From: Rhodothermales bacterium
GTDB taxonomy: Bacteria > Bacteroidota > Rhodothermia > Rhodothermales > UBA10348
DNA length: 64,000 bases
Reading direction: 5' to 3'
Assembly (NCBI GenBank): GCA_028284865.1
Contig: JANQQV010000024.1
Location: 140,218 to 204,217, forward strand
Under the pieces are notes generated by a model. The model did not search any database. It was not told the DNA's origin and was given only the letters and a program-made list of their open reading frames with translations. The position numbers were made by a program, and so were the translations under genes. Each line of letters begins with the position of its first letter. Within the stretch, counting starts at the first letter, position 1. Of this stretch, positions 1-64,000 are shown one piece after another.

Positions 1-1
1 T

Positions 2-793
2 CGCGCCACGGAAATCGGCTCGGCCGCCGGTGATGCCGAGTCCTTCATTCCCGACGGTGCCGTCACCCTCCGAGCGGAAGGACTGGTCAAGCGCTATCGC
101 AAGCGCAGCGTGGTCAAGGCCGTTGAGTTGGAAGTTCGCCAGGGAGAAATCGTAGGGCTGCTCGGACCCAACGGGGCAGGCAAGACAACCACGTTCTACA
201 TGATCGTTGGCATGATCCGTCCAGACGGCGGCCGTGTCATCCTTGGCGATCGTGAGATCACCCGTCTTCCGATGTATGAGCGCTCCCGGCGCGGTATCGG
301 GTATCTGGCGCAGGAAGCGTCCATTTTCTCCCACCTCAGTGTCGAGGACAATCTCCACGCTGTGCTTGAATACCAGGACGTCAGTCGAAGCGAGCGGAAG
401 GATCGGGTTGAGGAGTTGATCGCTGAATTCGGGTTGGAGAAGGTGCGGCATTCGAAGGGCTACACGTTGTCCGGTGGCGAGCGCCGTCGAACGGAGATCG
501 CGCGCGCCCTGGCCACCAAGCCCCGGTTCTTTTTGCTGGACGAACCCTTTGCCGGCGTCGACCCCATCGCCGTCGAGGACATTCAGACCATCGTTGCGCG
601 TCTCAAACGACGCGGGATCGGAGTCCTGATCACGGACCATAATGTCCACGAAACACTGGCCATCACAGACCGGGCCTATCTGCTCTACGAAGGCAGCATC
701 CTCAAGCAGGGGACAGCGGAGGCACTTGCTTCGGATCCCGAGGTAAGGCGGCGCTATCTTGGGGAGAAGTTCAGACTCGAACGATATCGATGA
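2..793 (+). CDS. lptB: LPS export ABC transporter ATP-binding protein LptB (5' end outside window)
   Basis: Walker [13 protein letters not shown] signature LSGGERRR, Walker [12 protein letters not shown]-loop TDHN. The frame is open to the window edge. The conserved N-terminal [13 protein letters not shown] lies upstream of the first in-frame start at 110, so the true start is off-window. Confidence 0.9.
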
Positions 794-938
794 GGAACAG
801 CGGTTCCGGAGAAGGGTCTGATAGGCCTTTTCTCTCGCAAACCGCGTAAACGGGGCATACGGGCCCACCTGGGCATCCGGAGCCAGACGCGAGGAGCCGA
901 TTCACTTTGGGAAGGCCGGACAGGAGCCGGCAGAATGC

Positions 939-2228
939 ATGAGTATGACGGGCAACATCTACGACGAATTTGAATGGCGCGGACTGCTGTACGACGCCAC
1001 ACCGGACCTGAGGGAGAAGCTGGGTAGTGAATCGGTCACGGCGTATATCGGCTTTGACCCCACAGCCGCAAGCCTCCACGTGGGGTCCCTGCTGCCGATA
1101 ATGGGACTGGCTCGCATGCAGCGATTCGGTCATACACCTATCGCCCTCGTTGGGGGTGGAACAGGTCTGATCGGTGATCCCAGCGGCAAGACGGCCGAAC
1201 GTCAGTTGTTGACGAAAGAAAAGGTCGCCGAAAACATTGAAGGCATTCGCGCGCAGCTCTCCCATTTTCTCGATTTCGAGCGGGAAGGAAATCCAGCACG
1301 CATCGAGAACAACCACGACTGGTTGGGCGAACTGCAGCTGATCGATTTCCTGCGGGACACAGGCAAGCACTTCACGGTGAACTACATGTTGTCCAAGGAG
1401 TCCGTCAAACGGCGGATCGAGTCCGAAGACGGGATTTCGTACACCGAGTTCACTTACATGATGCTGCAGGCCTACGACTTCCTGGAGCTGAACCGGCGCA
1501 TGGATTGCTCTCTGCAGATGGGAGGCTCGGATCAATGGGGCAACATCCTGGCAGGTACCGACCTCATTCGCCGGGTCAACGGCAACAAGGCGCATGGACT
1601 GGTTTTCCCGTTGGTCACGAATGCCTCTGGCACCAAGTTCGGAAAGACTGAGGCCGGCAATGTCTGGTTGGATCCTGAGCTGACGTCTCCCTACAAGTTT
1701 TACCAGTTCTGGTTGAACACGGATGACCGGGACGTGGCTCATTACTTGAAAGCCTTCACCTGGCTGGATCGGCAGACCATCGAAGGATTGGAGACGTCAC
1801 TCCGAGAGAACCCTGGTGCCCGTGAAGCGCAGCGGACCCTTGCGCGGGAAGTCACGACGATGCTGCACGGCGCGAGCGAACTCGAGAAGGCCGAACAGGC
1901 AGCAAAAGTGCTATTTGGTGGTTCGCTGGAAAACCTGAGTGTGAAGGACTTGAAGGACATCTTCGAGGATGTGCCTTCTACCGTCATTCCTCGGGATGAG
2001 CTTTCTGGCGAAGGCCTCGGCGCCCTTGAGTTGTGCACGCGCACGGGACTGACGGCTTCCAATGGAGAGGCACGCCGACTCATTCGTCAGGGAGGTCTCT
2101 TCCTGAACAATGACCGGGTCAGCGACGAATCCGGTCGCATCACGGCCGAGCAGGGCATCGACGGCGAATTGCTGGTCCTGCGCAAAGGCAAGAAATCCTA
2201 CCACCTCGTACAGATCGGACAGGACTGA
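939..2228 (+). CDS. tyrS: Tyrosine--tRNA ligase
   Basis: 429 aa. HIGH-class motif (ASLHVGSL), KMSKS-class motif (KFGKT), C-terminal S4-like RNA-binding tail (RRLIRQGG). Confidence 0.93.
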   Translation: MSMTGNIYDEFEWRGLLYDATPDLREKLGSESVTAYIGFDPTAASLHVGSLLPIMGLARMQRFGHTPIALVGGGTGLIGDPSGKTAERQLLTKEKVAENIEGIRAQLSHFLDFEREGNPARIENNHDWLGELQLIDFLRDTGKHFTVNYMLSKESVKRRIESEDGISYTEFTYMMLQAYDFLELNRRMDCSLQMGGSDQWGNILAGTDLIRRVNGNKAHGLVFPLVTNASGTKFGKTEAGNVWLDPELTSPYKFYQFWLNTDDRDVAHYLKAFTWLDRQTIEGLETSLRENPGAREAQRTLAREVTTMLHGASELEKAEQAAKVLFGGSLENLSVKDLKDIFEDVPSTVIPRDELSGEGLGALELCTRTGLTASNGEARRLIRQGGLFLNNDRVSDESGRITAEQGIDGELLVLRKGKKSYHLVQIGQD

Positions 2229-3244
2229 TGGTTGTTGTCATGGACATCGGGGCTGATGAGGCCCAGATTGAATCCGTTATCGCCACCCTGAATGATCACG
2301 GATTCGACGTGCATCGCTCGAGTGGTAGTCAACGCACCGTGCTCGGTGCGGTCGGTGTCAAGCCCGAGTTTGACAAGCGGCATATTGAACTGCTCGATGG
2401 GGTCTATACGGTTCACAGGGTATCCGAGCCGTACAAGTTTGCCAGCCGGTCATGGAAGAAGGAGCCCACGGAATCGAAGGTGGGCAACGTTGTCATCGGC
2501 GGTAAGGAGATTGCGGTCATGGCCGGTCCATGCTCCGTGGAATCCGAAGAGCAGATCCACGCCTCGGCAGAAGCTGTAGCACGCGCCGGAGCAAAGATTC
2601 TCCGAGGGGGCGCCTTCAAGCCGCGTTCTTCACCGTACTCCTTCCAGGGACTGGGTGAAGAGGGTTTGGTGATGATGCGCGAAGCTGCTGATGCGCACGG
2701 TCTTGCTGTGGTCACCGAGCTCATGGACCCTTCTCACGCCGACTTGATGGCAAAGTATGCCGACATGGTCCAGATCGGTGCGCGCAACATGCAGAACTTC
2801 CCACTTCTCCGCGCGGCTGGCCAATTGGGGCTGCCGGTCTTGCTGAAGCGCGGTCTTTCGGCGACGATTCAGGAGTGGTTGATGAGTGCTGAGTACATCC
2901 TGGCGGAGAACAATCCGGATGTAGTCCTTTGCGAGCGAGGGATCCGAACATTTGAGACCATGACACGCAATACGCTGGACTTGTCAGCCGTACCCGTTGT
3001 CAAAGCCCGCAGTCACCTGCCAGTAGTGGTTGATCCCAGTCACGGGACCGGTATTCGCAACAAGGTGCTACCGATGGCTCGCGCCGGCGTGGCCGCCGGC
3101 GCGGACGGCCTCATGATCGAAGTACATCCAGATCCGGATGCTGCCCTGTCCGATGGTCCCCAGTCGCTTCATATCCCGCAATTCGATGAGCTGATGGCTC
3201 AGATCAGACTGATCGCCGAAGCGATCGGGCGTAGCGTTGGCTGA
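2228..3244 (+). CDS. 3-deoxy-7-phosphoheptulonate (DAHP) synthase, class I-beta with N-terminal ferredoxin-like regulatory domain
   Basis: 338 aa. Small N-terminal regulatory domain followed by a TIM-barrel core ([22 protein letters not shown]). The ATG overlaps the tyrS stop (TGATG), indicating translational coupling. Confidence 0.88.
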
Positions 3245-3437
3245 TGCGAGACCGATTCCTGCTTTTCAGCATGTGTCGAAAACCGGGACGATAGGTCAAT
3301 CCGGCAGGGTTTTTGTTCAGATTAATGCAGTTGAATCATGAATTGACCCAATCCTGACCAGATATCGCTAAAAAGAGCGTTATCTTGGACGGATTGGTGT
3401 ACTTTTCGCCCCCTCTCACCCACATTCCCCTCCTCTC

Positions 3438-5270
<1,833 letters not shown>

Positions 5271-5403
5271 ACTTCCGAGCGAGGCTAAGCGTGTGACGGT
5301 AGAGTAGTGCTGGGCCCACGCGGCCCACTTGACACTCGCACCGCCCCCCAGTCCCGACTTGCGCGACTATCGATCCGCGTCGCTTTCCCCGCCGGGCCGA
5401 CCC

Positions 5404-5438
5404 CAAACAAAAAACGCGCCCCGAATCGGGAGCGCGTT
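5404..5438 (-). terminator. Intrinsic terminator downstream of the 5541..5921 gene (hairpin also usable for glmS on the + strand)
   Basis: 12-bp stem ACGCGCCCCG/CGGGaGCGCGT with a 3-nt loop (5413-5438). Read on the minus strand it is followed by TTTTTTGTTTGG. Confidence 0.7.
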
Positions 5439-5540
5439 CTCTGTGGAGGTTCACACTTCAGCGTTCTGAAGAGCGATGGTCTTTCGACCTATGTCTGGAC
5501 GACGTTTATAGGGAGCGTCCTTCCCGGTGGGCCATCGGCC

Positions 5541-5921
5541 CTATCTGGCTCGAATGCCGGCTGCTTTCTGCTCGAATACCGCGATGGGCTTCTGGGAAGC
5601 GTCCTGTGACGGCTTCAGGTCGTATGCCGCAAACGTGGCATCGCTGATCCGGTAATCGCGGGTTGTGTCAAAGACGAGATACGTTTCCCTATCGTTGATC
5701 CACCACATTACTTCTTTGGACTCGTTGGCTTCCTGAAGAGCCATTGCCAGGACCTGCTCATCATTCATCCCAACTTTCCGGAAGTTCTCGACTTCGATGG
5801 GTTTGGGTCTCGTGGCCAGTCCATTGATCACGTAGAAGACCGTGAAACAAGTGACCAGCCAGAGTATGACCCCACGAACGGAGCTTGACGTGGTAATCTG
5901 GTGATAAGGGGATGCGAGCAT
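5541..5921 (-). CDS. Hypothetical single-pass membrane protein
   Basis: 126-aa ORF with one N-terminal hydrophobic helix (GVILWLVTCFTVFYVINGL). It has its own downstream terminator. No family recognised. Confidence 0.55.
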   Translation of the reverse strand: MLASPYHQITTSSSVRGVILWLVTCFTVFYVINGLATRPKPIEVENFRKVGMNDEQVLAMALQEANESKEVMWWINDRETYLVFDTTRDYRISDATFAAYDLKPSQDASQKPIAVFEQKAAGIRAR

Positions 5922-6001
5922 GGCGTGATGTTCAGAACTGTCGGGTGCGATTTATCCGTCCGAAGGGGGTTCTGCACAAAGCGTGCCAACATTCCCTGGC
6001 G

Positions 6002-6033
6002 ACCTTCCAGCATCTGAATACGGAAGGTTTTCG
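6002..6033 (+). terminator. Orphan terminator-like hairpin upstream of prfA
   Basis: Perfect 7-bp stem ACCTTCC (6002-6008) / GGAAGGT (6022-6028), 13-nt loop, followed by TTTTCG. No + strand gene ends just upstream. Confidence 0.3.
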
Positions 6034-6227
6034 TCGATTCGCGGTGCCAGGTCGCATTAATTGTTGCAATCGAGTCCCAGACTAGGATCCCCCGTCTCAG
6101 CATGAGGCAATCGGGTCTTCGACGCACGCGGTACCCGGACCCAAGACCGCCCAGAAGCGTACATCGCGATCGATTCCGCGAGCCGTATACTGACCCGCGG
6201 AGCCTTCCCTTTCACCCACTTTTTCCG

Positions 6228-7304
6228 ATGATCAACTCAGACGCACTCAACGGCATCAAGGACCGTTTTGCGGAAATCACCCGCGAGATGTCCAACCCGG
6301 AGGTAGCGACCGATCCCAAGAAGATGGCGGATCTCGGAAGGGAGCACACGTCTCTGAAGGAAGTGGTCCAGCACATCGATGCCTACATACGGCAAGTAGG
6401 GGAAATCGGAGACCTGAGGGAAATGGTCGCCGAAGAGACCGATCCGGATCTCAAAGAGATGGCGGAGATGGAATTGGCGGAATTGGAGGAGTCGCTTCCG
6501 GGTGTAGAGGAAGAACTTCGCCTCATGCTGATTCCGAAGAATCCCGAAGACGCAAAGGATGCCATTATCGAAATCCGCGCAGGGACGGGGGGGGATGAGG
6601 CAGCCCTGTTCGCCGGCGATCTGTTTCGACTCTACTCCCGCGTTGCAGAAAAGCATGGCTGGAAGGTCGATTTGATGAACAGCTCGTCGGGAACGCAGGG
6701 CGGATTCAAAGAAATCGTGTTCAGCATCAGTGGCCCCGACGCCTTCGGGATGATGAAATACGAAAGTGGTGTTCACCGCGTTCAGCGCGTGCCAGCAACC
6801 GAATCCTCAGGTCGCATCCACACCTCGGCCGCGACCGTGGCTGTGCTTCCCGAGGCGGAAGAGGTGGATGTGGAAATCCACGCCAACGATTTGAAGATCG
6901 ACGTCTACCGATCCAGTGGTCCAGGCGGTCAGAGCGTTAACACAACGGACTCTGCCGTGCGCATTACGCATATTCCCACTGGCACTGTAGTGACGTGCCA
7001 GGATGAAAAGAGCCAGCACAAGAACAAGGACAAGGCACTCCGAGTCCTGCGCTCAAGGCTCTATGAGGCCAAACTGGCAGAGATCGAATCGGAGCGAAGC
7101 GAAGCGCGTCGCTCACAGGTTTCCACGGGTGACCGCAGTGCCAAGATCCGCACGTACAACTGGCCGCAGGGACGAGTCACCGATCATCGTCTGGAAGGTG
7201 ATTCAAAGAATCATGCCCTGGAACGAGTCATGGGCGGTGACCTGGATGACATCATCAAGGCCCTGCGCACGGCTGAAAACGCCGATCGATTGGCCAGCCT
7301 TTAG
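6228..7304 (+). CDS. prfA: Peptide chain release factor 1
   Basis: GGQ motif (SGPGGQSVN) and the RF1-type PxT tripeptide (RVPATES). Start moved to ATG 6228 (MINSDALNG...) because the upstream 42 codons of the ORF are Arg/Pro-rich and not RF-like. Confidence 0.92.
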   Translation: MINSDALNGIKDRFAEITREMSNPEVATDPKKMADLGREHTSLKEVVQHIDAYIRQVGEIGDLREMVAEETDPDLKEMAEMELAELEESLPGVEEELRLMLIPKNPEDAKDAIIEIRAGTGGDEAALFAGDLFRLYSRVAEKHGWKVDLMNSSSGTQGGFKEIVFSISGPDAFGMMKYESGVHRVQRVPATESSGRIHTSAATVAVLPEAEEVDVEIHANDLKIDVYRSSGPGGQSVNTTDSAVRITHIPTGTVVTCQDEKSQHKNKDKALRVLRSRLYEAKLAEIESERSEARRSQVSTGDRSAKIRTYNWPQGRVTDHRLEGDSKNHALERVMGGDLDDIIKALRTAENADRLASL

Positions 7305-7463
7305 GCCTCGAATGAGCTGTTGAGATTCGGCGAATTGGCGCCCTGATTGTGGATCCTGCCGAAAATCACCTTATTTTGCTGTTCTGAACAATCCCTGCTC
7401 CGGAAAAGAGTCAGAGAAATGACTGGACGCCGGGGCATAGCCCATCACCATCCAAAGGGATAA

Positions 7464-7844
7464 ATGGCTAGCAACAAGCACACGTACGAGCTTACGTACA
7501 TCGTCAATTCGGTTATCTCCGACGAGCAGGTCAAGGACATGGTGTCCCGTGTGACTGCTTATGTAAAGGAGAACGGAGGGGACGTCATCGAAGTGGATGA
7601 ATGGGGCGCACGCCGCCTTGCATTCCCAATCCAGAAAAAGCGCAACGGATACTACGTCAACATGTATTTCCAGGCGCCGGGTGAAATAGTTCCCCGTCTG
7701 GAGCGCGCCATGGAGATCGACGACAACATTCTCCGCTATCTCACGCTTCGCATGGACGCCAAAATGGTCCGTCATTACGAAGCCACGAAATCCAAACGCG
7801 CCGCGGAAGCTGAAGCCGCCGAGGCCGAAACCGAAGAGGCATAA
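7464..7844 (+). CDS. rpsF: 30S ribosomal protein S6
   Basis: 126 aa, starts [14 protein letters not shown], acidic/Ala-rich C-terminal tail, first gene of the rpsF-rpsR-rplI set. Confidence 0.92.
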
Positions 7845-7849
7845 GCACT

Positions 7850-8056
7850 ATGTCGAACAAGAACTCCTTTGTCGAGCCGGATTACGTCGACTACAAAGAC
7901 ACGGAAACGCTGAAGCGCTTTCTGAACGAGCAGGGCAAGATTCTGCCTCGTCGCATCACGAACGTATCCGCCAAGTTCCAGCGCCAGCTGACCCGCGCCG
8001 TCAAACGCGCCCGTCATCTCGCCCTGATTCCATTCGTAGCGGACTCGCTCAAGTAA
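7850..8056 (+). CDS. rpsR: 30S ribosomal protein S18
   Basis: 68 aa with [24 protein letters not shown] and the [17 protein letters not shown] motif. Confidence 0.93.
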
Positions 8057-8095
8057 TCCGAAAAGGACGGACTTCCGTCACAGCCCGACAGAATC

Positions 8096-8551
8096 ATGAA
8101 AGTACTCCTTCTCGAAGAAGTCGAAAATCTGGGTGAGGCCGGCGAAATCGTCACCGTCAAGGACGGATACGGTCGCAACTTCCTCATCCCCCGCGGCATG
8201 GCTCGCCTCGCTACAGGCGGTATCGTCAAAGCGTGGAAAGAAGAGCGCCGTCAGGCGTCTCGCAAGATTGCCAAGGCCAAGGAAGATGCCGAGGCACTCG
8301 CAGCAGAAATGGCCAACGTGGAAGTGGTCGTCTTCGTCAAAGTTGGCGAAGAAAATCGCATCTTCGGTTCCGTTACCCCTGTGCACGTCGCAGACGGTCT
8401 TGCCAAACACGGAATCCAGGCTGATCGTCGCAAGATTGATATCAACGACGAGATCAAGCATACCGGTGTTTATTCTGCTTCGGTCAAGATCCACCCTGAG
8501 GTGGTCGCCGAAGTCAAGATCCGTGTAGAGCCAGAAACGGCAGCTGCCTGA
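8096..8551 (+). CDS. rplI: 50S ribosomal protein L9
   Basis: 151 aa, MKVLLLEEVENLGEAGEIVTVKDGYGRNFLIPRG N-terminal domain typical of L9. Confidence 0.93.
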   Translation: MKVLLLEEVENLGEAGEIVTVKDGYGRNFLIPRGMARLATGGIVKAWKEERRQASRKIAKAKEDAEALAAEMANVEVVVFVKVGEENRIFGSVTPVHVADGLAKHGIQADRRKIDINDEIKHTGVYSASVKIHPEVVAEVKIRVEPETAAA

Positions 8552-8584
8552 TCGACACCAACCGGCGTGGCCGGCACAAAACGG

Positions 8585-8630
8585 ACAGGGTACCCGTTGG
8601 CTTAGCGCCAAAGGGTACCCTGTTTTAGTT
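8585..8630 (+). terminator. Intrinsic terminator of the rpsF-rpsR-rplI operon
   Basis: Perfect 11-bp stem ACAGGGTACCC (8585-8595) / GGGTACCCTGT (8613-8623) followed by TTTTAGTTT. Confidence 0.8.
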
Positions 8631-8730
8631 TCAGGAGTGCCTGACTTTTACAGCGCCGGCTTAACTCCGTAGTTCGTCGTTCGAGTTAGCGAATACGGTT
8701 TCTCCAGATTCGGCTTTCTCCGCCTCTTGT

Positions 8731-10737
8731 ATGTCCGTTCAAAGCCCCCAACCCCGCATGTTGAAGAATCACCCGCTGAAGATCAGCAGCTTCCTGTTCG
8801 TCTGGGCGTTGATCGCTGGTTTCGATTCCGGGGAGGCCAAGGCTCAGTTCGGCCCCCAGATCCAAGGTCCTGAGGCGTATGTCACATGGACCGCCCGGCC
8901 GATTCCGTCGAACATCGGGGTACAGGACTCGACCGTAGTCAAAGTCACGGCAACAATCGCGGACGAATGGAAGATGTATGCGCTGGACGCATCGCTACCT
9001 TCGCTCGAAGATGTGCTTTCGCGGCCTTACGGAGTCGAAGTCACCCTGGCCGATTCCCTGCAAGGCGTGACATGGTTGGAAGACGTCGGCCAGTCTCCAC
9101 CCAGTGTCGGCTACGATGAGATCTTCGGGATGGAGTTGAAGTGGTTTTACGAGGAGGCTTCGTTCTTCACGGCCATCACGTCAACAGACAGCCTTCGAGG
9201 CACTGTTGATGTCCCTGTGTCGGTTCGATATCAGATATGCAACGACGGTATCGGTGTGTGTCTGCGACCGGCAACAGCCGATTTGACGACTGTTCTGTCC
9301 GTCGATCCAACGTGCATCGATTGCTCCGCAACCGAAGCGGATTTGGCTCTGACCCAGAATGCTGCATTTGAATCGGCCGATGGCGGGTCAGGTCGCACAA
9401 CCAGTCTGTTTCCGTTTCTCCTTCTGGCCATCAGCGCAGGACTCGTTTCGCTGTTGACGCCATGCGTGTTTCCGATGATTCCGCTGACCGTTTCCTACTT
9501 CACCAAGTACGGTCACACGCGCAGGGAAGCCGTGCGGCTGGCGCTGTTGTATGGTTCGGCTATCGTGATCACGTTCACAGCGCTCGGCATCATCATGGCC
9601 GTTGTCGTTGGCGCTGCCGGGGCGCTGGTAATTGCCTCCAATCCGTGGGTGAACCTGTTCATCGCACTCGTGCTTGTTGGATTTGCCCTGTCACTATTGG
9701 GCCTGTACGAAATTCGCGTCCCCTCTTCGCTCCTGAACTATGTCAACGCGCGTGGAGGCGAAGACAAAGGATGGGTCGGCGTCCTGTTCATGGGCCTCAC
9801 GCTGACGCTCGTGTCATTCTCCTGTACCGCCCCGTTTGTCGGCGGACTGTTGGCGGCTGCATCAACGGGGACATGGGCCTTCCCGCTGATCGGGATGTTG
9901 GCCTACAGTACGACATTCGCTGCCCCTTTCGTGCTATTGGCGCTTTTCCCCCAATCGCTGGATAAGCTACCCAAGTCTGGATCCTGGATGAACAGCCTCA
10001 AGGTTGTTCTGGGATTCGTTGAGCTGGCTGCAGCCGTCAAGTTCTTCTCGAACGCGGATCTCGTTTGGGGCCTGGGTCTGCTACCCCGTACGCTTGGCAT
10101 TTTCCTCGTTCTGGCATTCACGCTCCTTATCGGAATCTACCTGGCTGGTTGGCTCAAAGTGGGTTACGAGCGCATGTCTCGCCCAGGCTTGGTGAGGGGA
10201 GTCGTTGCAGCAGCGTTCATCCTGGCCGCCTTGCGGATGGCTCCGGGCATGGCAGGCAAGCCACTCGGATTTCTCGATGCCTATCTACCGCCGCACCAGG
10301 ACGCCGATCGCACCCTGTTGGCACGGTTCGGAATCGAGCACGCGGAAGCTGATCTGGAAGAGGGTTGGGTCGTGGACGACATTCCGAAAGCGTTCGACAT
10401 CGCCCAGATGCGTGGCGTCCCCGTGATGGTTGACTTCTCTGGATGGACCTGCACAAACTGCCGGGACATGGAAGCCAATATCTTCCCCCTTCCTGACGTC
10501 AAAAGTCGGTTGGACAGCGCGTTCGTTCCGCTCCGTCTGTATACCGACGATCTGGAAAAGGGTGATGGCTTCTTTGAATTCCAGATGGCTCTTACCGGGA
10601 CACCCGCGCTACCGACCTACGCAATCGTGGATCCGGCTGACAGCACGGTGGTCTCCAAGCAGAGTGCCATGATGAGTGAACGGGAGTTCATCCAGTTCCT
10701 GGATACAGGAGCATCTGCTTACCAGGCTGGTCGCTGA
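8731..10737 (+). CDS. dsbD: Thiol:disulfide interchange protein DsbD family
   Basis: 668 aa. Signal peptide, N-terminal periplasmic domain, multi-pass core with CVFPMIPL and SCTAPF motifs, C-terminal thioredoxin fold with WTCTNC (CxxC). Confidence 0.85.
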   Translation: MSVQSPQPRMLKNHPLKISSFLFVWALIAGFDSGEAKAQFGPQIQGPEAYVTWTARPIPSNIGVQDSTVVKVTATIADEWKMYALDASLPSLEDVLSRPYGVEVTLADSLQGVTWLEDVGQSPPSVGYDEIFGMELKWFYEEASFFTAITSTDSLRGTVDVPVSVRYQICNDGIGVCLRPATADLTTVLSVDPTCIDCSATEADLALTQNAAFESADGGSGRTTSLFPFLLLAISAGLVSLLTPCVFPMIPLTVSYFTKYGHTRREAVRLALLYGSAIVITFTALGIIMAVVVGAAGALVIASNPWVNLFIALVLVGFALSLLGLYEIRVPSSLLNYVNARGGEDKGWVGVLFMGLTLTLVSFSCTAPFVGGLLAAASTGTWAFPLIGMLAYSTTFAAPFVLLALFPQSLDKLPKSGSWMNSLKVVLGFVELAAAVKFFSNADLVWGLGLLPRTLGIFLVLAFTLLIGIYLAGWLKVGYERMSRPGLVRGVVAAAFILAALRMAPGMAGKPLGFLDAYLPPHQDADRTLLARFGIEHAEADLEEGWVVDDIPKAFDIAQMRGVPVMVDFSGWTCTNCRDMEANIFPLPDVKSRLDSAFVPLRLYTDDLEKGDGFFEFQMALTGTPALPTYAIVDPADSTVVSKQSAMMSEREFIQFLDTGASAYQAGR

Positions 10738-10814
10738 GTCTTCCTATTGGACTCAGACGGGCAGCCTGACGTGCGTTGATTCATCGAGTCGGTCGTACCT
10801 CGTCGCTCCTTGTC

Positions 10815-11273
10815 TCACTCTTCTTCGTGAATCGGCAGGAGTACTACGGCTTGCTTGGCTTCTCTGGCAACCGTGTTCGTGACCGAACCGAGCAGCATCC
10901 GCTCAATCGCGGAGTGGCGTCGTTTGGCCATGACAATCATGTCCATTCCCATGCGATCGGCATCATCCAGAATGATGCGAGCCGGATCGCCTTCATGCAA
11001 CGCCGGACGAACCGGGATGATGAATCGCTCCGCTACGAACGTGTCGAAATCGTGCTTCTCCGCCTCGACGATGGCATCCTCCACAGCAGGGTCGTAGAGG
11101 GCATAGGCAATGTCGCCGAATCCGCTCAAAGGATCCACGCCGATGGGCGTTGTGGGCGTTGGCACGTGCACGTGTAGAACGAACAGCTGCGCATCCAGTC
11201 GCCTGACCAGACTCTGGACGTGATCGGTTATGACCTTGGGCTCGGAAAGATCGGTGGCGAACATCACTTTCAT
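10815..11273 (-). CDS. Universal stress protein (UspA family)
   Basis: 152 aa, MKVMFATDLSE... and C-terminal GSVTNTVAREAKQAVVLLP, typical of Usp domains. Confidence 0.8.
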   Translation of the reverse strand: MKVMFATDLSEPKVITDHVQSLVRRLDAQLFVLHVHVPTPTTPIGVDPLSGFGDIAYALYDPAVEDAIVEAEKHDFDTFVAERFIIPVRPALHEGDPARIILDDADRMGMDMIVMAKRRHSAIERMLLGSVTNTVAREAKQAVVLLPIHEEE

Positions 11274-11555
11274 GGCAGCACCCCCTGGTGGATTCGGGCC
11301 TTAGTTAAGTTGACCGTTTTGGTAGATCGTTTGGTTGATCGGTGTGTTGATCGCGGGCGAGGTTATCGTCGATGAGATCGGCGGAAGACCCCTGGTCCGG
11401 ATGCGCGAGAGTCTGGTGACACCCATCAACAGCGTAGCAGCCGGTTGGAGCAAAGGCAATGGGAAAAACCCTACAAGGACTGTGGTTGCGGGTTACGCAG
11501 GCCAAGCGGAAGGGTCAATGGGATACCAGAACACCAGAGTCCTTTGTATTCATCC

Positions 11556-12206
11556 ATGCATACCGCCCCTGGAATTACTCCGGTTGAACCGGGACATCAC
11601 GTTGGTTCGGCCAATCATGGTGATCCGGACTCCCTCGAGTGGAATCATGTTCAGTTGGATCCTGCAGCCGTGTATGAGGCCATCCTAGCGGTATTGAGAC
11701 CGCAAGTATCAAGGGAGGCTCTGCTGGATCACCATGCGGTCCCTGACCTAGCGTCAAGCGTATTCATGGCCGTCTGGTCAAAACGGGATGGTCTTCAACA
11801 GCCTTATCGCTATGCGCGTCGCGCAGCCAGAAACGGTTTGATGCGGTTTCTGAGTCAGGAACGGCGGCGCTTGGCTCTTCAACGCGATTGGGCAGATGCA
11901 AGGATGGATTCTGCTGGTGGGATGAATCCTGCTTCTGCCCTCACGTCAGAGGGTAGTTCGCAGGACTCACGGGATGGACTTGGCGCCCGACAACTGGCAT
12001 TTGTTGAGTCCCTGTTGGCCCTTCAGGATGGGCGGACGCGCCTGATTGTTCATCTTCGGTATCGAGGAGGGCATTCGTGGATGGAAATCGCTGAAAGGGT
12101 GGGAATGAGTGCTCCCAGTGCACGCATGCGATTGAGGCGGTTCATGGCACAAACGCGGCGGGCATGGGACGCTCGAGGAGAACAGGCGAGGACGGACTGG
12201 GCGTGA
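11556..12206 (+). CDS. Divergent ECF-like sigma-70 family protein (start uncertain; ORF opens at 11445)
   Basis: Region-2-like DLASSVFMAVW...YARRAARNGLMRFLSQERRR and a region-4 HTH (SWMEIAERVGMSAPSARMRLRRF). The N-terminus is unlike known sigmas, so the start choice is a guess. Confidence 0.55.
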   Translation: MHTAPGITPVEPGHHVGSANHGDPDSLEWNHVQLDPAAVYEAILAVLRPQVSREALLDHHAVPDLASSVFMAVWSKRDGLQQPYRYARRAARNGLMRFLSQERRRLALQRDWADARMDSAGGMNPASALTSEGSSQDSRDGLGARQLAFVESLLALQDGRTRLIVHLRYRGGHSWMEIAERVGMSAPSARMRLRRFMAQTRRAWDARGEQARTDWA

Positions 12207-12230
12207 AGACCGCGCGATCCGGGCTGAGGA

Positions 12231-12914
12231 GTGAATCAGAGACCGCGCTCTTTCGTAGCAACGCTCACCCTCATTGAACCCGACCACACGAACAACCCCG
12301 TGTTTTACGATACCCCGTTTACACTCTTTCTCCTGCTCATCAATATCCTGGTGAGTGGCTACGCGCTATTCCAGGATCAGTCGCTGATCGGCAAGCTGGC
12401 CTTCAAGCCCCGGGAAATCCTCAAGAACGGCGAATGGTACCGGTTGATAACAGGCGGATTCGTACATGGAAGCATGGGCCACCTGGCGTTCAACATGATC
12501 ACGCTGTTCTTCTTCGGACCCGTACTCGAAGTTCAGATCGGCTCTATCGGATTCTTGATCGTCTACTTCGGAGCGGAGATCGCAGCCCACGCATTCACGC
12601 TCTGGCTACACAAGGACACGCCGGGTTATGCTGCCGTCGGAGCTTCTGGAGCCATCTCTGGGCTCGTGTTTTCATTCTGCCTTTTCCACCCCTTTCAAAG
12701 CATCTATCTGTTTTTCGCCATCGGAATTCCCGCTTGGTTGTTCGCGGCGGGCTTCGTGATCTTCTCTGTGATGGCCATGCGCAAGCGCGAGTCAGCGGCC
12801 ATGGGTGGTATTGCACATGAAGCGCATCTTGGGGGGGCGATTGGTGGCTTGCTGCTCACTCTGATTATCGAGCCGGACGCGCTGGGGATATTCCTGAATC
12901 AGATAGGGTTCTAG
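12231..12914 (+). CDS. Rhomboid family intramembrane serine protease
   Basis: 227 aa polytopic protein. WYRLITGGFVHGS, catalytic GASGAISG (GxSG) and downstream AHLGGAIGG (His) motifs. GTG start 25 nt after the sigma-like gene. Confidence 0.85.
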   Translation: MNQRPRSFVATLTLIEPDHTNNPVFYDTPFTLFLLLINILVSGYALFQDQSLIGKLAFKPREILKNGEWYRLITGGFVHGSMGHLAFNMITLFFFGPVLEVQIGSIGFLIVYFGAEIAAHAFTLWLHKDTPGYAAVGASGAISGLVFSFCLFHPFQSIYLFFAIGIPAWLFAAGFVIFSVMAMRKRESAAMGGIAHEAHLGGAIGGLLLTLIIEPDALGIFLNQIGF

Positions 12915-13011
12915 TCTAAAACCGTTATTGCAGTGACTGACTGGGAATCGATTCCAGTACACGATTAACGAAGACTTAATCACGGTCGAGAATACTTCCG
13001 TTATTGCACGG

Positions 13012-13043
13012 TTGCATCACCGCGTCACAGTCCCCTATATTTG
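13012..13043 (+). promoter_or_regulatory. Candidate Bacteroidota-type promoter (TTG ... TAnnTTTG)
   Basis: TTG at 13012-13014, then 21 nt, then TATATTTG at 13036-13043, matching the TAnnTTTG -7 element. About 100 nt upstream of a terminator. Confidence 0.35.
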
Positions 13044-13048
13044 CAGTA

Positions 13049-13146
13049 CTCATGCCGCCTGGGATTGCGTCCTCGTGTGAGGACACTCAGTCGCGCAGTG
13101 ACTATGGGCACCAAAAAGCTCGGTTCGTAAGGGCCGGGCTTTTTGC
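13049..13146 (+). ncRNA. Candidate ~100-nt small RNA (alternatively the rhomboid 3' UTR)
   Basis: Bounded by the candidate promoter and a terminator. Contains a perfect 6-bp hairpin GTCCTC-GTGT-GAGGAC (13069-13084). No ORF. Confidence 0.3.
13113..13144. terminator. Bidirectional-type intrinsic terminator
   Basis: A5 arm (13113-13117), stem GCTCGG (13118-13123) / CCGGGC (13134-13139) with one G-U pair, 10-nt loop, T5 arm (13140-13144). Confidence 0.65.
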
Positions 13147-13167
13147 GCATTCAAGCGTCACGTGGTT

Positions 13168-13197
13168 ATTCACAGACATGGAATACCCTGTGTGAAT
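13168..13197. promoter_or_regulatory. Inverted repeat ATTCACA-N16-TGTGAAT upstream of the large-RNA promoter
   Basis: Perfect 7-bp arms at 13168-13174 and 13191-13197, centred about 80 nt upstream of the predicted start at ~13263. Possible regulator site. Confidence 0.25.
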
Positions 13198-13227
13198 TTC
13201 TTGTGGAAGGAAGGCTGTGGCGAATTG

Positions 13228-13256
13228 TTGACTCACCTCGGATGCCAGACTATAAT
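13228..13256 (+). promoter_or_regulatory. Near-consensus sigma-70-type promoter
   Basis: TTGACT (13228-13233), exactly 17 nt spacer, TATAAT (13251-13256). Predicted start near A13263/G13264. Best canonical promoter match I saw in the window. Confidence 0.55.
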
Positions 13257-13262
13257 GGTCCC

Positions 13263-14007
13263 AGTGCCTGACGGCACAGTTCCTTGACGCGACTGAGTCT
13301 CTAGGCTGCATGAGGCAAGCCCAACCCCCCGAAAGGGAGGAAGCAGGGTCCCCGTGTCATCAGTGATCGTTCCGGTTTCGAGCAAGCCAGAGCAGGAGAT
13401 GGACACGAGCACAGTGTAGGCCGGGAGGATGTTCGAGAGGTTGGTTCGCAAGAGCCATCTTCGACGGCAGATGAATCCCGACTGGAAGCTGAGCAGAATG
13501 CGCGATGGTCGACCGGCCCCTGGCCGGTAGGATGTCGAGCAGGAGGGAATGGAGAGCGAACCGATTGGAAGCGTCCCGGCGCGACCGATCAACACGAACT
13601 CCTCGGCAGAAACGGAGGATCTCCAACAGTTCGGCTTCGGCCGGCAGGAGAAACTGCGAGATGCCACACTGCGGAGCCCATGAATCCCGAAAGCTTCTTC
13701 GGAAGTGGACTGGAGGAAGGCAATGCCCGCCGGAAGTGTCCCGCCCGCAAGGGTTGAGGCAGTCCCGACGGTTCACCTGTAGGGTTGTCGTCTTTATCGT
13801 GTGCCCATACGATGGAGACAACACGAGAAGTCGTTCGCGGCGGATCGTGTTATCCGAAGCCCCGTCAAACGGGCGACGGAATCCACTGAGACTCGAACCT
13901 CCCGCCAACTGGTGAGGAGAAAGCGCCTCGGCGTCGAGCCCCCACCAGGGGAGGTTCTCGTGTCAGGAGCAGAAAGAAAGCTATCCAACAGGATGGCTTT
14001 TTTTTGG
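13263..14007 (+). ncRNA. Unclassified large structured RNA candidate (~745 nt)
   Basis: Lies between the consensus promoter and a hairpin+T8 terminator. At least ten local hairpins, six capped by GNRA or UUCG tetraloops, plus a 9-bp long-range helix and internal repeats. Only Arg/Ser/Pro-rich junk ORFs. No RNase P, tmRNA or SRP signatures by eye. Confidence 0.6.
13980..14007 (+). terminator. Intrinsic terminator of the large RNA (may also serve the convergent HAD gene)
   Basis: 7-bp stem GCTATCC (13980-13986) / GGATGGC (13991-13997, one G-U), loop AACA, then T8 (13998-14005). The minus-strand reading is followed by TTTCTTTCT. Confidence 0.8.
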
Positions 14008-14076
14008 ACCTACGTTTTTCCGCGACAGGTCTCTGGTGAAGCAGCAGCGGCTTCCGTCATTTTGCAGCGGCTTGGA

Positions 14077-14790
14077 TCAGCCTGCCGCCAGGGAGTCGAC
14101 GTGGCTGATCAAGGTGGACCAATCCGTAAATGAGAGCACGTCGGGATGGTCGTACGTGGATTCCGAATACCAGGCAACCTTCCAACCTGCTCCGATACCG
14201 CCCCGCACATCGGAAGAAAGCGAGTCTCCGACGTACAGGATCTGCTCAGCGGGTACGCCAGCACGACGGGATGATTCCTCGAACAGCATCGGATCGGGCT
14301 TCAGAACGCCGACTTCCTCGCTGATGACGACCGTGTGGGACCTGTCCCGAATGGATGGGAATTGCTCCAGCTTCGAGCGCTGAATCTCCACGAATCCGTT
14401 CGTGAGAATGCCTACCGGGAGTCGCTCTGCGACTAACTCGAATGCTTCGAATGCGCCCTCGATGGCTTTCCAATGCCCGGAATATGTATCCAGATAGCGA
14501 TGGGCCAGTTCTTCGTCCGCTTCTGTTGACAACCCCAGGCCCGAAAGCAGCTGCGAAAAGCGGCCGACCTTGGCTTGCCGTTTCGAGAATTCACCGGACG
14601 CGTACTTCCTCCAAACGACTGGATTGATCTGGCGATACAGCTGGTGAACCTGCTCAAACGAGTGCCCCCCGAACGGCGCGTCCGCGCTGGCGTGCATGTC
14701 ACGCAGTGCCTGGAGCTCGGCGTGAGAGTGGTCCAGAAGTGTGTCGTCCAGATCGAAATAGACAAAGCGGATCGGGGAGCTGCTTGCCAT
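14077..14790 (-). CDS. HAD-superfamily hydrolase (phosphatase-like)
   Basis: 237 aa, motif I FDLDDTLLD, motif III/IV region YVGDSLSSDVRGG. Its ATG overlaps the stop of the upstream gene at 14790. Confidence 0.85.
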   Translation of the reverse strand: MASSSPIRFVYFDLDDTLLDHSHAELQALRDMHASADAPFGGHSFEQVHQLYRQINPVVWRKYASGEFSKRQAKVGRFSQLLSGLGLSTEADEELAHRYLDTYSGHWKAIEGAFEAFELVAERLPVGILTNGFVEIQRSKLEQFPSIRDRSHTVVISEEVGVLKPDPMLFEESSRRAGVPAEQILYVGDSLSSDVRGGIGAGWKVAWYSESTYDHPDVLSFTDWSTLISHVDSLAAG

Positions 14791-15995
14791 CAGATAGCCA
14801 CCTCAAACATGGCATACTCCTTCTCAACAACTCCTCCCATTGACTCGAGCGAATTGATGAGCACGCGGTTGCTGTCGAGCACCCAGCTCATTTCGGCTGC
14901 CAGGATGCCAACTTCCAGGCTTTTCACGACGATCTCGTGTACGAGCAACGTATCGATCGCTTTCCCCTGATGGGCTTTACGGACGCCCATCAGCGGGAGT
15001 CTGGTTTCCCGGATGACTCCGCTTTTAGCGATGGTCAGCAGCTTCAGAAGACCTGAAGGCAGCAATCGACCATTCGGAATCGTCTTGAAAGCATAGTTCA
15101 GATCCGGAAGAAGGACGGCAAACCCGACTGCTTCTCCTTCGATCTCAGCGAACACAACCACGCGTTCGTCAATGATCTGCTTCATGTCGGACGCCAACTG
15201 CGCAAATTCAGCGTCAGTCATGGGGACATGTCCCCAGTTGTCCGACCATGCATCATTGTAGATGTCCAGAATCAGCCGGGCTTCCTCTTCGAAGCGATCC
15301 ATCTTCAATTGACGAATCGCGAGCGTGGGGTATCGACGTTTCAGAAGGGCGATACCTCTGGCCATTTTCTCCTTGTTGAAGAACTTGGTATGGGCGTAAT
15401 AGGCCCACATGGTCATCTTTCGCTCAAACCCGTACTCCAGCAAAAAGCCCTCAAACCACGAATGGTTGTAGGGCATCAGGATGGCTGGTTGTTTGTCGAA
15501 ACCGTCCACCAGCAGGCCCGCCACATCATTCATCGACGGATTCGTCGGGCCTCGCATGGCACGCAATCCTTGACCGCGCAACCAGTCGGCAGCGGTGTCA
15601 AAGAGCGCTTTGGAAACCGCCGCATCTTCGACGACATCATAAAATCCGAAGAACCCGACGCCATCGTCGTACTTCTTCAGGTGCATCCCATTCTTGATGG
15701 CGGCAATCCGGCCGATGACACGTCCGGCATTATCCCTCGCCAGGAAGAGCTGCATGTCGCCGTGCTCGAAGAAGGCATTCTTCTTCGGGTTGATGAGCTT
15801 TGCCGCGTCGATGCGAAGAGGGGGCACCCAAACATCCGTATCCCGATATAGATCGTACGGAAACTGAATGAATGCCCTTCGATCCGCTCGGGATTGAGCT
15901 GGGCGAACGGAAAAGGCCGTGGCTTTGGAGTCCAAGGAAGTCACACCTGGAAAGAGAAAGGCGCCAGTCTGGACGTCCATGACGTCACAGACCAT
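14790..15995 (-). CDS. Uncharacterised GNAT-fold acyltransferase-like protein (~400 aa)
   Basis: 401-aa ORF. The central and C-terminal parts resemble long GNAT-family proteins (GRIAAI, FFGFYD, MRGPTNPSMND, VRKAHQGKAID). Sits between the alpha-oxoamine synthase and the HAD gene. Start may be an internal Met. Confidence 0.6.
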   Translation of the reverse strand: MVCDVMDVQTGAFLFPGVTSLDSKATAFSVRPAQSRADRRAFIQFPYDLYRDTDVWVPPLRIDAAKLINPKKNAFFEHGDMQLFLARDNAGRVIGRIAAIKNGMHLKKYDDGVGFFGFYDVVEDAAVSKALFDTAADWLRGQGLRAMRGPTNPSMNDVAGLLVDGFDKQPAILMPYNHSWFEGFLLEYGFERKMTMWAYYAHTKFFNKEKMARGIALLKRRYPTLAIRQLKMDRFEEEARLILDIYNDAWSDNWGHVPMTDAEFAQLASDMKQIIDERVVVFAEIEGEAVGFAVLLPDLNYAFKTIPNGRLLPSGLLKLLTIAKSGVIRETRLPLMGVRKAHQGKAIDTLLVHEIVVKSLEVGILAAEMSWVLDSNRVLINSLESMGGVVEKEYAMFEVAI

Positions 15996-16056
15996 TGAAG
16001 TCGATCACGAGGGGGTTCACCAAACAAGCAGGAGAGCGCTACCGGTCGGCTACAAG

Positions 16057-17397
16057 TTACGCTGCTGTTCCGTTAGGCGCGATGACACCGTGCTTCAGAC
16101 CAACTCTCCGGAATGCTTCCAGGATGAAGTCGAGGTCTTCGTTGGTGTGAGTGGCCATGTAGGACGTCCGCAGGAGTGACTGGCCTTGAGGGACAGCTGG
16201 CGGAATGACCGCGTTTACAAATACGCCCTCTTCGAGCAAGTCATGCCACATCTCCAGGCACGTCCGCATGGTCGTTGCAACGACCGGAATGATGGGCGCC
16301 TGGCTCTTGAGTACGTTGAATCCCAGATTGCGGAATCCTTCGCGCATGTAATCCGAGATTTCCCAGAGACGATCCAAACGCTCAGGCTCATCAATCAAGA
16401 TTTCGAGGCATTTGAGAACCGTTGCAATGGCCGAAGGTGGCATGGAAGCACTGAAAATGTGTGCCGAAGCCGTGTGTCGAATGTACTCGATCACTTTACG
16501 ATCGCCGACGACGAAACCACCCAGTGAGGCGAAGCTCTTTGAGAACGTCCCCGTTGTAAGGTGAACGCGATCGCCGAGGCCGAAATGAGCTGCGCTGCCC
16601 CGTCCGCCTGGTCCGATGACACCAACCGCATGAGCATCATCCAACATGAGGGCTGCATTGAACTCTTCAGCCAGTTCGACAAGCTCAGGGACTTTGGCAA
16701 TGGCGCCGCTCATGGAGAACACGCCGTCGGTCACGATGAACTTGCCGGCATCCGGATTTTCGGCGTTGGCCTTTTCCAGGAGTTTCCGGAGGTGAACCAT
16801 GTCATCATGACGGAAACGGACCGTTTCGGCCATGGACACTTTCGTTCCTGCCACAATGCAGGCGTGGTTGTCCTTGTCCGAAAATACAATGTCGCCTTTC
16901 TTGGCCAGGGACTCGATGACGCCTTGGTTGGTCATGTAGCCCGTGGAAAACAGCACGCATGCTTCGGTGCCCATGAACTCGGCGAGACGTTCTTCGAGTT
17001 GCAAGTGCAAGTCCAGTGTGCCGTTCAGGAACCGTGAACCGGTGCACCCTGAGCCGTACTGCTCGATGGCTTCTTCGGCAGCTTTCTTCACCCGGGGATC
17101 GGAAAGGAGGCCGAGGTAATTGTTCGACCCGGCCATGATGATCTCGCGACCATCCATAATGGCACGCGTGCCATCATTCTTCTCAATGGGGCGAAAGTAG
17201 GGGTAGAGGTCCGCTTCCTTGACCTGCGCAAACAGTCCTTGTTCATCGAAGAACCGGTCACATTTGTCAAAAAGTGCGGGCTGCGCGGGTGCGACGGCCG
17301 GCCCGGAGGCTGGAGTCGACTTGTTGTACCTGTCAGACATAATGCGGAGACCCGATTTCAAAGCATCGGCTTGGGCGTCGATGGGCATCGTGACCAA
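16057..17397 (-). CDS. Alpha-oxoamine synthase family PLP enzyme (serine palmitoyltransferase / cysteate-acyltransferase-like rather than BioF)
   Basis: 446 aa. GSGCTGSRFLNG, DDAHAVG, PLP-lysine motif GTFSKSFAS. Longer than typical BioF/Kbl and no biotin genes nearby. Alternative start at 17340 (MSDRYNK). Confidence 0.8.
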   Translation of the reverse strand: MVTMPIDAQADALKSGLRIMSDRYNKSTPASGPAVAPAQPALFDKCDRFFDEQGLFAQVKEADLYPYFRPIEKNDGTRAIMDGREIIMAGSNNYLGLLSDPRVKKAAEEAIEQYGSGCTGSRFLNGTLDLHLQLEERLAEFMGTEACVLFSTGYMTNQGVIESLAKKGDIVFSDKDNHACIVAGTKVSMAETVRFRHDDMVHLRKLLEKANAENPDAGKFIVTDGVFSMSGAIAKVPELVELAEEFNAALMLDDAHAVGVIGPGGRGSAAHFGLGDRVHLTTGTFSKSFASLGGFVVGDRKVIEYIRHTASAHIFSASMPPSAIATVLKCLEILIDEPERLDRLWEISDYMREGFRNLGFNVLKSQAPIIPVVATTMRTCLEMWHDLLEEGVFVNAVIPPAVPQGQSLLRTSYMATHTNEDLDFILEAFRRVGLKHGVIAPNGTAA

Positions 17398-17453
17398 AGC
17401 GTATGGTTATGGTTGGTCGAAGGGCGGCAACCGTTACAACCGTAGACACGCGC

Positions 17454-17465
17454 GAACACGTGTTC
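17454..17465. promoter_or_regulatory. Perfect 12-bp palindrome GAACACGTGTTC upstream of the alpha-oxoamine synthase operon
   Basis: Located 57-68 nt upstream of the 17397 start codon in the operon's only upstream gap. Candidate dimeric regulator site. Confidence 0.3.
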
Positions 17466-17546
17466 GAGTTACGACAAACGTCCTTCAAGTGGCCCATTTC
17501 AGCAAAACGCCAGCAAATGCCTACCCCCCAAACGGGTTCCGGCGGT

Positions 17547-18194
17547 TCACCGTAGGGTAAAACCGCCTCCCTTGGATGAACCAAGGTGGAATCGAGCTGA
17601 CAGGCGGAATCCGCCCATAGTTGGGGTGGCCTGAAAACTCAGGTCCTCTCCAACGTCAAAATCGAGTAAGTGCGCACTTACAAAAGCGTCCAGCATCGCC
17701 AGACCATACACTAAGCCGATGCCAACGAAGGAAAGGTCACGCGATCTGCGAAAATTATTTCGCTGACTCTGAAGAGGTCTGGAAGAGATGGCTCCGAATT
17801 CAGCAGCAATCTCGTCGTACGAGCTCTGGAAGCCTGCTTTCGGGTTCGTAGTCTCCTGTCCGGCTTCGACCAATTCCTGCCAAGCCTTGTATTGAAAGGC
17901 TTCCCGATACAGGACATAATCAGAATGGGCAGTGACTGCGCTGTATGCCAGTACGCCAATGGCTCCGTAAACAAATGGCAGCTTGATGTACTGCCTGTTG
18001 TAGATCTGTCCCCAGCCGGGAGCCAGTGCGCCCCGAAGCAGGGCTTTGCGCGGAGAATGCGCATAGGATTCAGGCGCAAACGTACTGTCCGCCTGAATGA
18101 GCTGTGCCTGGGACGGGAGTGCAGTGCATGTCGCCAGGGTGACGACAATCACCGCTACCCACATGCGTTCTCGATTACCTTTGGCGCCTTTCAT
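17547..18194 (-). CDS. DUF5683-like membrane protein
   Basis: 215 aa, signal/TM then ALAPGWGQIYNRQYIKLPFVYGAIG motif. Sits directly downstream of parB, as is common in Bacteroidota. Confidence 0.7.
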   Translation of the reverse strand: MKGAKGNRERMWVAVIVVTLATCTALPSQAQLIQADSTFAPESYAHSPRKALLRGALAPGWGQIYNRQYIKLPFVYGAIGVLAYSAVTAHSDYVLYREAFQYKAWQELVEAGQETTNPKAGFQSSYDEIAAEFGAISSRPLQSQRNNFRRSRDLSFVGIGLVYGLAMLDAFVSAHLLDFDVGEDLSFQATPTMGGFRLSARFHLGSSKGGGFTLR

Positions 18195-18199
18195 GTCGC

Positions 18200-19132
18200 C
18201 TAGCGCTCAAGCACGTCCACAATGCGCTCGAGATCCTCGTTCGAGTAGTACTCTACCTCGACGCGTCCGCCGTCACCATCACTTCCGGGTTTGATCTGGA
18301 CCTTGGTGCCAAGTGCCCGACGCATCCTGTCTGCCATCGCACTCATTTCTGCCGTGACGGCCTGCTTTTCTGCTTTCGAGGACTTTTTCTTTGGCTTGGA
18401 AGGTGGTTTGAGCAGTTCGCGCACCCGCTGCTCCACTTCACGAACCGACATGCCGGAGGCTGCGATTTCGTCCATGAGTGAGCGCTGCAACGTTTCGTCT
18501 TCCAGCGGAAGCAGGGCGCGCGCGTGGCCCGTTGACAGGATTCCGTCACGGAGGCCGGCCTGAATCAGGGGCGGCAAATTCAGCAAGCGAAGGAAATTGG
18601 CCACCGTCGAGCGGTTCTTGCCCACCTTCGTGGCAACCTGCTCCTGGGTCAGGCTGCACTCATCAATGAGACGTTGATATCCGAGGGCCACTTCGATCGG
18701 ATTCAACTGCTCGCGCTGGACGTTCTCTACGATGGCCATTTCCAGCATGGCTTCGCTGTCCGCTTCGCGTACAAATGCGGGTACGCTGTTCAACCCGGCT
18801 GCTTTGGCCGCCTTGAGGCGACGCTCGCCCGATATCAATTCGTATCGATCTCCTCCGGTTTTCCGGACTGTGATAGGCTGGATGATGCCCAGCTGTCGAA
18901 TCGAGTTGGACAGCTCCTGGAGCGCCGTTTCGTCAAAATGGGTCCGTGGCTGAAACGGGTTGGGGGCCACGCGGTGGACATCGACCTCGGCAATGGTCCC
19001 CGCCGAACGAATGCGTTCGTCGAAGTTGTACAGCTTGGTACTTTCGATTCCTGCCGATTTTGGCGTGCTTTCATCCGAGTCCGGAAGAAGAGCTCCGAGT
19101 CCGCGGCCCAGCGCTGATTTCTTCTTGCTCAT
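18200..19132 (-). CDS. parB: Chromosome partitioning protein ParB
   Basis: 310 aa, GLGALL N-terminus, ParB box IIQPITVR...YELISGERRLKAAK, HTH region. 4-nt overlap with parA. Confidence 0.93.
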   Translation of the reverse strand: MSKKKSALGRGLGALLPDSDESTPKSAGIESTKLYNFDERIRSAGTIAEVDVHRVAPNPFQPRTHFDETALQELSNSIRQLGIIQPITVRKTGGDRYELISGERRLKAAKAAGLNSVPAFVREADSEAMLEMAIVENVQREQLNPIEVALGYQRLIDECSLTQEQVATKVGKNRSTVANFLRLLNLPPLIQAGLRDGILSTGHARALLPLEDETLQRSLMDEIAASGMSVREVEQRVRELLKPPSKPKKKSSKAEKQAVTAEMSAMADRMRRALGTKVQIKPGSDGDGGRVEVEYYSNEDLERIVDVLER

Positions 19133-19950
19133 CCCTGTCCCTCATGCTGCTCGGAGGCAGCCGTTTCTTCAAGCGATTCGAAAACGTGCTGGTTGGCCCG
19201 AAGGACTTCCCGAGCCAAGCTGATGTAATTGCGCGATCCCGTGCTGGTTGCATCGTAGAGCAGAACCGGGCGACCGAAACTGGGTGCTTCCGAAAGGCGC
19301 ACGTTCCGCTGAACAATGGTGTTGAACACCTTCTCTCCGAAGTAGCGACGAACTTCGCCTGCCACCTGATTGGCCAATCGCAGACGCGTGTCGAACATGG
19401 TCAGGACCACGCCCTCGATTTCCAGTGCCGGGTTCAGATGCTGCCGAACCAGCTTGATCGTGTTGAGAAGCTGGCCGAGACCCTCCAACGCGAAGTATTC
19501 AGCCTGCACCGGAATCATGACGGCGTTTGCGGCCGTCAGGGCATTCAGTGTCAAGAGCCCGAGCGATGGCGGGCAATCGATAATGATGAAATCGTACCGG
19601 TCCCGCACTGGAGCCATGGCTCTGGCAAGCATGCGTTCCCGATCGGGAAACTCCACCATTTCAATCTCGGCGCCGACGAGATTGATGTGACTCGGAATGA
19701 GGGAGAGGAAGGGAGATTCAGTCTCGAGGATGGTTTCCTCAGCCGTTCGCGTACCAATCAGAAGCTCGTACGAGGAGCCTTCCACGCTGCGTGGATCAAT
19801 ACCCACTCCTGACGTTCCGTTCGCCTGCGGGTCAAAGTCGACCAGTAGCGTCGGGTGCTCCATGGCTGCCAACGAGGCAGCAAGGTTCACCGCAGTCGTG
19901 GTCTTGCCCACGCCTCCCTTCTGGTTGGCAACAGCGATGATTTTTCCCAT
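19129..19950 (-). CDS. parA: Chromosome partitioning ATPase ParA/Soj
   Basis: 273 aa, deviant Walker A KGGVGKTT, IIDCPPSLG. Confidence 0.93.
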   Translation of the reverse strand: MGKIIAVANQKGGVGKTTTAVNLAASLAAMEHPTLLVDFDPQANGTSGVGIDPRSVEGSSYELLIGTRTAEETILETESPFLSLIPSHINLVGAEIEMVEFPDRERMLARAMAPVRDRYDFIIIDCPPSLGLLTLNALTAANAVMIPVQAEYFALEGLGQLLNTIKLVRQHLNPALEIEGVVLTMFDTRLRLANQVAGEVRRYFGEKVFNTIVQRNVRLSEAPSFGRPVLLYDATSTGSRNYISLAREVLRANQHVFESLEETAASEQHEGQG

Positions 19951-20112
19951 ATCCGGGGGCTCAGCGGGTGTCGTACTGGATCAATTCGTCAATCTATGAA
20001 GGGCGCTCAAGCGCATCCACCAACTGGGTGCCGCATGGGGTCCGAGTTATCCACGAAATGTCCGCGATTGCGGCAGTTGGGATCGTTCAACTTCCCAGCG
20101 TGTAGGCGCATC

Positions 20113-22206
20113 ATGGCACGTCGTATCCTCATCACACCCGAACAGTTTCCGACCGGGGACCCGCACGGACTGGATTTCAAGGGTGAGCTGAACGAGCGGC
20201 AATACGAGGCGGCCACGTGGGGTGCAGGAGCCGTTCTGGTCGTCGCTGGAGCAGGTACAGGAAAAACACGGACGTTGGTCCACCGTGTGGCCTGGTTGGT
20301 GGGTAATGGCGTTCCGCCTGAACAGATTGTCCTGCTCACGTTTACGCGACGTGCTGCCCAGCAAATGCTTTCCCGCGCCTCGGTCCTCCTTGATGGACGC
20401 TGTGCGCAGGTTCGCGGCGGTACGTTCCATGCGTTCTGTTTGACCCTGCTGAAGCAATACGCCGGAAAACTAGGATACCCTTCCGGATTTACGGTTCTGG
20501 ATGCATTGGACGCCGCCGATGTGATAGATCTCCTTCGCGGACCCGTCGCGGCGATGTTCAAGGACAAGCGCTTTCCCAAAAAGCGTACGATCGCATCCCT
20601 GTTTTCGTCGGTTCGCAATACAGGTCGATCGATCCCTGAAGTGCTGGAAGCCTCGTATGCTCACTTTCTGGAGTTTGCGGATGCGCTGGAAGGGCTGTTC
20701 GAGCAATACGTCCAGTACAAGAAAGAACAAGGCTTGATGGACTACGATGACTTGCTCATCCTGACCCTCAAGTTGTTTCAGCAGGAGCCGGCCATTCGAC
20801 AAGAGGTAGCCGGCCGCTGCAAGTATGTCTTGGTCGATGAGTATCAGGACACCAACCGGGCGCAAGCACTGCTGGTAAACGCCCTGTCCAGCGTGCATGG
20901 CAATGTGATGGTAGTCGGTGACGATGCACAGAGCATCTATCGATTCCGGGGAGCGGATATGGGCAATATTCTGCGGTTTCCCGACGAGTATGCCGGCGCA
21001 TCGGTCATCAAGCTGGAGCACAACTATCGGTCGACGCAGTCCATCCTGGATCTGGCCAACGAGGTGTTGAACAAAGCCACGCGCAAGTTCGACAAGCGCC
21101 TGTTCACGGAACGTGGTGCCGGTGACCTACCAGGAATCGTACCCGCGCCCGATGACCGATTCGAGAGCCGATTCGTTTCGCAAATGATTCTGGCTCTGCG
21201 TGAACAGGGAGAGCCTCTGAATCGGATGGCGGTGCTTTTTCGAAGTGGCCACAATTCGTATGACCTGGAAGTGGAGCTCAATAGAAAGGGTATCCCATTC
21301 GTCAAGTACGGCGGATTGAAGCTGAGCGAGGCGGCCCATATCAAGGATGTGGTCGCGCACCTCAAAGTGTTGGAGAACCCCCGTGATGTCGTAGCCTGGA
21401 ATCGCGTGTTGCAGCTACTGGAGGGGGTCGGGCCCAAAACGGCCGGGCGCATCATCACGTGGCTGCAGGCCGAGCAGACGCCTGATTATTCGATGGATGG
21501 AGGACCGTTCTCATCAGCCTATCGCGCTTCGCTGAAGAACCTGTTCTCCACGCTGCACGTGGCGAAGCATTCGGCAAAGACACTCGGGGAGCAGCTCGAA
21601 CACATCACGCAGTACTATGCCCCGATCCTTCGGCGCGTGCACTCTGAAGATTATCCCAAACGGGAGACCGACCTGGAGCACCTTGCGGTAGTAGCCTCGC
21701 GGTTCGCGGATCGGGCTTCGCTCCTCGATTCTCTGGCACTCGATCCCATCGATTTGACGGCCGTCGACGTGGAAGAGGAGGAAAAGGATGAACCACCTTT
21801 GGTCCTGTCCACCATCCATTCCGCAAAGGGGCTGGAATTCAAGACCGTGTTTGTCATCCAGGCGCTGGATGGCGTGTTGCCTTCTTCCTATTCCGTCGGC
21901 GATACCGAGGTGCTTGAAGAGGAGCTGCGTTTGCTCTACGTGGCCATCACCAGGGCAGAGGACCAGCTGTTCCTGTCGTATCCCATGGTGCAGTTTCGGC
22001 GCTACGAGGGGCAGTATTTCACCAAGCCCAGCCGATTCCTGGAGGGCATTCCCGAGCATGTACTGGAGCCCTGTACGCTTGTGGAGGCCCCTGCAAACGC
22101 AGAAATCGCCGCATCTGCGGGCCAGCCCCCACCACAACTTCCGCCCGGGCCCTCGAACCAACCTCAGGATCGGGCGTCGGAGGGATTGGACGACCTCCCT
22201 TTCTGA
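20113..22206 (+). CDS. UvrD/Rep/PcrA-family ATP-dependent DNA helicase
   Basis: Walker A AGAGTGKT, DEYQDTN (motif II), VGDDAQSIYRFRGA, YRS, TIHSAKGLEF, YVAITRA. Start set at ATG 20113 (MARRILITPEQ) because the upstream ORF part overlaps parA and is not helicase-like. Confidence 0.88.
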   Translation: MARRILITPEQFPTGDPHGLDFKGELNERQYEAATWGAGAVLVVAGAGTGKTRTLVHRVAWLVGNGVPPEQIVLLTFTRRAAQQMLSRASVLLDGRCAQVRGGTFHAFCLTLLKQYAGKLGYPSGFTVLDALDAADVIDLLRGPVAAMFKDKRFPKKRTIASLFSSVRNTGRSIPEVLEASYAHFLEFADALEGLFEQYVQYKKEQGLMDYDDLLILTLKLFQQEPAIRQEVAGRCKYVLVDEYQDTNRAQALLVNALSSVHGNVMVVGDDAQSIYRFRGADMGNILRFPDEYAGASVIKLEHNYRSTQSILDLANEVLNKATRKFDKRLFTERGAGDLPGIVPAPDDRFESRFVSQMILALREQGEPLNRMAVLFRSGHNSYDLEVELNRKGIPFVKYGGLKLSEAAHIKDVVAHLKVLENPRDVVAWNRVLQLLEGVGPKTAGRIITWLQAEQTPDYSMDGGPFSSAYRASLKNLFSTLHVAKHSAKTLGEQLEHITQYYAPILRRVHSEDYPKRETDLEHLAVVASRFADRASLLDSLALDPIDLTAVDVEEEEKDEPPLVLSTIHSAKGLEFKTVFVIQALDGVLPSSYSVGDTEVLEEELRLLYVAITRAEDQLFLSYPMVQFRRYEGQYFTKPSRFLEGIPEHVLEPCTLVEAPANAEIAASAGQPPPQLPPGPSNQPQDRASEGLDDLPF

Positions 22207-22211
22207 CCCTC

Positions 22212-22706
22212 ATGGAACGCTTCGACTACACGCCTCCGCGCACTTTGCCGGTCCCCGAGATTCCGGGACTCGTCATTTGCGAGATCGGTCTGGGCGACAT
22301 CGCGGATATCCGCGACATGAATCGGGAGATCTTCAAGGAAGAACGGATCATCAACACCTTTGACAGGGAAGAGCTGTTGATCCTGGAGGCGCGCCTGAAC
22401 GCTGTCCCCGTTGGCTTCAAAATTGGCTACCGGGAGAACCGACATACCTTTTACAGCGCCAAGGGTGGGGTCATGCCCGATCATCGTCGCAAGGGGATTG
22501 CGGTGGCGTTGATGATCGAAATGATGGATATCGTGAGGCAGCGTGGCTACCGCCGATTCGCGTTTGATACGTTTCCCAACCTTCACCCGGGAATGACCAT
22601 CCTCGCGCTCGAGCAGGGCTTTCAGTTGATCAAGTCCGATTTCAATAGCGCCTACCGCGAGTATCGGTTGCGATTCGAAAAGCAACTTAACATCCCGGGC
22701 GCCTGA
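22212..22706 (+). CDS. GNAT family N-acetyltransferase
   Basis: 164 aa with an acetyl-CoA-binding-type motif HRRKGIAVALM. 5 nt after the helicase stop. Confidence 0.75.
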   Translation: MERFDYTPPRTLPVPEIPGLVICEIGLGDIADIRDMNREIFKEERIINTFDREELLILEARLNAVPVGFKIGYRENRHTFYSAKGGVMPDHRRKGIAVALMIEMMDIVRQRGYRRFAFDTFPNLHPGMTILALEQGFQLIKSDFNSAYREYRLRFEKQLNIPGA

Positions 22707-22712
22707 GATCGC

Positions 22713-22871
22713 CTAGAACAGGGCGTAGATGAACGGTGCCAGTGCGGATCCTTGCGCGAGGACGATGACCAGGCTCAGCAGCAGAAGGATCACCAGGATC
22801 GGGGCCAGCCAGAATTTCTTCCGGACCTTCAGAAACTGCCAGAATTCGGCGATGACGCTGAGCTTACCCAT
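22713..22871 (-). CDS. Small membrane protein, 52 aa (DUF5989-like), absent from the ORF track
   Basis: Hand translation: MGKLSVIAEFWQFLKVRKKFWLAPILVILLLLSLVIVLAQGSALAPFIYALF. ATG at 22871, TAG at 22713-22715. The amphipathic N-terminus, RKKFW, TM helix and APFIYxLF tail match a widespread small-protein family as I recall it. Confidence 0.6.
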   Translation of the reverse strand: MGKLSVIAEFWQFLKVRKKFWLAPILVILLLLSLVIVLAQGSALAPFIYALF

Positions 22872-23032
22872 GGTCTCGTGTGGTGAGGAGTTTGATAGCC
22901 GACCTATCCGGACGTGCAGGCCTTTGTTCCAGACTTTGGAGACTTGCTGAAGATGTCCGGCAGTATCCTGATTCCTGCAACACCGACTTTGATCTCACGT
23001 AGGTCAACGGGCTGAAACCAACTCCCTACGCC

Positions 23033-24271
23033 GTGCGCCGCTTCCTTTTTGAATTCGTAGAGTCCATCCTGATTGCTGTCAGGGCGGTCTGGTCCAACAA
23101 GATGCGTGCGGTATTGACCACGCTCGGGATCATCATCGGCATCGTATCCGTGACGGGTATGGCCACCGTCACAAACGGTATCGAGCAAGGATTCGAAAAT
23201 GATATCGCCTCCTTGGGGACGGACGTGGTCTACATCGAGAAATGGCCGTGGGTTGGCGGACCAGGTTTCAAGTGGTGGGAGTACATCAACCGCCCAAACA
23301 TCACCGAGGAGCTTGCTGCTGATCTGAACGAGCGTTCCCGGATGGTAGAGGCTGCAACGGCCGTAGTCAGCACTTCGCGTTCCCTCAAGACGGAGCATGA
23401 GTCGATCTCATCGACACGCATCATGGGCGTTCAGTCCAATTACCCTGATGTTCAGGTGGTCGATTTGGCTGAGGGCTACTTCATTTCCCCGTTCGACGAC
23501 CAGGGCGCGCGGAATGTCGCGATCATTGGAGCCAGCGTTGCTGACGAACTGTTTCCCTTTGGAAATCCGATCGGAAAGGAGCTGAAAATTGCCGGCAATG
23601 CGTTTCGGGTCATCGCCATCATGACACGCCAAGGTCAGGGTGCAGAGGGAAGCGCATCTGAAGACTGGGCGGTCCAGATTCCCTACAACACTTTCAAGAA
23701 ATACTTCGGCACACGCTGGCGGGATGTCAGCGTCCGTGCGAAGATCATTGACGGCGTCGCACTCGATGTTGCCAAAGATGAAATTCGGGGTGTCGCACGC
23801 CTTTCCAGAGGACTGACCGTCCAGGAAGAAGACAATTTCGAAATCAACGAGCAGGAAACGCTCCGCGCATCGATCGAGCCCATCAAAAATGCCATTTTCG
23901 GCATCGGAATCGGTCTTACCGCGTTGGCGCTGCTGGTCGGGGGGATCGGGGTCATGAACATCATGTTTGTGACCGTCCGTGAACGCACCCGCGAGATCGG
24001 CGTCCGCAAAGCTGTGGGTGCCCGCAGGATCAGCATCCTGATGCAGTTCCTGGTTGAAGCCGTGGTCATCTGTATGGTCGGTGGCTTGATCGGAGTGGGG
24101 CTCGCATTCCCGCTTTCGATGCTGATTGGCATGGTATTGCCCGCCAGCCTGGATTTGGGCACCGTTGCCATCGCATTCATCATCTGTGTCGCCATCGGCA
24201 CCATTTTCGGGCTGGCACCCGCATGGTCGGCTGCCAAAGCACCTCCAATCGAAGCTCTCAGGTACGAATAG
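23033..24271 (+). CDS. ABC transporter permease, MacB/FtsX-like
   Basis: 412 aa. N-terminal TM, large periplasmic domain, C-terminal FtsX 3-TM bundle with TERTREIGVRKAVGA motif. Confidence 0.85.
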   Translation: MRRFLFEFVESILIAVRAVWSNKMRAVLTTLGIIIGIVSVTGMATVTNGIEQGFENDIASLGTDVVYIEKWPWVGGPGFKWWEYINRPNITEELAADLNERSRMVEAATAVVSTSRSLKTEHESISSTRIMGVQSNYPDVQVVDLAEGYFISPFDDQGARNVAIIGASVADELFPFGNPIGKELKIAGNAFRVIAIMTRQGQGAEGSASEDWAVQIPYNTFKKYFGTRWRDVSVRAKIIDGVALDVAKDEIRGVARLSRGLTVQEEDNFEINEQETLRASIEPIKNAIFGIGIGLTALALLVGGIGVMNIMFVTVRERTREIGVRKAVGARRISILMQFLVEAVVICMVGGLIGVGLAFPLSMLIGMVLPASLDLGTVAIAFIICVAIGTIFGLAPAWSAAKAPPIEALRYE

Positions 24272-24272
24272 A

Positions 24273-25502
24273 ATGGGCATTTTCGAAGCCGCCCGCATGT
24301 CCATCGAGGCTTTGCGGGGTCACAAGGTCCGATCAGCACTGACCCTTCTTGGGATGGTGATTGGCGTATTTGCCATCATCGTTTCGGTCACGGCTGTTCA
24401 GGTCATCGACGTCTACTTCAAGGACCGGCTCCAATTCCTGGGGTCATCCACGTTTTCGATTTCGAGGACTCCGATGATCCAGACGGGCAGTCTGGACCGA
24501 AGCGTTCGAAACCGTCCGAACATCACGTTCGAGCAGGTGGAGCGATTGGCGGACGCCATGACGCTGCCGGTCACCGTGAGCGTCCTGGAAGACTTTACCA
24601 TGACGAAAGTGGTCTACGCGGATCGGGAGACCGAGCCCAACATGTTCGTGATGGGCGTTGACGAAAACATGCTCGGCAACTACTCCTACGAGCTGGACTA
24701 TGGCCGCTTCTTTACGCAGGAAGACGTTCAATATGCCCGCCCTGTGTGCGTGCTGGGTACGGATGTGTCCGACGAGCTATTTGCTACAGAGAATCCCATT
24801 GGAAAGCTGGTGCGCGCCGGCGGAATGCGGTGTGAGGTGATCGGTGTCCTGAAGAGCAAAGGGGGCTTCCTCGGCATTTCGCAGGACAACCGCATTTACA
24901 TCCCGGTCACACGAGGCTTCACCGTGTTCGGCGGGGCGACGCGAAATATTGCCAACATTTCGGTCCGCGTGGCCGATGCGGTGCTGATCAATGCAGCCAA
25001 GGAAGAGGCGACCGGCAAGATGCGAGTCATTCGCAAGGTGCAGCCGGGTGAGGACAACAACTTCGAGGTCTCGACCAATGACTCGATGCAGGCCATTTTC
25101 GAGGCCTTCACTGGTACACTCACGGCCGGAGGAGCGGGCATTGGTCTGATCTCCTTGCTGGCTGCAGGTATCGGGATCATGAACATCATGCTTGTCTCGG
25201 TAACGGAGCGCACGCGTGAAATCGGGATTCGGAAGAGCATCGGGGCGAGGCGGAAAGACATCATGCGCCAATTCCTGCTCGAGGCGTTCTTCCTTTGTCA
25301 GATTGGAGGCCTGATCGGCATTGGGCTGGGTGCACTGGTTGGCAATGGGGTTGCCATTTACTTCGACATATCGGCGACTTTCCCGACCAACTGGGCGATT
25401 GGCGCCGTCGTCATGGTGACCGGAATCGCCCTCCTTTTCGGTGGATACCCGGCCTACAAAGCGGCTCGTCTGAACCCAATCGACTCGCTGCGATTCGAGT
25501 AG
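24273..25502 (+). CDS. ABC transporter permease, MacB/FtsX-like (paralog)
   Basis: 409 aa from ATG 24273 (MGIFEAARMSIEALRGHKVRS), same architecture, TERTREIGIRKSIGA. Starts 2 nt after the previous stop. No ATPase gene adjacent. Confidence 0.85.
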   Translation: MGIFEAARMSIEALRGHKVRSALTLLGMVIGVFAIIVSVTAVQVIDVYFKDRLQFLGSSTFSISRTPMIQTGSLDRSVRNRPNITFEQVERLADAMTLPVTVSVLEDFTMTKVVYADRETEPNMFVMGVDENMLGNYSYELDYGRFFTQEDVQYARPVCVLGTDVSDELFATENPIGKLVRAGGMRCEVIGVLKSKGGFLGISQDNRIYIPVTRGFTVFGGATRNIANISVRVADAVLINAAKEEATGKMRVIRKVQPGEDNNFEVSTNDSMQAIFEAFTGTLTAGGAGIGLISLLAAGIGIMNIMLVSVTERTREIGIRKSIGARRKDIMRQFLLEAFFLCQIGGLIGIGLGALVGNGVAIYFDISATFPTNWAIGAVVMVTGIALLFGGYPAYKAARLNPIDSLRFE

Positions 25503-25593
25503 CCAGGTCGTGGATCGATGTTCGCCATCGAGGATGCCGCGTCTTAGATTGCAGCACCGTTGAAGTGCATCCCGTCGTTCAATTCCAGTCACG

Positions 25594-26298
25594 ATGTCTG
25601 ACCTGCAAGCAGCCGCCAAAAAAGCCGTCGGCGAACACGTTGCATCCATGATCTCCTCGGGGATGACCCTCGGGATCGGTACCGGATCGACGGCCGCCAA
25701 GGCTGTTGAAGCACTTGGCCGACGTATCCAGCAGGAAGGGTTGCAGGTCCAGGGTGTCGCCACCTCGTTTGCGGCCGAGCGCTTGGCGCGCCAGCATGGA
25801 GTCTCCTTGACCACGTTGGATGAATCTCCGGATCTGGATCTGGCATTCGATGGAGCCGACGAGGTCGATCCGTACTTCACGCTGATCAAAGGACGCGGAG
25901 CCGCCCAGACAAGGGAAAAGATCGTGGCGGCGCGGGCAAAGCAATTCGTTGTCTTGGTTGATGAGAGCAAGATGGTCGATGAGCTAGGCCATCGGATGCC
26001 GCTTCCCGTCGAAGTCGTGCCCATGGCCGTCACGCCGGTCATGCACGTGTTGCGCTCCCTGGGCGCGGCTCCCGAAATACGAATGGGGATGAAGAAGGAT
26101 GGCCCGGTCGTCTCTGACCAGGGAATGTGGGTCGTGGATGCCATGTTTGACGGCATCACGAATCCTGATCACGTGAACGATGTGCTGCTGAAGACGCCCG
26201 GTGTGGTGGACCACGGCTTGTTCATTGGCATGGCCACACAGGTGTTGGTGGGCGGTGCCGACGGGGGGGTCCAGGTGCTGGATAAGCCCCGGGTTTGA
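25594..26298 (+). CDS. rpiA: Ribose-5-phosphate isomerase A
   Basis: 234 aa, GIGTGSTA, DGADEVD, KGRGAA motifs. Confidence 0.9.
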   Translation: MSDLQAAAKKAVGEHVASMISSGMTLGIGTGSTAAKAVEALGRRIQQEGLQVQGVATSFAAERLARQHGVSLTTLDESPDLDLAFDGADEVDPYFTLIKGRGAAQTREKIVAARAKQFVVLVDESKMVDELGHRMPLPVEVVPMAVTPVMHVLRSLGAAPEIRMGMKKDGPVVSDQGMWVVDAMFDGITNPDHVNDVLLKTPGVVDHGLFIGMATQVLVGGADGGVQVLDKPRV

Positions 26299-26377
26299 CC
26301 GGCCTGCAAAGGCCCGACCGACTCGAAACGAGACTGTCTCGCTTGTCGTCTCCGTTCACCGAGCCGCGAAGCCGCCG

Positions 26378-27739
26378 TCAGAACAACAGGCTCATCATGT
26401 GTTCGAGTGACTTCAGTCCCACGCACTCGAGTCCTTTCGGCGTGTTCTTGCGATCCAGCCCCTTCTCCGGGACATAGGCTTGGTTGAAGCCAAGCCGGGA
26501 CGTCTCCACCAAACGTGATTCGAGTTGCGAGACGGCTCGTACTTCGCCGCCGAGCCCGACTTCGCCCGTGATCATGGCCATGGATGGCAACGGAATGTCC
26601 CGCCATGAGGAAGCGACGGCCGCCGCAATAGCCAGATCGGCAGCTGGTTCGGTCAGTCGCAATCCGCCTGTGACGTTGACGAAGACATCGCACGTTGAAA
26701 GCGGCATGCCCGCTCGTTTCTCCAACACGGCCAGCAGCATCTGCAATCGTCGCCCGTCGAATCCGCTTGCGGTCCGCTGAGGATTCGAGTAAGAGGTGGG
26801 CGTCACCAATGCCTGGATTTCGGCCAACATCGGACGCGACCCTTCCAGCGAGCAGACCACCGCTGATCCCGGGGACAGTAGGTTGCGATCCGAGAGGAAA
26901 AGCTCAGACGGGTTCTCCACTGGAGTCAACCCGCGAGACTCCATCTCAAAGACGCCAATCTCGTTCGTGGAGCCGAAGCGGTTCTTGACCGCTCGAAGGA
27001 TGCGGAACACGTGGTGTCGATCTCCCTCGAGGTACAAGACCGTATCCACCATGTGTTCTAGCACGCGCGGACCGGCAATCGTTCCGGACTTCGTCACATG
27101 TCCAACGATGAACGTCGCTGTCCCAGAAGCCTTGGCCATCTGGATCAACGCTGCTGCGCTTTCGCGCACCTGGGTTACAGATCCGGGCGCACTGGTCAGA
27201 TCCGATCGGAAAATGGTCTGGATGGAGTCTACCACCAGAACGGAAGGCTCTTCCTCCTGGACACAACGGATAATGGATTCCACATCAGTTTCCGCCAACA
27301 GCAGGAAGTCATCGGAAGTGATGCCCATTCGTTCGGCGCGCATCTTGACCTGCGAGGGAGATTCTTCCCCGGTCACATAGAGCAGCTTTTCCGACTCCAA
27401 CAGCGAGGCCAATTCAGTCATCAACGTCGATTTTCCGATCCCCGGATCTCCAGCGATCAGGACCACCGACCCCTCCACGATACCGCCGCCGAGTACGCGG
27501 TCCAGTTCGGCATTCCCGGTGTCAATCCGCGATTCCGCCCCGCTCTTGACCTCGGAAAGTCGCATGGGCTTGGGGGAAAGTCCATTGCTTCCTCGAATGA
27601 TCCCGGGCTTGTGCGTGGTCGATGCGGTCCGCTCTTCGACGAGGGAATTCCAGGCACCGCACGCAGGGCACTGTCCGAGCCACTTGGGCGACTCGTTTCC
27701 GCAGTCCTGACAGAAGAAAATGGATTTCGTTTTGGCCAT
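26378..27739 (-). CDS. radA: DNA repair protein RadA/Sms
   Basis: Start at ATG 27739 (MAKTKSIFFCQDCGNESPKWLGQCPACGAW zinc ribbon), Walker A GDPGIGKST, KNRFG motif, Lon-like C-terminal domain. Confidence 0.92.
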   Translation of the reverse strand: MAKTKSIFFCQDCGNESPKWLGQCPACGAWNSLVEERTASTTHKPGIIRGSNGLSPKPMRLSEVKSGAESRIDTGNAELDRVLGGGIVEGSVVLIAGDPGIGKSTLMTELASLLESEKLLYVTGEESPSQVKMRAERMGITSDDFLLLAETDVESIIRCVQEEEPSVLVVDSIQTIFRSDLTSAPGSVTQVRESAAALIQMAKASGTATFIVGHVTKSGTIAGPRVLEHMVDTVLYLEGDRHHVFRILRAVKNRFGSTNEIGVFEMESRGLTPVENPSELFLSDRNLLSPGSAVVCSLEGSRPMLAEIQALVTPTSYSNPQRTASGFDGRRLQMLLAVLEKRAGMPLSTCDVFVNVTGGLRLTEPAADLAIAAAVASSWRDIPLPSMAMITGEVGLGGEVRAVSQLESRLVETSRLGFNQAYVPEKGLDRKNTPKGLECVGLKSLEHMMSLLF

Positions 27740-27978
27740 GGTTCGAATATAGGTCGGAGGGGTGACAGCCTCCTGACACGTCCAGCAAGTCCGTATACCT
27801 TTGTGACGGTCCCTGGCCCCTCGGACGTGTGACGAATCCATGCAGACCGACACGAATAGCCTGACGATCCGTACTTTCGGAGGCCTGCATCTGCTTCCTG
27901 GTTCGATGAAGCAGGGTGCTGTGAGGCGAACCGACTGCCCGCAAGCCGCAATCAGGCTCGACACAAACCCATCTGTCC

Positions 27979-28743
27979 GTGGTCAAACTGACCCTCGACA
28001 TCGTCACCAATCCCCTTGCTGCGTTCGGGCGCTACAGCCGACTGCTGTTTCACGCGTTCGGCGCCATGCCGGAGCTGTCCACCTATCGCAAGAATCTGTG
28101 GGAGCAGATGGTTCGAATCGGCGTGGATTCGCTTCCGATCGTCATGTTGGCTGCCGGGTTTTCCGGGGCCGTGACAACCGTTCAGACATCCTATCAGCTG
28201 GTGACCCCGCTCATCCCGCGCAGCATCATCGGAGCCATCGTGGTGCCTTCCATGATCCTGGAACTGGGAGCCGTGGTGACGGGCTTCATTCTGGCTGGCC
28301 GGGTGGGTGCGCGAATTGCCGCGGAACTCGGAACGATGCGTGTCACGGAGCAGATCGACGCCCTCGAGAGCATGGGCCTGAATTCGATCGGGTACCTGAT
28401 CGTGCCCCGTGTATTGGCAGGAATCGTGATGTTTCCGGTGCTGTACGTTGCAGCTTGCTTTGTGGGCATCGGAGGCGGCATCCTGATCGGTGATCTTGGA
28501 GGATTTGTGCCCGCTGAAGAATTTGTGGACGGTGCCCGTGAGTTCTTCCAACCCTTCGACCCCATTTTCGGCATCATCAAGTCGCTGGTGTTCGGCTTCC
28601 TGATAACGTCCATCTCCTGTTTCAAGGGCTACTATACCCGAGGAGGGGCTGAAGGAGTGGGTCGGGCGACGACCCAGGCTGCCGTAGCCAGTTGTGTATT
28701 CCTCTTGTTGGCCGACCTTGTGCTTGCTGCTACCTTGCTATGA
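27979..28743 (+). CDS. mlaE: MlaE-family ABC transporter permease
   Basis: 254 aa polytopic protein with RVGARIAAELGTMRVTEQIDAL, characteristic of MlaE/TTG2B. Confidence 0.85.
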   Translation: MVKLTLDIVTNPLAAFGRYSRLLFHAFGAMPELSTYRKNLWEQMVRIGVDSLPIVMLAAGFSGAVTTVQTSYQLVTPLIPRSIIGAIVVPSMILELGAVVTGFILAGRVGARIAAELGTMRVTEQIDALESMGLNSIGYLIVPRVLAGIVMFPVLYVAACFVGIGGGILIGDLGGFVPAEEFVDGAREFFQPFDPIFGIIKSLVFGFLITSISCFKGYYTRGGAEGVGRATTQAAVASCVFLLLADLVLAATLL

Positions 28744-28789
28744 TCCTGCGGCTATCATGCTGCACTACTGACTTCACGACCGCTCATTC

Positions 28790-29533
28790 ATGATCAGCGT
28801 CTCAAACATCAACAAGAGTTTCGGCGAGAAACACGTGCTGAAGGATGTCTCCTTGGACATTCCTGAGGGAGAAACGATTGCCATCATTGGTCGGTCAGGA
28901 TCAGGCAAGAGCGTGTTGATGAAGCATCTGATCGGGTTGCTGAAACCTGACTCGGGCACGGTCGCGGTCGACGGAATCGATATCAATGCGATCTCTTATT
29001 CCGAGCTGCGACGGGTTCGCCGGAATTTCGGTGTCCTGTTCCAGGGTGGAGCGCTCTTTGACTCGATGAATTCATTCGAGAACGTGGCCTTCCCCTTGAG
29101 GACGTTCACCCAGATGGGCGAAGACGAAATCAACGAAGTCGTCAAGGAATGTCTGGCCATGGTCGAACTGGATGACGTCGGGCCGAAGCTTCCTTCTGAA
29201 CTTTCCGGAGGTATGCAGAAGCGTGTCGCCCTGGCGCGGGCCGTGGCGCTCCAACCTCGCTACATCATTTATGATGAGCCTACATCCGGCCTCGATCCGG
29301 AAACATCCAATACTATTGACGACCTGATTCGCAACCTGGCCGATCGACTGAACGTGACCAGTATCGTCGTCACCCACGACATGCACTCTGTGCTGAATAT
29401 CGCCGACCGTGCGGCTTTCATTTACGAAGGCCGTATGCACTGGACGGGAACGATCGACGAACTGCACCGCAGCGACGATCAGATCCTCAAGGCTTTTGTG
29501 ACCGCCAACGAGTACAAAATCGGTCTCTCCTGA
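28790..29533 (+). CDS. mlaF: MlaF-family ABC transporter ATP-binding protein
   Basis: Walker A GRSGSGKS, signature LSGGMQKRVALARA, Walker B IIYDEPTSGLD. Confidence 0.88.
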   Translation: MISVSNINKSFGEKHVLKDVSLDIPEGETIAIIGRSGSGKSVLMKHLIGLLKPDSGTVAVDGIDINAISYSELRRVRRNFGVLFQGGALFDSMNSFENVAFPLRTFTQMGEDEINEVVKECLAMVELDDVGPKLPSELSGGMQKRVALARAVALQPRYIIYDEPTSGLDPETSNTIDDLIRNLADRLNVTSIVVTHDMHSVLNIADRAAFIYEGRMHWTGTIDELHRSDDQILKAFVTANEYKIGLS

Positions 29534-29558
29534 CCATCACCAACCCACTGACAGCGAC

Positions 29559-30491
29559 GTGAAGTTTTCGAACGAGATCAAGGTCGGACTGACCATCATC
29601 GTTGCCACGCTGATATTCATCCTCGGGATTCGCTACTTCGAGGATCTACCCCTGTTTGACTCCACCTACGACCTGGTCGCCGAGTTCGACGATGCCGCCG
29701 GCCTTATTGGTGGAAATATCGTTCGCGTGAACGGCGTAGCCGTGGGGTCCGTGAATGACGTCTACATCAGCGAGACGACCGGCAAGGTGATGGTGGAATT
29801 CCATGTCAACCCCAACATTCCGGTCACCGAAGGAAGCTTTGCCACCATCGCCGGATTCGATGCGCTTGGTGTGGTTCGCCTGGATTTGACGCTCGGCCCG
29901 GCATCCGCAGCGCGGATTCCCGAGGGCGGGACGGTTGCAGCTGGAACGGGGTCTGATTTGATGGCGGACTTGACTGCCCAGGCACCGGAGATGCTGGACA
30001 GTGTGGGCGAAGCGGTCGGACAGTTGAATGACGTCCTGGCTGAGGCAAACACGATGCTTGCGACGCCCGAGTCCGATTTTCGCCAGACCTTGAATGCCGC
30101 AAAAGGAAGCATGCAGCAGATTGAACAGCTGCTGGCTTCCGAGCGGGACCGGATTGCCTCCATTCTGGCCAATGCAGACTCCATTTCTGCCGATCTGAAC
30201 GCCGCTTTGGGTGAAGACGGACAGTCTGTCCAGGATTTGATGAGTCAGATGGAAGAGACGTTGGCGACGCTGAATGAAGATCTGGAAGCGTTCCAGGAAA
30301 CGAATGAGCAAATCAATACGCTCCTGACCAAACTCAATGAAGGTGAGGGTACGCTGGGGATGCTGATTAACGATCCGTCCATGTACCATCGCATGGACTC
30401 GACCCTGTCGGGCCTCAATGATCTGATCGCTGACTTCCAGGCCAATCCTGGTCGCTATCTCAAAGAAATGAAGCTGGTGGATCTGTTCTGA
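29559..30491 (+). CDS. mlaD: MlaD/MCE-domain protein
   Basis: 310 aa, N-terminal TM, MCE domain (VRVNGVAVGSV), long helical C-terminus. Third gene of the mlaEFD set. Confidence 0.8.
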   Translation: MKFSNEIKVGLTIIVATLIFILGIRYFEDLPLFDSTYDLVAEFDDAAGLIGGNIVRVNGVAVGSVNDVYISETTGKVMVEFHVNPNIPVTEGSFATIAGFDALGVVRLDLTLGPASAARIPEGGTVAAGTGSDLMADLTAQAPEMLDSVGEAVGQLNDVLAEANTMLATPESDFRQTLNAAKGSMQQIEQLLASERDRIASILANADSISADLNAALGEDGQSVQDLMSQMEETLATLNEDLEAFQETNEQINTLLTKLNEGEGTLGMLINDPSMYHRMDSTLSGLNDLIADFQANPGRYLKEMKLVDLF

Positions 30492-30533
30492 TCGGACGCT
30501 TTCTCTTCGACATTCCCATCGCTTTCGAACACC

Positions 30534-31097
30534 ATGCCTGAGTACGCAGACGCCCTGACCCTATTTCATGAGTGGACGGAGTCCGACAGCCTCCGTCGCC
30601 ACGCGTATGCCGTCGAAGCCGGAATGGGCTTCTATGCGAAGAAATTCGGAGAGGATGAGACGCTATGGCGCATGACGGGCCTTCTGCACGACATGGACTA
30701 CGAGAAGCACCAGACACTTGAGGAGCATCCATATGTCGGCGTGAAGGTATTGGCCGAAGCAGGGTATCCGGAGATCGTACTCGATGCCATCATGGGTCAT
30801 GCACCCCACACGGGGACACCTCGAACGACCCTGCTCGCGAAGACCCTTTTCGCCGTGGATGAGTTGGCTGGATTCATTACGGCGGTCGCCTATGTGCGTC
30901 CGACGGGATTGCAGGGTATGAAGCCCAAGTCGGTGACCAAGAAGCTGAAGGACAAAGCGTTTGCTGCGGCGGTCAGTCGCGAGGATATCCGCGAAGGCGC
31001 CGAAGACCTTGGCATCGAGCTTTCCGAGCATATCGCCAACGTGATTGCCGGCATGCAGGCCGATGCAACCCGACTGGGCTTTTCTGCGTCCGAATAG
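30534..31097 (+). CDS. HD-domain phosphohydrolase-like protein
   Basis: 187 aa with H...HD (LLHDMDY) and downstream GH metal ligands. Confidence 0.7.
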   Translation: MPEYADALTLFHEWTESDSLRRHAYAVEAGMGFYAKKFGEDETLWRMTGLLHDMDYEKHQTLEEHPYVGVKVLAEAGYPEIVLDAIMGHAPHTGTPRTTLLAKTLFAVDELAGFITAVAYVRPTGLQGMKPKSVTKKLKDKAFAAAVSREDIREGAEDLGIELSEHIANVIAGMQADATRLGFSASE

Positions 31098-31136
31098 GGC
31101 CTCGCAACATCGCACCGGCACCCCTTCATCGGAACG

Positions 31137-32462
31137 TTGACGGAAGACGAAACACATCCTGAGAACCTGGAATCTGCGGAAACCGTGGAGTCCGGTGACT
31201 TTGCGCAGTCCCCGAAGCCCTCAGAGCCAATGGAGTCGGCAGATTCCTCGACGGCCCCGGCATCCCAGACGACTGCGGAGCCTGGACCTGTCCATCAGGA
31301 TAGCGGCGTCACGGTAGCCGAAGCCCGGGAAGTCACGAAAGCCAGAGCTGCTGATTTCCGGCACCTCGTGGCGACTTACGTGCGTCGACACCTGCCTTCG
31401 CGATCCGACGGAAAGGATTCCCGCCATGAGCCACCCCGGGTAACCGGCTCCCATGCCCGGTTGCTGCCGCTTCTGCAGATCATCCCCTGGGGATTGATGA
31501 TCATGTTCGGCGCATCCTTTCTCTGGGACTTCCCCGGTATGGAATTGGCCGTGTTCGGTCAGGTCTATCCCATGGAAGGATTGTTGCGCATTGTTGCCGT
31601 CAGCGGAATGATTGGCTTCCTGACTAACTGGGTGGCCATCACGATGCTCTTCAATCCTCGTCACGTGCGACCGATTTTCGGGCAGGGACTGATCCCTGCT
31701 CAGCGCGAACGCGTAATCTACCGGTTGGCGACGGCGGTCAGCGAGGAGCTGATCAACGAAGAGATCATCAAGCAGAAGATCGAGGAGAACCAGATCATCC
31801 CGAAGTACCGGGAGCTGGCGATGTCGGTGGCCCGAGGTGTACTTGAGGATCCGGAATTCCGGACGGACTTGAAGTCGTTGACGGCAGACTATGTAGAAAC
31901 CGTGCTGACGTCAGACGAGGTGCGCAAGCGGATCGTCGACTTCGTAGTCGAGAAGATCGAGGCCTATGTCGGCGAGGGCGTTGGCGGGATGGCCCTGAAA
32001 GCCTATCGCTACCTGAATGAGGACGACTTCAAACGCCGGATTGACCAGGCGGTACACGGGATTCCCGGTCAGTTGGACGTCGTCCTCGATGAGATGGACG
32101 CGCTTCTGGACAAGGTCCCTGAGAAGATCGAAGCGCGTGCCGAGGATATCGAAGAGTTCGCCACCCGGGTCGTGCTCGGTTTTGTCGAAAATCTGGACGT
32201 GTACGACATGGTGATGAGCAACATGATGGCCTACGACGAGGGACGTCTGGAGGCGCTCATCAAGAACTCGAGCAATGAGCAGCTGAACTACATCAAGTAC
32301 CTGGGGGGCTTACTTGGTGCCATTGGTGGCCTGGTCATCTGGCAGCCGCTGCCTGCCCTGGTCGCTTTTGGTGGTGTCGGCGCCATCCTTTTCGGTCTGG
32401 ACGAAGTTCTCTTTCGAATCCGCAAATCCGATCAGCCGCAGCTGGAAGAAGGACAGGAATAG
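31137..32462 (+). CDS. DUF445-like membrane protein
   Basis: 441 aa. Acidic disordered N-terminus, TM helices flanking a long helical region, GFLTNWVAITMLFNP motif typical of DUF445. TTG start uncertain. Confidence 0.6.
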   Translation: MTEDETHPENLESAETVESGDFAQSPKPSEPMESADSSTAPASQTTAEPGPVHQDSGVTVAEAREVTKARAADFRHLVATYVRRHLPSRSDGKDSRHEPPRVTGSHARLLPLLQIIPWGLMIMFGASFLWDFPGMELAVFGQVYPMEGLLRIVAVSGMIGFLTNWVAITMLFNPRHVRPIFGQGLIPAQRERVIYRLATAVSEELINEEIIKQKIEENQIIPKYRELAMSVARGVLEDPEFRTDLKSLTADYVETVLTSDEVRKRIVDFVVEKIEAYVGEGVGGMALKAYRYLNEDDFKRRIDQAVHGIPGQLDVVLDEMDALLDKVPEKIEARAEDIEEFATRVVLGFVENLDVYDMVMSNMMAYDEGRLEALIKNSSNEQLNYIKYLGGLLGAIGGLVIWQPLPALVAFGGVGAILFGLDEVLFRIRKSDQPQLEEGQE

Positions 32463-32508
32463 TCGTTGCGGGAAACTGCCGGACTGGTCGACTTCCGAAG
32501 TGAGCGGA

Positions 32509-33195
32509 CTAGTCGTTTCCAGAGGGGACAGGAGACGTCTCTGACGCAGGCGCGGGCGCCTTTTCTGAAGCGGCTTCTTCCGTCGTTGTATCCGCGCTTT
32601 CAGCGTGAACGTCCCCACGCGAAAGGGCCAGGTCAAAACAGTCCCTGCATCGCGGCTCGTACGCTTCTTTCGCGCCCAGCAAGACACGTCCTTCACCGGC
32701 AACGAGGCGCTGCGAGTGGTTGGCTGGATTTCCGCAGACCACGCAGATGGCGTGGAGCTTCGTTACGTACTCAGCAATCGCCATGATCTGGGGCATGGGC
32801 TCGAAGGGCTCTCCGAGATAGTCCTGATCCAGACCCGCCACGATTACCCGTTTTCCCGATTCAGCCAGTTGTCGGACTACACCGACGAGATCGTCTCCGA
32901 AGAACTGTGCCTCGTCCACGCCGACAACATCACAGTCTGCAGCCAGAAGGATGATTTGAGACGCCGATGCAACCGCTGTCGACCGGAGGGCCGACTCGTC
33001 GTGCGAAACGACTTCATCTTCAGAGTAGCGCGTATCGATCGCCGGCTTGAAGATTTCAGTACGCTGCCTTGCAATCTGGGCGCGGCGAACGCGACGAATC
33101 AGTTCTTCTGTTTTCCCGCTGAACATGGATCCGCATACGACTTCGATCCAGCCGGCTTGCCGGGAGGTCTTCAGTACATGGGGTTCAAGCGTCAC
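32509..33195 (-). CDS. tdk: Thymidine kinase
   Basis: P-loop [20 protein letters not shown], zinc-ribbon cysteines CVVCG...CRDCF. Carries an unusual ~35-aa C-terminal extension. Confidence 0.9.
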
Positions 33196-33353
33196 GGGAT
33201 CAGCGTGGATGAATCGGAAGAAGGGTCGGGAGGCGCAACGAGTCGCGGGGCCAACCGCGGGGGTCGAAGATACAACGGATTGCCGAGATCGAATATCCCG
33301 AGATCAGGCAGATCGGAGCAAGTGACCTGGACCACCAAAGTCCTTAGCGAGAA

Positions 33354-34112
33354 TCAGATGTCGCCAAGGGTAGGCGTTGGCACCCAGCCTCTCGTTCCAT
33401 TCGGAATCTCGACAAAACTCCAGTCTGGAGACGCCGCTCTCACCTCGACGACCAGTCCTTCGTGGACCTGGATGACTTCCGCCGCATCGCTGGAGGCCTG
33501 CTCGTGCAAGGTCAGTTGATCTGAGAGGACCACGGCCCGATCCGGATAGGCAGGCCAGACTGATGAGGCCAGTGCATGCACGATCAGCGCCAGGCCCAAG
33601 ACGAGAGCAATCCATCGACCGCGACGCAGCCATTCCGAATCGTGATGGGCGAGGGTCTTGACAGTCCAGCCTCCCACGAATCCAAACCAGCACAGGATAC
33701 CGATCAGGAAAGCGACCCGAACCGGGACTGTGTCGACCAGCCACTGCTGGATGTTCTTCCACACGGGATCTGGCAGGGTCGAAAACCGATCGGTTTGTCG
33801 ACTCTGGGCAACATTCAGGGAGTGAAGTACGCGTTCGTCGTCCTCGTTCAGCCACTTCGCTTTCTCCAGATACCGGATGGCCTGCCCCAGATGGTCGAGG
33901 CGATAGTGGGCGAGCCCCATATTGTAAAACAGAGCGTCCGAAGCCCAACCCGTGGATTCGACCGACTCGAAGGCGCGGAGGGCATCGTGGAATCGACCGT
34001 CCACGAGGGCAGCGGTGCCTTCATCGAACTCGCGGATCACGGCCGTGTCCTGACTGTGCGCTTGTCCAACTTGAAGGAGCGCCAGAAGGAATATGACGAC
34101 GAGGCGGGTCAT
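33354..34112 (-). CDS. batE: BatE-like TPR + SH3 domain protein
   Basis: Signal peptide, TPR repeats, two TM helices, C-terminal SH3b-like WSFVEIPNGTRGWV. Last gene of the Bat-type cluster; 4-nt overlap with batD. Confidence 0.7.
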   Translation of the reverse strand: MTRLVVIFLLALLQVGQAHSQDTAVIREFDEGTAALVDGRFHDALRAFESVESTGWASDALFYNMGLAHYRLDHLGQAIRYLEKAKWLNEDDERVLHSLNVAQSRQTDRFSTLPDPVWKNIQQWLVDTVPVRVAFLIGILCWFGFVGGWTVKTLAHHDSEWLRRGRWIALVLGLALIVHALASSVWPAYPDRAVVLSDQLTLHEQASSDAAEVIQVHEGLVVEVRAASPDWSFVEIPNGTRGWVPTPTLGDI

Positions 34113-35992
34113 GCGTTCAGCTGTTCGTCCAGGTCTGGAATCAGCGACGACGCATCATCGAATGCCTCTTCCTTGTTCTCGGGGGAGAACGAGGCTGGTG
34201 CGAATCGACCTCGATCGCATAGATCCAGCAAGCCCTGAAGGCGCGTACGAATGGACTCCGAGGCACCTCGCTCCCGGAGGAGCGAATCCAATTGATGTCT
34301 GGTCAGACCTTTTTCCGCGACGTCCAGCCGGTTTCCCACGAACCCCAAGACAGCACGCTCGACCTCCTCGAAATAGCCCTTCGTATCTCCCGACTGGAGC
34401 AATTCCATGGCCTGCTTCAAGTGTTTGCGGCTGAGAGGATGCGCGCGTCGGCCTCTGGCCCATCGAGGATCGTGGACGAGGCGGTCCTGATGCCTCCGCC
34501 AGACCAACGCTCCGCCCATCACGGCCAGCGGCAAGAACATCAATGTCCAGGTCCACCAGCGTCTGTGCAGGGGCCCCTGTTCCGCTTGCTTCCAACGGGA
34601 TGCGTCGGTGAACAGCGGTGCGAAATCATCAACCGGAAGTCCATTCGTGGTTGCCGTGACGGACAAGGGCGACGTGGCTGTTCCTGTGACGGTCACCGGA
34701 ATCGGAGCCGAACTGGATGTCCGATAGCGACCGACACCCGGGTCGAACCAGGAAAAGGTGACCGGCGGGATCTCGAATACGCCGTTGGTTCGAGGAATCA
34801 GGATGTATCGGAATGTTTTGCTTCCCGTCAGCAGATCACCCGAGCGGTCGAGCAAGGTAGACACATCAGGATCGTACACGTCAAACGCGGCCGGGATATC
34901 CAGTACCGGTGCTTCCATCGTCGCAAGATTGCCTCGTCCTGTGACGGTCACGGTGAGCTGCATCGATTCACCGACTTCGAGGGAAGTCCGATCAGCGTTG
35001 ACCGTCATGGCATATGCGCCAACTGCGCCATTGAAGGATGCTGGTGCATCGGGGGGCAATGGCCGGGATTCGACCGTGACTTCGGGTGACTCGAGCTGGA
35101 CCGGGGTGAACCGCGTCTGCATCGAGAACAACGAGCGGAAGGGGTCCCGCGAGCCGAACGGCATCATGGCTTCGCTCTCGATTTTGAGCGGATCCACGGA
35201 CAGTTCGCCGGCGCGGGTCGGAAAAACCGCGGCACGCTTCAGCACGATCGTGTTATATCGCAACCCGTTCTCCACCATGATGCGCGGAATGGGTCGCGTC
35301 TCCACCTCGAGCTCTTCCCGCCAGAATCCCTCCGCATCCCAGGAATCCGTCAGACGGCTCTGTCGCAACTGGATGCCTTCCCGGAAGAAGAGCCGGTACT
35401 CAACTACGACCTGTTCGTTCTGCCAGGCGCTGCTGCGCGTCGGGACGGCGCGGATGAACAGGTCCGTTTCGTCTGGTTCGGCGGGCGCCGTGTCCGCTTG
35501 CTGGTCAAACTGGTTGCGGAACGCCTGCGCAAAAGGATCCCGCTGACGGGGCCGCGCTGGGCGCTGGTCCTGCGGAATGACCTGGATCTGGATGGGCTGC
35601 GTGTGATACTCGCGATTCTCGACGGTGAGCGTCGTCGCCCCGATGCGTGCGGTACCCTGCGCGGTGGGACGGTATACCCACGTGAATCCAAAGCTGCGAC
35701 TCATTTCTCCATTCACGATGGAAACGCTTTGCTGCGTCCTCGGAATCGTTTGAAGAATGGTCAATCCTTCCGCTTCGGGTGGCTCGGGAATCTGAACATT
35801 GCTGCCGTCCGAACCGTCAATCGTGATGGTGAACGAGACGCTTTCCTCGGTGCCAATCGTCGTCGCGTCCACGGAAGCATGTACGTCGACCTGTCGGGCC
35901 AGGGATGACGAGGCCGTCAAAAGGGCCATTCCGATGATCAGAATGGCCCAGAGAGGGGATGTGTGCATCAGGCGCATGTTGGGCACTTGCAC
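34109..35992 (-). CDS. batD: BatD-like protein
   Basis: 627 aa, signal peptide, large beta-rich extracytoplasmic region, one TM (WWTWTLMFLPLAVMGGALVW), cytoplasmic tail. Position matches BatD. Confidence 0.7.
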   Translation of the reverse strand: MQVPNMRLMHTSPLWAILIIGMALLTASSSLARQVDVHASVDATTIGTEESVSFTITIDGSDGSNVQIPEPPEAEGLTILQTIPRTQQSVSIVNGEMSRSFGFTWVYRPTAQGTARIGATTLTVENREYHTQPIQIQVIPQDQRPARPRQRDPFAQAFRNQFDQQADTAPAEPDETDLFIRAVPTRSSAWQNEQVVVEYRLFFREGIQLRQSRLTDSWDAEGFWREELEVETRPIPRIMVENGLRYNTIVLKRAAVFPTRAGELSVDPLKIESEAMMPFGSRDPFRSLFSMQTRFTPVQLESPEVTVESRPLPPDAPASFNGAVGAYAMTVNADRTSLEVGESMQLTVTVTGRGNLATMEAPVLDIPAAFDVYDPDVSTLLDRSGDLLTGSKTFRYILIPRTNGVFEIPPVTFSWFDPGVGRYRTSSSAPIPVTVTGTATSPLSVTATTNGLPVDDFAPLFTDASRWKQAEQGPLHRRWWTWTLMFLPLAVMGGALVWRRHQDRLVHDPRWARGRRAHPLSRKHLKQAMELLQSGDTKGYFEEVERAVLGFVGNRLDVAEKGLTRHQLDSLLRERGASESIRTRLQGLLDLCDRGRFAPASFSPENKEEAFDDASSLIPDLDEQLNA

Positions 35993-35994
35993 GC

Positions 35995-36756
35995 TTACCA
36001 GTCTTTCTCCACCCGACGCGGCCGGGTTTTCATCTTCTGTACTTGTCGCAGCAACTGCTCCTCCTCGTTCTCCAGAGCCTGGAGGATACGCTGCGCCTCT
36101 TCTTCGCTCAGCTGCGTGGGGTCCTCTTGCTCGCGCTGCTGTTGATCCTGCTCTTGTTGTTGCTGCTGATCGCCCTCGTCCTGGGAATTCTGCTGCTGCT
36201 GATCCTGCTGGTCCTGGTTTTCCTCGTTCTGTTCGCCGTCCTGGTCCTGCTGATCCTGGTTGTCTTGATTCTCGTCGTTCTGGTCCTGGTTGTCCTGCTG
36301 ATCCTGCTGTTGTTGCTGTTGCTCTTCCAGCTGTCGCTTGACGAATTCGTAATTGAACTTAGCGTCCTCGTTGGACGGATCATTCAGCAGGGCCCGTCGG
36401 AAGTGCTCGAGGGACTGCTCCAATTCCTGCGTCCGGAATGCTGCATTCCCGGCATTGTAACTGGCGCGGACCAGATCGTCGGGTGACAATGCCATGCTGG
36501 CTGCGCTGCTGAAAGCGATACCAGCCTGCTCGGCATCGCCGCTGCGGTACAGGGCCGCTCCCAGGTTGTTCAGCAGACCGGAATGAACGGCTCCCGGACC
36601 ACTCTCCTGAATCGCAACGATTCCCTCACGATACGCAGCTGCCGCCTCTTCATACTGCTCCTGCGTGTACAGGGCATTCCCTTGACGACCCTTTTTCTTG
36701 GGGTCGCCCGGCCCGAACAGAAGGGCAGCCAGTATGATGAGGAGGACAGGTTTCAT
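35995..36756 (-). CDS. batC: BatC-like TPR protein with a Gln/Asp/Glu/Asn-rich tail
   Basis: Signal peptide, TPR repeats, then ~70 aa of QQQQDQQDNQDQNDENQ-type low complexity and a conserved basic C-terminus. Confidence 0.7.
   Translation of the reverse strand: MKPVLLIILAALLFGPGDPKKKGRQGNALYTQEQYEEAAAAYREGIVAIQESGPGAVHSGLLNNLGAALYRSGDAEQAGIAFSSAASMALSPDDLVRASYNAGNAAFRTQELEQSLEHFRRALLNDPSNEDAKFNYEFVKRQLEEQQQQQQDQQDNQDQNDENQDNQDQQDQDGEQNEENQDQQDQQQQNSQDEGDQQQQQEQDQQQREQEDPTQLSEEEAQRILQALENEEEQLLRQVQKMKTRPRRVEKDW
36110..36330 (-). repeat. Imperfect triplet-repeat / low-complexity coding tract inside batC
   Basis: The + strand reads as runs of CTG/CTC/GTC/GTT triplets (ctgctgatcctgctggtcctggtt...). 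It encodes the Q/D/N/E tail and creates a spurious Leu-rich antisense ORF (35959..36486). Confidence 0.8.
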
Positions 36757-36818
36757 GGGTCAGTGAAGCACCTTGAAGGCGTTCTGATCAGAAGGTGATG
36801 ATACCGTTTGGTGGTCCG

Positions 36819-37865
36819 TCAGGAGGTGAATGTGGAGGTAAAGCGCATATCGGCATGGTCCCGCTTTCGTTCCGGGATCATCCATTCAACAAAGAGCAGC
36901 AGGATTCCCAGCAGGAGTGGCCACTGGAATCGTTCTTCGTACTCTTCAAACTCTTCCTGACCAAAGGTGGTCTGGTCTAGCTGGTCGAGTGCGCTGGTGA
37001 TGCGAGGGAGCGAACTGGAGGTCCGCGCGATCCGGAAGTAGGCGCCGTCACGGGCCAGGTCCTGCAAAACCGCTTCTTCCAGTTTGGTTGACACAACCGC
37101 CCCCGTGCGATCCTTCTTCCAATCGATGCGGCGGCCGTTGCGATAGACGGGGATCGGTGCGCCTTCTGTTTCGCCAACACCAGCTGTGTAGATGACCACG
37201 CCTTCTTCGCGTGCATCGCCAAGAATCGATTCCAGTTCGGCGATATGGTTCTCGCCGTCGGAAACGAAAAGGATGGCGCGTGTGCGGCCTTCGCTGTCGG
37301 GTGTACCCGTGGGGGCTTCAAACGCCTGCAACGCCATTTCAAGCGCGGCACTGAAGTCAGTACCGGGAGTCGGGATCAGGGAGGGGTCTGCCACGTCGAG
37401 GAACAGGCGGAGCGCACCATAGTCGGTCGTCAGGGGGCACTGGATGAACGCGTCGCCGGCGAAGGTGACCAGGGCAATCCGGTCGCCGTCCATATCTCCG
37501 AGAAGATTCTTGATTTCGTTGCGGGCCCGGTCCAGTCGGTTTGGCGCCACGTCTTCGGCCATCATGGATGCGGATACATCCAGCGCGATAACCAGGTCGA
37601 TTCCTTCACGCGTGACTTCCTTGAGGCGCGTACCGAAGCGCGGGCCGATCAGTGCGAGCACGATCAATGCCACGCCGGCGATTTTCAAAGCAGCTTTCCA
37701 CCGGCGTCGTCGGGGGCTGATGGCTGCGGCCAGGCGGCTGATAGCAGACCGCTCGCCGAATCGCTCGGCAAGCTGGCGCCGGCGGAAAGCCGCCCACACA
37801 AACAGGCCAGCAACTACCGGTATCAGGACGACGGTCCACAGGAAATGCAGGTTCAGCCACTCCAT
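36819..37865 (-). CDS. batB: BatB-like von Willebrand factor A domain membrane protein
   Basis: N-terminal TM pair, vWA domain with MIDAS DVSASM, C-terminal TM. ATGA overlap with the batA stop. Confidence 0.8.
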   Translation of the reverse strand: MEWLNLHFLWTVVLIPVVAGLFVWAAFRRRQLAERFGERSAISRLAAAISPRRRRWKAALKIAGVALIVLALIGPRFGTRLKEVTREGIDLVIALDVSASMMAEDVAPNRLDRARNEIKNLLGDMDGDRIALVTFAGDAFIQCPLTTDYGALRLFLDVADPSLIPTPGTDFSAALEMALQAFEAPTGTPDSEGRTRAILFVSDGENHIAELESILGDAREEGVVIYTAGVGETEGAPIPVYRNGRRIDWKKDRTGAVVSTKLEEAVLQDLARDGAYFRIARTSSSLPRITSALDQLDQTTFGQEEFEEYEERFQWPLLLGILLLFVEWMIPERKRDHADMRFTSTFTS

Positions 37866-38848
37866 CAGGGAAACCTCCGGAACAGGGTGGTTGACAGCAG
37901 CACCTCGATTAGCAGCAACAAGAGACCCGGAAATAGGAAGGCGGCGTACCGCTCTTCAAAGTCCATGTAGGAGCGCTCTTCAATTTTGGTACGCTCCAGT
38001 TCACCGATCTCATCGTAGATCTCGCGGAGCGCACGATTGTTGGTTGCCCGGAAGTACTGGCCCCCCGTCATGTCTGCGACAGATTGGAGCATTTCCTCGT
38101 CAATCTCGACTGGTACCATGCGGCGTTGGCGACCCGCGAATGGGTGGTCTACAACGAACGGTGCCTCACCATGCTGACCAACCCCGATTGCGTAGATGCG
38201 GACGCCCAAGGTACGGGCCACCTCTGCTGCCGTCTCCGGACTCAGTTCGCCGCGATTGTTCTGGCCGTCCGTGAGCAGGATGATGACTTTGCTCTTGGCT
38301 TCCGTGTCCTTGAGGCGATTCACGGCCATGGCCAGGGCGGTCCCGATGGCTGTGCCGTCTTCAATGACTCCCACTTCCACTTCCGTAAGCATCGACTGAA
38401 GGAAGGTGTAGTCGAGGGTCAGCGGGGCCTGGGTGTAGGCGTTCGCGGCAAAAACGATCAGTCCCACGCGGTCCGACGTGCGCCCAGCGATGAATTCGGA
38501 ACCGACATTCTTGGCTGCTTCGAATCGATTGGGCGTGAAGTCCTCGGCGCGCATCGATGTGCTCGTGTCGAGCACCATCATGATGTCGACGCCTTCGGCA
38601 AACTGTTCGCGGATCACATTCCGATCCTGCGGCCGGGCCATGGCGATGATGGCCAGCGACAGACCTGCGACACGCAATACCGTGGGGAGGATGCGCAAAC
38701 GAACCCGCAACGAGGGCCCGGCCGCAGCCGCCGCTTTCGTTGTCGAAAAGCGCATGCCGGGTCGATTCTTGGTTGCCCGCCAGGACTGCCATCCTGCCAG
38801 GGGCACCAGCGCCAATAACAGCAGCCAATATGGTTGCGCGAATTCCAT
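37865..38848 (-). CDS. batA: BatA-like von Willebrand factor A domain membrane protein
   Basis: Start at Met49 of the ORF (MEFAQPYWLLLLALVPL), vWA domain with MIDAS DTSTSM, C-terminal TM. Confidence 0.8.
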   Translation of the reverse strand: MEFAQPYWLLLLALVPLAGWQSWRATKNRPGMRFSTTKAAAAAGPSLRVRLRILPTVLRVAGLSLAIIAMARPQDRNVIREQFAEGVDIMMVLDTSTSMRAEDFTPNRFEAAKNVGSEFIAGRTSDRVGLIVFAANAYTQAPLTLDYTFLQSMLTEVEVGVIEDGTAIGTALAMAVNRLKDTEAKSKVIILLTDGQNNRGELSPETAAEVARTLGVRIYAIGVGQHGEAPFVVDHPFAGRQRRMVPVEIDEEMLQSVADMTGGQYFRATNNRALREIYDEIGELERTKIEERSYMDFEERYAAFLFPGLLLLLIEVLLSTTLFRRFP

Positions 38849-38849
38849 C

Positions 38850-39917
38850 TCAGACGCTCTCCGGTTCGCGTTCCATTTCGGCTTCGTCCTTCCGGGCGCC
38901 TTCTGGAGCGTATCGCATGGCTTCCAGCGCAGCCCGACGCTCGCGTTCGCGTCGCACTTCCTCTTCCCGCAGCGCGGATTCAGCACCCTCAATCACGTGA
39001 CGGGTCTCATCCACCATCTCGCGAGTCTGCTCCAGGATGGGCTTGAGGTCGGCGAATTTGACCAGGTCTGAATGGGTCAGGACGTGGTCGATCTCTTTCA
39101 GGACATCGTCAGGAAGCACCGTTCCCGTTGAGGACGTTCGCAGGCGTGTAAGCAGCTCTCGCGTTGTGGATTCCAGGGCCGGCACGTGGGTGCGTCGACC
39201 GACGTAGGTCCGCAAGATGTCGGTCAGCTCGATGTAAAAAGGCTTGATTCGATCTGGGTCGGAAAGGTCCACCTCGCCCAGGGTCGACAAACGGTTGATG
39301 GCTTCCTGATACGGCGGAATGGCCGGTTCAGGGGCAATTTCGACCTCCTCTTCGTCTTCCTGCTGCCCACGCCAGCGCCACAATCCGTAGAGGACACCAG
39401 CCAGGGCAAGCAGTCCGATGATCCAGGGCCACCATGATCTTTCAAATGTGGCCAACTCTGCCAAATCACGCAGTTCGGTGGCGTCTTCACCTACCAGAGA
39501 TCCGATTCTCAGGAACGCTGGAGGTGTAACAGCAGCCAGCGTATCGCCCGCCGCTGCGAGTCCAACAGGCACTCCAGCGACACGGGCCGTGTCCAGAGCA
39601 AACGTGGTCGCCTCATAGATGACGGAATCAATGCGTCCTCCACCGGGCCAGTCGCGTCCTCCGACCGAACGGACACCGAGAATCTCGAAGTCGCCCAGCG
39701 TGAATACGGCTGAGGCCTGCAAGGAGTCAGGAATCAGGTCGTGCGGGAAGACCGGACTTCTCGTGCCATCGTGTCCGACGACGACAGTCATCTCGAATCG
39801 GTCGCCAACCGTGACCGAGTCCGCAGACAGGATGGTCTCGAATTGCTGGGCTGAGGCACTGGATGAAGCCAATGCCAGCATGAGGACAAACGATATGGAG
39901 CGAAGGGCTCGGATCAA
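38850..39917 (-). CDS. Hypothetical membrane protein of the Bat-type cluster
   Basis: 355 aa, TTG start, signal peptide, one TM (WWPWIIGLLALAGVLYGLW), acidic C-terminus. Occupies the slot between DUF58 and batA. Confidence 0.6.
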   Translation of the reverse strand: MIRALRSISFVLMLALASSSASAQQFETILSADSVTVGDRFEMTVVVGHDGTRSPVFPHDLIPDSLQASAVFTLGDFEILGVRSVGGRDWPGGGRIDSVIYEATTFALDTARVAGVPVGLAAAGDTLAAVTPPAFLRIGSLVGEDATELRDLAELATFERSWWPWIIGLLALAGVLYGLWRWRGQQEDEEEVEIAPEPAIPPYQEAINRLSTLGEVDLSDPDRIKPFYIELTDILRTYVGRRTHVPALESTTRELLTRLRTSSTGTVLPDDVLKEIDHVLTHSDLVKFADLKPILEQTREMVDETRHVIEGAESALREEEVRRERERRAALEAMRYAPEGARKDEAEMEREPESV

Positions 39918-39928
39918 GACTTCGTTAA

Positions 39929-40810
39929 CTATGCGCGGATCATGCGATTGCGTTGACGGAAGAATCGGATCAGCGGGTCGACATAGCCTTCATCGGTGAT
40001 GATGGGAATCGTGTCGACTTTCAGCCGGCGAAAGATCCGTGTCAGCGCAAGCGCTCTCGAACGAGCTTCTTGCTCGTAGTGGTCCCGGACGTCGTGGCTG
40101 GAGGTATCGATCAACACCCGTTCGCCAGTCTCGGCATCCGTGACTTCCATGAGGCCGACTTCGGGAAGCTCCTGTTCAACCGGATCCGTCAAGTGTACTG
40201 CAATCGTGTCATGGCGACGAGCCACCGCACGAAGAGCCGGTTCGAATCCATCGTCGATGAAATCGCTCATCAACATGACGATCGAGCGGCGATTCAGGAC
40301 ATGGACGAGATGGTTGAGTGCCACCTTCAGATCCGTGCCCGTTGACTGTTGCTCATGGGCGAACAGGTCGCGAATCAGGCGCAGGACGTGTTTTCGCCCC
40401 TTCTTGGGGGGGACAAACAGCTCGACCTGGTCCGAGAACAACAGCAAGCCAACCTTGTCATTGTTCTGAATGGCTGAGAAAGCAACCACAGCGCAGATTT
40501 CAGCGGCGATCTCACGTTTGAACGCGCTCGCGGAAGCGAAATCCTCGGATCCAGAGACGTCCACGGCCAGGATGACCGTCTGCTCTCGCTCCTCCTCGAA
40601 TACCTTGATGAAGGTCTCGGGATAGCGCGCCGAGACGTTCCAGTCGATGTTGCGGACGTCATCGCCGAACTGATACGGTCGCACTTCGGCGAAGTCCATC
40701 CCGGTGCCCTTGAACGCTGAATGGTATTCACCACCAAAGATGTTGCTGACGAGACCCTTGGTCCGGATCTCGATCTGGCGAATACGTTTGAACAGCTCCT
40801 TGGGGATCAT
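39929..40810 (-). CDS. DUF58 domain protein (MoxR-associated family)
   Basis: 293 aa, FKGTGMDFAEVRPYQFGDDVRNIDW signature of DUF58, degenerate vWA-like fold. Confidence 0.85.
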   Translation of the reverse strand: MIPKELFKRIRQIEIRTKGLVSNIFGGEYHSAFKGTGMDFAEVRPYQFGDDVRNIDWNVSARYPETFIKVFEEEREQTVILAVDVSGSEDFASASAFKREIAAEICAVVAFSAIQNNDKVGLLLFSDQVELFVPPKKGRKHVLRLIRDLFAHEQQSTGTDLKVALNHLVHVLNRRSIVMLMSDFIDDGFEPALRAVARRHDTIAVHLTDPVEQELPEVGLMEVTDAETGERVLIDTSSHDVRDHYEQEARSRALALTRIFRRLKVDTIPIITDEGYVDPLIRFFRQRNRMIRA

Positions 40811-40942
40811 CGTCTGCTTGAATGACCAGCGTTGCCGGCTTTTAGCGCCGGCTTTTCACGTTGAGTGACCGATTAACGAATCAGATCGCAGGATGTTGTC
40901 CGATTGATAGCGGAAAAAGGCAGCGATTTGGGCTGGCTACAA

Positions 40943-41698
40943 TCAGGCGTACAGGTCATCAGGATTCGCCGTATCCAGCTCCACGAGGAAGTCAGCGATT
41001 TCGTCGGTTACCTGTTCCACAAACCGGCGACCTTTCTCAGCCGTCGAGGCAGATGGGTCACCGACGCCGGTATCGTCGGTGACGGCCGTCCAGGGGCGAG
41101 GGGCCCAGATCTTTCGGCTCCGAAGGCCTTCGATGGTGGCTTTGCGCTCATGACCAGAGCCAGCCTGGCTCAGCGCACGCACCCGATCGCCATGGAAGTG
41201 CATCATGACGCTGGTTTCCAGTTCACCCGCGTGATCGCCGGGCGCATCGAATACCTCGTCCGCATTCCCAAGCGTCCACCAATTACACAGACACAGGAAG
41301 ACGTCAGTATGCGCCTGTAATTCCCGGATCACCTGCTTGAAGCCATTCGCGCCATGACCATTGAGAATCATCAGCTTCGGTACACCGGCATCCTCAATCG
41401 ATCCCAGCAGATCGGCCAAAATCTGTATCTGCGTGGACGGATTGACGTTCATCGTGAGCGGGACGTCACGTTGCTGGGTGTGCACGCCAAACGGAACTGC
41501 GGGCAGGACCACAACCCGGGCACCCCGCTGATTGGCCTTGCGGGCAGCCTCATGCGCCACACCCTCCGCCTGCCACGTATCGGTCCCATGCGGCAGGTGC
41601 GTGTTGTGGGCTTCGGTCGCTCCCCAGGGGAGAATCACGGTCTCGACATGTCGATCTCGAATGTCGGCCCAGGTCAGGTATGCGAGTCTGTTTTCCAT
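40943..41698 (-). CDS. Creatininase-family amidohydrolase
   Basis: 251 aa, ILPWGATEAHNTHLPHGTD and NGHGAN metal-binding motifs. Confidence 0.8.
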   Translation of the reverse strand: MENRLAYLTWADIRDRHVETVILPWGATEAHNTHLPHGTDTWQAEGVAHEAARKANQRGARVVVLPAVPFGVHTQQRDVPLTMNVNPSTQIQILADLLGSIEDAGVPKLMILNGHGANGFKQVIRELQAHTDVFLCLCNWWTLGNADEVFDAPGDHAGELETSVMMHFHGDRVRALSQAGSGHERKATIEGLRSRKIWAPRPWTAVTDDTGVGDPSASTAEKGRRFVEQVTDEIADFLVELDTANPDDLYA

Positions 41699-41859
41699 GG
41701 CTCAAAGGCGTTGGGTGGACCGGAATCTACACACCCGCTCGGCGCCGGTCGTGAATTGTTCATCCGGACGCGCCGCGACTTATCCACGTCGTTCGATGCG
41801 GGCCGTAGTCGCAGTATATTCCCGGATCTCCATTCGCCTCGCAACCGAGCCCACATATC

Positions 41860-42558
41860 ATGAAATTCGGCGTCATTGTATTTCCTGGATCCAACTGCGA
41901 TCACGATGCCTACCACGTCGCCAAACACGTCTTTGGTCAGGAGGCCCGGTTCATCTGGCACAAGGAAAACGATCTGGGAGACGTCGATCTCGTGATCGTT
42001 CCGGGTGGTTTTTCCTACGGTGATTACCTGCGGAGCGGAGCCATTGCCCGTTTTTCTCCCATCATGAAGGACGTCGTTAGATTCGCTGGTCAAGGTGGAC
42101 TGGTGATGGGCATCTGCAACGGATTCCAGATCCTGTGCGAATCCGGACTGCTCCCAGGCGCGCTGACGCACAACGAATCGCTTCGATTTGTGTGCAAAGA
42201 TGTTCACCTCAAGACGGAAACGACGGGGAGCGTTTTCACCCAGGGCTTGTCGGCAGGGGACGTTCTTCGCATCCCCGTAGCCCACGGCGAGGGCAACTAC
42301 TTTGCTTCGGATGAGGTGCTGGACGACCTCGAAGCGAATGATCGCGTCGCTTTCCGGTATTGCGACGCCGCGGGTGATGTGACGAAAGAAGCCAATCCCA
42401 ATGGCGCATCACGCAACATTGCGGGCATTCTGAATGCTGAGCGCAATGTGCTGGGGATGATGCCGCATCCCGAGCGTTGTGCAGAAGGCATCCTTGGCAA
42501 CAAGGATGGCGCCCGCATTTTCGAGTCGATCGTGGCCTCAGCCGGGATGGCCGTCTGA
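41860..42558 (+). CDS. purQ: Phosphoribosylformylglycinamidine synthase, glutaminase subunit
   Basis: 232 aa, [14 protein letters not shown], catalytic GICNGFQ, MMPHPER. Confidence 0.92.
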
Positions 42559-42586
42559 TACGAGTTGCAATACGGCTGAAATGACG

Positions 42587-42628
42587 GCGGGCCGTTGGAC
42601 GTATGTCCAACGGCCCGCTGTGTTTTCT
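42587..42628. terminator. Terminator hairpin between convergent purQ and sdhB
   Basis: Perfect 14-bp stem GCGGGCCGTTGGAC (42587-42600) / GTCCAACGGCCCGC (42605-42618), loop GTAT, then TGTGTTTTCT on the + strand. Confidence 0.8.
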
Positions 42629-42662
42629 ACAGATCAGGTGTTTTTCTACAGCTGGGACTGAA

Positions 42663-43415
42663 TCAGTCTGCCAGCGCCTTCACGTATTCGCGTCGCATGA
42701 TGGCGATGGACGAAATCGAGATGCCTTTCGGACAGACGGCTTCACACTCGGCATGGTTTGAGCAGTCGCCGAAGCCTTCTTTGTCCATCTGGTCGACCAT
42801 GTTGCGGACGCGCGTCTTGCGCTCGGGGTCACCCTGCGGCAGCAAGGACAGCTGAGCGATCTTGGCGGCCGTGAACAGGGACGCAGACGCATTCGGACAC
42901 GCGGCTACACAGGCACCACAGCCGATGCAGGTCGCATAATCCATGGCCAGGTCGGCATTGTACTTGGCAATCGGTAGTGCATTGGCGTCCTGCGCCGCAC
43001 CGGTGTTTGCCGAGATGTACCCACCGGCCGCGATGATGCGATCAAATGCGGAGCGGTCCACGACCAGGTCCTTGATGATCGGGAAGCCTTCTGCACGCCA
43101 GGGCTCGATGACAATCGTATCGCCATCCTTGTAGTGCCGCATGTGCAGCTGGCAGCACGCCGTGCGTTGCTGTGGGCCGTGGGCCATGCCGTCTATGACG
43201 ACACCACACGAGCCACAAATGCCTTCACGGCAATCGTGGTCGAATTCTACAGGGTCTTTGCCCTCCTTGATCAGCTGCTCGTTCAGAACGTCGAGCAGCT
43301 CGAGGAAGGACATGTGCTCATTGGCATCGGGTACCACGTAGGTTTCGAAGCCCCCCTGTGCATCGGGACCCGCCTGACGCCAGACTTTGAGCGTGATGTT
43401 CATGCTGTTTGCCAT
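42663..43415 (-). CDS. sdhB: Succinate dehydrogenase/fumarate reductase iron-sulfur subunit
   Basis: Start at ATG 43415 ([14 protein letters not shown]). Cys clusters [34 protein letters not shown]. Confidence 0.9.
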
Positions 43416-43435
43416 GTCTAATCGGTTGCTGGGTC

Positions 43436-45349
43436 TTATTTGTAGCTGCGGGTGGTGAGTTCGACGTTTTCGAACTCGAGATTTTCCTTGTGCAGGACGT
43501 GACCGGACTCGGTGTGCTGCCATGCAGACACGAAGGTGAAGTCTTCGTCGTTGCGCATTGCTTCGCCTTCGGCGCTCTGGTACTCCTCGCGGAAGTGACC
43601 GCCACAGGACTCTTCGCGCTCAAGGGCGTCGCGGGCCATCAGCTCTCCGAGTTCGAGGAAGTCGGCCACGCGGCCAGCGAACTCGAGGTTCTTGTTGTAG
43701 GTCGTCGGCTCGCCCGGAACCCGAACGTTCTGCCAGAACTCTTCGCGTAGGGCAGATATCTGATCGATGGCTTTTCGCAGGCCTTCGGCCGTACGCGACA
43801 TCCCAACCTGATCCCAGATGATCTGGCCAAGCTCGCGATGGAATTCCGTTACGGTCTTGGTGCCCTGGATGCTCAGCAGCTTCTTGATGCGCGCGTCTGC
43901 AGCTGATTCAGCCTCGTTGAACGCGTCCTCATCGCCCGTCACAGCCGGGAAGCTGTTGTTGGCGATGTAGTTGCCAAGCGTGTAAGGAATTACGAAGTAG
44001 CCGTCAGCCAGACCCTGCATGAGGGCGGAAGCGCCGAGACGGTTGGCGCCGTGATCCGAAAAGTTGGCTTCGCCGAGGACGAACAGACCGGGTACGGTCG
44101 ATTGCAGTTCGTAATCCACCCAGAGGCCGCCCATCGTGTAGTGAACAGCCGGGAAGATGCGCATGGGCACTTCGTACGGATTTTCGCCCGTAATGCGCTC
44201 ATACATTTCGAACAGGTTGCCGTAGCGGGCTTCGATGACATCGCGACCCAGTCGCTTGATCGAGTCGGCAAAGTCCAGGTACACCGCGAGTCCCGTTTCG
44301 CCGACGCCGCGTCCTTCATCGGTCGCCATCTTGGCGTTCCGGGAGGCCACGTCACGTGGAACGAGGTTGCCGAAACTGGGATAGCGACGTTCGAGGTAGT
44401 AATCGCGATCCTCTTCCGGGATATCCTGCGGACGACGATTGTCGCCCTGTTTTTTCGGTACCCAGACGCGCCCATCATTTCGCAGCGACTCGGACATCAG
44501 CGTCAGTTTCGATTGGTAGTCGCCCGAGACCGGGATACATGTCGGGTGAATCTGCGTGTAGCACGGGTTGGCGAAATACGCACCACGCTTGTGACAGCGC
44601 CAGGCTGCAGTCACGTTGGAATTTTTGGCGTTCGTCGACAGATAGTAAACGTTGCCATACCCGCCCGTACAGAGTAGTACTGCGTCGCCGAAGTGGCGCT
44701 CGTATTCGCCCGTCACCAGATTACGCGTGATGATGCCTCGGGCCTTACCGTCCACGATGACGAGGTCGAGCATTTCGCGGCGCGAGTACATATCGATATT
44801 GCCCGCACCGATCTGGCGGCTCATCGCCTGATAAGCACCGAGCAGCAGCTGCTGCCCCGTCTGTCCACGAGCGTAAAACGTACGAGAGACCTGGGCACCA
44901 CCGAAGGATCGGTTGTCGAGCAAACCGCCATATTCACGTGCGAATGGTACACCCTGGGCCACACACTGATCGATGATGTTGTTCGATACCTGAGCCAGGC
45001 GATGCACGTTGGCTTCGCGGCTACGGTAGTCACCGCCCTTGATCGTGTCGTAGAACAACCGCCAGACGGTGTCACCGTCGTTGGGGTAGTTCTTGGCAGC
45101 ATTGATTCCACCCTGTGCAGCAATCGAGTGCGCACGGCGTGGAGAGTCCTGGATGCAGAAGCTCTTTACATGGTAGCCAAGTTCGGCCAGCGTTGCCGCT
45201 GCAGAACCACCCGCCAGTCCGGTTCCAACCACCAAAACGGTGTGCTTACGCTTGTTGGCCGGGTTGACCAGTTTGATCGTGTTCTTGTAATTGTCCCACT
45301 TGTCTTTGAGCGGGCCTGCAGGAATTTTGGAGTCGAGGACCGTTGACAT
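43436..45349 (-). CDS. sdhA: Succinate dehydrogenase/fumarate reductase flavoprotein subunit
   Basis: 637 aa, FAD-binding [12 protein letters not shown], the [10 protein letters not shown] segment (FAD-linking His region), HYTMGG. Confidence 0.93.
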
Positions 45350-45408
45350 AATGTGCGTCGGATGGAGTCGAGTCAGGAGAGTTCGGACGGGTCAATCACC
45401 CGGAATGA

Positions 45409-46107
45409 TCAGATCATCCCGAAATAGAGAGCCAGCGGCATAACGATGAAGCCGAGGCCGATGCCCAGTCCGATCAGGCCGCCAATCGTGTAGATGGCCG
45501 GGGACAGGGAGGGGCGCATGGCACCCAATGACTGCAGGGCGCTCCACACTCCGTGGCGGAGGTGAACGACGAGCAGCAACATGATCGCTGTGTAGCCCCA
45601 CGTGTACCATCCTGTGGCGAACTTTTCACGGACCAGCTTCGCCAGATCGCGCATCTCAACGCCGTCAATCGTGGTCAGGTACGCCGGGTCGCCATTGCCG
45701 GGGCCACCTGGACCGAACTTGAATGAGATGAGGTGGAAGACCAGGAAGACCAAGAGGATGATGCCAGTGATGATCATGCTCCGCGAGCTCGAAGACTGCA
45801 TGCTCGGCTTCCCGGCGCTCTTGTAGACTTTATATCCCTGAGGACGAGCTTTGCGCTTGCCCATCCAGATCTTGACCCCATTGATGGCGTGGGCCAGGAA
45901 GAAAACGACCAGTCCGAGCTCAACCGCGTAAAGAAGCGGTCCGAGGCTCATCAGGAAGTGGGCATACAGGTTGTAGGCATCATCGCCCGAAAACATGGAC
46001 AGGTTGCCGATCATGTGCATGAGCACAAAGAAGGTCAACCCCAGTCCTGTGACCCCCGTGACCAGCTTCTTGCCAATCGGGGAATTCAGGTGGGATGTTA
46101 GACTCAT
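45409..46107 (-). CDS. sdhC: Succinate dehydrogenase/fumarate reductase cytochrome b subunit
   Basis: 232 aa, five hydrophobic helices with conserved His residues. First gene of the sdhC-A-B order. Confidence 0.8.
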   Translation of the reverse strand: MSLTSHLNSPIGKKLVTGVTGLGLTFFVLMHMIGNLSMFSGDDAYNLYAHFLMSLGPLLYAVELGLVVFFLAHAINGVKIWMGKRKARPQGYKVYKSAGKPSMQSSSSRSMIITGIILLVFLVFHLISFKFGPGGPGNGDPAYLTTIDGVEMRDLAKLVREKFATGWYTWGYTAIMLLLVVHLRHGVWSALQSLGAMRPSLSPAIYTIGGLIGLGIGLGFIVMPLALYFGMI

Positions 46108-46260
46108 AACTGGAGGGTCTGCCGGGAAGGTAGGTCAGATGGTTGCGATTCCGGTCGTGCTGTATTCCGGATCGGCAAAGAAGGTACTAAAGAGAAGATT
46201 GCTAGGCTCCCGGGGATTTCCGGGTATCGTCTACATTTAACACGGTGTCCACGGAACCCT

Positions 46261-46283
46261 CAAAAACGGCGTTTCCAGCCGTT
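46261..46283 (-). terminator. Intrinsic terminator of the citrate synthase gene
   Basis: Stem AACGGC (46265-46270) / GCCGTT (46278-46283). On the minus strand it is followed by TTTTTG. 15 nt past the stop codon. Confidence 0.7.
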
Positions 46284-46297
46284 CAGTGGTCGAAATA

Positions 46298-47431
46298 TCA
46301 CCGCTTGGTAGTCCTTCCCTGAGGACCATTGTACGCTGCGCGTGGTCGGATCAGACGATTGTCAGCCCATTGTTCAAGCAAGTGGGCGGTCCATCCAGTG
46401 ATTCTGGCCATGGCGAAGACTGGTGTGAACAGGTCGGTCGGGATGCCCAGCGTCGTGTAGACGGACGCGGAGAAGAAGTCCACGTTGGGGTACAGTCCTT
46501 TTTCTTGCTCCATGGTTTGCATGACCTTGACGCTCATGTCGAACCACTTCCGATTGCCTCGCTCCTCGGCCAGCGCTTCGGACATGTCCCGGAGAATCGC
46601 TGCCCGCGGGTCCAACGTCTTGTAGACGCGGTGTCCGAAACCCATGATGCGGGCCTTTTCGGTCAGTCGCTGCCTGATCCATTCTGCCGGGTCGAGGCCG
46701 CTGCGATCAATGTCTGCCAGCATCTCCATTACTTTGCGATTGGCGCCGCCGTGCAAAGGGCCCTTCAGGGCACCGACGGCTCCGGAAATCCCGGAGTAAA
46801 CGTCTGAGAGAGTGGCTCCGATCACGCGTCCGGTAAACGTCGACGCATTCAATCCATGTTCGGCATGCAGAATCAGACAGGTGTCGAAAATGCGCATAGC
46901 CTCTTCGCCAGGAACCTCCCCACGCAGCATGTAGAGGAAGTTGGCTGCCGTGGCCAGATCCGGGCGCGGGCGAACGAGGGGTTGGCCGTTTCGTCGACGG
47001 TCGAATCCGGCGAGCAGGACCGGGATTTGCGCCGTGAGCCGGATCGACTTCCGGAAATTGGCTTCGGAAGAGGGATCATCGGCCTCGGAATCGAACAGGG
47101 CCAGCGTTGAAATGCCGGTTCGAAGGAACGCCATCGGATCCACATCCTCGGGCGTCATCTCCATCAGTTCCCGTGCCATGGGTGGGAGGGGACGCTCACC
47201 GACCAGCTGGCGCTCCAGATGGTGTTTTTCATCAGCAGTAGGCAGTTCGCCTTGCCAGAGCAGCCAGGCTACTTCCTCGAACGTGCAGTTCTTTGCCAGA
47301 TCTTCGATCGAGTATCCGCGGTAGATCAGTTTCCCTTTCTGACCATCGATGTCGCAGATGCCGGTGTGCAAGGCGATGACGCCTTCCAGTCCTTTCGATT
47401 CCGTGGTTTTATTTCCGGCAGAAGAAGCCAT
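46298..47431 (-). CDS. gltA: Citrate synthase
   Basis: Start at ATG 47431 (MASSAGNKTTESKGLEGV). LILHAEH, GPLHGGAN, GFGHRVYK catalytic motifs. Confidence 0.9.
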   Translation of the reverse strand: MASSAGNKTTESKGLEGVIALHTGICDIDGQKGKLIYRGYSIEDLAKNCTFEEVAWLLWQGELPTADEKHHLERQLVGERPLPPMARELMEMTPEDVDPMAFLRTGISTLALFDSEADDPSSEANFRKSIRLTAQIPVLLAGFDRRRNGQPLVRPRPDLATAANFLYMLRGEVPGEEAMRIFDTCLILHAEHGLNASTFTGRVIGATLSDVYSGISGAVGALKGPLHGGANRKVMEMLADIDRSGLDPAEWIRQRLTEKARIMGFGHRVYKTLDPRAAILRDMSEALAEERGNRKWFDMSVKVMQTMEQEKGLYPNVDFFSASVYTTLGIPTDLFTPVFAMARITGWTAHLLEQWADNRLIRPRAAYNGPQGRTTKR

Positions 47432-48068
47432 GTGAGCACATTCGGATGAAGGTGTGTGCGACCAATCAGGAGGACCCGAACACCCGGCAAACCGAGTATT
47501 CGGCATTCGCGTCGCAACGACTTGCGGGACAATATAAGAGCGGTCCCGGCGGGATCATTCCGAAGGCTCGGGAGATTAAGGTTCCGAAATTGAAGTCCGG
47601 GCTGCACAGTTGCACGACCCCGGCACGCTTTCCCGGAAGGGCTTCCTGCCTGATCATGATCGGTTCAACCGTACTCACCTCCTTCGCTGTGCTGATGATT
47701 GCACACCTGCTCCGCGTGACGGAAGCAGGACGAGCCTTCTCGCGCGCCTGGATGGCAACGATCAGCGGTGATGCGGGTAATCTTGCCGCATTCACACTTC
47801 AAGGGACCCTGACGGATATCTGGGGACAAAACCACGCTGCCGATTTGGGCGCGGAAGGTGTCTCCACCAAGACTCCATTTCCACCATTTGAAACGACGGC
47901 TCGCGGTTGCGATTTGCCGAACGTGGGACGAGATCGGAGCAGAGGATTTTCGATACATGCTGTTTTCGAGGGATTCCTGCTCAGAGGTTATGCTCCGATT
48001 GTCCATCGTGATGAGGCGCTCCCCCCAGGGGATCCGCGGATGCTGTCTTTCGACCAGGACACCCATTC

Positions 48069-50858
48069 ATGTCGAAGGAAATCATCGTTAACAAGGGTAA
48101 ACAGACCCGCATTGCCATCGTTGAGAATGGCGAACTTGCGGAGCTGTTTATCGAGAACCAGGAACACGAACGCACAATCGGCAACATCTTTTTGGGACGC
48201 ATCCGACGCGTCATGCCGAGCATCCAAGCCGCGTTTGTCGACATTGGTCAAAAACAGGACGCCTTTCTCCATTTCTCGGATCTGATCGACAACGTCGAGT
48301 CCTGGCTGGACTTCGTACAGACAGATCAAGCAGAAATCGGCACGTTCAAAGGCGAGTACACCACGAAACCGGCCGGCAAGAAACGCCGTCGTCCGCGTGG
48401 CCAGGATCGAGGAGGTCGCGGAGGAAGCCACAACAATGTGGCCGACAAGCGCAGCAAGGATCGGCGCAAGTCCGCGCATGGTCGTCAGCATGGTTCGCAT
48501 GACTCTCGAGGTCGCGACGACGACGCGCCGGAACAGCCGAAATTCGATCCAACCCAGATCCTGAAGAAGGATCAGCCGATCCTCGTCAAGATCAGCAAGG
48601 AGCCCATCGCCAACAAAGGAAGCCGCATCACCACGGATATTTCCCTGGCTGGTCGATTCCTCGTGCTGGTGCCCATGGCCAACTATGTGGCGGTCTCCAA
48701 GAAGATCATGTCGTTCAAGGAGCGTCGCCGATTACGCGCCTTGGCCCGGAGCCTTCTGCCTGAGGGATTCGGTGTGATTGTCCGCACGGTAGCCGAGGGG
48801 CGTAGCGCAAAAGCGCTCGACACGGATCTCAATCTGCTGGTGGACAAGTGGAAGAAGATGGAGGGCAAGCTGAAGACGAATCCCAAGCCGCCATCCGTCA
48901 TCCACGAGGACGTCAACATGGTCTCTTCGATCATGCGAGACCTGTTCACCGAGGATTACGATCGGATCATCATTGACGATCAGAAACTCTACCGCAACAT
49001 CCGCGGCTACGTTCAGGCCATCGCGCCGGACATGGTCGAAGATGTGCAGCTAGAATCGGATGCTGATTCCGTATTCCAGAAAGTGGGCATCAAAGACTCT
49101 GTGGAAGAAGCTTTCGACGAGCGGGTGAACATGCCGTCGGGCGGCTATCTGTTCTTCGAGCAGACTGAAGCCATGCACGTGGTCGATGTGAACTCCGGTC
49201 GAGCTGGTCGGGGCATGTCCCAGGAGGACAGTTCCCTGAAGGTCAACCTGGAGGCGGCCAAGATCATCTGCAAACAGGTCCGCTTGCGTGACCTGGGCGG
49301 CATCATCGTGGTCGACTTCATCGATATGCGCCACGAGGGCAATCGTCGCAAATTGTACGAGACTCTCAAGAAGGAATTCCGGTCGGATCGTGCCGTTACG
49401 AAAGTCCTGCCAATGAGCGACTTCGGACTGATCCAGATCACCCGGCAGCGTCTGCGTCCAAGCATCACGAAGACGTTTTCGCTTCCGGATGAGCAGGCAC
49501 AGGAAGCTCAGCAGGACAAGCCCGCACGCCGCAAACAGGTCAGGGATCGTTCGATCGAGCCGAGCCACTTGCGCGTCGAGCCGGAAGATCTGCTCCATAA
49601 GATTGAAGAGTGGTTGGGCGAATACCGGGAAGCCGGTCTGTCGGCCCGTGTCCGGTTGAAAGTGCATCCGTTCACGGCTTCGTTCCTGCGTGGCAAATTC
49701 CCCAGCCGCACGTTCCGCTGGCGCCTGAGGTTCGGAGTGCGTGTCGAGATCGACTCCGATCCAAGCGTCGATCCGATGTCGTTCCGTTTCTTCGACGGCA
49801 AGTCAGGAAAGGAAATCTCGCGTCTGCCACGGCGCAAAGACCGCAAGCCTCGTCGCAAACCTGATGATCAGAAGCGCTCGGGATCTGGCTCAAAAGGACA
49901 GGCCGAGGCGGAATCTGACAAGAAGCAGTCGTCCGATGGGCGCCGTTCAGGCGGTGGTCGTTCTGGAAATTCCCGTTCGCGGAATAGCGGATCGAGCCGT
50001 GGAAGTGACACACGACGCGATGGCAACCGTGAAAGAGGCGGCGAAAGAAGTGGCGAAAGAAGCGGCGGCGGAAGGCGGAATCAGGGCCGCAACCAGAGTC
50101 GCGAACAGGGCCGCAGTGATGAGCGCGGTCAGGAGCGGAATGAACGCCGCAGTGAAGGCCGTCGAAGTGGAGGTCGCGCCGATGGTCGCAAAGACGGTCG
50201 CAGAGATTCCCGTGGCGAATCGAGGGGCAGAGATCGCGAAGAACGTCGCGAGACCGGCGGAAGTGAGAATCGCTCGGAGTCGCGCCAGAATCGTCGTTCG
50301 GACAAACAATCTGAAAACCGATCGGCAAAGAACGAAGGACGTCGCACGGACAAACGGCAGGAGAAGCAGGAGGAAGGGCAGGGCTCAACTTCTGGTTCAG
50401 ACGCCCGCTCGGACCGTGGACAGCGCTCTGACAACCGTTCCCGTTCTGGTAACCGCTCGCGCTCAGACGATCGTCGTCGCGACGAGCAGGTCAAAGAGGA
50501 CGTAAAGGTCCAGCGATCGAAAGAAGCTATCTCTGAGACTGAGCCGACTTCGTCACCTGCTGAGCCGACGGTTGTACCTGCGCCAGAAGCAGCTGCATCG
50601 GAAGCCCCGGTCAAGGAGTCTGCAATGGATTCTTCGCCCGAGACCGCGAAACCCGAGACCACGAAGCCTGAGAGCCAGAAACCTGAGACTGCGAAGCCTG
50701 AATCGAAGGGCAAGGACGCGGACAAGGACACCGAGAAAAAGCAGAGCAAAGGGGCAAAATCAGCTGCCTCCGAAAACCAGGGCGACGACAAACCGTCAGA
50801 GGTTATCCCTGCTTCGAATCGCTTCATGAAAATCGACTTGCGCTCGGATAAGGGGTAA
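48069..50858 (+). CDS. rne: Ribonuclease E/G family endoribonuclease with a long disordered C-terminal region
   Basis: 929 aa. S1 domain (GNIFLGRIRRVMPSIQAAFVDIG) split by an Arg-rich insert, DNase-I-like/RNase H-like catalytic core (VVDVNSG, IVVDFIDM), then ~340 aa of R/S/G/E/D-rich sequence. Confidence 0.9.
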   Translation: MSKEIIVNKGKQTRIAIVENGELAELFIENQEHERTIGNIFLGRIRRVMPSIQAAFVDIGQKQDAFLHFSDLIDNVESWLDFVQTDQAEIGTFKGEYTTKPAGKKRRRPRGQDRGGRGGSHNNVADKRSKDRRKSAHGRQHGSHDSRGRDDDAPEQPKFDPTQILKKDQPILVKISKEPIANKGSRITTDISLAGRFLVLVPMANYVAVSKKIMSFKERRRLRALARSLLPEGFGVIVRTVAEGRSAKALDTDLNLLVDKWKKMEGKLKTNPKPPSVIHEDVNMVSSIMRDLFTEDYDRIIIDDQKLYRNIRGYVQAIAPDMVEDVQLESDADSVFQKVGIKDSVEEAFDERVNMPSGGYLFFEQTEAMHVVDVNSGRAGRGMSQEDSSLKVNLEAAKIICKQVRLRDLGGIIVVDFIDMRHEGNRRKLYETLKKEFRSDRAVTKVLPMSDFGLIQITRQRLRPSITKTFSLPDEQAQEAQQDKPARRKQVRDRSIEPSHLRVEPEDLLHKIEEWLGEYREAGLSARVRLKVHPFTASFLRGKFPSRTFRWRLRFGVRVEIDSDPSVDPMSFRFFDGKSGKEISRLPRRKDRKPRRKPDDQKRSGSGSKGQAEAESDKKQSSDGRRSGGGRSGNSRSRNSGSSRGSDTRRDGNRERGGERSGERSGGGRRNQGRNQSREQGRSDERGQERNERRSEGRRSGGRADGRKDGRRDSRGESRGRDREERRETGGSENRSESRQNRRSDKQSENRSAKNEGRRTDKRQEKQEEGQGSTSGSDARSDRGQRSDNRSRSGNRSRSDDRRRDEQVKEDVKVQRSKEAISETEPTSSPAEPTVVPAPEAAASEAPVKESAMDSSPETAKPETTKPESQKPETAKPESKGKDADKDTEKKQSKGAKSAASENQGDDKPSEVIPASNRFMKIDLRSDKG
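50640..50714 (+). repeat. 15-nt tandem repeat (~4.5 copies) in the rne tail
   Basis: gagaccgcgaaaccc / gagaccacgaagcct / gagagccagaaacct / gagactgcgaagcct / gaatcgaagggcaag, encoding the pentapeptide repeats ETAKP-ETTKP-ESQKP-ETAKP-ESKGK. Confidence 0.85.
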
Positions 50859-50884
50859 CCATTTCGAGCGGACTCGAGGACAAT

Positions 50885-51637
50885 GTGATGATCGCTTTTT
50901 CGAAACGGAGCCTGCTGCTCAGTACGATTCTGGCCGTTTTTGCGCTACCCTCTTACGGGCAGTTCAGTTATGGAGGAGGGGCAGAGTCCAGCCGCGCGGT
51001 TGGGGTGATGACCTCGTTCATCGACTTCTCCTTCCAACCTGAATTGGCCCCCGATGTGGCCTTCCAATTCGATGATGCCGCATACGGCGTGTTCTACAGC
51101 CGGGAAGGGTTCCTCGGCCGTTTGATGCGCGGGACGGCAACAGACCCGGATGGCGGAGACATTACGCTGGTCGAGGGCAGTATCGATGCCTGGGCCCCGA
51201 TACGACCCTTCCGCGGCACGGAAGAACCTGCCTTCGATCTGTATTTACCGATTGGACTGCACGGCGACTATCGCAAGATCAGCAAGCAGGACGGAAACGT
51301 GGACGGAACCGTTTTTGAGGTCTCCGTCGTTGCGCTTGGAGCTGGCGTCGGTCTGGGTCTGCCGCTTGCTGGTAGTGCGCTCTCCGTTCGGACACAGCCC
51401 TTTTTCGGTATCGCGTCCAGATCGTTCGGGACGGATTCCGGTACATCGGCGGGATATCTTGTCGATGTGGAATGGTCGCTTCCAGAGATCAGCTCCCGAT
51501 TCGGCGCCTATGTAGGCTGGGGATATCGGTGGCAGCGATGGCTGCTTAGTGCTTCTGCCGTGTTCACCAACGCGGAGTCTGACAACATCGAATACCGCAG
51601 CACCTCGCATGCTTTCCAGGTCGGGCTGACGTTCTGA
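50885..51637 (+). CDS. Hypothetical secreted protein, possibly a small outer-membrane beta-barrel
   Basis: 250 aa, signal peptide MMIAFSKRSLLLSTILAVFALPSYGQ, alternating beta-strand-like pattern, C-terminal aromatic residue (VGLTF). Confidence 0.55.
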   Translation: MMIAFSKRSLLLSTILAVFALPSYGQFSYGGGAESSRAVGVMTSFIDFSFQPELAPDVAFQFDDAAYGVFYSREGFLGRLMRGTATDPDGGDITLVEGSIDAWAPIRPFRGTEEPAFDLYLPIGLHGDYRKISKQDGNVDGTVFEVSVVALGAGVGLGLPLAGSALSVRTQPFFGIASRSFGTDSGTSAGYLVDVEWSLPEISSRFGAYVGWGYRWQRWLLSASAVFTNAESDNIEYRSTSHAFQVGLTF

Positions 51638-51659
51638 TCACGGCGGCCTATTTTCCGGC

Positions 51660-51950
51660 ATGAAGACACCCCAAATCGTCAAGGAATTGGAAGAAGCCGT
51701 CGAGCAGCTGGGAATCCGGGTGCGTCGGGAGAAAGGCAACTTCCGTGGCGGGATGTGTGTGAGGAACGAAGAGGAATTCCTGATGCTCAACAGGGTCCAT
51801 CCACCAGAAGTGCATCTCGCCATTCTGGCCGAGGCCATGCGCGGACTGGATGTCGACTCCGTATACATGAAGCCGCTTGTACGGCAAGCGCTCGAGGATG
51901 CATGGGCACGACGGGACGTCGTGGAGATTCAGACAGAGGATGGAGACTGA
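51660..51950 (+). CDS. Hypothetical small protein (96 aa)
   Basis: Clean ORF with ATG start. Its 3' end overlaps the start of the MBL hydrolase gene by 11 nt. No family recognised. Confidence 0.5.
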   Translation: MKTPQIVKELEEAVEQLGIRVRREKGNFRGGMCVRNEEEFLMLNRVHPPEVHLAILAEAMRGLDVDSVYMKPLVRQALEDAWARRDVVEIQTEDGD

Positions 51951-52755
51951 TTCGCAGGTAGACCCGAACCGGATTCATTGCACGATTCTGGGAACGGGAA
52001 CGTCGACGGGTGTCCCCGTACTGAAGTGCACGTGCCCCATTTGCACGTCGCCTGACCCGAGGGACAAACGACTACGCTGCTCGGTGTTCGTTCAGGTAGG
52101 CGGGGTGAACATCCTCATCGATTCCGGCCCGGATTTCCGTCAGCAGGCATTCCGTGCGGGAATCGAGCATGTCGACGTTGTGCTGATCACGCATCATCAT
52201 TTTGACCACGTGGTCGGGATGGACGATCTGCGGCCGTATCTGTTTGCCAATCGGACGCCCATTCCGATGTTCGCCAACCCCGGATCGGCCGAAGTCCTTA
52301 GGGACATGTTTTCGTACATCTTCCGGGACGGCAGCTACCCGGGTGTGCCGCGACTGGAGATGAACGACGTCCGAGGACCTTTCAGCGTGACATCAAGAAC
52401 GGATCCTGACCGGACCGTACCGATCATCCCGGTGCCAGCTGTTCACGGTTCGCTCGACATCCTGGGTTTTCGGATCGGCAACTTCGCGTACATGACCGAT
52501 GTCAGCGAAATCCCGAACGCCAGCCTCTCACTGCTGCAAGACCTGGATGTGCTGGTGCTTGATGCGCTACGCGACCGGCCGCATCCCATGCACATGACGA
52601 TTGATGAGGCTGTTGGAATGGCCGAGGTCATCGGTGCAAAGCAAACGTACTTCACGCACATGTCCCACGAGATCCTCCATGCGGACTTCGAAGCGCGTCT
52701 GGACGAAGGGATGGCGCCGGCCTACGATGGCCTGACGTTCGAAGCGAGCGTGTAA
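51940..52755 (+). CDS. MBL-fold metallo-hydrolase
   Basis: Start at ATG 51940 (METDSQVDPNRIHCTILGTGTS). HHHFDH metal motif. PhnP/GPMB-like size. Confidence 0.8.
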   Translation: METDSQVDPNRIHCTILGTGTSTGVPVLKCTCPICTSPDPRDKRLRCSVFVQVGGVNILIDSGPDFRQQAFRAGIEHVDVVLITHHHFDHVVGMDDLRPYLFANRTPIPMFANPGSAEVLRDMFSYIFRDGSYPGVPRLEMNDVRGPFSVTSRTDPDRTVPIIPVPAVHGSLDILGFRIGNFAYMTDVSEIPNASLSLLQDLDVLVLDALRDRPHPMHMTIDEAVGMAEVIGAKQTYFTHMSHEILHADFEARLDEGMAPAYDGLTFEASV

Positions 52756-52791
52756 GTATTCGACCCTTTGACTACGACATGACAAAGCGCC

Positions 52792-52823
52792 GCGGCCCCT
52801 GAATCGAAAGATTCAGGGGCCGC
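52792..52823. terminator. GC-rich hairpin between convergent genes (no U-tract)
   Basis: Perfect 14-bp stem GCGGCCCCTGAATC / GATTCAGGGGCCGC with a GAAA loop. Flanks are not T-rich on either strand. Confidence 0.5.
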
Positions 52824-52831
52824 ACAGGTCG

Positions 52832-55681
52832 CTAGTTGTCCGAATGTTCGAAGCCCATCGTCTTGCCCTTCATGACGGCCGGAATACCGTCAGCGAGCCA
52901 AACAGGCGCGGGGGCATCCATCAGGTAGTGATCGAAGAATTGCTGCATGCGTCGCTGCCAGTCGCGGCGATCATCCAGGTCTGACAGACCATGACCAGCG
53001 CCGTTGTAGTTGAGCATCCAGACCGGATTGCCCAATCGACGCAGGGCGACGAAGTACTCGATACCCTGCTCCCACGGCACAGCGCCGTCTTCGTCGTTGT
53101 GCATCATCAGGACGGGCGTCTTGACCTTGTCGGCCTGGAAGAGCGGTGAGTTGTGGATGTAGCGTTGTTGCGCATTCCACAGCGTGCCGCCAATCCGGCT
53201 CTGGGTCTTTTCATACTGGAACATGCGGCTCATGCCCGATGCCCAGCGAATGCCCCCATATGCAGAGGTCATGTTCGAGACTGGAGCACCGGCTTCTGCA
53301 GCCGCAAACAGATCGGTCTGCGTGACCATGTACGCGATCTGATAGCCGCCCCAGCTATGGCCCTGAACACCAATGCGATCACGATCCACGAAGCCCTGGT
53401 CAATCAGTGACGTGATGCCGGGCATGATGGCGTTCATGGCGCTTTCGCCCGGATAGCCCGTCTTGTACGGGATATCGGGTACGAAAATGACATACCCACG
53501 GCTGGTGTAGAACGTGTAGTTGATGCTGGATCCACCCGTTGAAGGCGCGATATGGCGGTGCAGGCCACGCGAGCTCTTTTCGTAGAAGTAGACCATCATT
53601 GGGTACTCCATCGACGGATCGAAGCCTTCCGGGGTGTAGAGGATGCCTTTCAGACGATCCCCATCCAGGGACGTCCATTCCACCAGCTGGTTGGATCCCC
53701 AGTTGAAGTCTGCCTGCTGCGGATTCAACCAGGAAAGGCGGACCGGATCGTCGAACTCGAGGTCTGTAATGTGAAGATCGCTTGCCTCGGTGTAGGACTC
53801 ACGGCTGAACAGCACCGCATCGGCATCCTCGGCTTTTGCTTGGATGCGATAGGAGTGTGCTGACATCACGACCGGCTCGGCATCACCATCTTTTGGATCT
53901 ACTTCCCAGAAGCCTCCGTCCATGGTGTCGAGATTGAGCGCGCGCAGCATCCAGTCGTCGTCAGTGGGGAGCGCAGGCTCGTCGAAGTCGAGTACCTGCA
54001 CGCGCAACTCTACCCCGGCCTTGCGACCGGCGCGTTCGGTGACATTGCGCAGCGACCCATCAGGAGAAGCGGCCCAGACATCGTACTTGTCATAAATGAC
54101 GAATTCCTCGTCGCCCTCCGTCCATCCGGCCGTGCCGTAACTGGATGGGTCATACGCGCGATCGTCAAGCGCATTGACGAACGAGGCATCCACGCCTTCG
54201 GTTACGTTGTGCATGTCGCCGCTTTCGACGTCCATCATCATCCAGTGACCGATGTCGCGAGCCCACCAGGTCACGTATCCACCATCGGGCGAGAGCCGGG
54301 GTGAATCGCGGACGCCTTCCAGGACCATCGTCCGATCACCAGTCGTGACATCCACGATCCAGGCATCCTGCCGGGTTGGCCAATCCCACGAAATCTCCTG
54401 CTGGTAAGGCATGTTGGTGACGCCAATGGCTACATCGCCATCGCCCTCACCAGCCACCGATACCGTCTGAATATGCTTGTCGGCCAACTGCACGATGGTG
54501 CCGCCATCCAGATGCACAACGGCGCGATAGGTCCGGTTACGCTCCTGATTCACGCGCACGAGCTGCATCGGCTGAAGGAGCGGATCCTTCCAGTTCCACA
54601 CATCAACGACCACTTTCTCTTCGTCCAGGATGTCGTCATCCTCCGGCTCGGGCTCCGGACGGAGCGCCGTACCAAAGAACAGACGCTCACCGCTGTCCGA
54701 GAAAGAAAGATTGCCGTTTTCGCTGACCCACCATCCGTCGGGAATGCCGGCGTCGCCTTCGGCGGCGACGGCTTCGACGCCGCTACCATCGCCAGCGAAC
54801 AGGGTGAATGCCGGTTCATCGGCTTCGAAGTCGTCCCTATTGGTCATAAATGCGAGCTGGCCGCCGTCCTCACTCAGGGCAAGTTTGACGTAGTTGCCAA
54901 CGCCAGACGCCAGGGTCGATTCAGCCAAGGCGTTCCCTGATACCTGGTACACACCATCGTCCTCACCGTCTTCGCTTTCGCGGAAGAATGTCAGGTGGTC
55001 TCCATTGGGCGAGACGCGCGCATCAGTCACATTCATGACGGTAACCGACGCATTGGTACCCAGTCGATGAATGGTCATCGCTACGCCTTCTTTCTTGTCG
55101 GGCGTGTCTTCCGCTTCGTCCGCTTCTTCTTCCTCTTCAGATTCTGCCTCCTCCGATTCGGGTTCTTCGACTTCGGTCGAATCAGCTTTGGTCAGTTCCT
55201 CGGACGCATCCTTGGTCCATTTCCACCAGGCCAAAGCGCCGTCCTCATCCGAAACACCGAATGACTGGATGTCAGCATGCCTGATAACCGAACCATCGGC
55301 CAGCGACAGGATCCCGAGGGAGTCGGCAGGCATGTCCTTTTTCGGGACGTCGTCGAGCTTCATCTGGCGAACGGAATCGGCCTGAGGGACGATTCGGAAC
55401 AGCACGAATCGATTGTTGCCACTGAAGACGGGGTCTTGTCCGCGAGGAATGGACCATGATTCGTCTCCATCCGCCGAGGTGACCTTCAAGTGACCATCGC
55501 CCCGATCGGGCGCCTCGGTCCACGCGACCCATTCTCCATCGCGCGACAATTCAACATCGCTCATCCGGATCCACTGGTAGACATCTTCGTGCTCCAGGGC
55601 ACGCTTGTCTTGGGCGTTAGCGTTCCAGGGGGTGGCAATGAGGACAAGGAGGGCAATCAGGGGTGTAAATCTGAGGCGCAT
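52832..55681 (-). CDS. S9-family serine peptidase (prolyl oligopeptidase/dipeptidyl peptidase-like)
   Basis: C-terminal alpha/beta hydrolase domain with nucleophile elbow GHSWGG and downstream D/H. N-terminal beta-propeller-like region with an acidic insert (EEPESEEAESEEEEEADEAED). Start set at the signal-peptide Met (MRLRFTPLIALLVLIA); alternatives are 55693 and 55744. Confidence 0.85.
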   Translation of the reverse strand: MRLRFTPLIALLVLIATPWNANAQDKRALEHEDVYQWIRMSDVELSRDGEWVAWTEAPDRGDGHLKVTSADGDESWSIPRGQDPVFSGNNRFVLFRIVPQADSVRQMKLDDVPKKDMPADSLGILSLADGSVIRHADIQSFGVSDEDGALAWWKWTKDASEELTKADSTEVEEPESEEAESEEEEEADEAEDTPDKKEGVAMTIHRLGTNASVTVMNVTDARVSPNGDHLTFFRESEDGEDDGVYQVSGNALAESTLASGVGNYVKLALSEDGGQLAFMTNRDDFEADEPAFTLFAGDGSGVEAVAAEGDAGIPDGWWVSENGNLSFSDSGERLFFGTALRPEPEPEDDDILDEEKVVVDVWNWKDPLLQPMQLVRVNQERNRTYRAVVHLDGGTIVQLADKHIQTVSVAGEGDGDVAIGVTNMPYQQEISWDWPTRQDAWIVDVTTGDRTMVLEGVRDSPRLSPDGGYVTWWARDIGHWMMMDVESGDMHNVTEGVDASFVNALDDRAYDPSSYGTAGWTEGDEEFVIYDKYDVWAASPDGSLRNVTERAGRKAGVELRVQVLDFDEPALPTDDDWMLRALNLDTMDGGFWEVDPKDGDAEPVVMSAHSYRIQAKAEDADAVLFSRESYTEASDLHITDLEFDDPVRLSWLNPQQADFNWGSNQLVEWTSLDGDRLKGILYTPEGFDPSMEYPMMVYFYEKSSRGLHRHIAPSTGGSSINYTFYTSRGYVIFVPDIPYKTGYPGESAMNAIMPGITSLIDQGFVDRDRIGVQGHSWGGYQIAYMVTQTDLFAAAEAGAPVSNMTSAYGGIRWASGMSRMFQYEKTQSRIGGTLWNAQQRYIHNSPLFQADKVKTPVLMMHNDEDGAVPWEQGIEYFVALRRLGNPVWMLNYNGAGHGLSDLDDRRDWQRRMQQFFDHYLMDAPAPVWLADGIPAVMKGKTMGFEHSDN

Positions 55682-55786
55682 CGGGACGGGCATTCGTTGG
55701 GAAGTGGAGAGAGTGACCGGCATTTTAATACATTTGCGTATCACCCGCGAACCTGGGCAGCCCGCTGTTCCAATCCACCCGCCCCC

Positions 55787-56647
55787 ATGAAAGCCTTGAA
55801 ATGGATCGTCGGAACGCTGGTCGTTCTGATCGTTGCTGTGCTCGCCCTGGCATTCGTCATGATGAACCAGGGATTCAATCGTTTTGACCAGGACTGGTCA
55901 CCAGATGTCGAAATGGTCTCGATCACTGATGACCCCATGGCCATCGAGCTGGGTCGATTCATCTCCGAATCCCACGGCTGCCAGGGATGCCACATGGGAG
56001 ACTACAGCGGTCAGGTCATGGCAGACGCCCCGCCATTCCTCATGGTTGCGCCCAACCTCACACCTGGGGAAGGTGGTGTCGGCGCCACGTATTCCGATGA
56101 GGATTGGGTCCGAGCCATTCGCCACGGTGTCCGGCCTGACGGAAGGGGTTTGATGATCATGCCTTCCGAGGCCTACTACTATCTGAGCGATGAGGAGACG
56201 GCGGCTTTGGTTTCCTACCTGAAGTCATTGGACCCGGTCGACAATCCGTTGCCCGAATTCGAACTGCGACCCCTCGGTCAATTCATCATGGGCGTTGACA
56301 AAGCGATGGCCACGGCCCCGGAGTTGATGCCGGACCGCGAACGCGTAACCGGAGCAATTCGCGGCGTCTCGGCCGAGTGGGGTCACTATCGGGCCAGCGT
56401 AATGTGCATGGTATGTCACGGTGGCAACCTTCAGGGTGGCCAGCCTCCAAACCCTGATTCCCCGTTTGCACCGGATCTCCGCGTCGTGCCGGGCTGGGGA
56501 CTGGATGGCTTCAGGGAGTACTTCGAGACAGGAGCCAATCCAAGTGGTCGGGCGAGCGACGCCGAGTTCATGCCGTGGGACAAGTTCGCTCACCTTGGCG
56601 ACGACGAAATCGAGGCCCTGTATCTCTACCTCGAGACGATCGACTGA
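55787..56647 (+). CDS. Membrane-anchored dihaem c-type cytochrome
   Basis: Start at ATG 55787 (MKALKWIVGTLVVLIVAVLALAF). Two CxxCH motifs (CQGCH, CMVCH). Confidence 0.8.
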   Translation: MKALKWIVGTLVVLIVAVLALAFVMMNQGFNRFDQDWSPDVEMVSITDDPMAIELGRFISESHGCQGCHMGDYSGQVMADAPPFLMVAPNLTPGEGGVGATYSDEDWVRAIRHGVRPDGRGLMIMPSEAYYYLSDEETAALVSYLKSLDPVDNPLPEFELRPLGQFIMGVDKAMATAPELMPDRERVTGAIRGVSAEWGHYRASVMCMVCHGGNLQGGQPPNPDSPFAPDLRVVPGWGLDGFREYFETGANPSGRASDAEFMPWDKFAHLGDDEIEALYLYLETID

Positions 56648-56665
56648 GCCGGACGAACCGCCACG

Positions 56666-56989
56666 CTATTCGATAACCGTGACCTCTGTAATCCAGTTGG
56701 AGACGCCATCGGTCGCGACCGTGAAATGGATGGAGTCTCCGACTTCGACGGCTTCGCGGATATCAGCGCTCCGGAATTCGAACGGCATGGTCATGGCAGA
56801 CATGAATCCCTCGACATCTCCGTGAGCAACCTGGATCAGGCGTGCATTTTCGAGGATGCGAACGATGCGACCCTCGACCTGGTGCTCTTCGATATCAGTA
56901 GTGTCTGGGATCGGGGCCTCTGGCGTGTCATTGGCACACCCGGTCAGGATAATCGAGAGGAGCACAAGCGGTAAGAATGCGTGCTTCAT
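56666..56989 (-). CDS. CusF-like copper-binding lipoprotein
   Basis: Start at MKHAFLPLVLLSIILTGC (lipobox). HGDVEGFMSAMTMPF matches the CusF-type H...M.M metal site. Confidence 0.7.
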   Translation of the reverse strand: MKHAFLPLVLLSIILTGCANDTPEAPIPDTTDIEEHQVEGRIVRILENARLIQVAHGDVEGFMSAMTMPFEFRSADIREAVEVGDSIHFTVATDGVSNWITEVTVIE

Positions 56990-56990
56990 G

Positions 56991-57803
56991 CTAGAGCAGT
57001 GATTTAACGGCTCCACCATCGACAACCAGGGCAACGCCGGTAATGAATCCGGCGCGCGGACTCAACAGGAACGTGGATGCCGCGGCGAATTCATCTTCGG
57101 TACCGATGCGCTTGAGGGCGCTGTTCGCAGCCCACCCCGCTTCGATCTCTTCGATGGGCTGCCCCGTGCGTTCGTTCAGCGATTCACTCAGGTGACTCAG
57201 GCGGTCCGTTTTCGTGTATCCAGGCAGGATGGTGTTGACGGTGATTCCTTCGGCGCCCACTTCTTCCGAGAGGCTCTTGGCAAATCCCTGTACGCCGGCG
57301 CGAGCGACATTCGACAGATAGAGCGAAGGAATCGGTTGCTTGGCGGAAAGAGATGTGATCATCAGAATCGATGCGTGCTCACCGGCTGTGGTCGCCTTGC
57401 GCAGATGGGGGAGCGCTGCTCTCGACAGGTTGATCGTGCTCATCAGGTTTAACTCAAGGGCGCTGCGCCAGGCATCGGCGGTGATGTCGTCGATCTGTCC
57501 CGTGGGAGGTCCCCCGGCATTGGTCACCAGGAGATTGACGCTGCCGAATCTCGAGGCGGTCTCCTCGAGGGCTCCTGCAATGTCGTCTTCATTGGTGACG
57601 TCGCAGGTGAGGGCAGCAACATGATCAGAGCTGCATCCGGTTTGATCAATCAACCAATCCTTGGCGGCATTGATGCGCTCGCGATTACGCGAGCAGATTG
57701 CGACCCGACATCCTTCCATCAGCAGTTGACGTGCAATGGCACGTCCCAATCCGCTGCTCGCTCCTGCGACGAACGCGACCGAGTCGCTCAATCGTAAATC
57801 CAT
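56991..57803 (-). CDS. SDR-family oxidoreductase
   Basis: 270 aa, cofactor motif GASSGLG, NAG, and the LSAKQPIPSLYLSNVARAG region in the place of the YxxxK site. Confidence 0.8.
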   Translation of the reverse strand: MDLRLSDSVAFVAGASSGLGRAIARQLLMEGCRVAICSRNRERINAAKDWLIDQTGCSSDHVAALTCDVTNEDDIAGALEETASRFGSVNLLVTNAGGPPTGQIDDITADAWRSALELNLMSTINLSRAALPHLRKATTAGEHASILMITSLSAKQPIPSLYLSNVARAGVQGFAKSLSEEVGAEGITVNTILPGYTKTDRLSHLSESLNERTGQPIEEIEAGWAANSALKRIGTEDEFAAASTFLLSPRAGFITGVALVVDGGAVKSLL

Positions 57804-57925
57804 CCAAAAACCCCCTGAAATGCTGTTCTTTGTCGTTTATTCGTTTGTCTTCAGCATGCGTTCCCCGCATTATTGAGCTTTCTCGGGACCCATCCTCCCG
57901 CCTCATCCAATAACCGGAAAGCAGT

Positions 57926-58327
57926 ATGCGCAAACGGGAACTGACCGTCGATCGACAGCTGGTGAAAACCCAGTTGGCACCGGCAGCAATTGGACCGTAC
58001 AGCCAAGGTGTGATGGCGGGCAATACCCTGTATTGCTCAGGGCAGATCCCGATTGACCCGAAGACGGGTCACATGGTTTCGGATACCATTGAGAACGAAA
58101 CCGAGCGCGTCCTCGAGAACCTGAAAGGCGTGTTGACCGCGGCAGGCATGTCGCTGGAGAACGTGGTTTCGTGCCGCGTCTACATGACCGATATCAACGA
58201 CTACGCCCAGATCAACGAGGTGTACGGTCGGTTCTTTGGCGCGAATGCTCCCGCTCGGGAAGCGGTCCAGGTCTGTGCATTGCCTCGCGGCGCGCGCGTT
58301 GAGATTTCCGCGGTTGCCGTGAAGTAG
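57926..58327 (+). CDS. ridA: RidA/YjgF-family reactive intermediate deaminase
   Basis: APAAIGPYSQGV, YCSGQIPIDP, RVEISAVA. Start may be slightly downstream. Confidence 0.85.
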   Translation: MRKRELTVDRQLVKTQLAPAAIGPYSQGVMAGNTLYCSGQIPIDPKTGHMVSDTIENETERVLENLKGVLTAAGMSLENVVSCRVYMTDINDYAQINEVYGRFFGANAPAREAVQVCALPRGARVEISAVAVK

Positions 58328-58353
58328 CCGATTCGGGCTGGAAGCGCAGGCAG

Positions 58354-58875
58354 TCAGTAGGAAAGGAGCGAGTGAACGTGCGATCCCTCGGGTAGTCTGC
58401 TGCGTCCGTCCAGAAACGCCAACTCGATCAGGAAGGAGAATCCGACCACGCTGGCACCAGCGAACTCGGTCAGCCGATGTGTGGCAGCGGCCGTTCCTCC
58501 TGTGGCGATGACGTCATCATGTATCAGGACGCGATCTGATTCCGAGACGGCGTCGATGTGCATTTCGATCGTGTCCGTGCCGTATTCCAGTTCGTAGCTC
58601 TCCCGAACAGTGGTAAAGGGGAGCTTTCCTTGCTTTCGGACTGGAATGAACCCGGCATTCAGCTCATCGGCCAGCATTGCGCCCAGGATGAACCCACGGG
58701 ACTCGATGCCGATGACTTTGGTGATTCCCTCTGATTGCCACTCTGCTGCCAGGCCATTCACGGCTGCGCGCAACAGGCGAGCATCGGCCAGGATGGGTGT
58801 AATGTCCTTGAACTGGATTCCCGGCTCGGGGAAGTCGGGGATGGTGCGAACGGCGTCGGCCAGTTGGGTATGCAT
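58354..58875 (-). CDS. apt: Adenine phosphoribosyltransferase
   Basis: 173 aa, PDFPEPGIQFKDITP and PRPP motif VLIHDDVIATGGTA. Confidence 0.92.
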   Translation of the reverse strand: MHTQLADAVRTIPDFPEPGIQFKDITPILADARLLRAAVNGLAAEWQSEGITKVIGIESRGFILGAMLADELNAGFIPVRKQGKLPFTTVRESYELEYGTDTIEMHIDAVSESDRVLIHDDVIATGGTAAATHRLTEFAGASVVGFSFLIELAFLDGRSRLPEGSHVHSLLSY

Positions 58876-58893
58876 GGTCGGAGGAGAGGACTC

Positions 58894-60228
58894 CTACCGA
58901 TTGGATGCACTCAGGTGGAGTCCCTGATCGTATTCAGATTTGTACTGCCGGATTGCCCGGAAGATAGCACTGGCCAGATAGGCCTGCCCATCATCACTGC
59001 GCATGAAGGCCGCTTCGCCAGGGTTGGACAGGAAGCCCAACTCGACCAGGACGGCAGGCATGGAGGCGCCATAAAGCACGTAGAATCCTGCCTGTTTGAC
59101 GCCTCGACTCCGGCGACCCGCCCGATTCTCGAATTGGTCTTCGATGGATTCTGCCAGCGCCTGGGATTGACGCATGTAAGCACTCTGGGCGAGGGTCTGC
59201 ATGACCGAGGTCATCGCATCATATTCCGAATACGCCGAAGCATCGGCCTCAAGGCGAATGACTTCATTTTCGCGTTCCATGACGCGTTGGGCTGCTTCCG
59301 ACTTGTGGAGGCCAAGAAAGAAGGTCTCCGTTCCTTTCGCGCGACGATCTGGTGCCGCATTGGCATGGATCGAGACGAAGAGCTTGCCACCTGCCTCGTT
59401 GGCGATGTGGCCACGCCCTTCGAGCGGGATGAAGCGATCGTTGTCGCGCGTGTAGACGACGTTGACGTCGAGATTCTCTTCAAGGTAGGTGCCAAGCTTC
59501 AGGGCAACGCCCAGCACGATGTCCTTCTCACGGGTCCCATCAGCAGCAACAGCACCGCTGTCTTTTCCACCGTGGCCCGCGTCAATTACGATTGTGTCGA
59601 GCGTCCAGCGCTCCGGATCTGCATCTGCCGTGGGACGGGGTTGATTGGCTGATCGGGTGATGGCGCCTGAAAGCTGATTGGCCAGCGAACGGTCCGCAGG
59701 TGCGGGTTCGCCGGCGGTGGCAACTACCGGGACGGCCGGAGGGGAGCCGGTCAGGTTGACAAGAATGTCATGACTGGATCGATCTCGATAAGCGGAGGCC
59801 GTGATGGGTCCACCACCGGGCTCCAGACGGATGACCACGTCTTTCTGGATCTGATCCACCCGATAGGATCGGATGAGCTGGGAAGGGGTGTCGAGTGTAC
59901 GGTCCCGATGCAGCGCGCTCCGAAACAGGACGATCTCGATGGATCCATCCTCCCGGTAAGTCGGCATGCTGAAGGCGGCGATCGGCTGATCCAGATGCAG
60001 GCGCATGACGACACCCATGCCGTCGCTGCGATCTGTGAACGATATCCGGTTGAGAACGGGACTTGCATCGTCTGTCGAAACGATGCCCAGGTCACTCGCG
60101 GTTGTCGCATCTCGAGCGGTTGCCGCCATGACGGTGCTCAGGCCCAGCAATAGGAGCATGGCGATCACTGCCCGGTATCCCGGACGGGGATGGGCAATCG
60201 CGTATGGTATGGAGGACGAGGCCGTCAT
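58894..60228 (-). CDS. N-acetylmuramoyl-L-alanine amidase (Amidase_3 type) with an N-terminal AMIN-like domain
   Basis: 444 aa. TM/signal, AMIN-like beta domain, C-terminal catalytic domain IVIDAGHGGKDSGA...SIHANA...LVELGF. Confidence 0.88.
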   Translation of the reverse strand: MTASSSIPYAIAHPRPGYRAVIAMLLLLGLSTVMAATARDATTASDLGIVSTDDASPVLNRISFTDRSDGMGVVMRLHLDQPIAAFSMPTYREDGSIEIVLFRSALHRDRTLDTPSQLIRSYRVDQIQKDVVIRLEPGGGPITASAYRDRSSHDILVNLTGSPPAVPVVATAGEPAPADRSLANQLSGAITRSANQPRPTADADPERWTLDTIVIDAGHGGKDSGAVAADGTREKDIVLGVALKLGTYLEENLDVNVVYTRDNDRFIPLEGRGHIANEAGGKLFVSIHANAAPDRRAKGTETFFLGLHKSEAAQRVMERENEVIRLEADASAYSEYDAMTSVMQTLAQSAYMRQSQALAESIEDQFENRAGRRSRGVKQAGFYVLYGASMPAVLVELGFLSNPGEAAFMRSDDGQAYLASAIFRAIRQYKSEYDQGLHLSASNR

Positions 60229-60390
60229 GGATGTTCGATGCAGTGACAGAAAGCGGTTTGTGCCCTGTCACAGGCAATCAGGATGCCAAGGTACGATCCT
60301 GGGGGTGCGGTACGGGGGTGAAAACCGCGGGATAACTGTTTTCGACCGCCAGGGGCCCATCCTGAAGGGCATTTGGACTCCAAGCGGGGT

Positions 60391-60431
60391 CCAAAAAGGA
60401 TGCGGGCGAAGGCCGGATGGCCTTCGCCCGC
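60391..60431 (-). terminator. Intrinsic terminator of the ECF-sigma operon
   Basis: Perfect 13-bp stem GCGGGCGAAGGCC (60402-60414) / GGCCTTCGCCCGC (60419-60431). On the minus strand it is followed by ATCCTTTTTGG. About 150 nt after the stop at 60579. Confidence 0.75.
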
Positions 60432-60578
60432 AAGACACAAAGGGCTTGGAACGGAAAAGCGTACGGCATTGACCGGAAGCTTTTTCCGACCCGAGACCGA
60501 TCTGTGTCCCATCGAATGACTGACGCCGACCCTCCCTTCGTCTTCGCCAGTCATGCGAATGTCACGATTCGATCCGGA

Positions 60579-61379
60579 CTACCAGTCGTACCGGGAAGAG
60601 CGACCGAGCAGTTCATTCTTGCGCTTCTCGATGATGTCGGCGCGATCCTGTTGGCGCTGTGAAAGCTGCTCTTCGAGCTCAGCCAGCTTCTGGCGCATCT
60701 CATCGATGCGCTCCTGGTGGGCGTCCTGCTTCTCATCGAAAACCTGCCCGAGAATGGCGTCAAGTTCAGCTTCAAGCTCGGCGACATCGCCATCTTCCAT
60801 GCGCATTTTGCGGGCGAGCTCACGACTCCGCATCTCGGCCTCGCGACCTTCTTCGCTCAATGCCTGGCGACCATAAAAGACGTTCATGCGCGGAGCCAGC
60901 GATCCGATACGGACGGACTGGTCTGCCATCCGCTCAGCCATGGCTTGGGCCTCTTCAGAGTAACGGCGGGCCAGTCGCTCAACTTCAAATCTGCCCTCGA
61001 AGTCGTCGTCGCTGAAGAGCTCAACGCGGGCATCATCGCCGGTGACGTAGCCGAATGCTCGGGGTGACGAGCGAATCCGGAACGGTTCGTCATCATCAAA
61101 ACCGCGCATCACGAATCCAGAGCGACCTTTGAAGATGTCGGAGTTCGAGAACCAGATGTCCTCCGACTCACCATCCTTGGAACGGCGAAGTAGGACCGGG
61201 CCTTCTGCATCCTCGAGTTCAGCGACCTCTTCGCCATTCAGAAAGACCTTGCCATCCTTGATTTCGATGACGGTTTTGGTGCCTTCCTCGGTGCGGTCCT
61301 GGGCCATGCTTTGGCCGACTGGTGAAAAGAACAGCCCCAGCACGAGGAGGAAGTAGGTGACGGGTATCAGACGTTTCAT
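60579..61379 (-). CDS. Secreted coiled-coil protein, paralog 1 (unknown function)
   Basis: Start at signal-peptide Met (MKRLIPVTYFLLVLGLFFSPVGQSMAQ). VIEIKDGKVFLNG motif, C-terminal heptad-rich helix ending ...DIIEKRKNELLGRSSRYDW. Confidence 0.65.
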   Translation of the reverse strand: MKRLIPVTYFLLVLGLFFSPVGQSMAQDRTEEGTKTVIEIKDGKVFLNGEEVAELEDAEGPVLLRRSKDGESEDIWFSNSDIFKGRSGFVMRGFDDDEPFRIRSSPRAFGYVTGDDARVELFSDDDFEGRFEVERLARRYSEEAQAMAERMADQSVRIGSLAPRMNVFYGRQALSEEGREAEMRSRELARKMRMEDGDVAELEAELDAILGQVFDEKQDAHQERIDEMRQKLAELEEQLSQRQQDRADIIEKRKNELLGRSSRYDW

Positions 61380-61500
61380 GATGTAGACAGAGTTGTGCGA
61401 GTGATTTCGACGAGGGTGATATGCGGCGTCGAAAACAAATCGGTCATCGTGTACCGCCTGATTCCCAGGCGATTCCATGATGGATACATGATGCTGGCGG

Positions 61501-62418
61501 CTACCAGCGATGCAGGTTCAGCAGATCGTTCAGGCGACTTTCGATGATGTCATCCTTGAGCGACTGACGCTCTTCCAAGCGACCCTGGAGTTCCTTGAGC
61601 TGGGTCTCCAACTGTGAGATCTCCTGGCGACGGTTGGCCTGCTTGAGTTCAAAGATTTCAGTCAGAATCGAACGGAGCTCTTGCTCGTGTTTCGCTCGCT
61701 CCTGCTCGGAGTTCGACTGCTGGATGGCCTGAGCAAGACGATGCGTTCGCATCTCCATGTCCCGCTCGCGCATGAGCTCTTCGTACAAGCGACGGTTTTC
61801 ACTCTGCAGTGAACCCAGATAGGCTTCATACTCCACGCGAGGGAAGATGCTGGCCAGTCGGGCCGTGTTCTCGGCTTCGACAACCATTCTGCGGGCCAAT
61901 TCATTGGTTTCGGGAGCCACTTCTTTCAGTTCAAACGTCAGCTTGTTGAATTGATTGGCTTGTTCGCGAAGCTGGGCAACGTACTGCTGCATGGCTTCGG
62001 GATTGACGGCCCGGGATTCAACCATGTATCCCGTAACCGTGGAGGCCGGCTCATAGAGTCGAACATCGGCACCAGCGTCCTCGCTGGAGAACATGACCAG
62101 CACGTTGCGGTCTGCCTTCTCATTCTGATTGGCCGGCCGGAAGGCCCCTTCTTCGAAATAGAACGAGTTGCCGTTGATATCAATCAGGGCGCTGTCCATC
62201 GTCCAGAAGGTCATGTTGACATCTGCACTCAGGTCACGCATGCCGCGCGGCAGATCAGAAGCATCGATCCGATTTCCGTTCACATAGACGGTTCCATTCT
62301 CGATGGACACTTTCTGCGAGGCCGGAATCAGTTGGACATTCTGCTGCGCCAAGCCCGCATGAGCTGCGGGAGCGCCAGCAAACAGAGTGATAAAGGCAAT
62401 CAGTAAAAGTCGTTTCAT
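61501..62418 (-). CDS. Secreted coiled-coil protein, paralog 2 (unknown function)
   Basis: Start at MKRLLLIAFITLFAGAPAAHA. VSIENGTVYVNG motif, C-terminal helix ...DIIESRLNDLLNLHRW. Collinear similarity to paralog 1. Confidence 0.65.
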   Translation of the reverse strand: MKRLLLIAFITLFAGAPAAHAGLAQQNVQLIPASQKVSIENGTVYVNGNRIDASDLPRGMRDLSADVNMTFWTMDSALIDINGNSFYFEEGAFRPANQNEKADRNVLVMFSSEDAGADVRLYEPASTVTGYMVESRAVNPEAMQQYVAQLREQANQFNKLTFELKEVAPETNELARRMVVEAENTARLASIFPRVEYEAYLGSLQSENRRLYEELMRERDMEMRTHRLAQAIQQSNSEQERAKHEQELRSILTEIFELKQANRRQEISQLETQLKELQGRLEERQSLKDDIIESRLNDLLNLHRW

Positions 62419-62452
62419 GGCATCAGTGCGTGTAGATGGAGCTACACCTTCC

Positions 62453-63109
62453 TCATCGTTGCTGATTGTTGGAGCCGGCCATCTGAAGGCGACCTGAACC
62501 CGAACCGGGCAGGGACTCCAGAGGAACGGCCTTTTCACCCCAGTCAAGGGAGCCTTGGGGGCGCATGGTCTGGATGCGGCGATGCATGTCCAGAATCGGC
62601 GAAGCATCATCCCAAGCCAATCGCGGATCACTTTGCGAGGCGGGGGTCAACTGTCGCTGGGGAGGAACGAAACGGTAAAGGGACTCAGGGGGGACGAGAT
62701 CATCCGACGACGAGGCGACGGCTGGAGCTTCGTCCGGGATGGAGGTCCCGGTTGAGGCGCCGAACCAGCCAATGGCTACTCCAAAGATGATGGCAGCCGC
62801 AATCGAGAGCGCAGGGATGAGCACTTTGCGCATCCGGTTCGCTCGCGGAAGGGCCGGACGGTCCGGGCGATGATCACCGGCTGGAAGGCCTTCTCCAGCA
62901 GCAGCGGCTGCAAGGATGCGATCGATCACGATCTGGTCTGGACGTTCTTTTGCGAGGTGATCCAGTCTGAATTTGGCTTCACTCAGGTCGGCGTGCTCCT
63001 GACGCAGCTCATCGTCCCTGAGCAGGGAACGGAGCTCTTCCGCGTCTGACGCCTCTCCATAGAGGTGAAGCAGGATGTCTTTTTTGCCGTTTTTCATGCT
63101 TTCAGGCAT
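62453..63109 (-). CDS. Anti-sigma factor (single-pass)
   Basis: 218 aa, short cytoplasmic helical N-domain, one TM (VLIPALSIAAAIIFGVAIGWF), extracytoplasmic tail. 22 nt downstream of the ECF sigma gene. Confidence 0.65.
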   Translation of the reverse strand: MPESMKNGKKDILLHLYGEASDAEELRSLLRDDELRQEHADLSEAKFRLDHLAKERPDQIVIDRILAAAAAGEGLPAGDHRPDRPALPRANRMRKVLIPALSIAAAIIFGVAIGWFGASTGTSIPDEAPAVASSSDDLVPPESLYRFVPPQRQLTPASQSDPRLAWDDASPILDMHRRIQTMRPQGSLDWGEKAVPLESLPGSGSGRLQMAGSNNQQR

Positions 63110-63131
63110 GGTGGTGCCGTATTCCGATAAT

Positions 63132-63737
63132 TCAATTGCTGACCGGTATCTGGTCGCTTCGTTTTGCTTCCTCCATCATCCGGCGAAGGTTCAACAATGC
63201 GTAGCGCATGCGTCCCAATGCCGTGTTGATGGAGCAGTTTGTGAGCTCCGCTATCTCCCGGAAGGTCAGATCCGACTCATGTCGGAGAAGGACGACCTCT
63301 CTTTGTTCGGGTGACAGACGGTCGATACAGGCTTTCAACAAATCCACCTCCTCCATGTCCTGGACGGATTCGAGCGCGGTCGGGCCTTCGTCAGGAAGGC
63401 GATCCCACCAGGCAGTCTCGTCACCGTCATCACCGGATCCCAGATCCTGCCATTTCTTCCGAGCTCTGAGATGGTCCAATGCTGCGTTCCGGGCGATCCG
63501 GAGAACCCATCCGAGGAATTTTCCCTGTCGGGTGTAGGATCCGCGCTCTTTGTTGAGAGCACCGATCACCCGGAGGAAGGTCTCCTGGAACAGGTCATTG
63601 GCCACCTCCCGATCCTTTACCATCCCACGCAGATATCCGAAGACGCGCTCCTGATGGCGGTCCACCAGGGTGCGGAAAGCGGCCTGGTCGGCCTCTTCCA
63701 CATATCGGGCAACTAGCACTTCGTCAGCCGGGTGCAT
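63132..63737 (-). CDS. ECF-type RNA polymerase sigma factor
   Basis: 201 aa, region 2 (ANDLFQETFLRVI, WVLRIARNAALDHLR) and region 4 HTH (TFREIAELTNCSINTALGRMRYA). Confidence 0.88.
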   Translation of the reverse strand: MHPADEVLVARYVEEADQAAFRTLVDRHQERVFGYLRGMVKDREVANDLFQETFLRVIGALNKERGSYTRQGKFLGWVLRIARNAALDHLRARKKWQDLGSGDDGDETAWWDRLPDEGPTALESVQDMEEVDLLKACIDRLSPEQREVVLLRHESDLTFREIAELTNCSINTALGRMRYALLNLRRMMEEAKRSDQIPVSN

Positions 63738-64000
63738 GTTGGCAGGAACGGGCAGGGAGGTTGAAATGACGGGTTGGTTCCCGATCAGGCATCGATCATT
63801 CGATGGATGACCAGGTCATGTCCGAAGGTGTACGGGGAAAACGGCGGCACGCATGACATTATTGTGCGCACGATACCGAAAAAGACAAATCGCCGAAAAC
63901 GACTACAGAAATGTGCCCAACGGCGGGGTACCGTGTTCGGAAAACCGGCCGAACGGTTGCAATATCACGCTGGCATTCACACTGTCATTCGAACTGGTGA

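Follow-up and report, generated by a model that had tools for sequence, protein, structure and literature searches.

The locus lies in a 64-kb stretch of Rhodothermales DNA (the window throughout this text), next to rhomboid, HAD and GNAT genes. According to the sequence-only reading, the gap behind the rhomboid gene held an independent, large and highly structured RNA of unknown class. The large RNA was borne out by a conserved promoter and terminator, strong covariation, and the lack of both a conserved ORF and an Rfam match. The gap also holds a small RNA, the promoter of that RNA and conserved regulatory boxes (Table 1). The description of the large RNA as an orphan was abandoned, given its dedicated small-RNA partner at ~13047-13144 and ~50 homologues.

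Table 1 Features of the rhomboid-proximal RNA locus, in window coordinates
Feature	Position	Strand	Remarks
CCGTTATTG box 1	12922..12930	+	immediately 3' of the rhomboid stop codon
CCGTTATTG box 2	12998..13006	+	just 5' of the small-RNA promoter; aligned across homologues
Small-RNA promoter	13012..13043	+	TTG 13012-14, 21 nt, TATATTTG 13036-43; presumed Bacteroidota-type -33/-7 pattern
Small partner RNA, ~98 nt	13047..13144	+	5' end predicted to +/-5 nt; covarying internal hairpin and terminator in alignment
Segment S1, CUCAUGC-C-GCCUGG	13049-62	+	
Small-RNA variable hairpin	13069-84	+	
Segment S2, CUCAGUCGCG	13086-95	+	
Segment S3, UAUGGGCAC	13103-11	+	
Small-RNA terminator	13113-44	+	
TTATTCACA, putative DnaA box	13166..13174	+	perfect match to DnaA-box consensus TTATNCACA; ~55 nt 5' of the large-RNA -35
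TGTGAATTTCTTGTGGAAG block	13191..13209	+	5' of the large-RNA promoter; near-invariant among close homologues
Large-RNA promoter	13228..13256	+	TTGACT 13228-33, 17 nt, TATAAT 13251-56; score 11/12
Large structured RNA, ~743 nt	13263..14005	+	fold z -5.5; 123 consensus pairs; homologues
P1 hairpin GUGCC-UGAC-GGCAC, 5' end	13264..13277	+	consensus helix 1
End-closing helix B, 5' strand	13279..13292	+	pairs with 13958-13970; consensus helix 2, 97% paired
Junction strand CGCGACUGAG between helices B and A, S2 target (IH2)	13288..13297	+	large-RNA nt 26-35
End-closing helix A, 5' strand GAGUCUC	13295..13301	+	pairs with 13888-13894; consensus helix 3
CUAGGCU-GCAUGAG, S1 target (IH1)	13301..13314	+	large-RNA nt 39-52; alternative local hairpin 13304-13321
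Hairpin	13325-40	+	5/5 pairs covary
Hairpin	13512-28	+	5/5 pairs covary
Hairpin	13632-43	+	4/5 pairs covary
Hairpin	13694-705	+	3/4 pairs covary
Hairpin	13744-53	+	3/4 pairs covary
Most conserved internal hairpin, 13 bp	13784..13822	+	consensus helix 16
Apical GUGCCCAUA of this central hairpin, S3 target (IH3)	13801-09	+	near large-RNA nt 540
Hairpin	13830-41	+	in consensus structure
3' core	13888..13970	+	helix A 3' strand 13888-94; hairpin GAACCUCCC...GGGAGGUUC 13895-13957; helix B 3' strand 13958-70; helices 18-21
9-bp helix of the 3' domain hairpin	13895-903:13949-57	+	in consensus
Large-RNA intrinsic terminator, stem then T8	13979..14005	+	consensus helix 22

The large RNA and its family

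Judged from its sequence, 13263-14005 (+ strand) is a gene for a ~743-nt noncoding RNA of an undescribed Rhodothermales family, with a transcription unit of its own. The promoter proposed earlier matches the sequence in both hexamers and in its 17-nt spacer; no other site scoring 11/12 occurs in 12500-14500, and sites of at least 10/12 number two in the whole window. The pattern TTGACw-17-TAtAaT is kept family-wide, including in a divergent clade, Rhodocaloribacter litoris and Longibacter. The proposed terminator (stem ~13979-13997, T8 13998-14005) is likewise present in the consensus of 15 homologues, and a T-run at the 3' end is kept in all full-length members. In the metagenome set, the large RNA is matched by ten short contigs without flanking genes, which start 9-16 nt past its predicted 5' end; eight stop within the 3' module, and these transcript-like contigs lack the small RNA. 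The ten are Ga0182070_1201576, Ga0075484_1003880, Ga0123370_1072464, Ga0210319_1004447, Ga0123366_1074030, Ga0316586_1014822, Ga0316586_1016917, Ga0210327_159254, Ga0182069_1213379 and Ga0066625_1019918. Together with the quality of the promoter, the ten contigs suggest that the large RNA may be highly expressed.

Folding of the + strand of 13263-14007 gave an energy of -325.6 kcal/mol, compared with -283.3 +/- 7.7 kcal/mol for shuffled sequences (z -5.5; 0/20 shuffles as good), while the - strand reached a z of only -2.0, indicating that the excess folding is strand-specific. RNAalifold analysis of 15 homologues yielded a consensus of 123 pairs in 22 helices, 93.8% paired versus 41-48% in slid controls. 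There are ~50 homologous loci, and 54 of the 123 pairs show compensatory changes in the 15-homologue alignment. Nine of the hairpins listed in the sequence-only reading, as well as its 9-bp helix and terminator, are found in this consensus, most with compensatory changes. The GCAA-capped hairpin at 13433-64 and CCCGT-CAA-ACGGG at 13861-73 fall outside the RNAalifold consensus, though covariation is visible at both in the alignment. The reported richness in tetraloops also held, C(UUCG)G and C(GCAA)G occurring 71 and 45 times in 25 members, versus 3-5 expected. UUCG and GCAA tetraloops are also the enriched k-mers of the body in the 25 members, rather than a repeated protein-binding motif such as the GGA of CsrB/RsmZ-type RNAs. 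AUGAAUCCCGA repeats were considered as a protein-binding motif of the body and rejected, as they are not general across members and only the tetraloops are enriched.

Helices B and A join the ends of the large RNA, flanking the 3' hairpin domain, and the many tetraloop-capped hairpins form a body between these ends. Family-wide, the 3' strand of helix B shows transitions only, all of which keep G-U or Watson-Crick pairs; its 5' strand was held constant by the search pattern, so that two-sided change is not observable there. In helix A, a compensatory change turns C:G into U:A in locus L041 (GUCUUU:AAAGAC), whose 3' domain hairpin is only 22 nt long. Automated extraction of the two helices mis-assigns several members and takes the best windows, so the percentages it returns are upper bounds. 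The 3'-core order GAGAC, hairpin, UCGYGUC is common to 27 members, and in the divergent clade P1 is swapped for a larger multi-hairpin element.

The loci retrieved comprised 12 from genomes and 61 from metagenomes. In ~50 loci from Rhodothermales genomes and metagenomes the large RNA follows a gene for a rhomboid protease, which always lies 344-620 nt 5' of it. The RNA pair is present in the complete genomes CP076718.1 (R. litoris), CP020382.1 (Rhodothermaceae bacterium RA) and CP030158.1. Across the family the large RNA ranges from ~550 to 1,230 nt around a fixed core, and its body from ~200 to ~900 nt. The core runs in the order P1, helix B strand, junction GACUGA, helix A strand, GCAUGAG hairpin, body, UGCCCAU-loop hairpin, helix A strand, 3' hairpin, helix B strand and terminator. 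Every one of these elements is found in the window, and members measuring 548-1037 nt have them in an identical order. No member lacks the P1 position, either closing helix, the 3' domain hairpin or the sites contacted by the small RNA. A Salinibacter MAG and Salisaeta longa lack the whole RNA block at the syntenic site, and the block is therefore not essential. The HAD/GNAT-adjacent region of Rhodothermus profundi, the one region considered in that genome, has no rhomboid gene and no RNA hallmarks. No link to mobile elements emerged: viral contigs and phage records gave no match, there was no plasmid context, and no transposase, reverse transcriptase or phage context was found near the RNAs.

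Scanning with the Rfam 15 covariance models gave no family match for either the window or 11 diverse homologues (550-1230 nt) when the gathering score was applied, nor for 12900-14100 when hits up to E<=10 were admitted. The scans produced three chance hits only, one being the small-RNA terminator as 'Thr_leader'. Exclusion of RNase P, tmRNA and SRP, already argued from the bare sequence, is thus backed by covariance models and by ARAGORN (no tRNA or tmRNA in 12800-14200), as is that of GOLLD, ROOL, OLE and raiA. RNaseP_bact_a/b did not match at E<=10, and the family core lacks a GGAAAGUCC-type motif. For tmRNA, there was no tRNA-like domain, no Rfam match and no conserved tag reading frame; for group I and group II introns, no covariance-model match, intron-encoded protein or interrupted host gene. 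IscB/TnpB omega RNA (HEARO) and transposon guide RNAs gave no Rfam match, and no nuclease or transposase gene is adjacent. A full-text literature search, with most subscription papers outside its coverage, found no published description of this RNA.

The small RNA and its predicted contacts

In the window, the small RNA lies ~120 nt 5' of the large RNA on the same strand. Nearly all loci whose upstream sequence is long enough also have it, 125-430 nt 5' of the large RNA. Its promoter, which we take to be of the Bacteroidota -33/-7 type, keeps TTG and TAnnTT(TG) in 38 distinct loci; the window contains two TTG..TAnnTTTG matches, this promoter included. The GC-rich stem and U-run of the terminator are kept in 33/35 distinct sequences, and the other two keep the stem with a 3-T run only. 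In the predicted fold of the free small RNA, S1 can pair with S3. A tRNA-like or RNase P guide-like end (UAUGGGC-A-CCA, acceptor-like) was rejected because ACCA is not conserved, reading GCA, UCA, ACA or GCC after S3 in other loci. The small-RNA terminator is also likely to be the only terminator of the rhomboid gene, and the small RNA could additionally be released from the rhomboid mRNA.

Several conserved DNA elements accompany the two promoters. The CCGTTATTG boxes are the sole exact copies in the window, and the pair, kept at 54-87 bp separation in ~50 related loci, is a candidate regulator-binding site. The TTATTCACA site is the single perfect DnaA-box match in the window. A perfect box occupies the equivalent place in 24/41 distinct loci, and most other loci have one-mismatch boxes phased 11-12 bp apart; by consensus match, these are putative DnaA boxes 5' of the large RNA. 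Distant homologues carry TGTGnAT repeats related to the TGTGAATTTCTTGTGGAAG block.

The small RNA is predicted to base-pair with the most conserved parts of the large RNA through three helices, IH1, IH2 and IH3, all of which covary. The 38 intermolecular pairs are 86% paired, versus 28-38% when slid, and compensatory change is seen in 26 intermolecular cells, versus 12.1 +/- 2.6 in shuffles; part of this covariation comes from a single clade and amounts to few events. For IH1 (-25.1 kcal/mol predicted duplex energy), seven core pairs form in at least 27 of 28 loci and two positions have compensatory changes, with independent events in L049 and in the L026/L036/L008 clade, where the helix lengthens to perfect 10-14-bp duplexes. 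In L036 and L026, the 5' strand of the large RNA, its 3' strand and the small RNA show three-way covariation. The nine pairs of IH2 (-21.7 kcal/mol) are 100% paired in 28 loci; as the 20-nt search pattern held large-RNA nt 17-36 constant in the metagenome set, changes in IH2 and helix B are mainly one-sided. R. litoris, which is outside the sequence-search matches and is the sole genome behind the compensatory change in IH2, combines large-RNA CGCGAUGGAG with small-RNA CUCCGUCGCG (U:A to G:C). Seven pairs of IH3 (-15.9 kcal/mol) form in at least 27/28 loci, with G:C to A:U in three loci and covarying flanks, and independent compensatory events in L026/L036, L023/L069 and L049. Whole-molecule duplexfold of the small against the large RNA was uninformative, as pairing within each molecule is left out of the calculation.

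Each of the three conserved single strands of the small RNA has its pairing site in the large RNA, and within the window S2 and S3 find exact complements nowhere but in the pair itself. The paired segments are the most invariant stretches of both RNAs, though the rhomboid proteins are only 46-58% identical.

Interpretation of the RNA pair

Because its best-conserved stretches are the predicted pairing sites of the small RNA, the large RNA probably works together with it as a single particle, and we lean, with modest conviction, towards a new bipartite structured RNA. The two RNAs would assemble into one bipartite particle, with the small RNA stapling the 5'/3' junction to the central hairpin to give a multi-helix hub as the functional centre, and with the long variable body as a peripheral scaffold. 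With separate promoters of different build, the cell may adjust how much of each RNA it makes relative to the other. Two points favour a hub over simple antisense control, namely the constraint on the contact segments, which exceeds the needs of base pairing alone, and the set of elements shared by every member. The neighbouring genes give no hint of a protein partner or chemistry, and it is a guess that the activity is that of an RNA-protein scaffold or a ribozyme-like machine. A more specific version appears doubtful, namely a heterodimeric ribozyme or RNA/RNP machine with a hub built from ~98-nt and 0.55-1.2-kb RNAs and an output tied to replication or the cell cycle via the DnaA-box-like array.

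The large RNA resembles OLE, GOLLD, ROOL and raiA in its size (0.55-1.2 kb), its many covarying tetraloop-capped helices, its own promoter and terminator, its restriction to one lineage, and its lack of coding capacity and known function. OLE likewise adjoins a membrane-protein gene, as the large RNA here is always preceded by the rhomboid gene. In contrast to these RNAs, which it does not match in sequence or structure, it occurs in Rhodothermales, not Firmicutes or Actinobacteria, and its body length is unusually variable. GOLLD and ROOL are often near prophage and tRNA genes, whereas the Rhodothermales RNA has no phage or tRNA neighbourhood and a fixed chromosomal synteny. We know of no dedicated, separately transcribed small-RNA partner for OLE, GOLLD, ROOL or raiA. 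Two RNAs that mature separately and are held by several conserved, covarying intermolecular helices, as predicted here, are found in two-piece tmRNA, tracrRNA:crRNA, 5.8S:28S rRNA and U4:U6, and in two-piece tmRNA the small piece is also encoded just 5' of the large piece on the same strand. Unlike those systems, the present pair has no conserved tRNA-like end, tag frame or CCA end and no CRISPR/cas context, and each piece would have its own promoter instead of being processed from a common precursor. Like 3' UTR-derived sRNAs, the small RNA sits immediately behind a stop codon, that of the rhomboid gene, but it has conserved promoter-like elements of its own, and the partner conserved with it is noncoding instead of an mRNA.

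As covariance-model matches can be lost through large insertions, there is a very small chance of a very divergent or expanded known class (RNase P, tmRNA, SRP, 6S, group I or II introns, OLE, GOLLD, ROOL or omega RNA); the negative Rfam and ARAGORN results, a universal core lacking the known signature motifs of these classes, and the lack of transposase, reverse transcriptase or phage context all argue against it. More improbable still is a protein or small peptide on either strand with incidental RNA structure. Long mechanical ORFs exist, for example of 136 aa on the + strand and 182 aa on the - strand, and the GenBank record CP030158.1 annotates a 251-aa gene on the strand opposite the homologous RNA. 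The earlier statement that the gap has no credible ORF nevertheless stands, as these mechanical ORFs match no Pfam family and are not conserved in position or length. The ORF from a conserved AUG (nt 48) spans 2 to 196 codons with no conserved sequence, and in some members it already ends after 2 codons; when distant members are translated, the nucleotide-invariant stretch is all that they have in common, and the gap runs of the alignment are not biased towards multiples of three (155, 113, 88). Base composition explains the long frames: the + strand is only 17% T, and the - strand is thus poor in A, the base present in every stop codon. The 251-aa call is probably spurious, and a toxin or small-protein mRNA was rejected for want of a conserved ORF and a Pfam family. 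The chance that the conserved block is instead a DNA element, such as an origin-like or DnaA-box-rich regulatory region, seems negligible to us. The spacer has conserved DnaA-box-like repeats, and parA/parB lie near the HAD/GNAT genes in two related genomes, but the boxes span only ~60 nt of the spacer, and compensatory changes, one-strand-only G-U pairs and tetraloop caps have no DNA-level explanation. A replication origin was rejected, as GC skew does not switch sign in the window.

Covariation is blind to whether pairing occurs in cis or in trans, and both units lie on the same strand only ~120 nt apart; nor does a terminator separate the small RNA from the rhomboid gene. The small RNA might be the 5' part of a ~960-nt RNA, or else the rhomboid 3' UTR produced by read-through, with its helices formed in cis. 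We consider a single long transcript improbable in view of the widely kept small-RNA terminator stem and U-run (33/35), the conserved -35/-10 with fixed 17-nt spacing before the large RNA, the spacer length, which varies from ~120 to 330 nt and includes a ~200-nt insertion in L003, and the transcript-like contigs, whose sequence begins at the 5' end of the large RNA and does not include the small RNA. The main rival to a bipartite particle is a regulator and its target, which we regard as rather unlikely but as deserving serious weight. The small RNA would then act on the large RNA as an antisense switch, opening its 5' hairpin and junction and so inactivating, activating or destabilising it, or the large RNA would be a sponge that keeps the small RNA from reaching mRNA targets. 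Differing promoter architectures and separate conserved upstream boxes suggest independent control, and some lineages do without the block. The local hairpin that IH1 overlaps has a loop, GCAUGA, that would serve as the toehold, in line with the three-way covariation in L036 and L026, and the free small RNA can mask S1 with S3; these two features are no less compatible with a regulated switch than with a permanent subunit. In ColE1 RNA I/RNA II and hok/sok, too, a ~100-nt RNA contacts several loops or single strands of a long folded RNA with paired ends, and IH1 could similarly begin in a hairpin loop and spread by strand displacement. With hok/sok, a type I toxin-antitoxin, there is a further likeness of mechanism only, in that the small RNA pairs near the 5' end of the long RNA (IH1, IH2). 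The present partners, however, are same-strand and share three short complementary blocks only, not cis-antisense sequence; they have no plasmid context or toxin ORF, and the large RNA is far larger, with its structure conserved throughout. Beyond its binding sites, a sponge has no need of at least 20 covarying helices that persist across order-level divergence. The two members of an antisense pair commonly drift in concert, whereas the paired sequences here are almost frozen, and the large RNA takes up every conserved single strand of the small RNA, with no other exact complement in the window.

A bipartite RNA in Rhodothermales would be directly testable, as the pair occurs in cultured strains with complete genomes (CP076718.1, CP020382.1), the Salinibacter MAG and Salisaeta longa are natural knock-outs at the same locus, and the predicted helices suit compensatory-mutation and structural work. 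It also corrects annotation, since at least one GenBank genome has a probably spurious protein gene over the RNA. Bacteria rarely have large RNAs of such intricate folding to which no job is assigned, and every one of these, chiefly OLE, GOLLD, ROOL and raiA, has opened new RNA biology. The Rhodothermales RNA has covariation support comparable to theirs, and adds a dedicated small RNA, predicted to be separately transcribed, whose three contact sites co-evolve with the large-RNA core.

Gene, fold and coding potential of the large RNA

The sequence at each position assigned to the large RNA (about 743 nt, numbered from 13263) in the sequence-only reading matched its description there. Its promoter scored 11/12, the sole site of such score within 12500-14500; only two sites of at least 10/12 occur across the 64-kb window. 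The form TTGACw-17-TAtAaT was kept in the most divergent clade, in Rhodocaloribacter litoris and in Longibacter. The plus strand of 13263-14007 folded at -325.6 kcal/mol, compared with -283.3 +/- 7.7 kcal/mol for dinucleotide shuffles (z -5.5), and the reverse strand reached a z of only -2.0.

An RNAalifold consensus of 15 full-length homologues (743-793 nt, mean column identity 56%) comprised 123 pairs in 22 helices. Standard pairs were formed in 93.8% of cells, versus 41-48% with the 3' partners slid. Covariation among relatives, a check proposed in the sequence-only reading, was observed as compensatory changes at 54 pairs across the 15 homologues versus 18-30 when slid, with several events representing single clades; none of 500 shuffles attained the observed pairing or compensation values. 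G-U pairs, valid on the plus strand only, are numerous in the consensus. Nine of the hairpins read by eye, the 9-bp helix 13895-903:13949-57 and the terminator are part of the consensus; the other two hairpins lie outside it and covary by eye.

In end-closing helix A, U:A replaces C:G in L041, a compensatory change in a 548-nt member whose own, independent fold has the same architecture (z -6.6). Automated extraction of end-closing helices A and B selects the best windows. Changes in the 3' strand of helix B were transitions only, all pairing-preserving, and its 5' strand is fixed by the GTTCCTTGAYGCGACTGAGT search pattern, so that two-sided changes are not observable. Large-RNA length ranged from about 548 to about 1,230 nt through hairpin gain and loss in the body. 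The body contains little U, and C(UUCG)G and C(GCAA)G tetraloops are its only enriched elements; no repeated protein-binding motif was enriched in it. In a divergent clade (L056, L033, L031, L068, L069, L054), P1 is replaced by two or three hairpins with UUCG caps, which add about 60 nt; the promoter and remaining core are retained.

Features of the two-RNA block (window positions, plus strand; nt, large-RNA numbering)
Feature	Position	Sequence or description
Direct boxes	12922-30 and 12998-13006 (+)	CCGTTATTG; sole two copies in the 64-kb window
Small-RNA promoter	13012-43	TTG, 21 nt, TATATTTG
S1	5' segment of small RNA	CUCAUGC-C-GCCUGG
Variable covarying hairpin	between S1 and S2	
S2		CUCAGUCGCG
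S3		UAUGGGCAC
Small-RNA terminator	13113-44	strong
Large-RNA promoter	13228-33 and 13251-56	TTGACT, 17 nt, TATAAT
P1	large-RNA 5' end	hairpin, first element 5' to 3'
Helix B, 5' strand	nt 17-30	after P1
Junction	between helix B and helix A strands	GACUGA, six bases
Helix A, 5' strand	after junction	GUCUC
Hairpin bearing GCAUGAG	after helix A 5' strand	
Long body	between GCAUGAG hairpin and central hairpin	
Central hairpin	3' of body	most conserved; apical GUGCCCAUA
Helix A, second strand	after central hairpin	
3' hairpin domain	between second strands of helices A and B	
Helix B, second strand	3' end, before terminator	
Large-RNA terminator	end at 14005	stem, then T8
IH1 (proposed)	nt 39-52	S1 : CUAGGCU-GCAUGAG
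IH2 (proposed)	nt 26-35	S2 : junction strand between helices B and A
IH3 (proposed)	central hairpin	S3 : apical loop

Mechanical ORFs were present on both strands of the gap, but they were unconserved and without a Pfam family, in line with the earlier view that no credible ORF exists there. Their positions and lengths vary among homologues, a conserved AUG at nt 48 meets a stop two codons later in some members, and the window ORFs matched no family in Pfam. Translations of distant members shared only the nucleotide-invariant stretch, and alignment gap runs had no multiple-of-three bias (155, 113, 88). Lack of ORF conservation, of Pfam matches and of triplet gap bias argued against a protein-coding reading. 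The plus strand is only 17% T and the minus strand correspondingly A-poor; since every stop codon contains A, long empty minus-strand frames result. A 251-aa protein gene called antisense to the homologous RNA in CP030158.1 (L079, 7909-8664; no Pfam match recorded) and a comparable empty 182-aa ORF in the window (13360-13908, minus strand) are probably artefacts of this composition.

The Rfam scan suggested earlier gave no Rfam 15 match in the window, in the region itself at E<=10 or in any of 11 diverse members, and ARAGORN reported no tRNA or tmRNA, so the proposal of an unknown class stood. Phage and plasmid records contained nothing similar, full-text literature searches turned up no description of the large RNA, and membership failed the tests for every family considered.

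Distribution and genomic setting

The flanking proteins assign the window to Rhodothermales. With the rhomboid protein as query handle, 12 genome loci were fetched; the whole intergenic block was alignable in six (nhmmer E 1e-94 to 1e-111), yielding the homologues that the sequence-only reading had proposed to seek, and partially in two Longibacter-like loci. Metagenome loci were ascertained by the exact 20-nt pattern GTTCCTTGAYGCGACTGAGT at the large-RNA 5' end, which matched 61 contigs and no viral contig; at least two of the 61 were chance or chimeric, leaving about 50 distinct 5' ends. The order rhomboid, RNAs, convergent HAD hydrolase, GNAT-like gene was constant throughout. The rhomboid gene ended 344-620 nt ahead of the motif wherever a contig reached far enough upstream, and an inserted gene sometimes lay between the RNAs and the HAD gene.

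Two cultured strains carry the block in their complete genomes, R. litoris (CP076718.1) and Rhodothermaceae bacterium RA (CP020382.1), as does the complete genome CP030158.1. The syntenic site lacks the block in a Salinibacter MAG (L082, 4133-4134), where the stops of rhomboid and HAD adjoin, and in Salisaeta longa (L083, 4124-4134), where the next gene directly follows rhomboid; none was detected next to HAD/GNAT in Rhodothermus profundi. This constant synteny and the clean absences indicate that the block is a discrete, vertically inherited, dispensable module. The ORF upstream of rhomboid in the window (11445-12206, plus strand), which matched sigma-70 region 4 and an HTH domain only weakly and below cut-off, is replaced by a GATase-like gene in R. 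litoris, strain RA and Salinibacter.

The sole perfect DnaA-box consensus of the window, TTATTCACA (13166-13211 region), precedes the -35 of the large RNA by about 55 nt. The equivalent place in other loci (L029, L031, L040, L047 and L056 among others) also carries boxes: perfect ones in 24 of 41 loci, and in most remaining loci one-mismatch boxes phased 11-12 bp apart. GC skew rules out a replication origin here, and the predicted boxes may therefore serve in control of the large RNA by DnaA or a different factor. Separately, parA/parB genes a few kb from GNAT/HAD in R. profundi (L076, 23-1891) and a Rhodocaloribacter MAG (L080, 568-2521) hint at an origin-proximal location of this neighbourhood in some genomes.

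A conserved small RNA complementary to the large RNA

The sequence-only reading called the large RNA an orphan and missed a second conserved unit, a small RNA at about 13047-13144, which the alignment revealed 125-430 nt upstream of the large RNA at nearly every locus with enough sequence. Its promoter fits what we take to be the Bacteroidota -33/-7 type. The CCGTTATTG boxes, which follow the rhomboid stop and persist as a pair with 54-87 bp between them in about 50 loci, are probably binding sites for a regulator of the small RNA. In a Logan assembly of the same organism (SRR20820731), two contigs overlap only at 13086-13115, inside the small RNA; this break may reflect a coverage change or strain variation.

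Exact complements of the small-RNA segments in the large RNA are unique within the window. In a gapless 28-locus alignment of five blocks, the 38 proposed intermolecular pairs were 86% paired versus 28-38% when slid, with 26 compensatory cells versus 12.1 +/- 2.6 after shuffling (0/500 equal), and core pairs were formed in 27-28 of the 28 loci. For IH1, G:C became A:U in L026, L036 and L008, where the duplex grows to a perfect 10-14 bp, and separately in L049. IH3 has A:U in place of G:C in L026 and L036, and its flanks changed in L023, L069 and L049. For IH2, R. litoris combines CGCGAUGGAG in the large RNA with CUCCGUCGCG in the small RNA, a U:A to G:C change; this is an independent test, since the locus was found through protein and not through the 20-nt pattern. 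Energies of the isolated window duplexes were -25.1 (IH1), -21.7 (IH2) and -15.9 (IH3) kcal/mol.

In the free small RNA (13049-13111), S1 (CUCAU) is able to pair with S3 (AUGGG), and the pair covaries (C:G to U:A). Together with large-RNA nt 48-52 and the central loop, S1 and S3 hence make up a four-way complementary set, through which partners could be exchanged.

The small-RNA terminator is kept as a covarying stem with U-run in 33 of 35 distinct small-RNA sequences; the other two retain the stem with a 3-T run. The spacer between the RNAs is variable, with an insertion of about 200 nt in L003. Ten short metagenome contigs (1.07-1.7 kb) without a flanking gene (L017, L018, L034, L038, L048, L050, L055, L059, L060, L075) begin 9-16 nt after the predicted large-RNA start, 0-7 nt before the 20-nt motif; eight stop inside the large-RNA 3' module and none includes the small RNA. 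Nine carry a large-RNA version of about 1.1-1.2 kb, and L017 an apparently shorter one of about 0.8 kb. These contigs look like assembled transcripts and, together with the kept terminator, the kept large-RNA promoter and the variable spacer, favour two separate units. Read-through, or release of the small RNA from rhomboid mRNA, may also occur.

A possible joint particle

We infer that the two RNAs form a heterodimer. The small RNA would insert between the two end-closing helices via IH2, IH1 would replace or extend the large-RNA 5' hairpin, and IH3 would tie the central-hairpin apical loop to the same place, building a multi-helix hub from both RNAs. We lean towards a joint particle with a functional hub because the contact sequences are the most invariant in both RNAs, across loci whose rhomboid proteins are only about 46-58% identical, and because all size classes share the P1 position, closing helices, 3' domain hairpin and contact sites. 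Constraint on the contact sequences exceeds the need of pairing alone, and the body behaves like a peripheral scaffold.

The main alternative, a regulator-target or sponge relation between the RNAs, we consider possible but less likely. It would suit the two promoters of different type, each with its own conserved boxes, the competition of IH1 with a local hairpin whose loop would be a toehold, the masking of S1 by S3 in the free small RNA, and the dispensability of the module. The neighbouring rhomboid protease, HAD hydrolase and GNAT-like protein suggested no specific role.

The large RNA resembles the large ornate RNAs OLE, GOLLD, ROOL and raiA in size, fold complexity and unknown function, and its small partner recalls two-piece RNAs or antisense pairs that attack loops. 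OLE RNA has its own membrane partner, and the strict linkage to a membrane rhomboid gene here may be an analogous lead. Judged against Rfam 15 and the literature searched, the large RNA and its partner count as a new class in our view. What would set this proposed class apart is its co-evolving small RNA, and the Salinibacter MAG and Salisaeta longa represent natural knock-outs of the two-RNA module.
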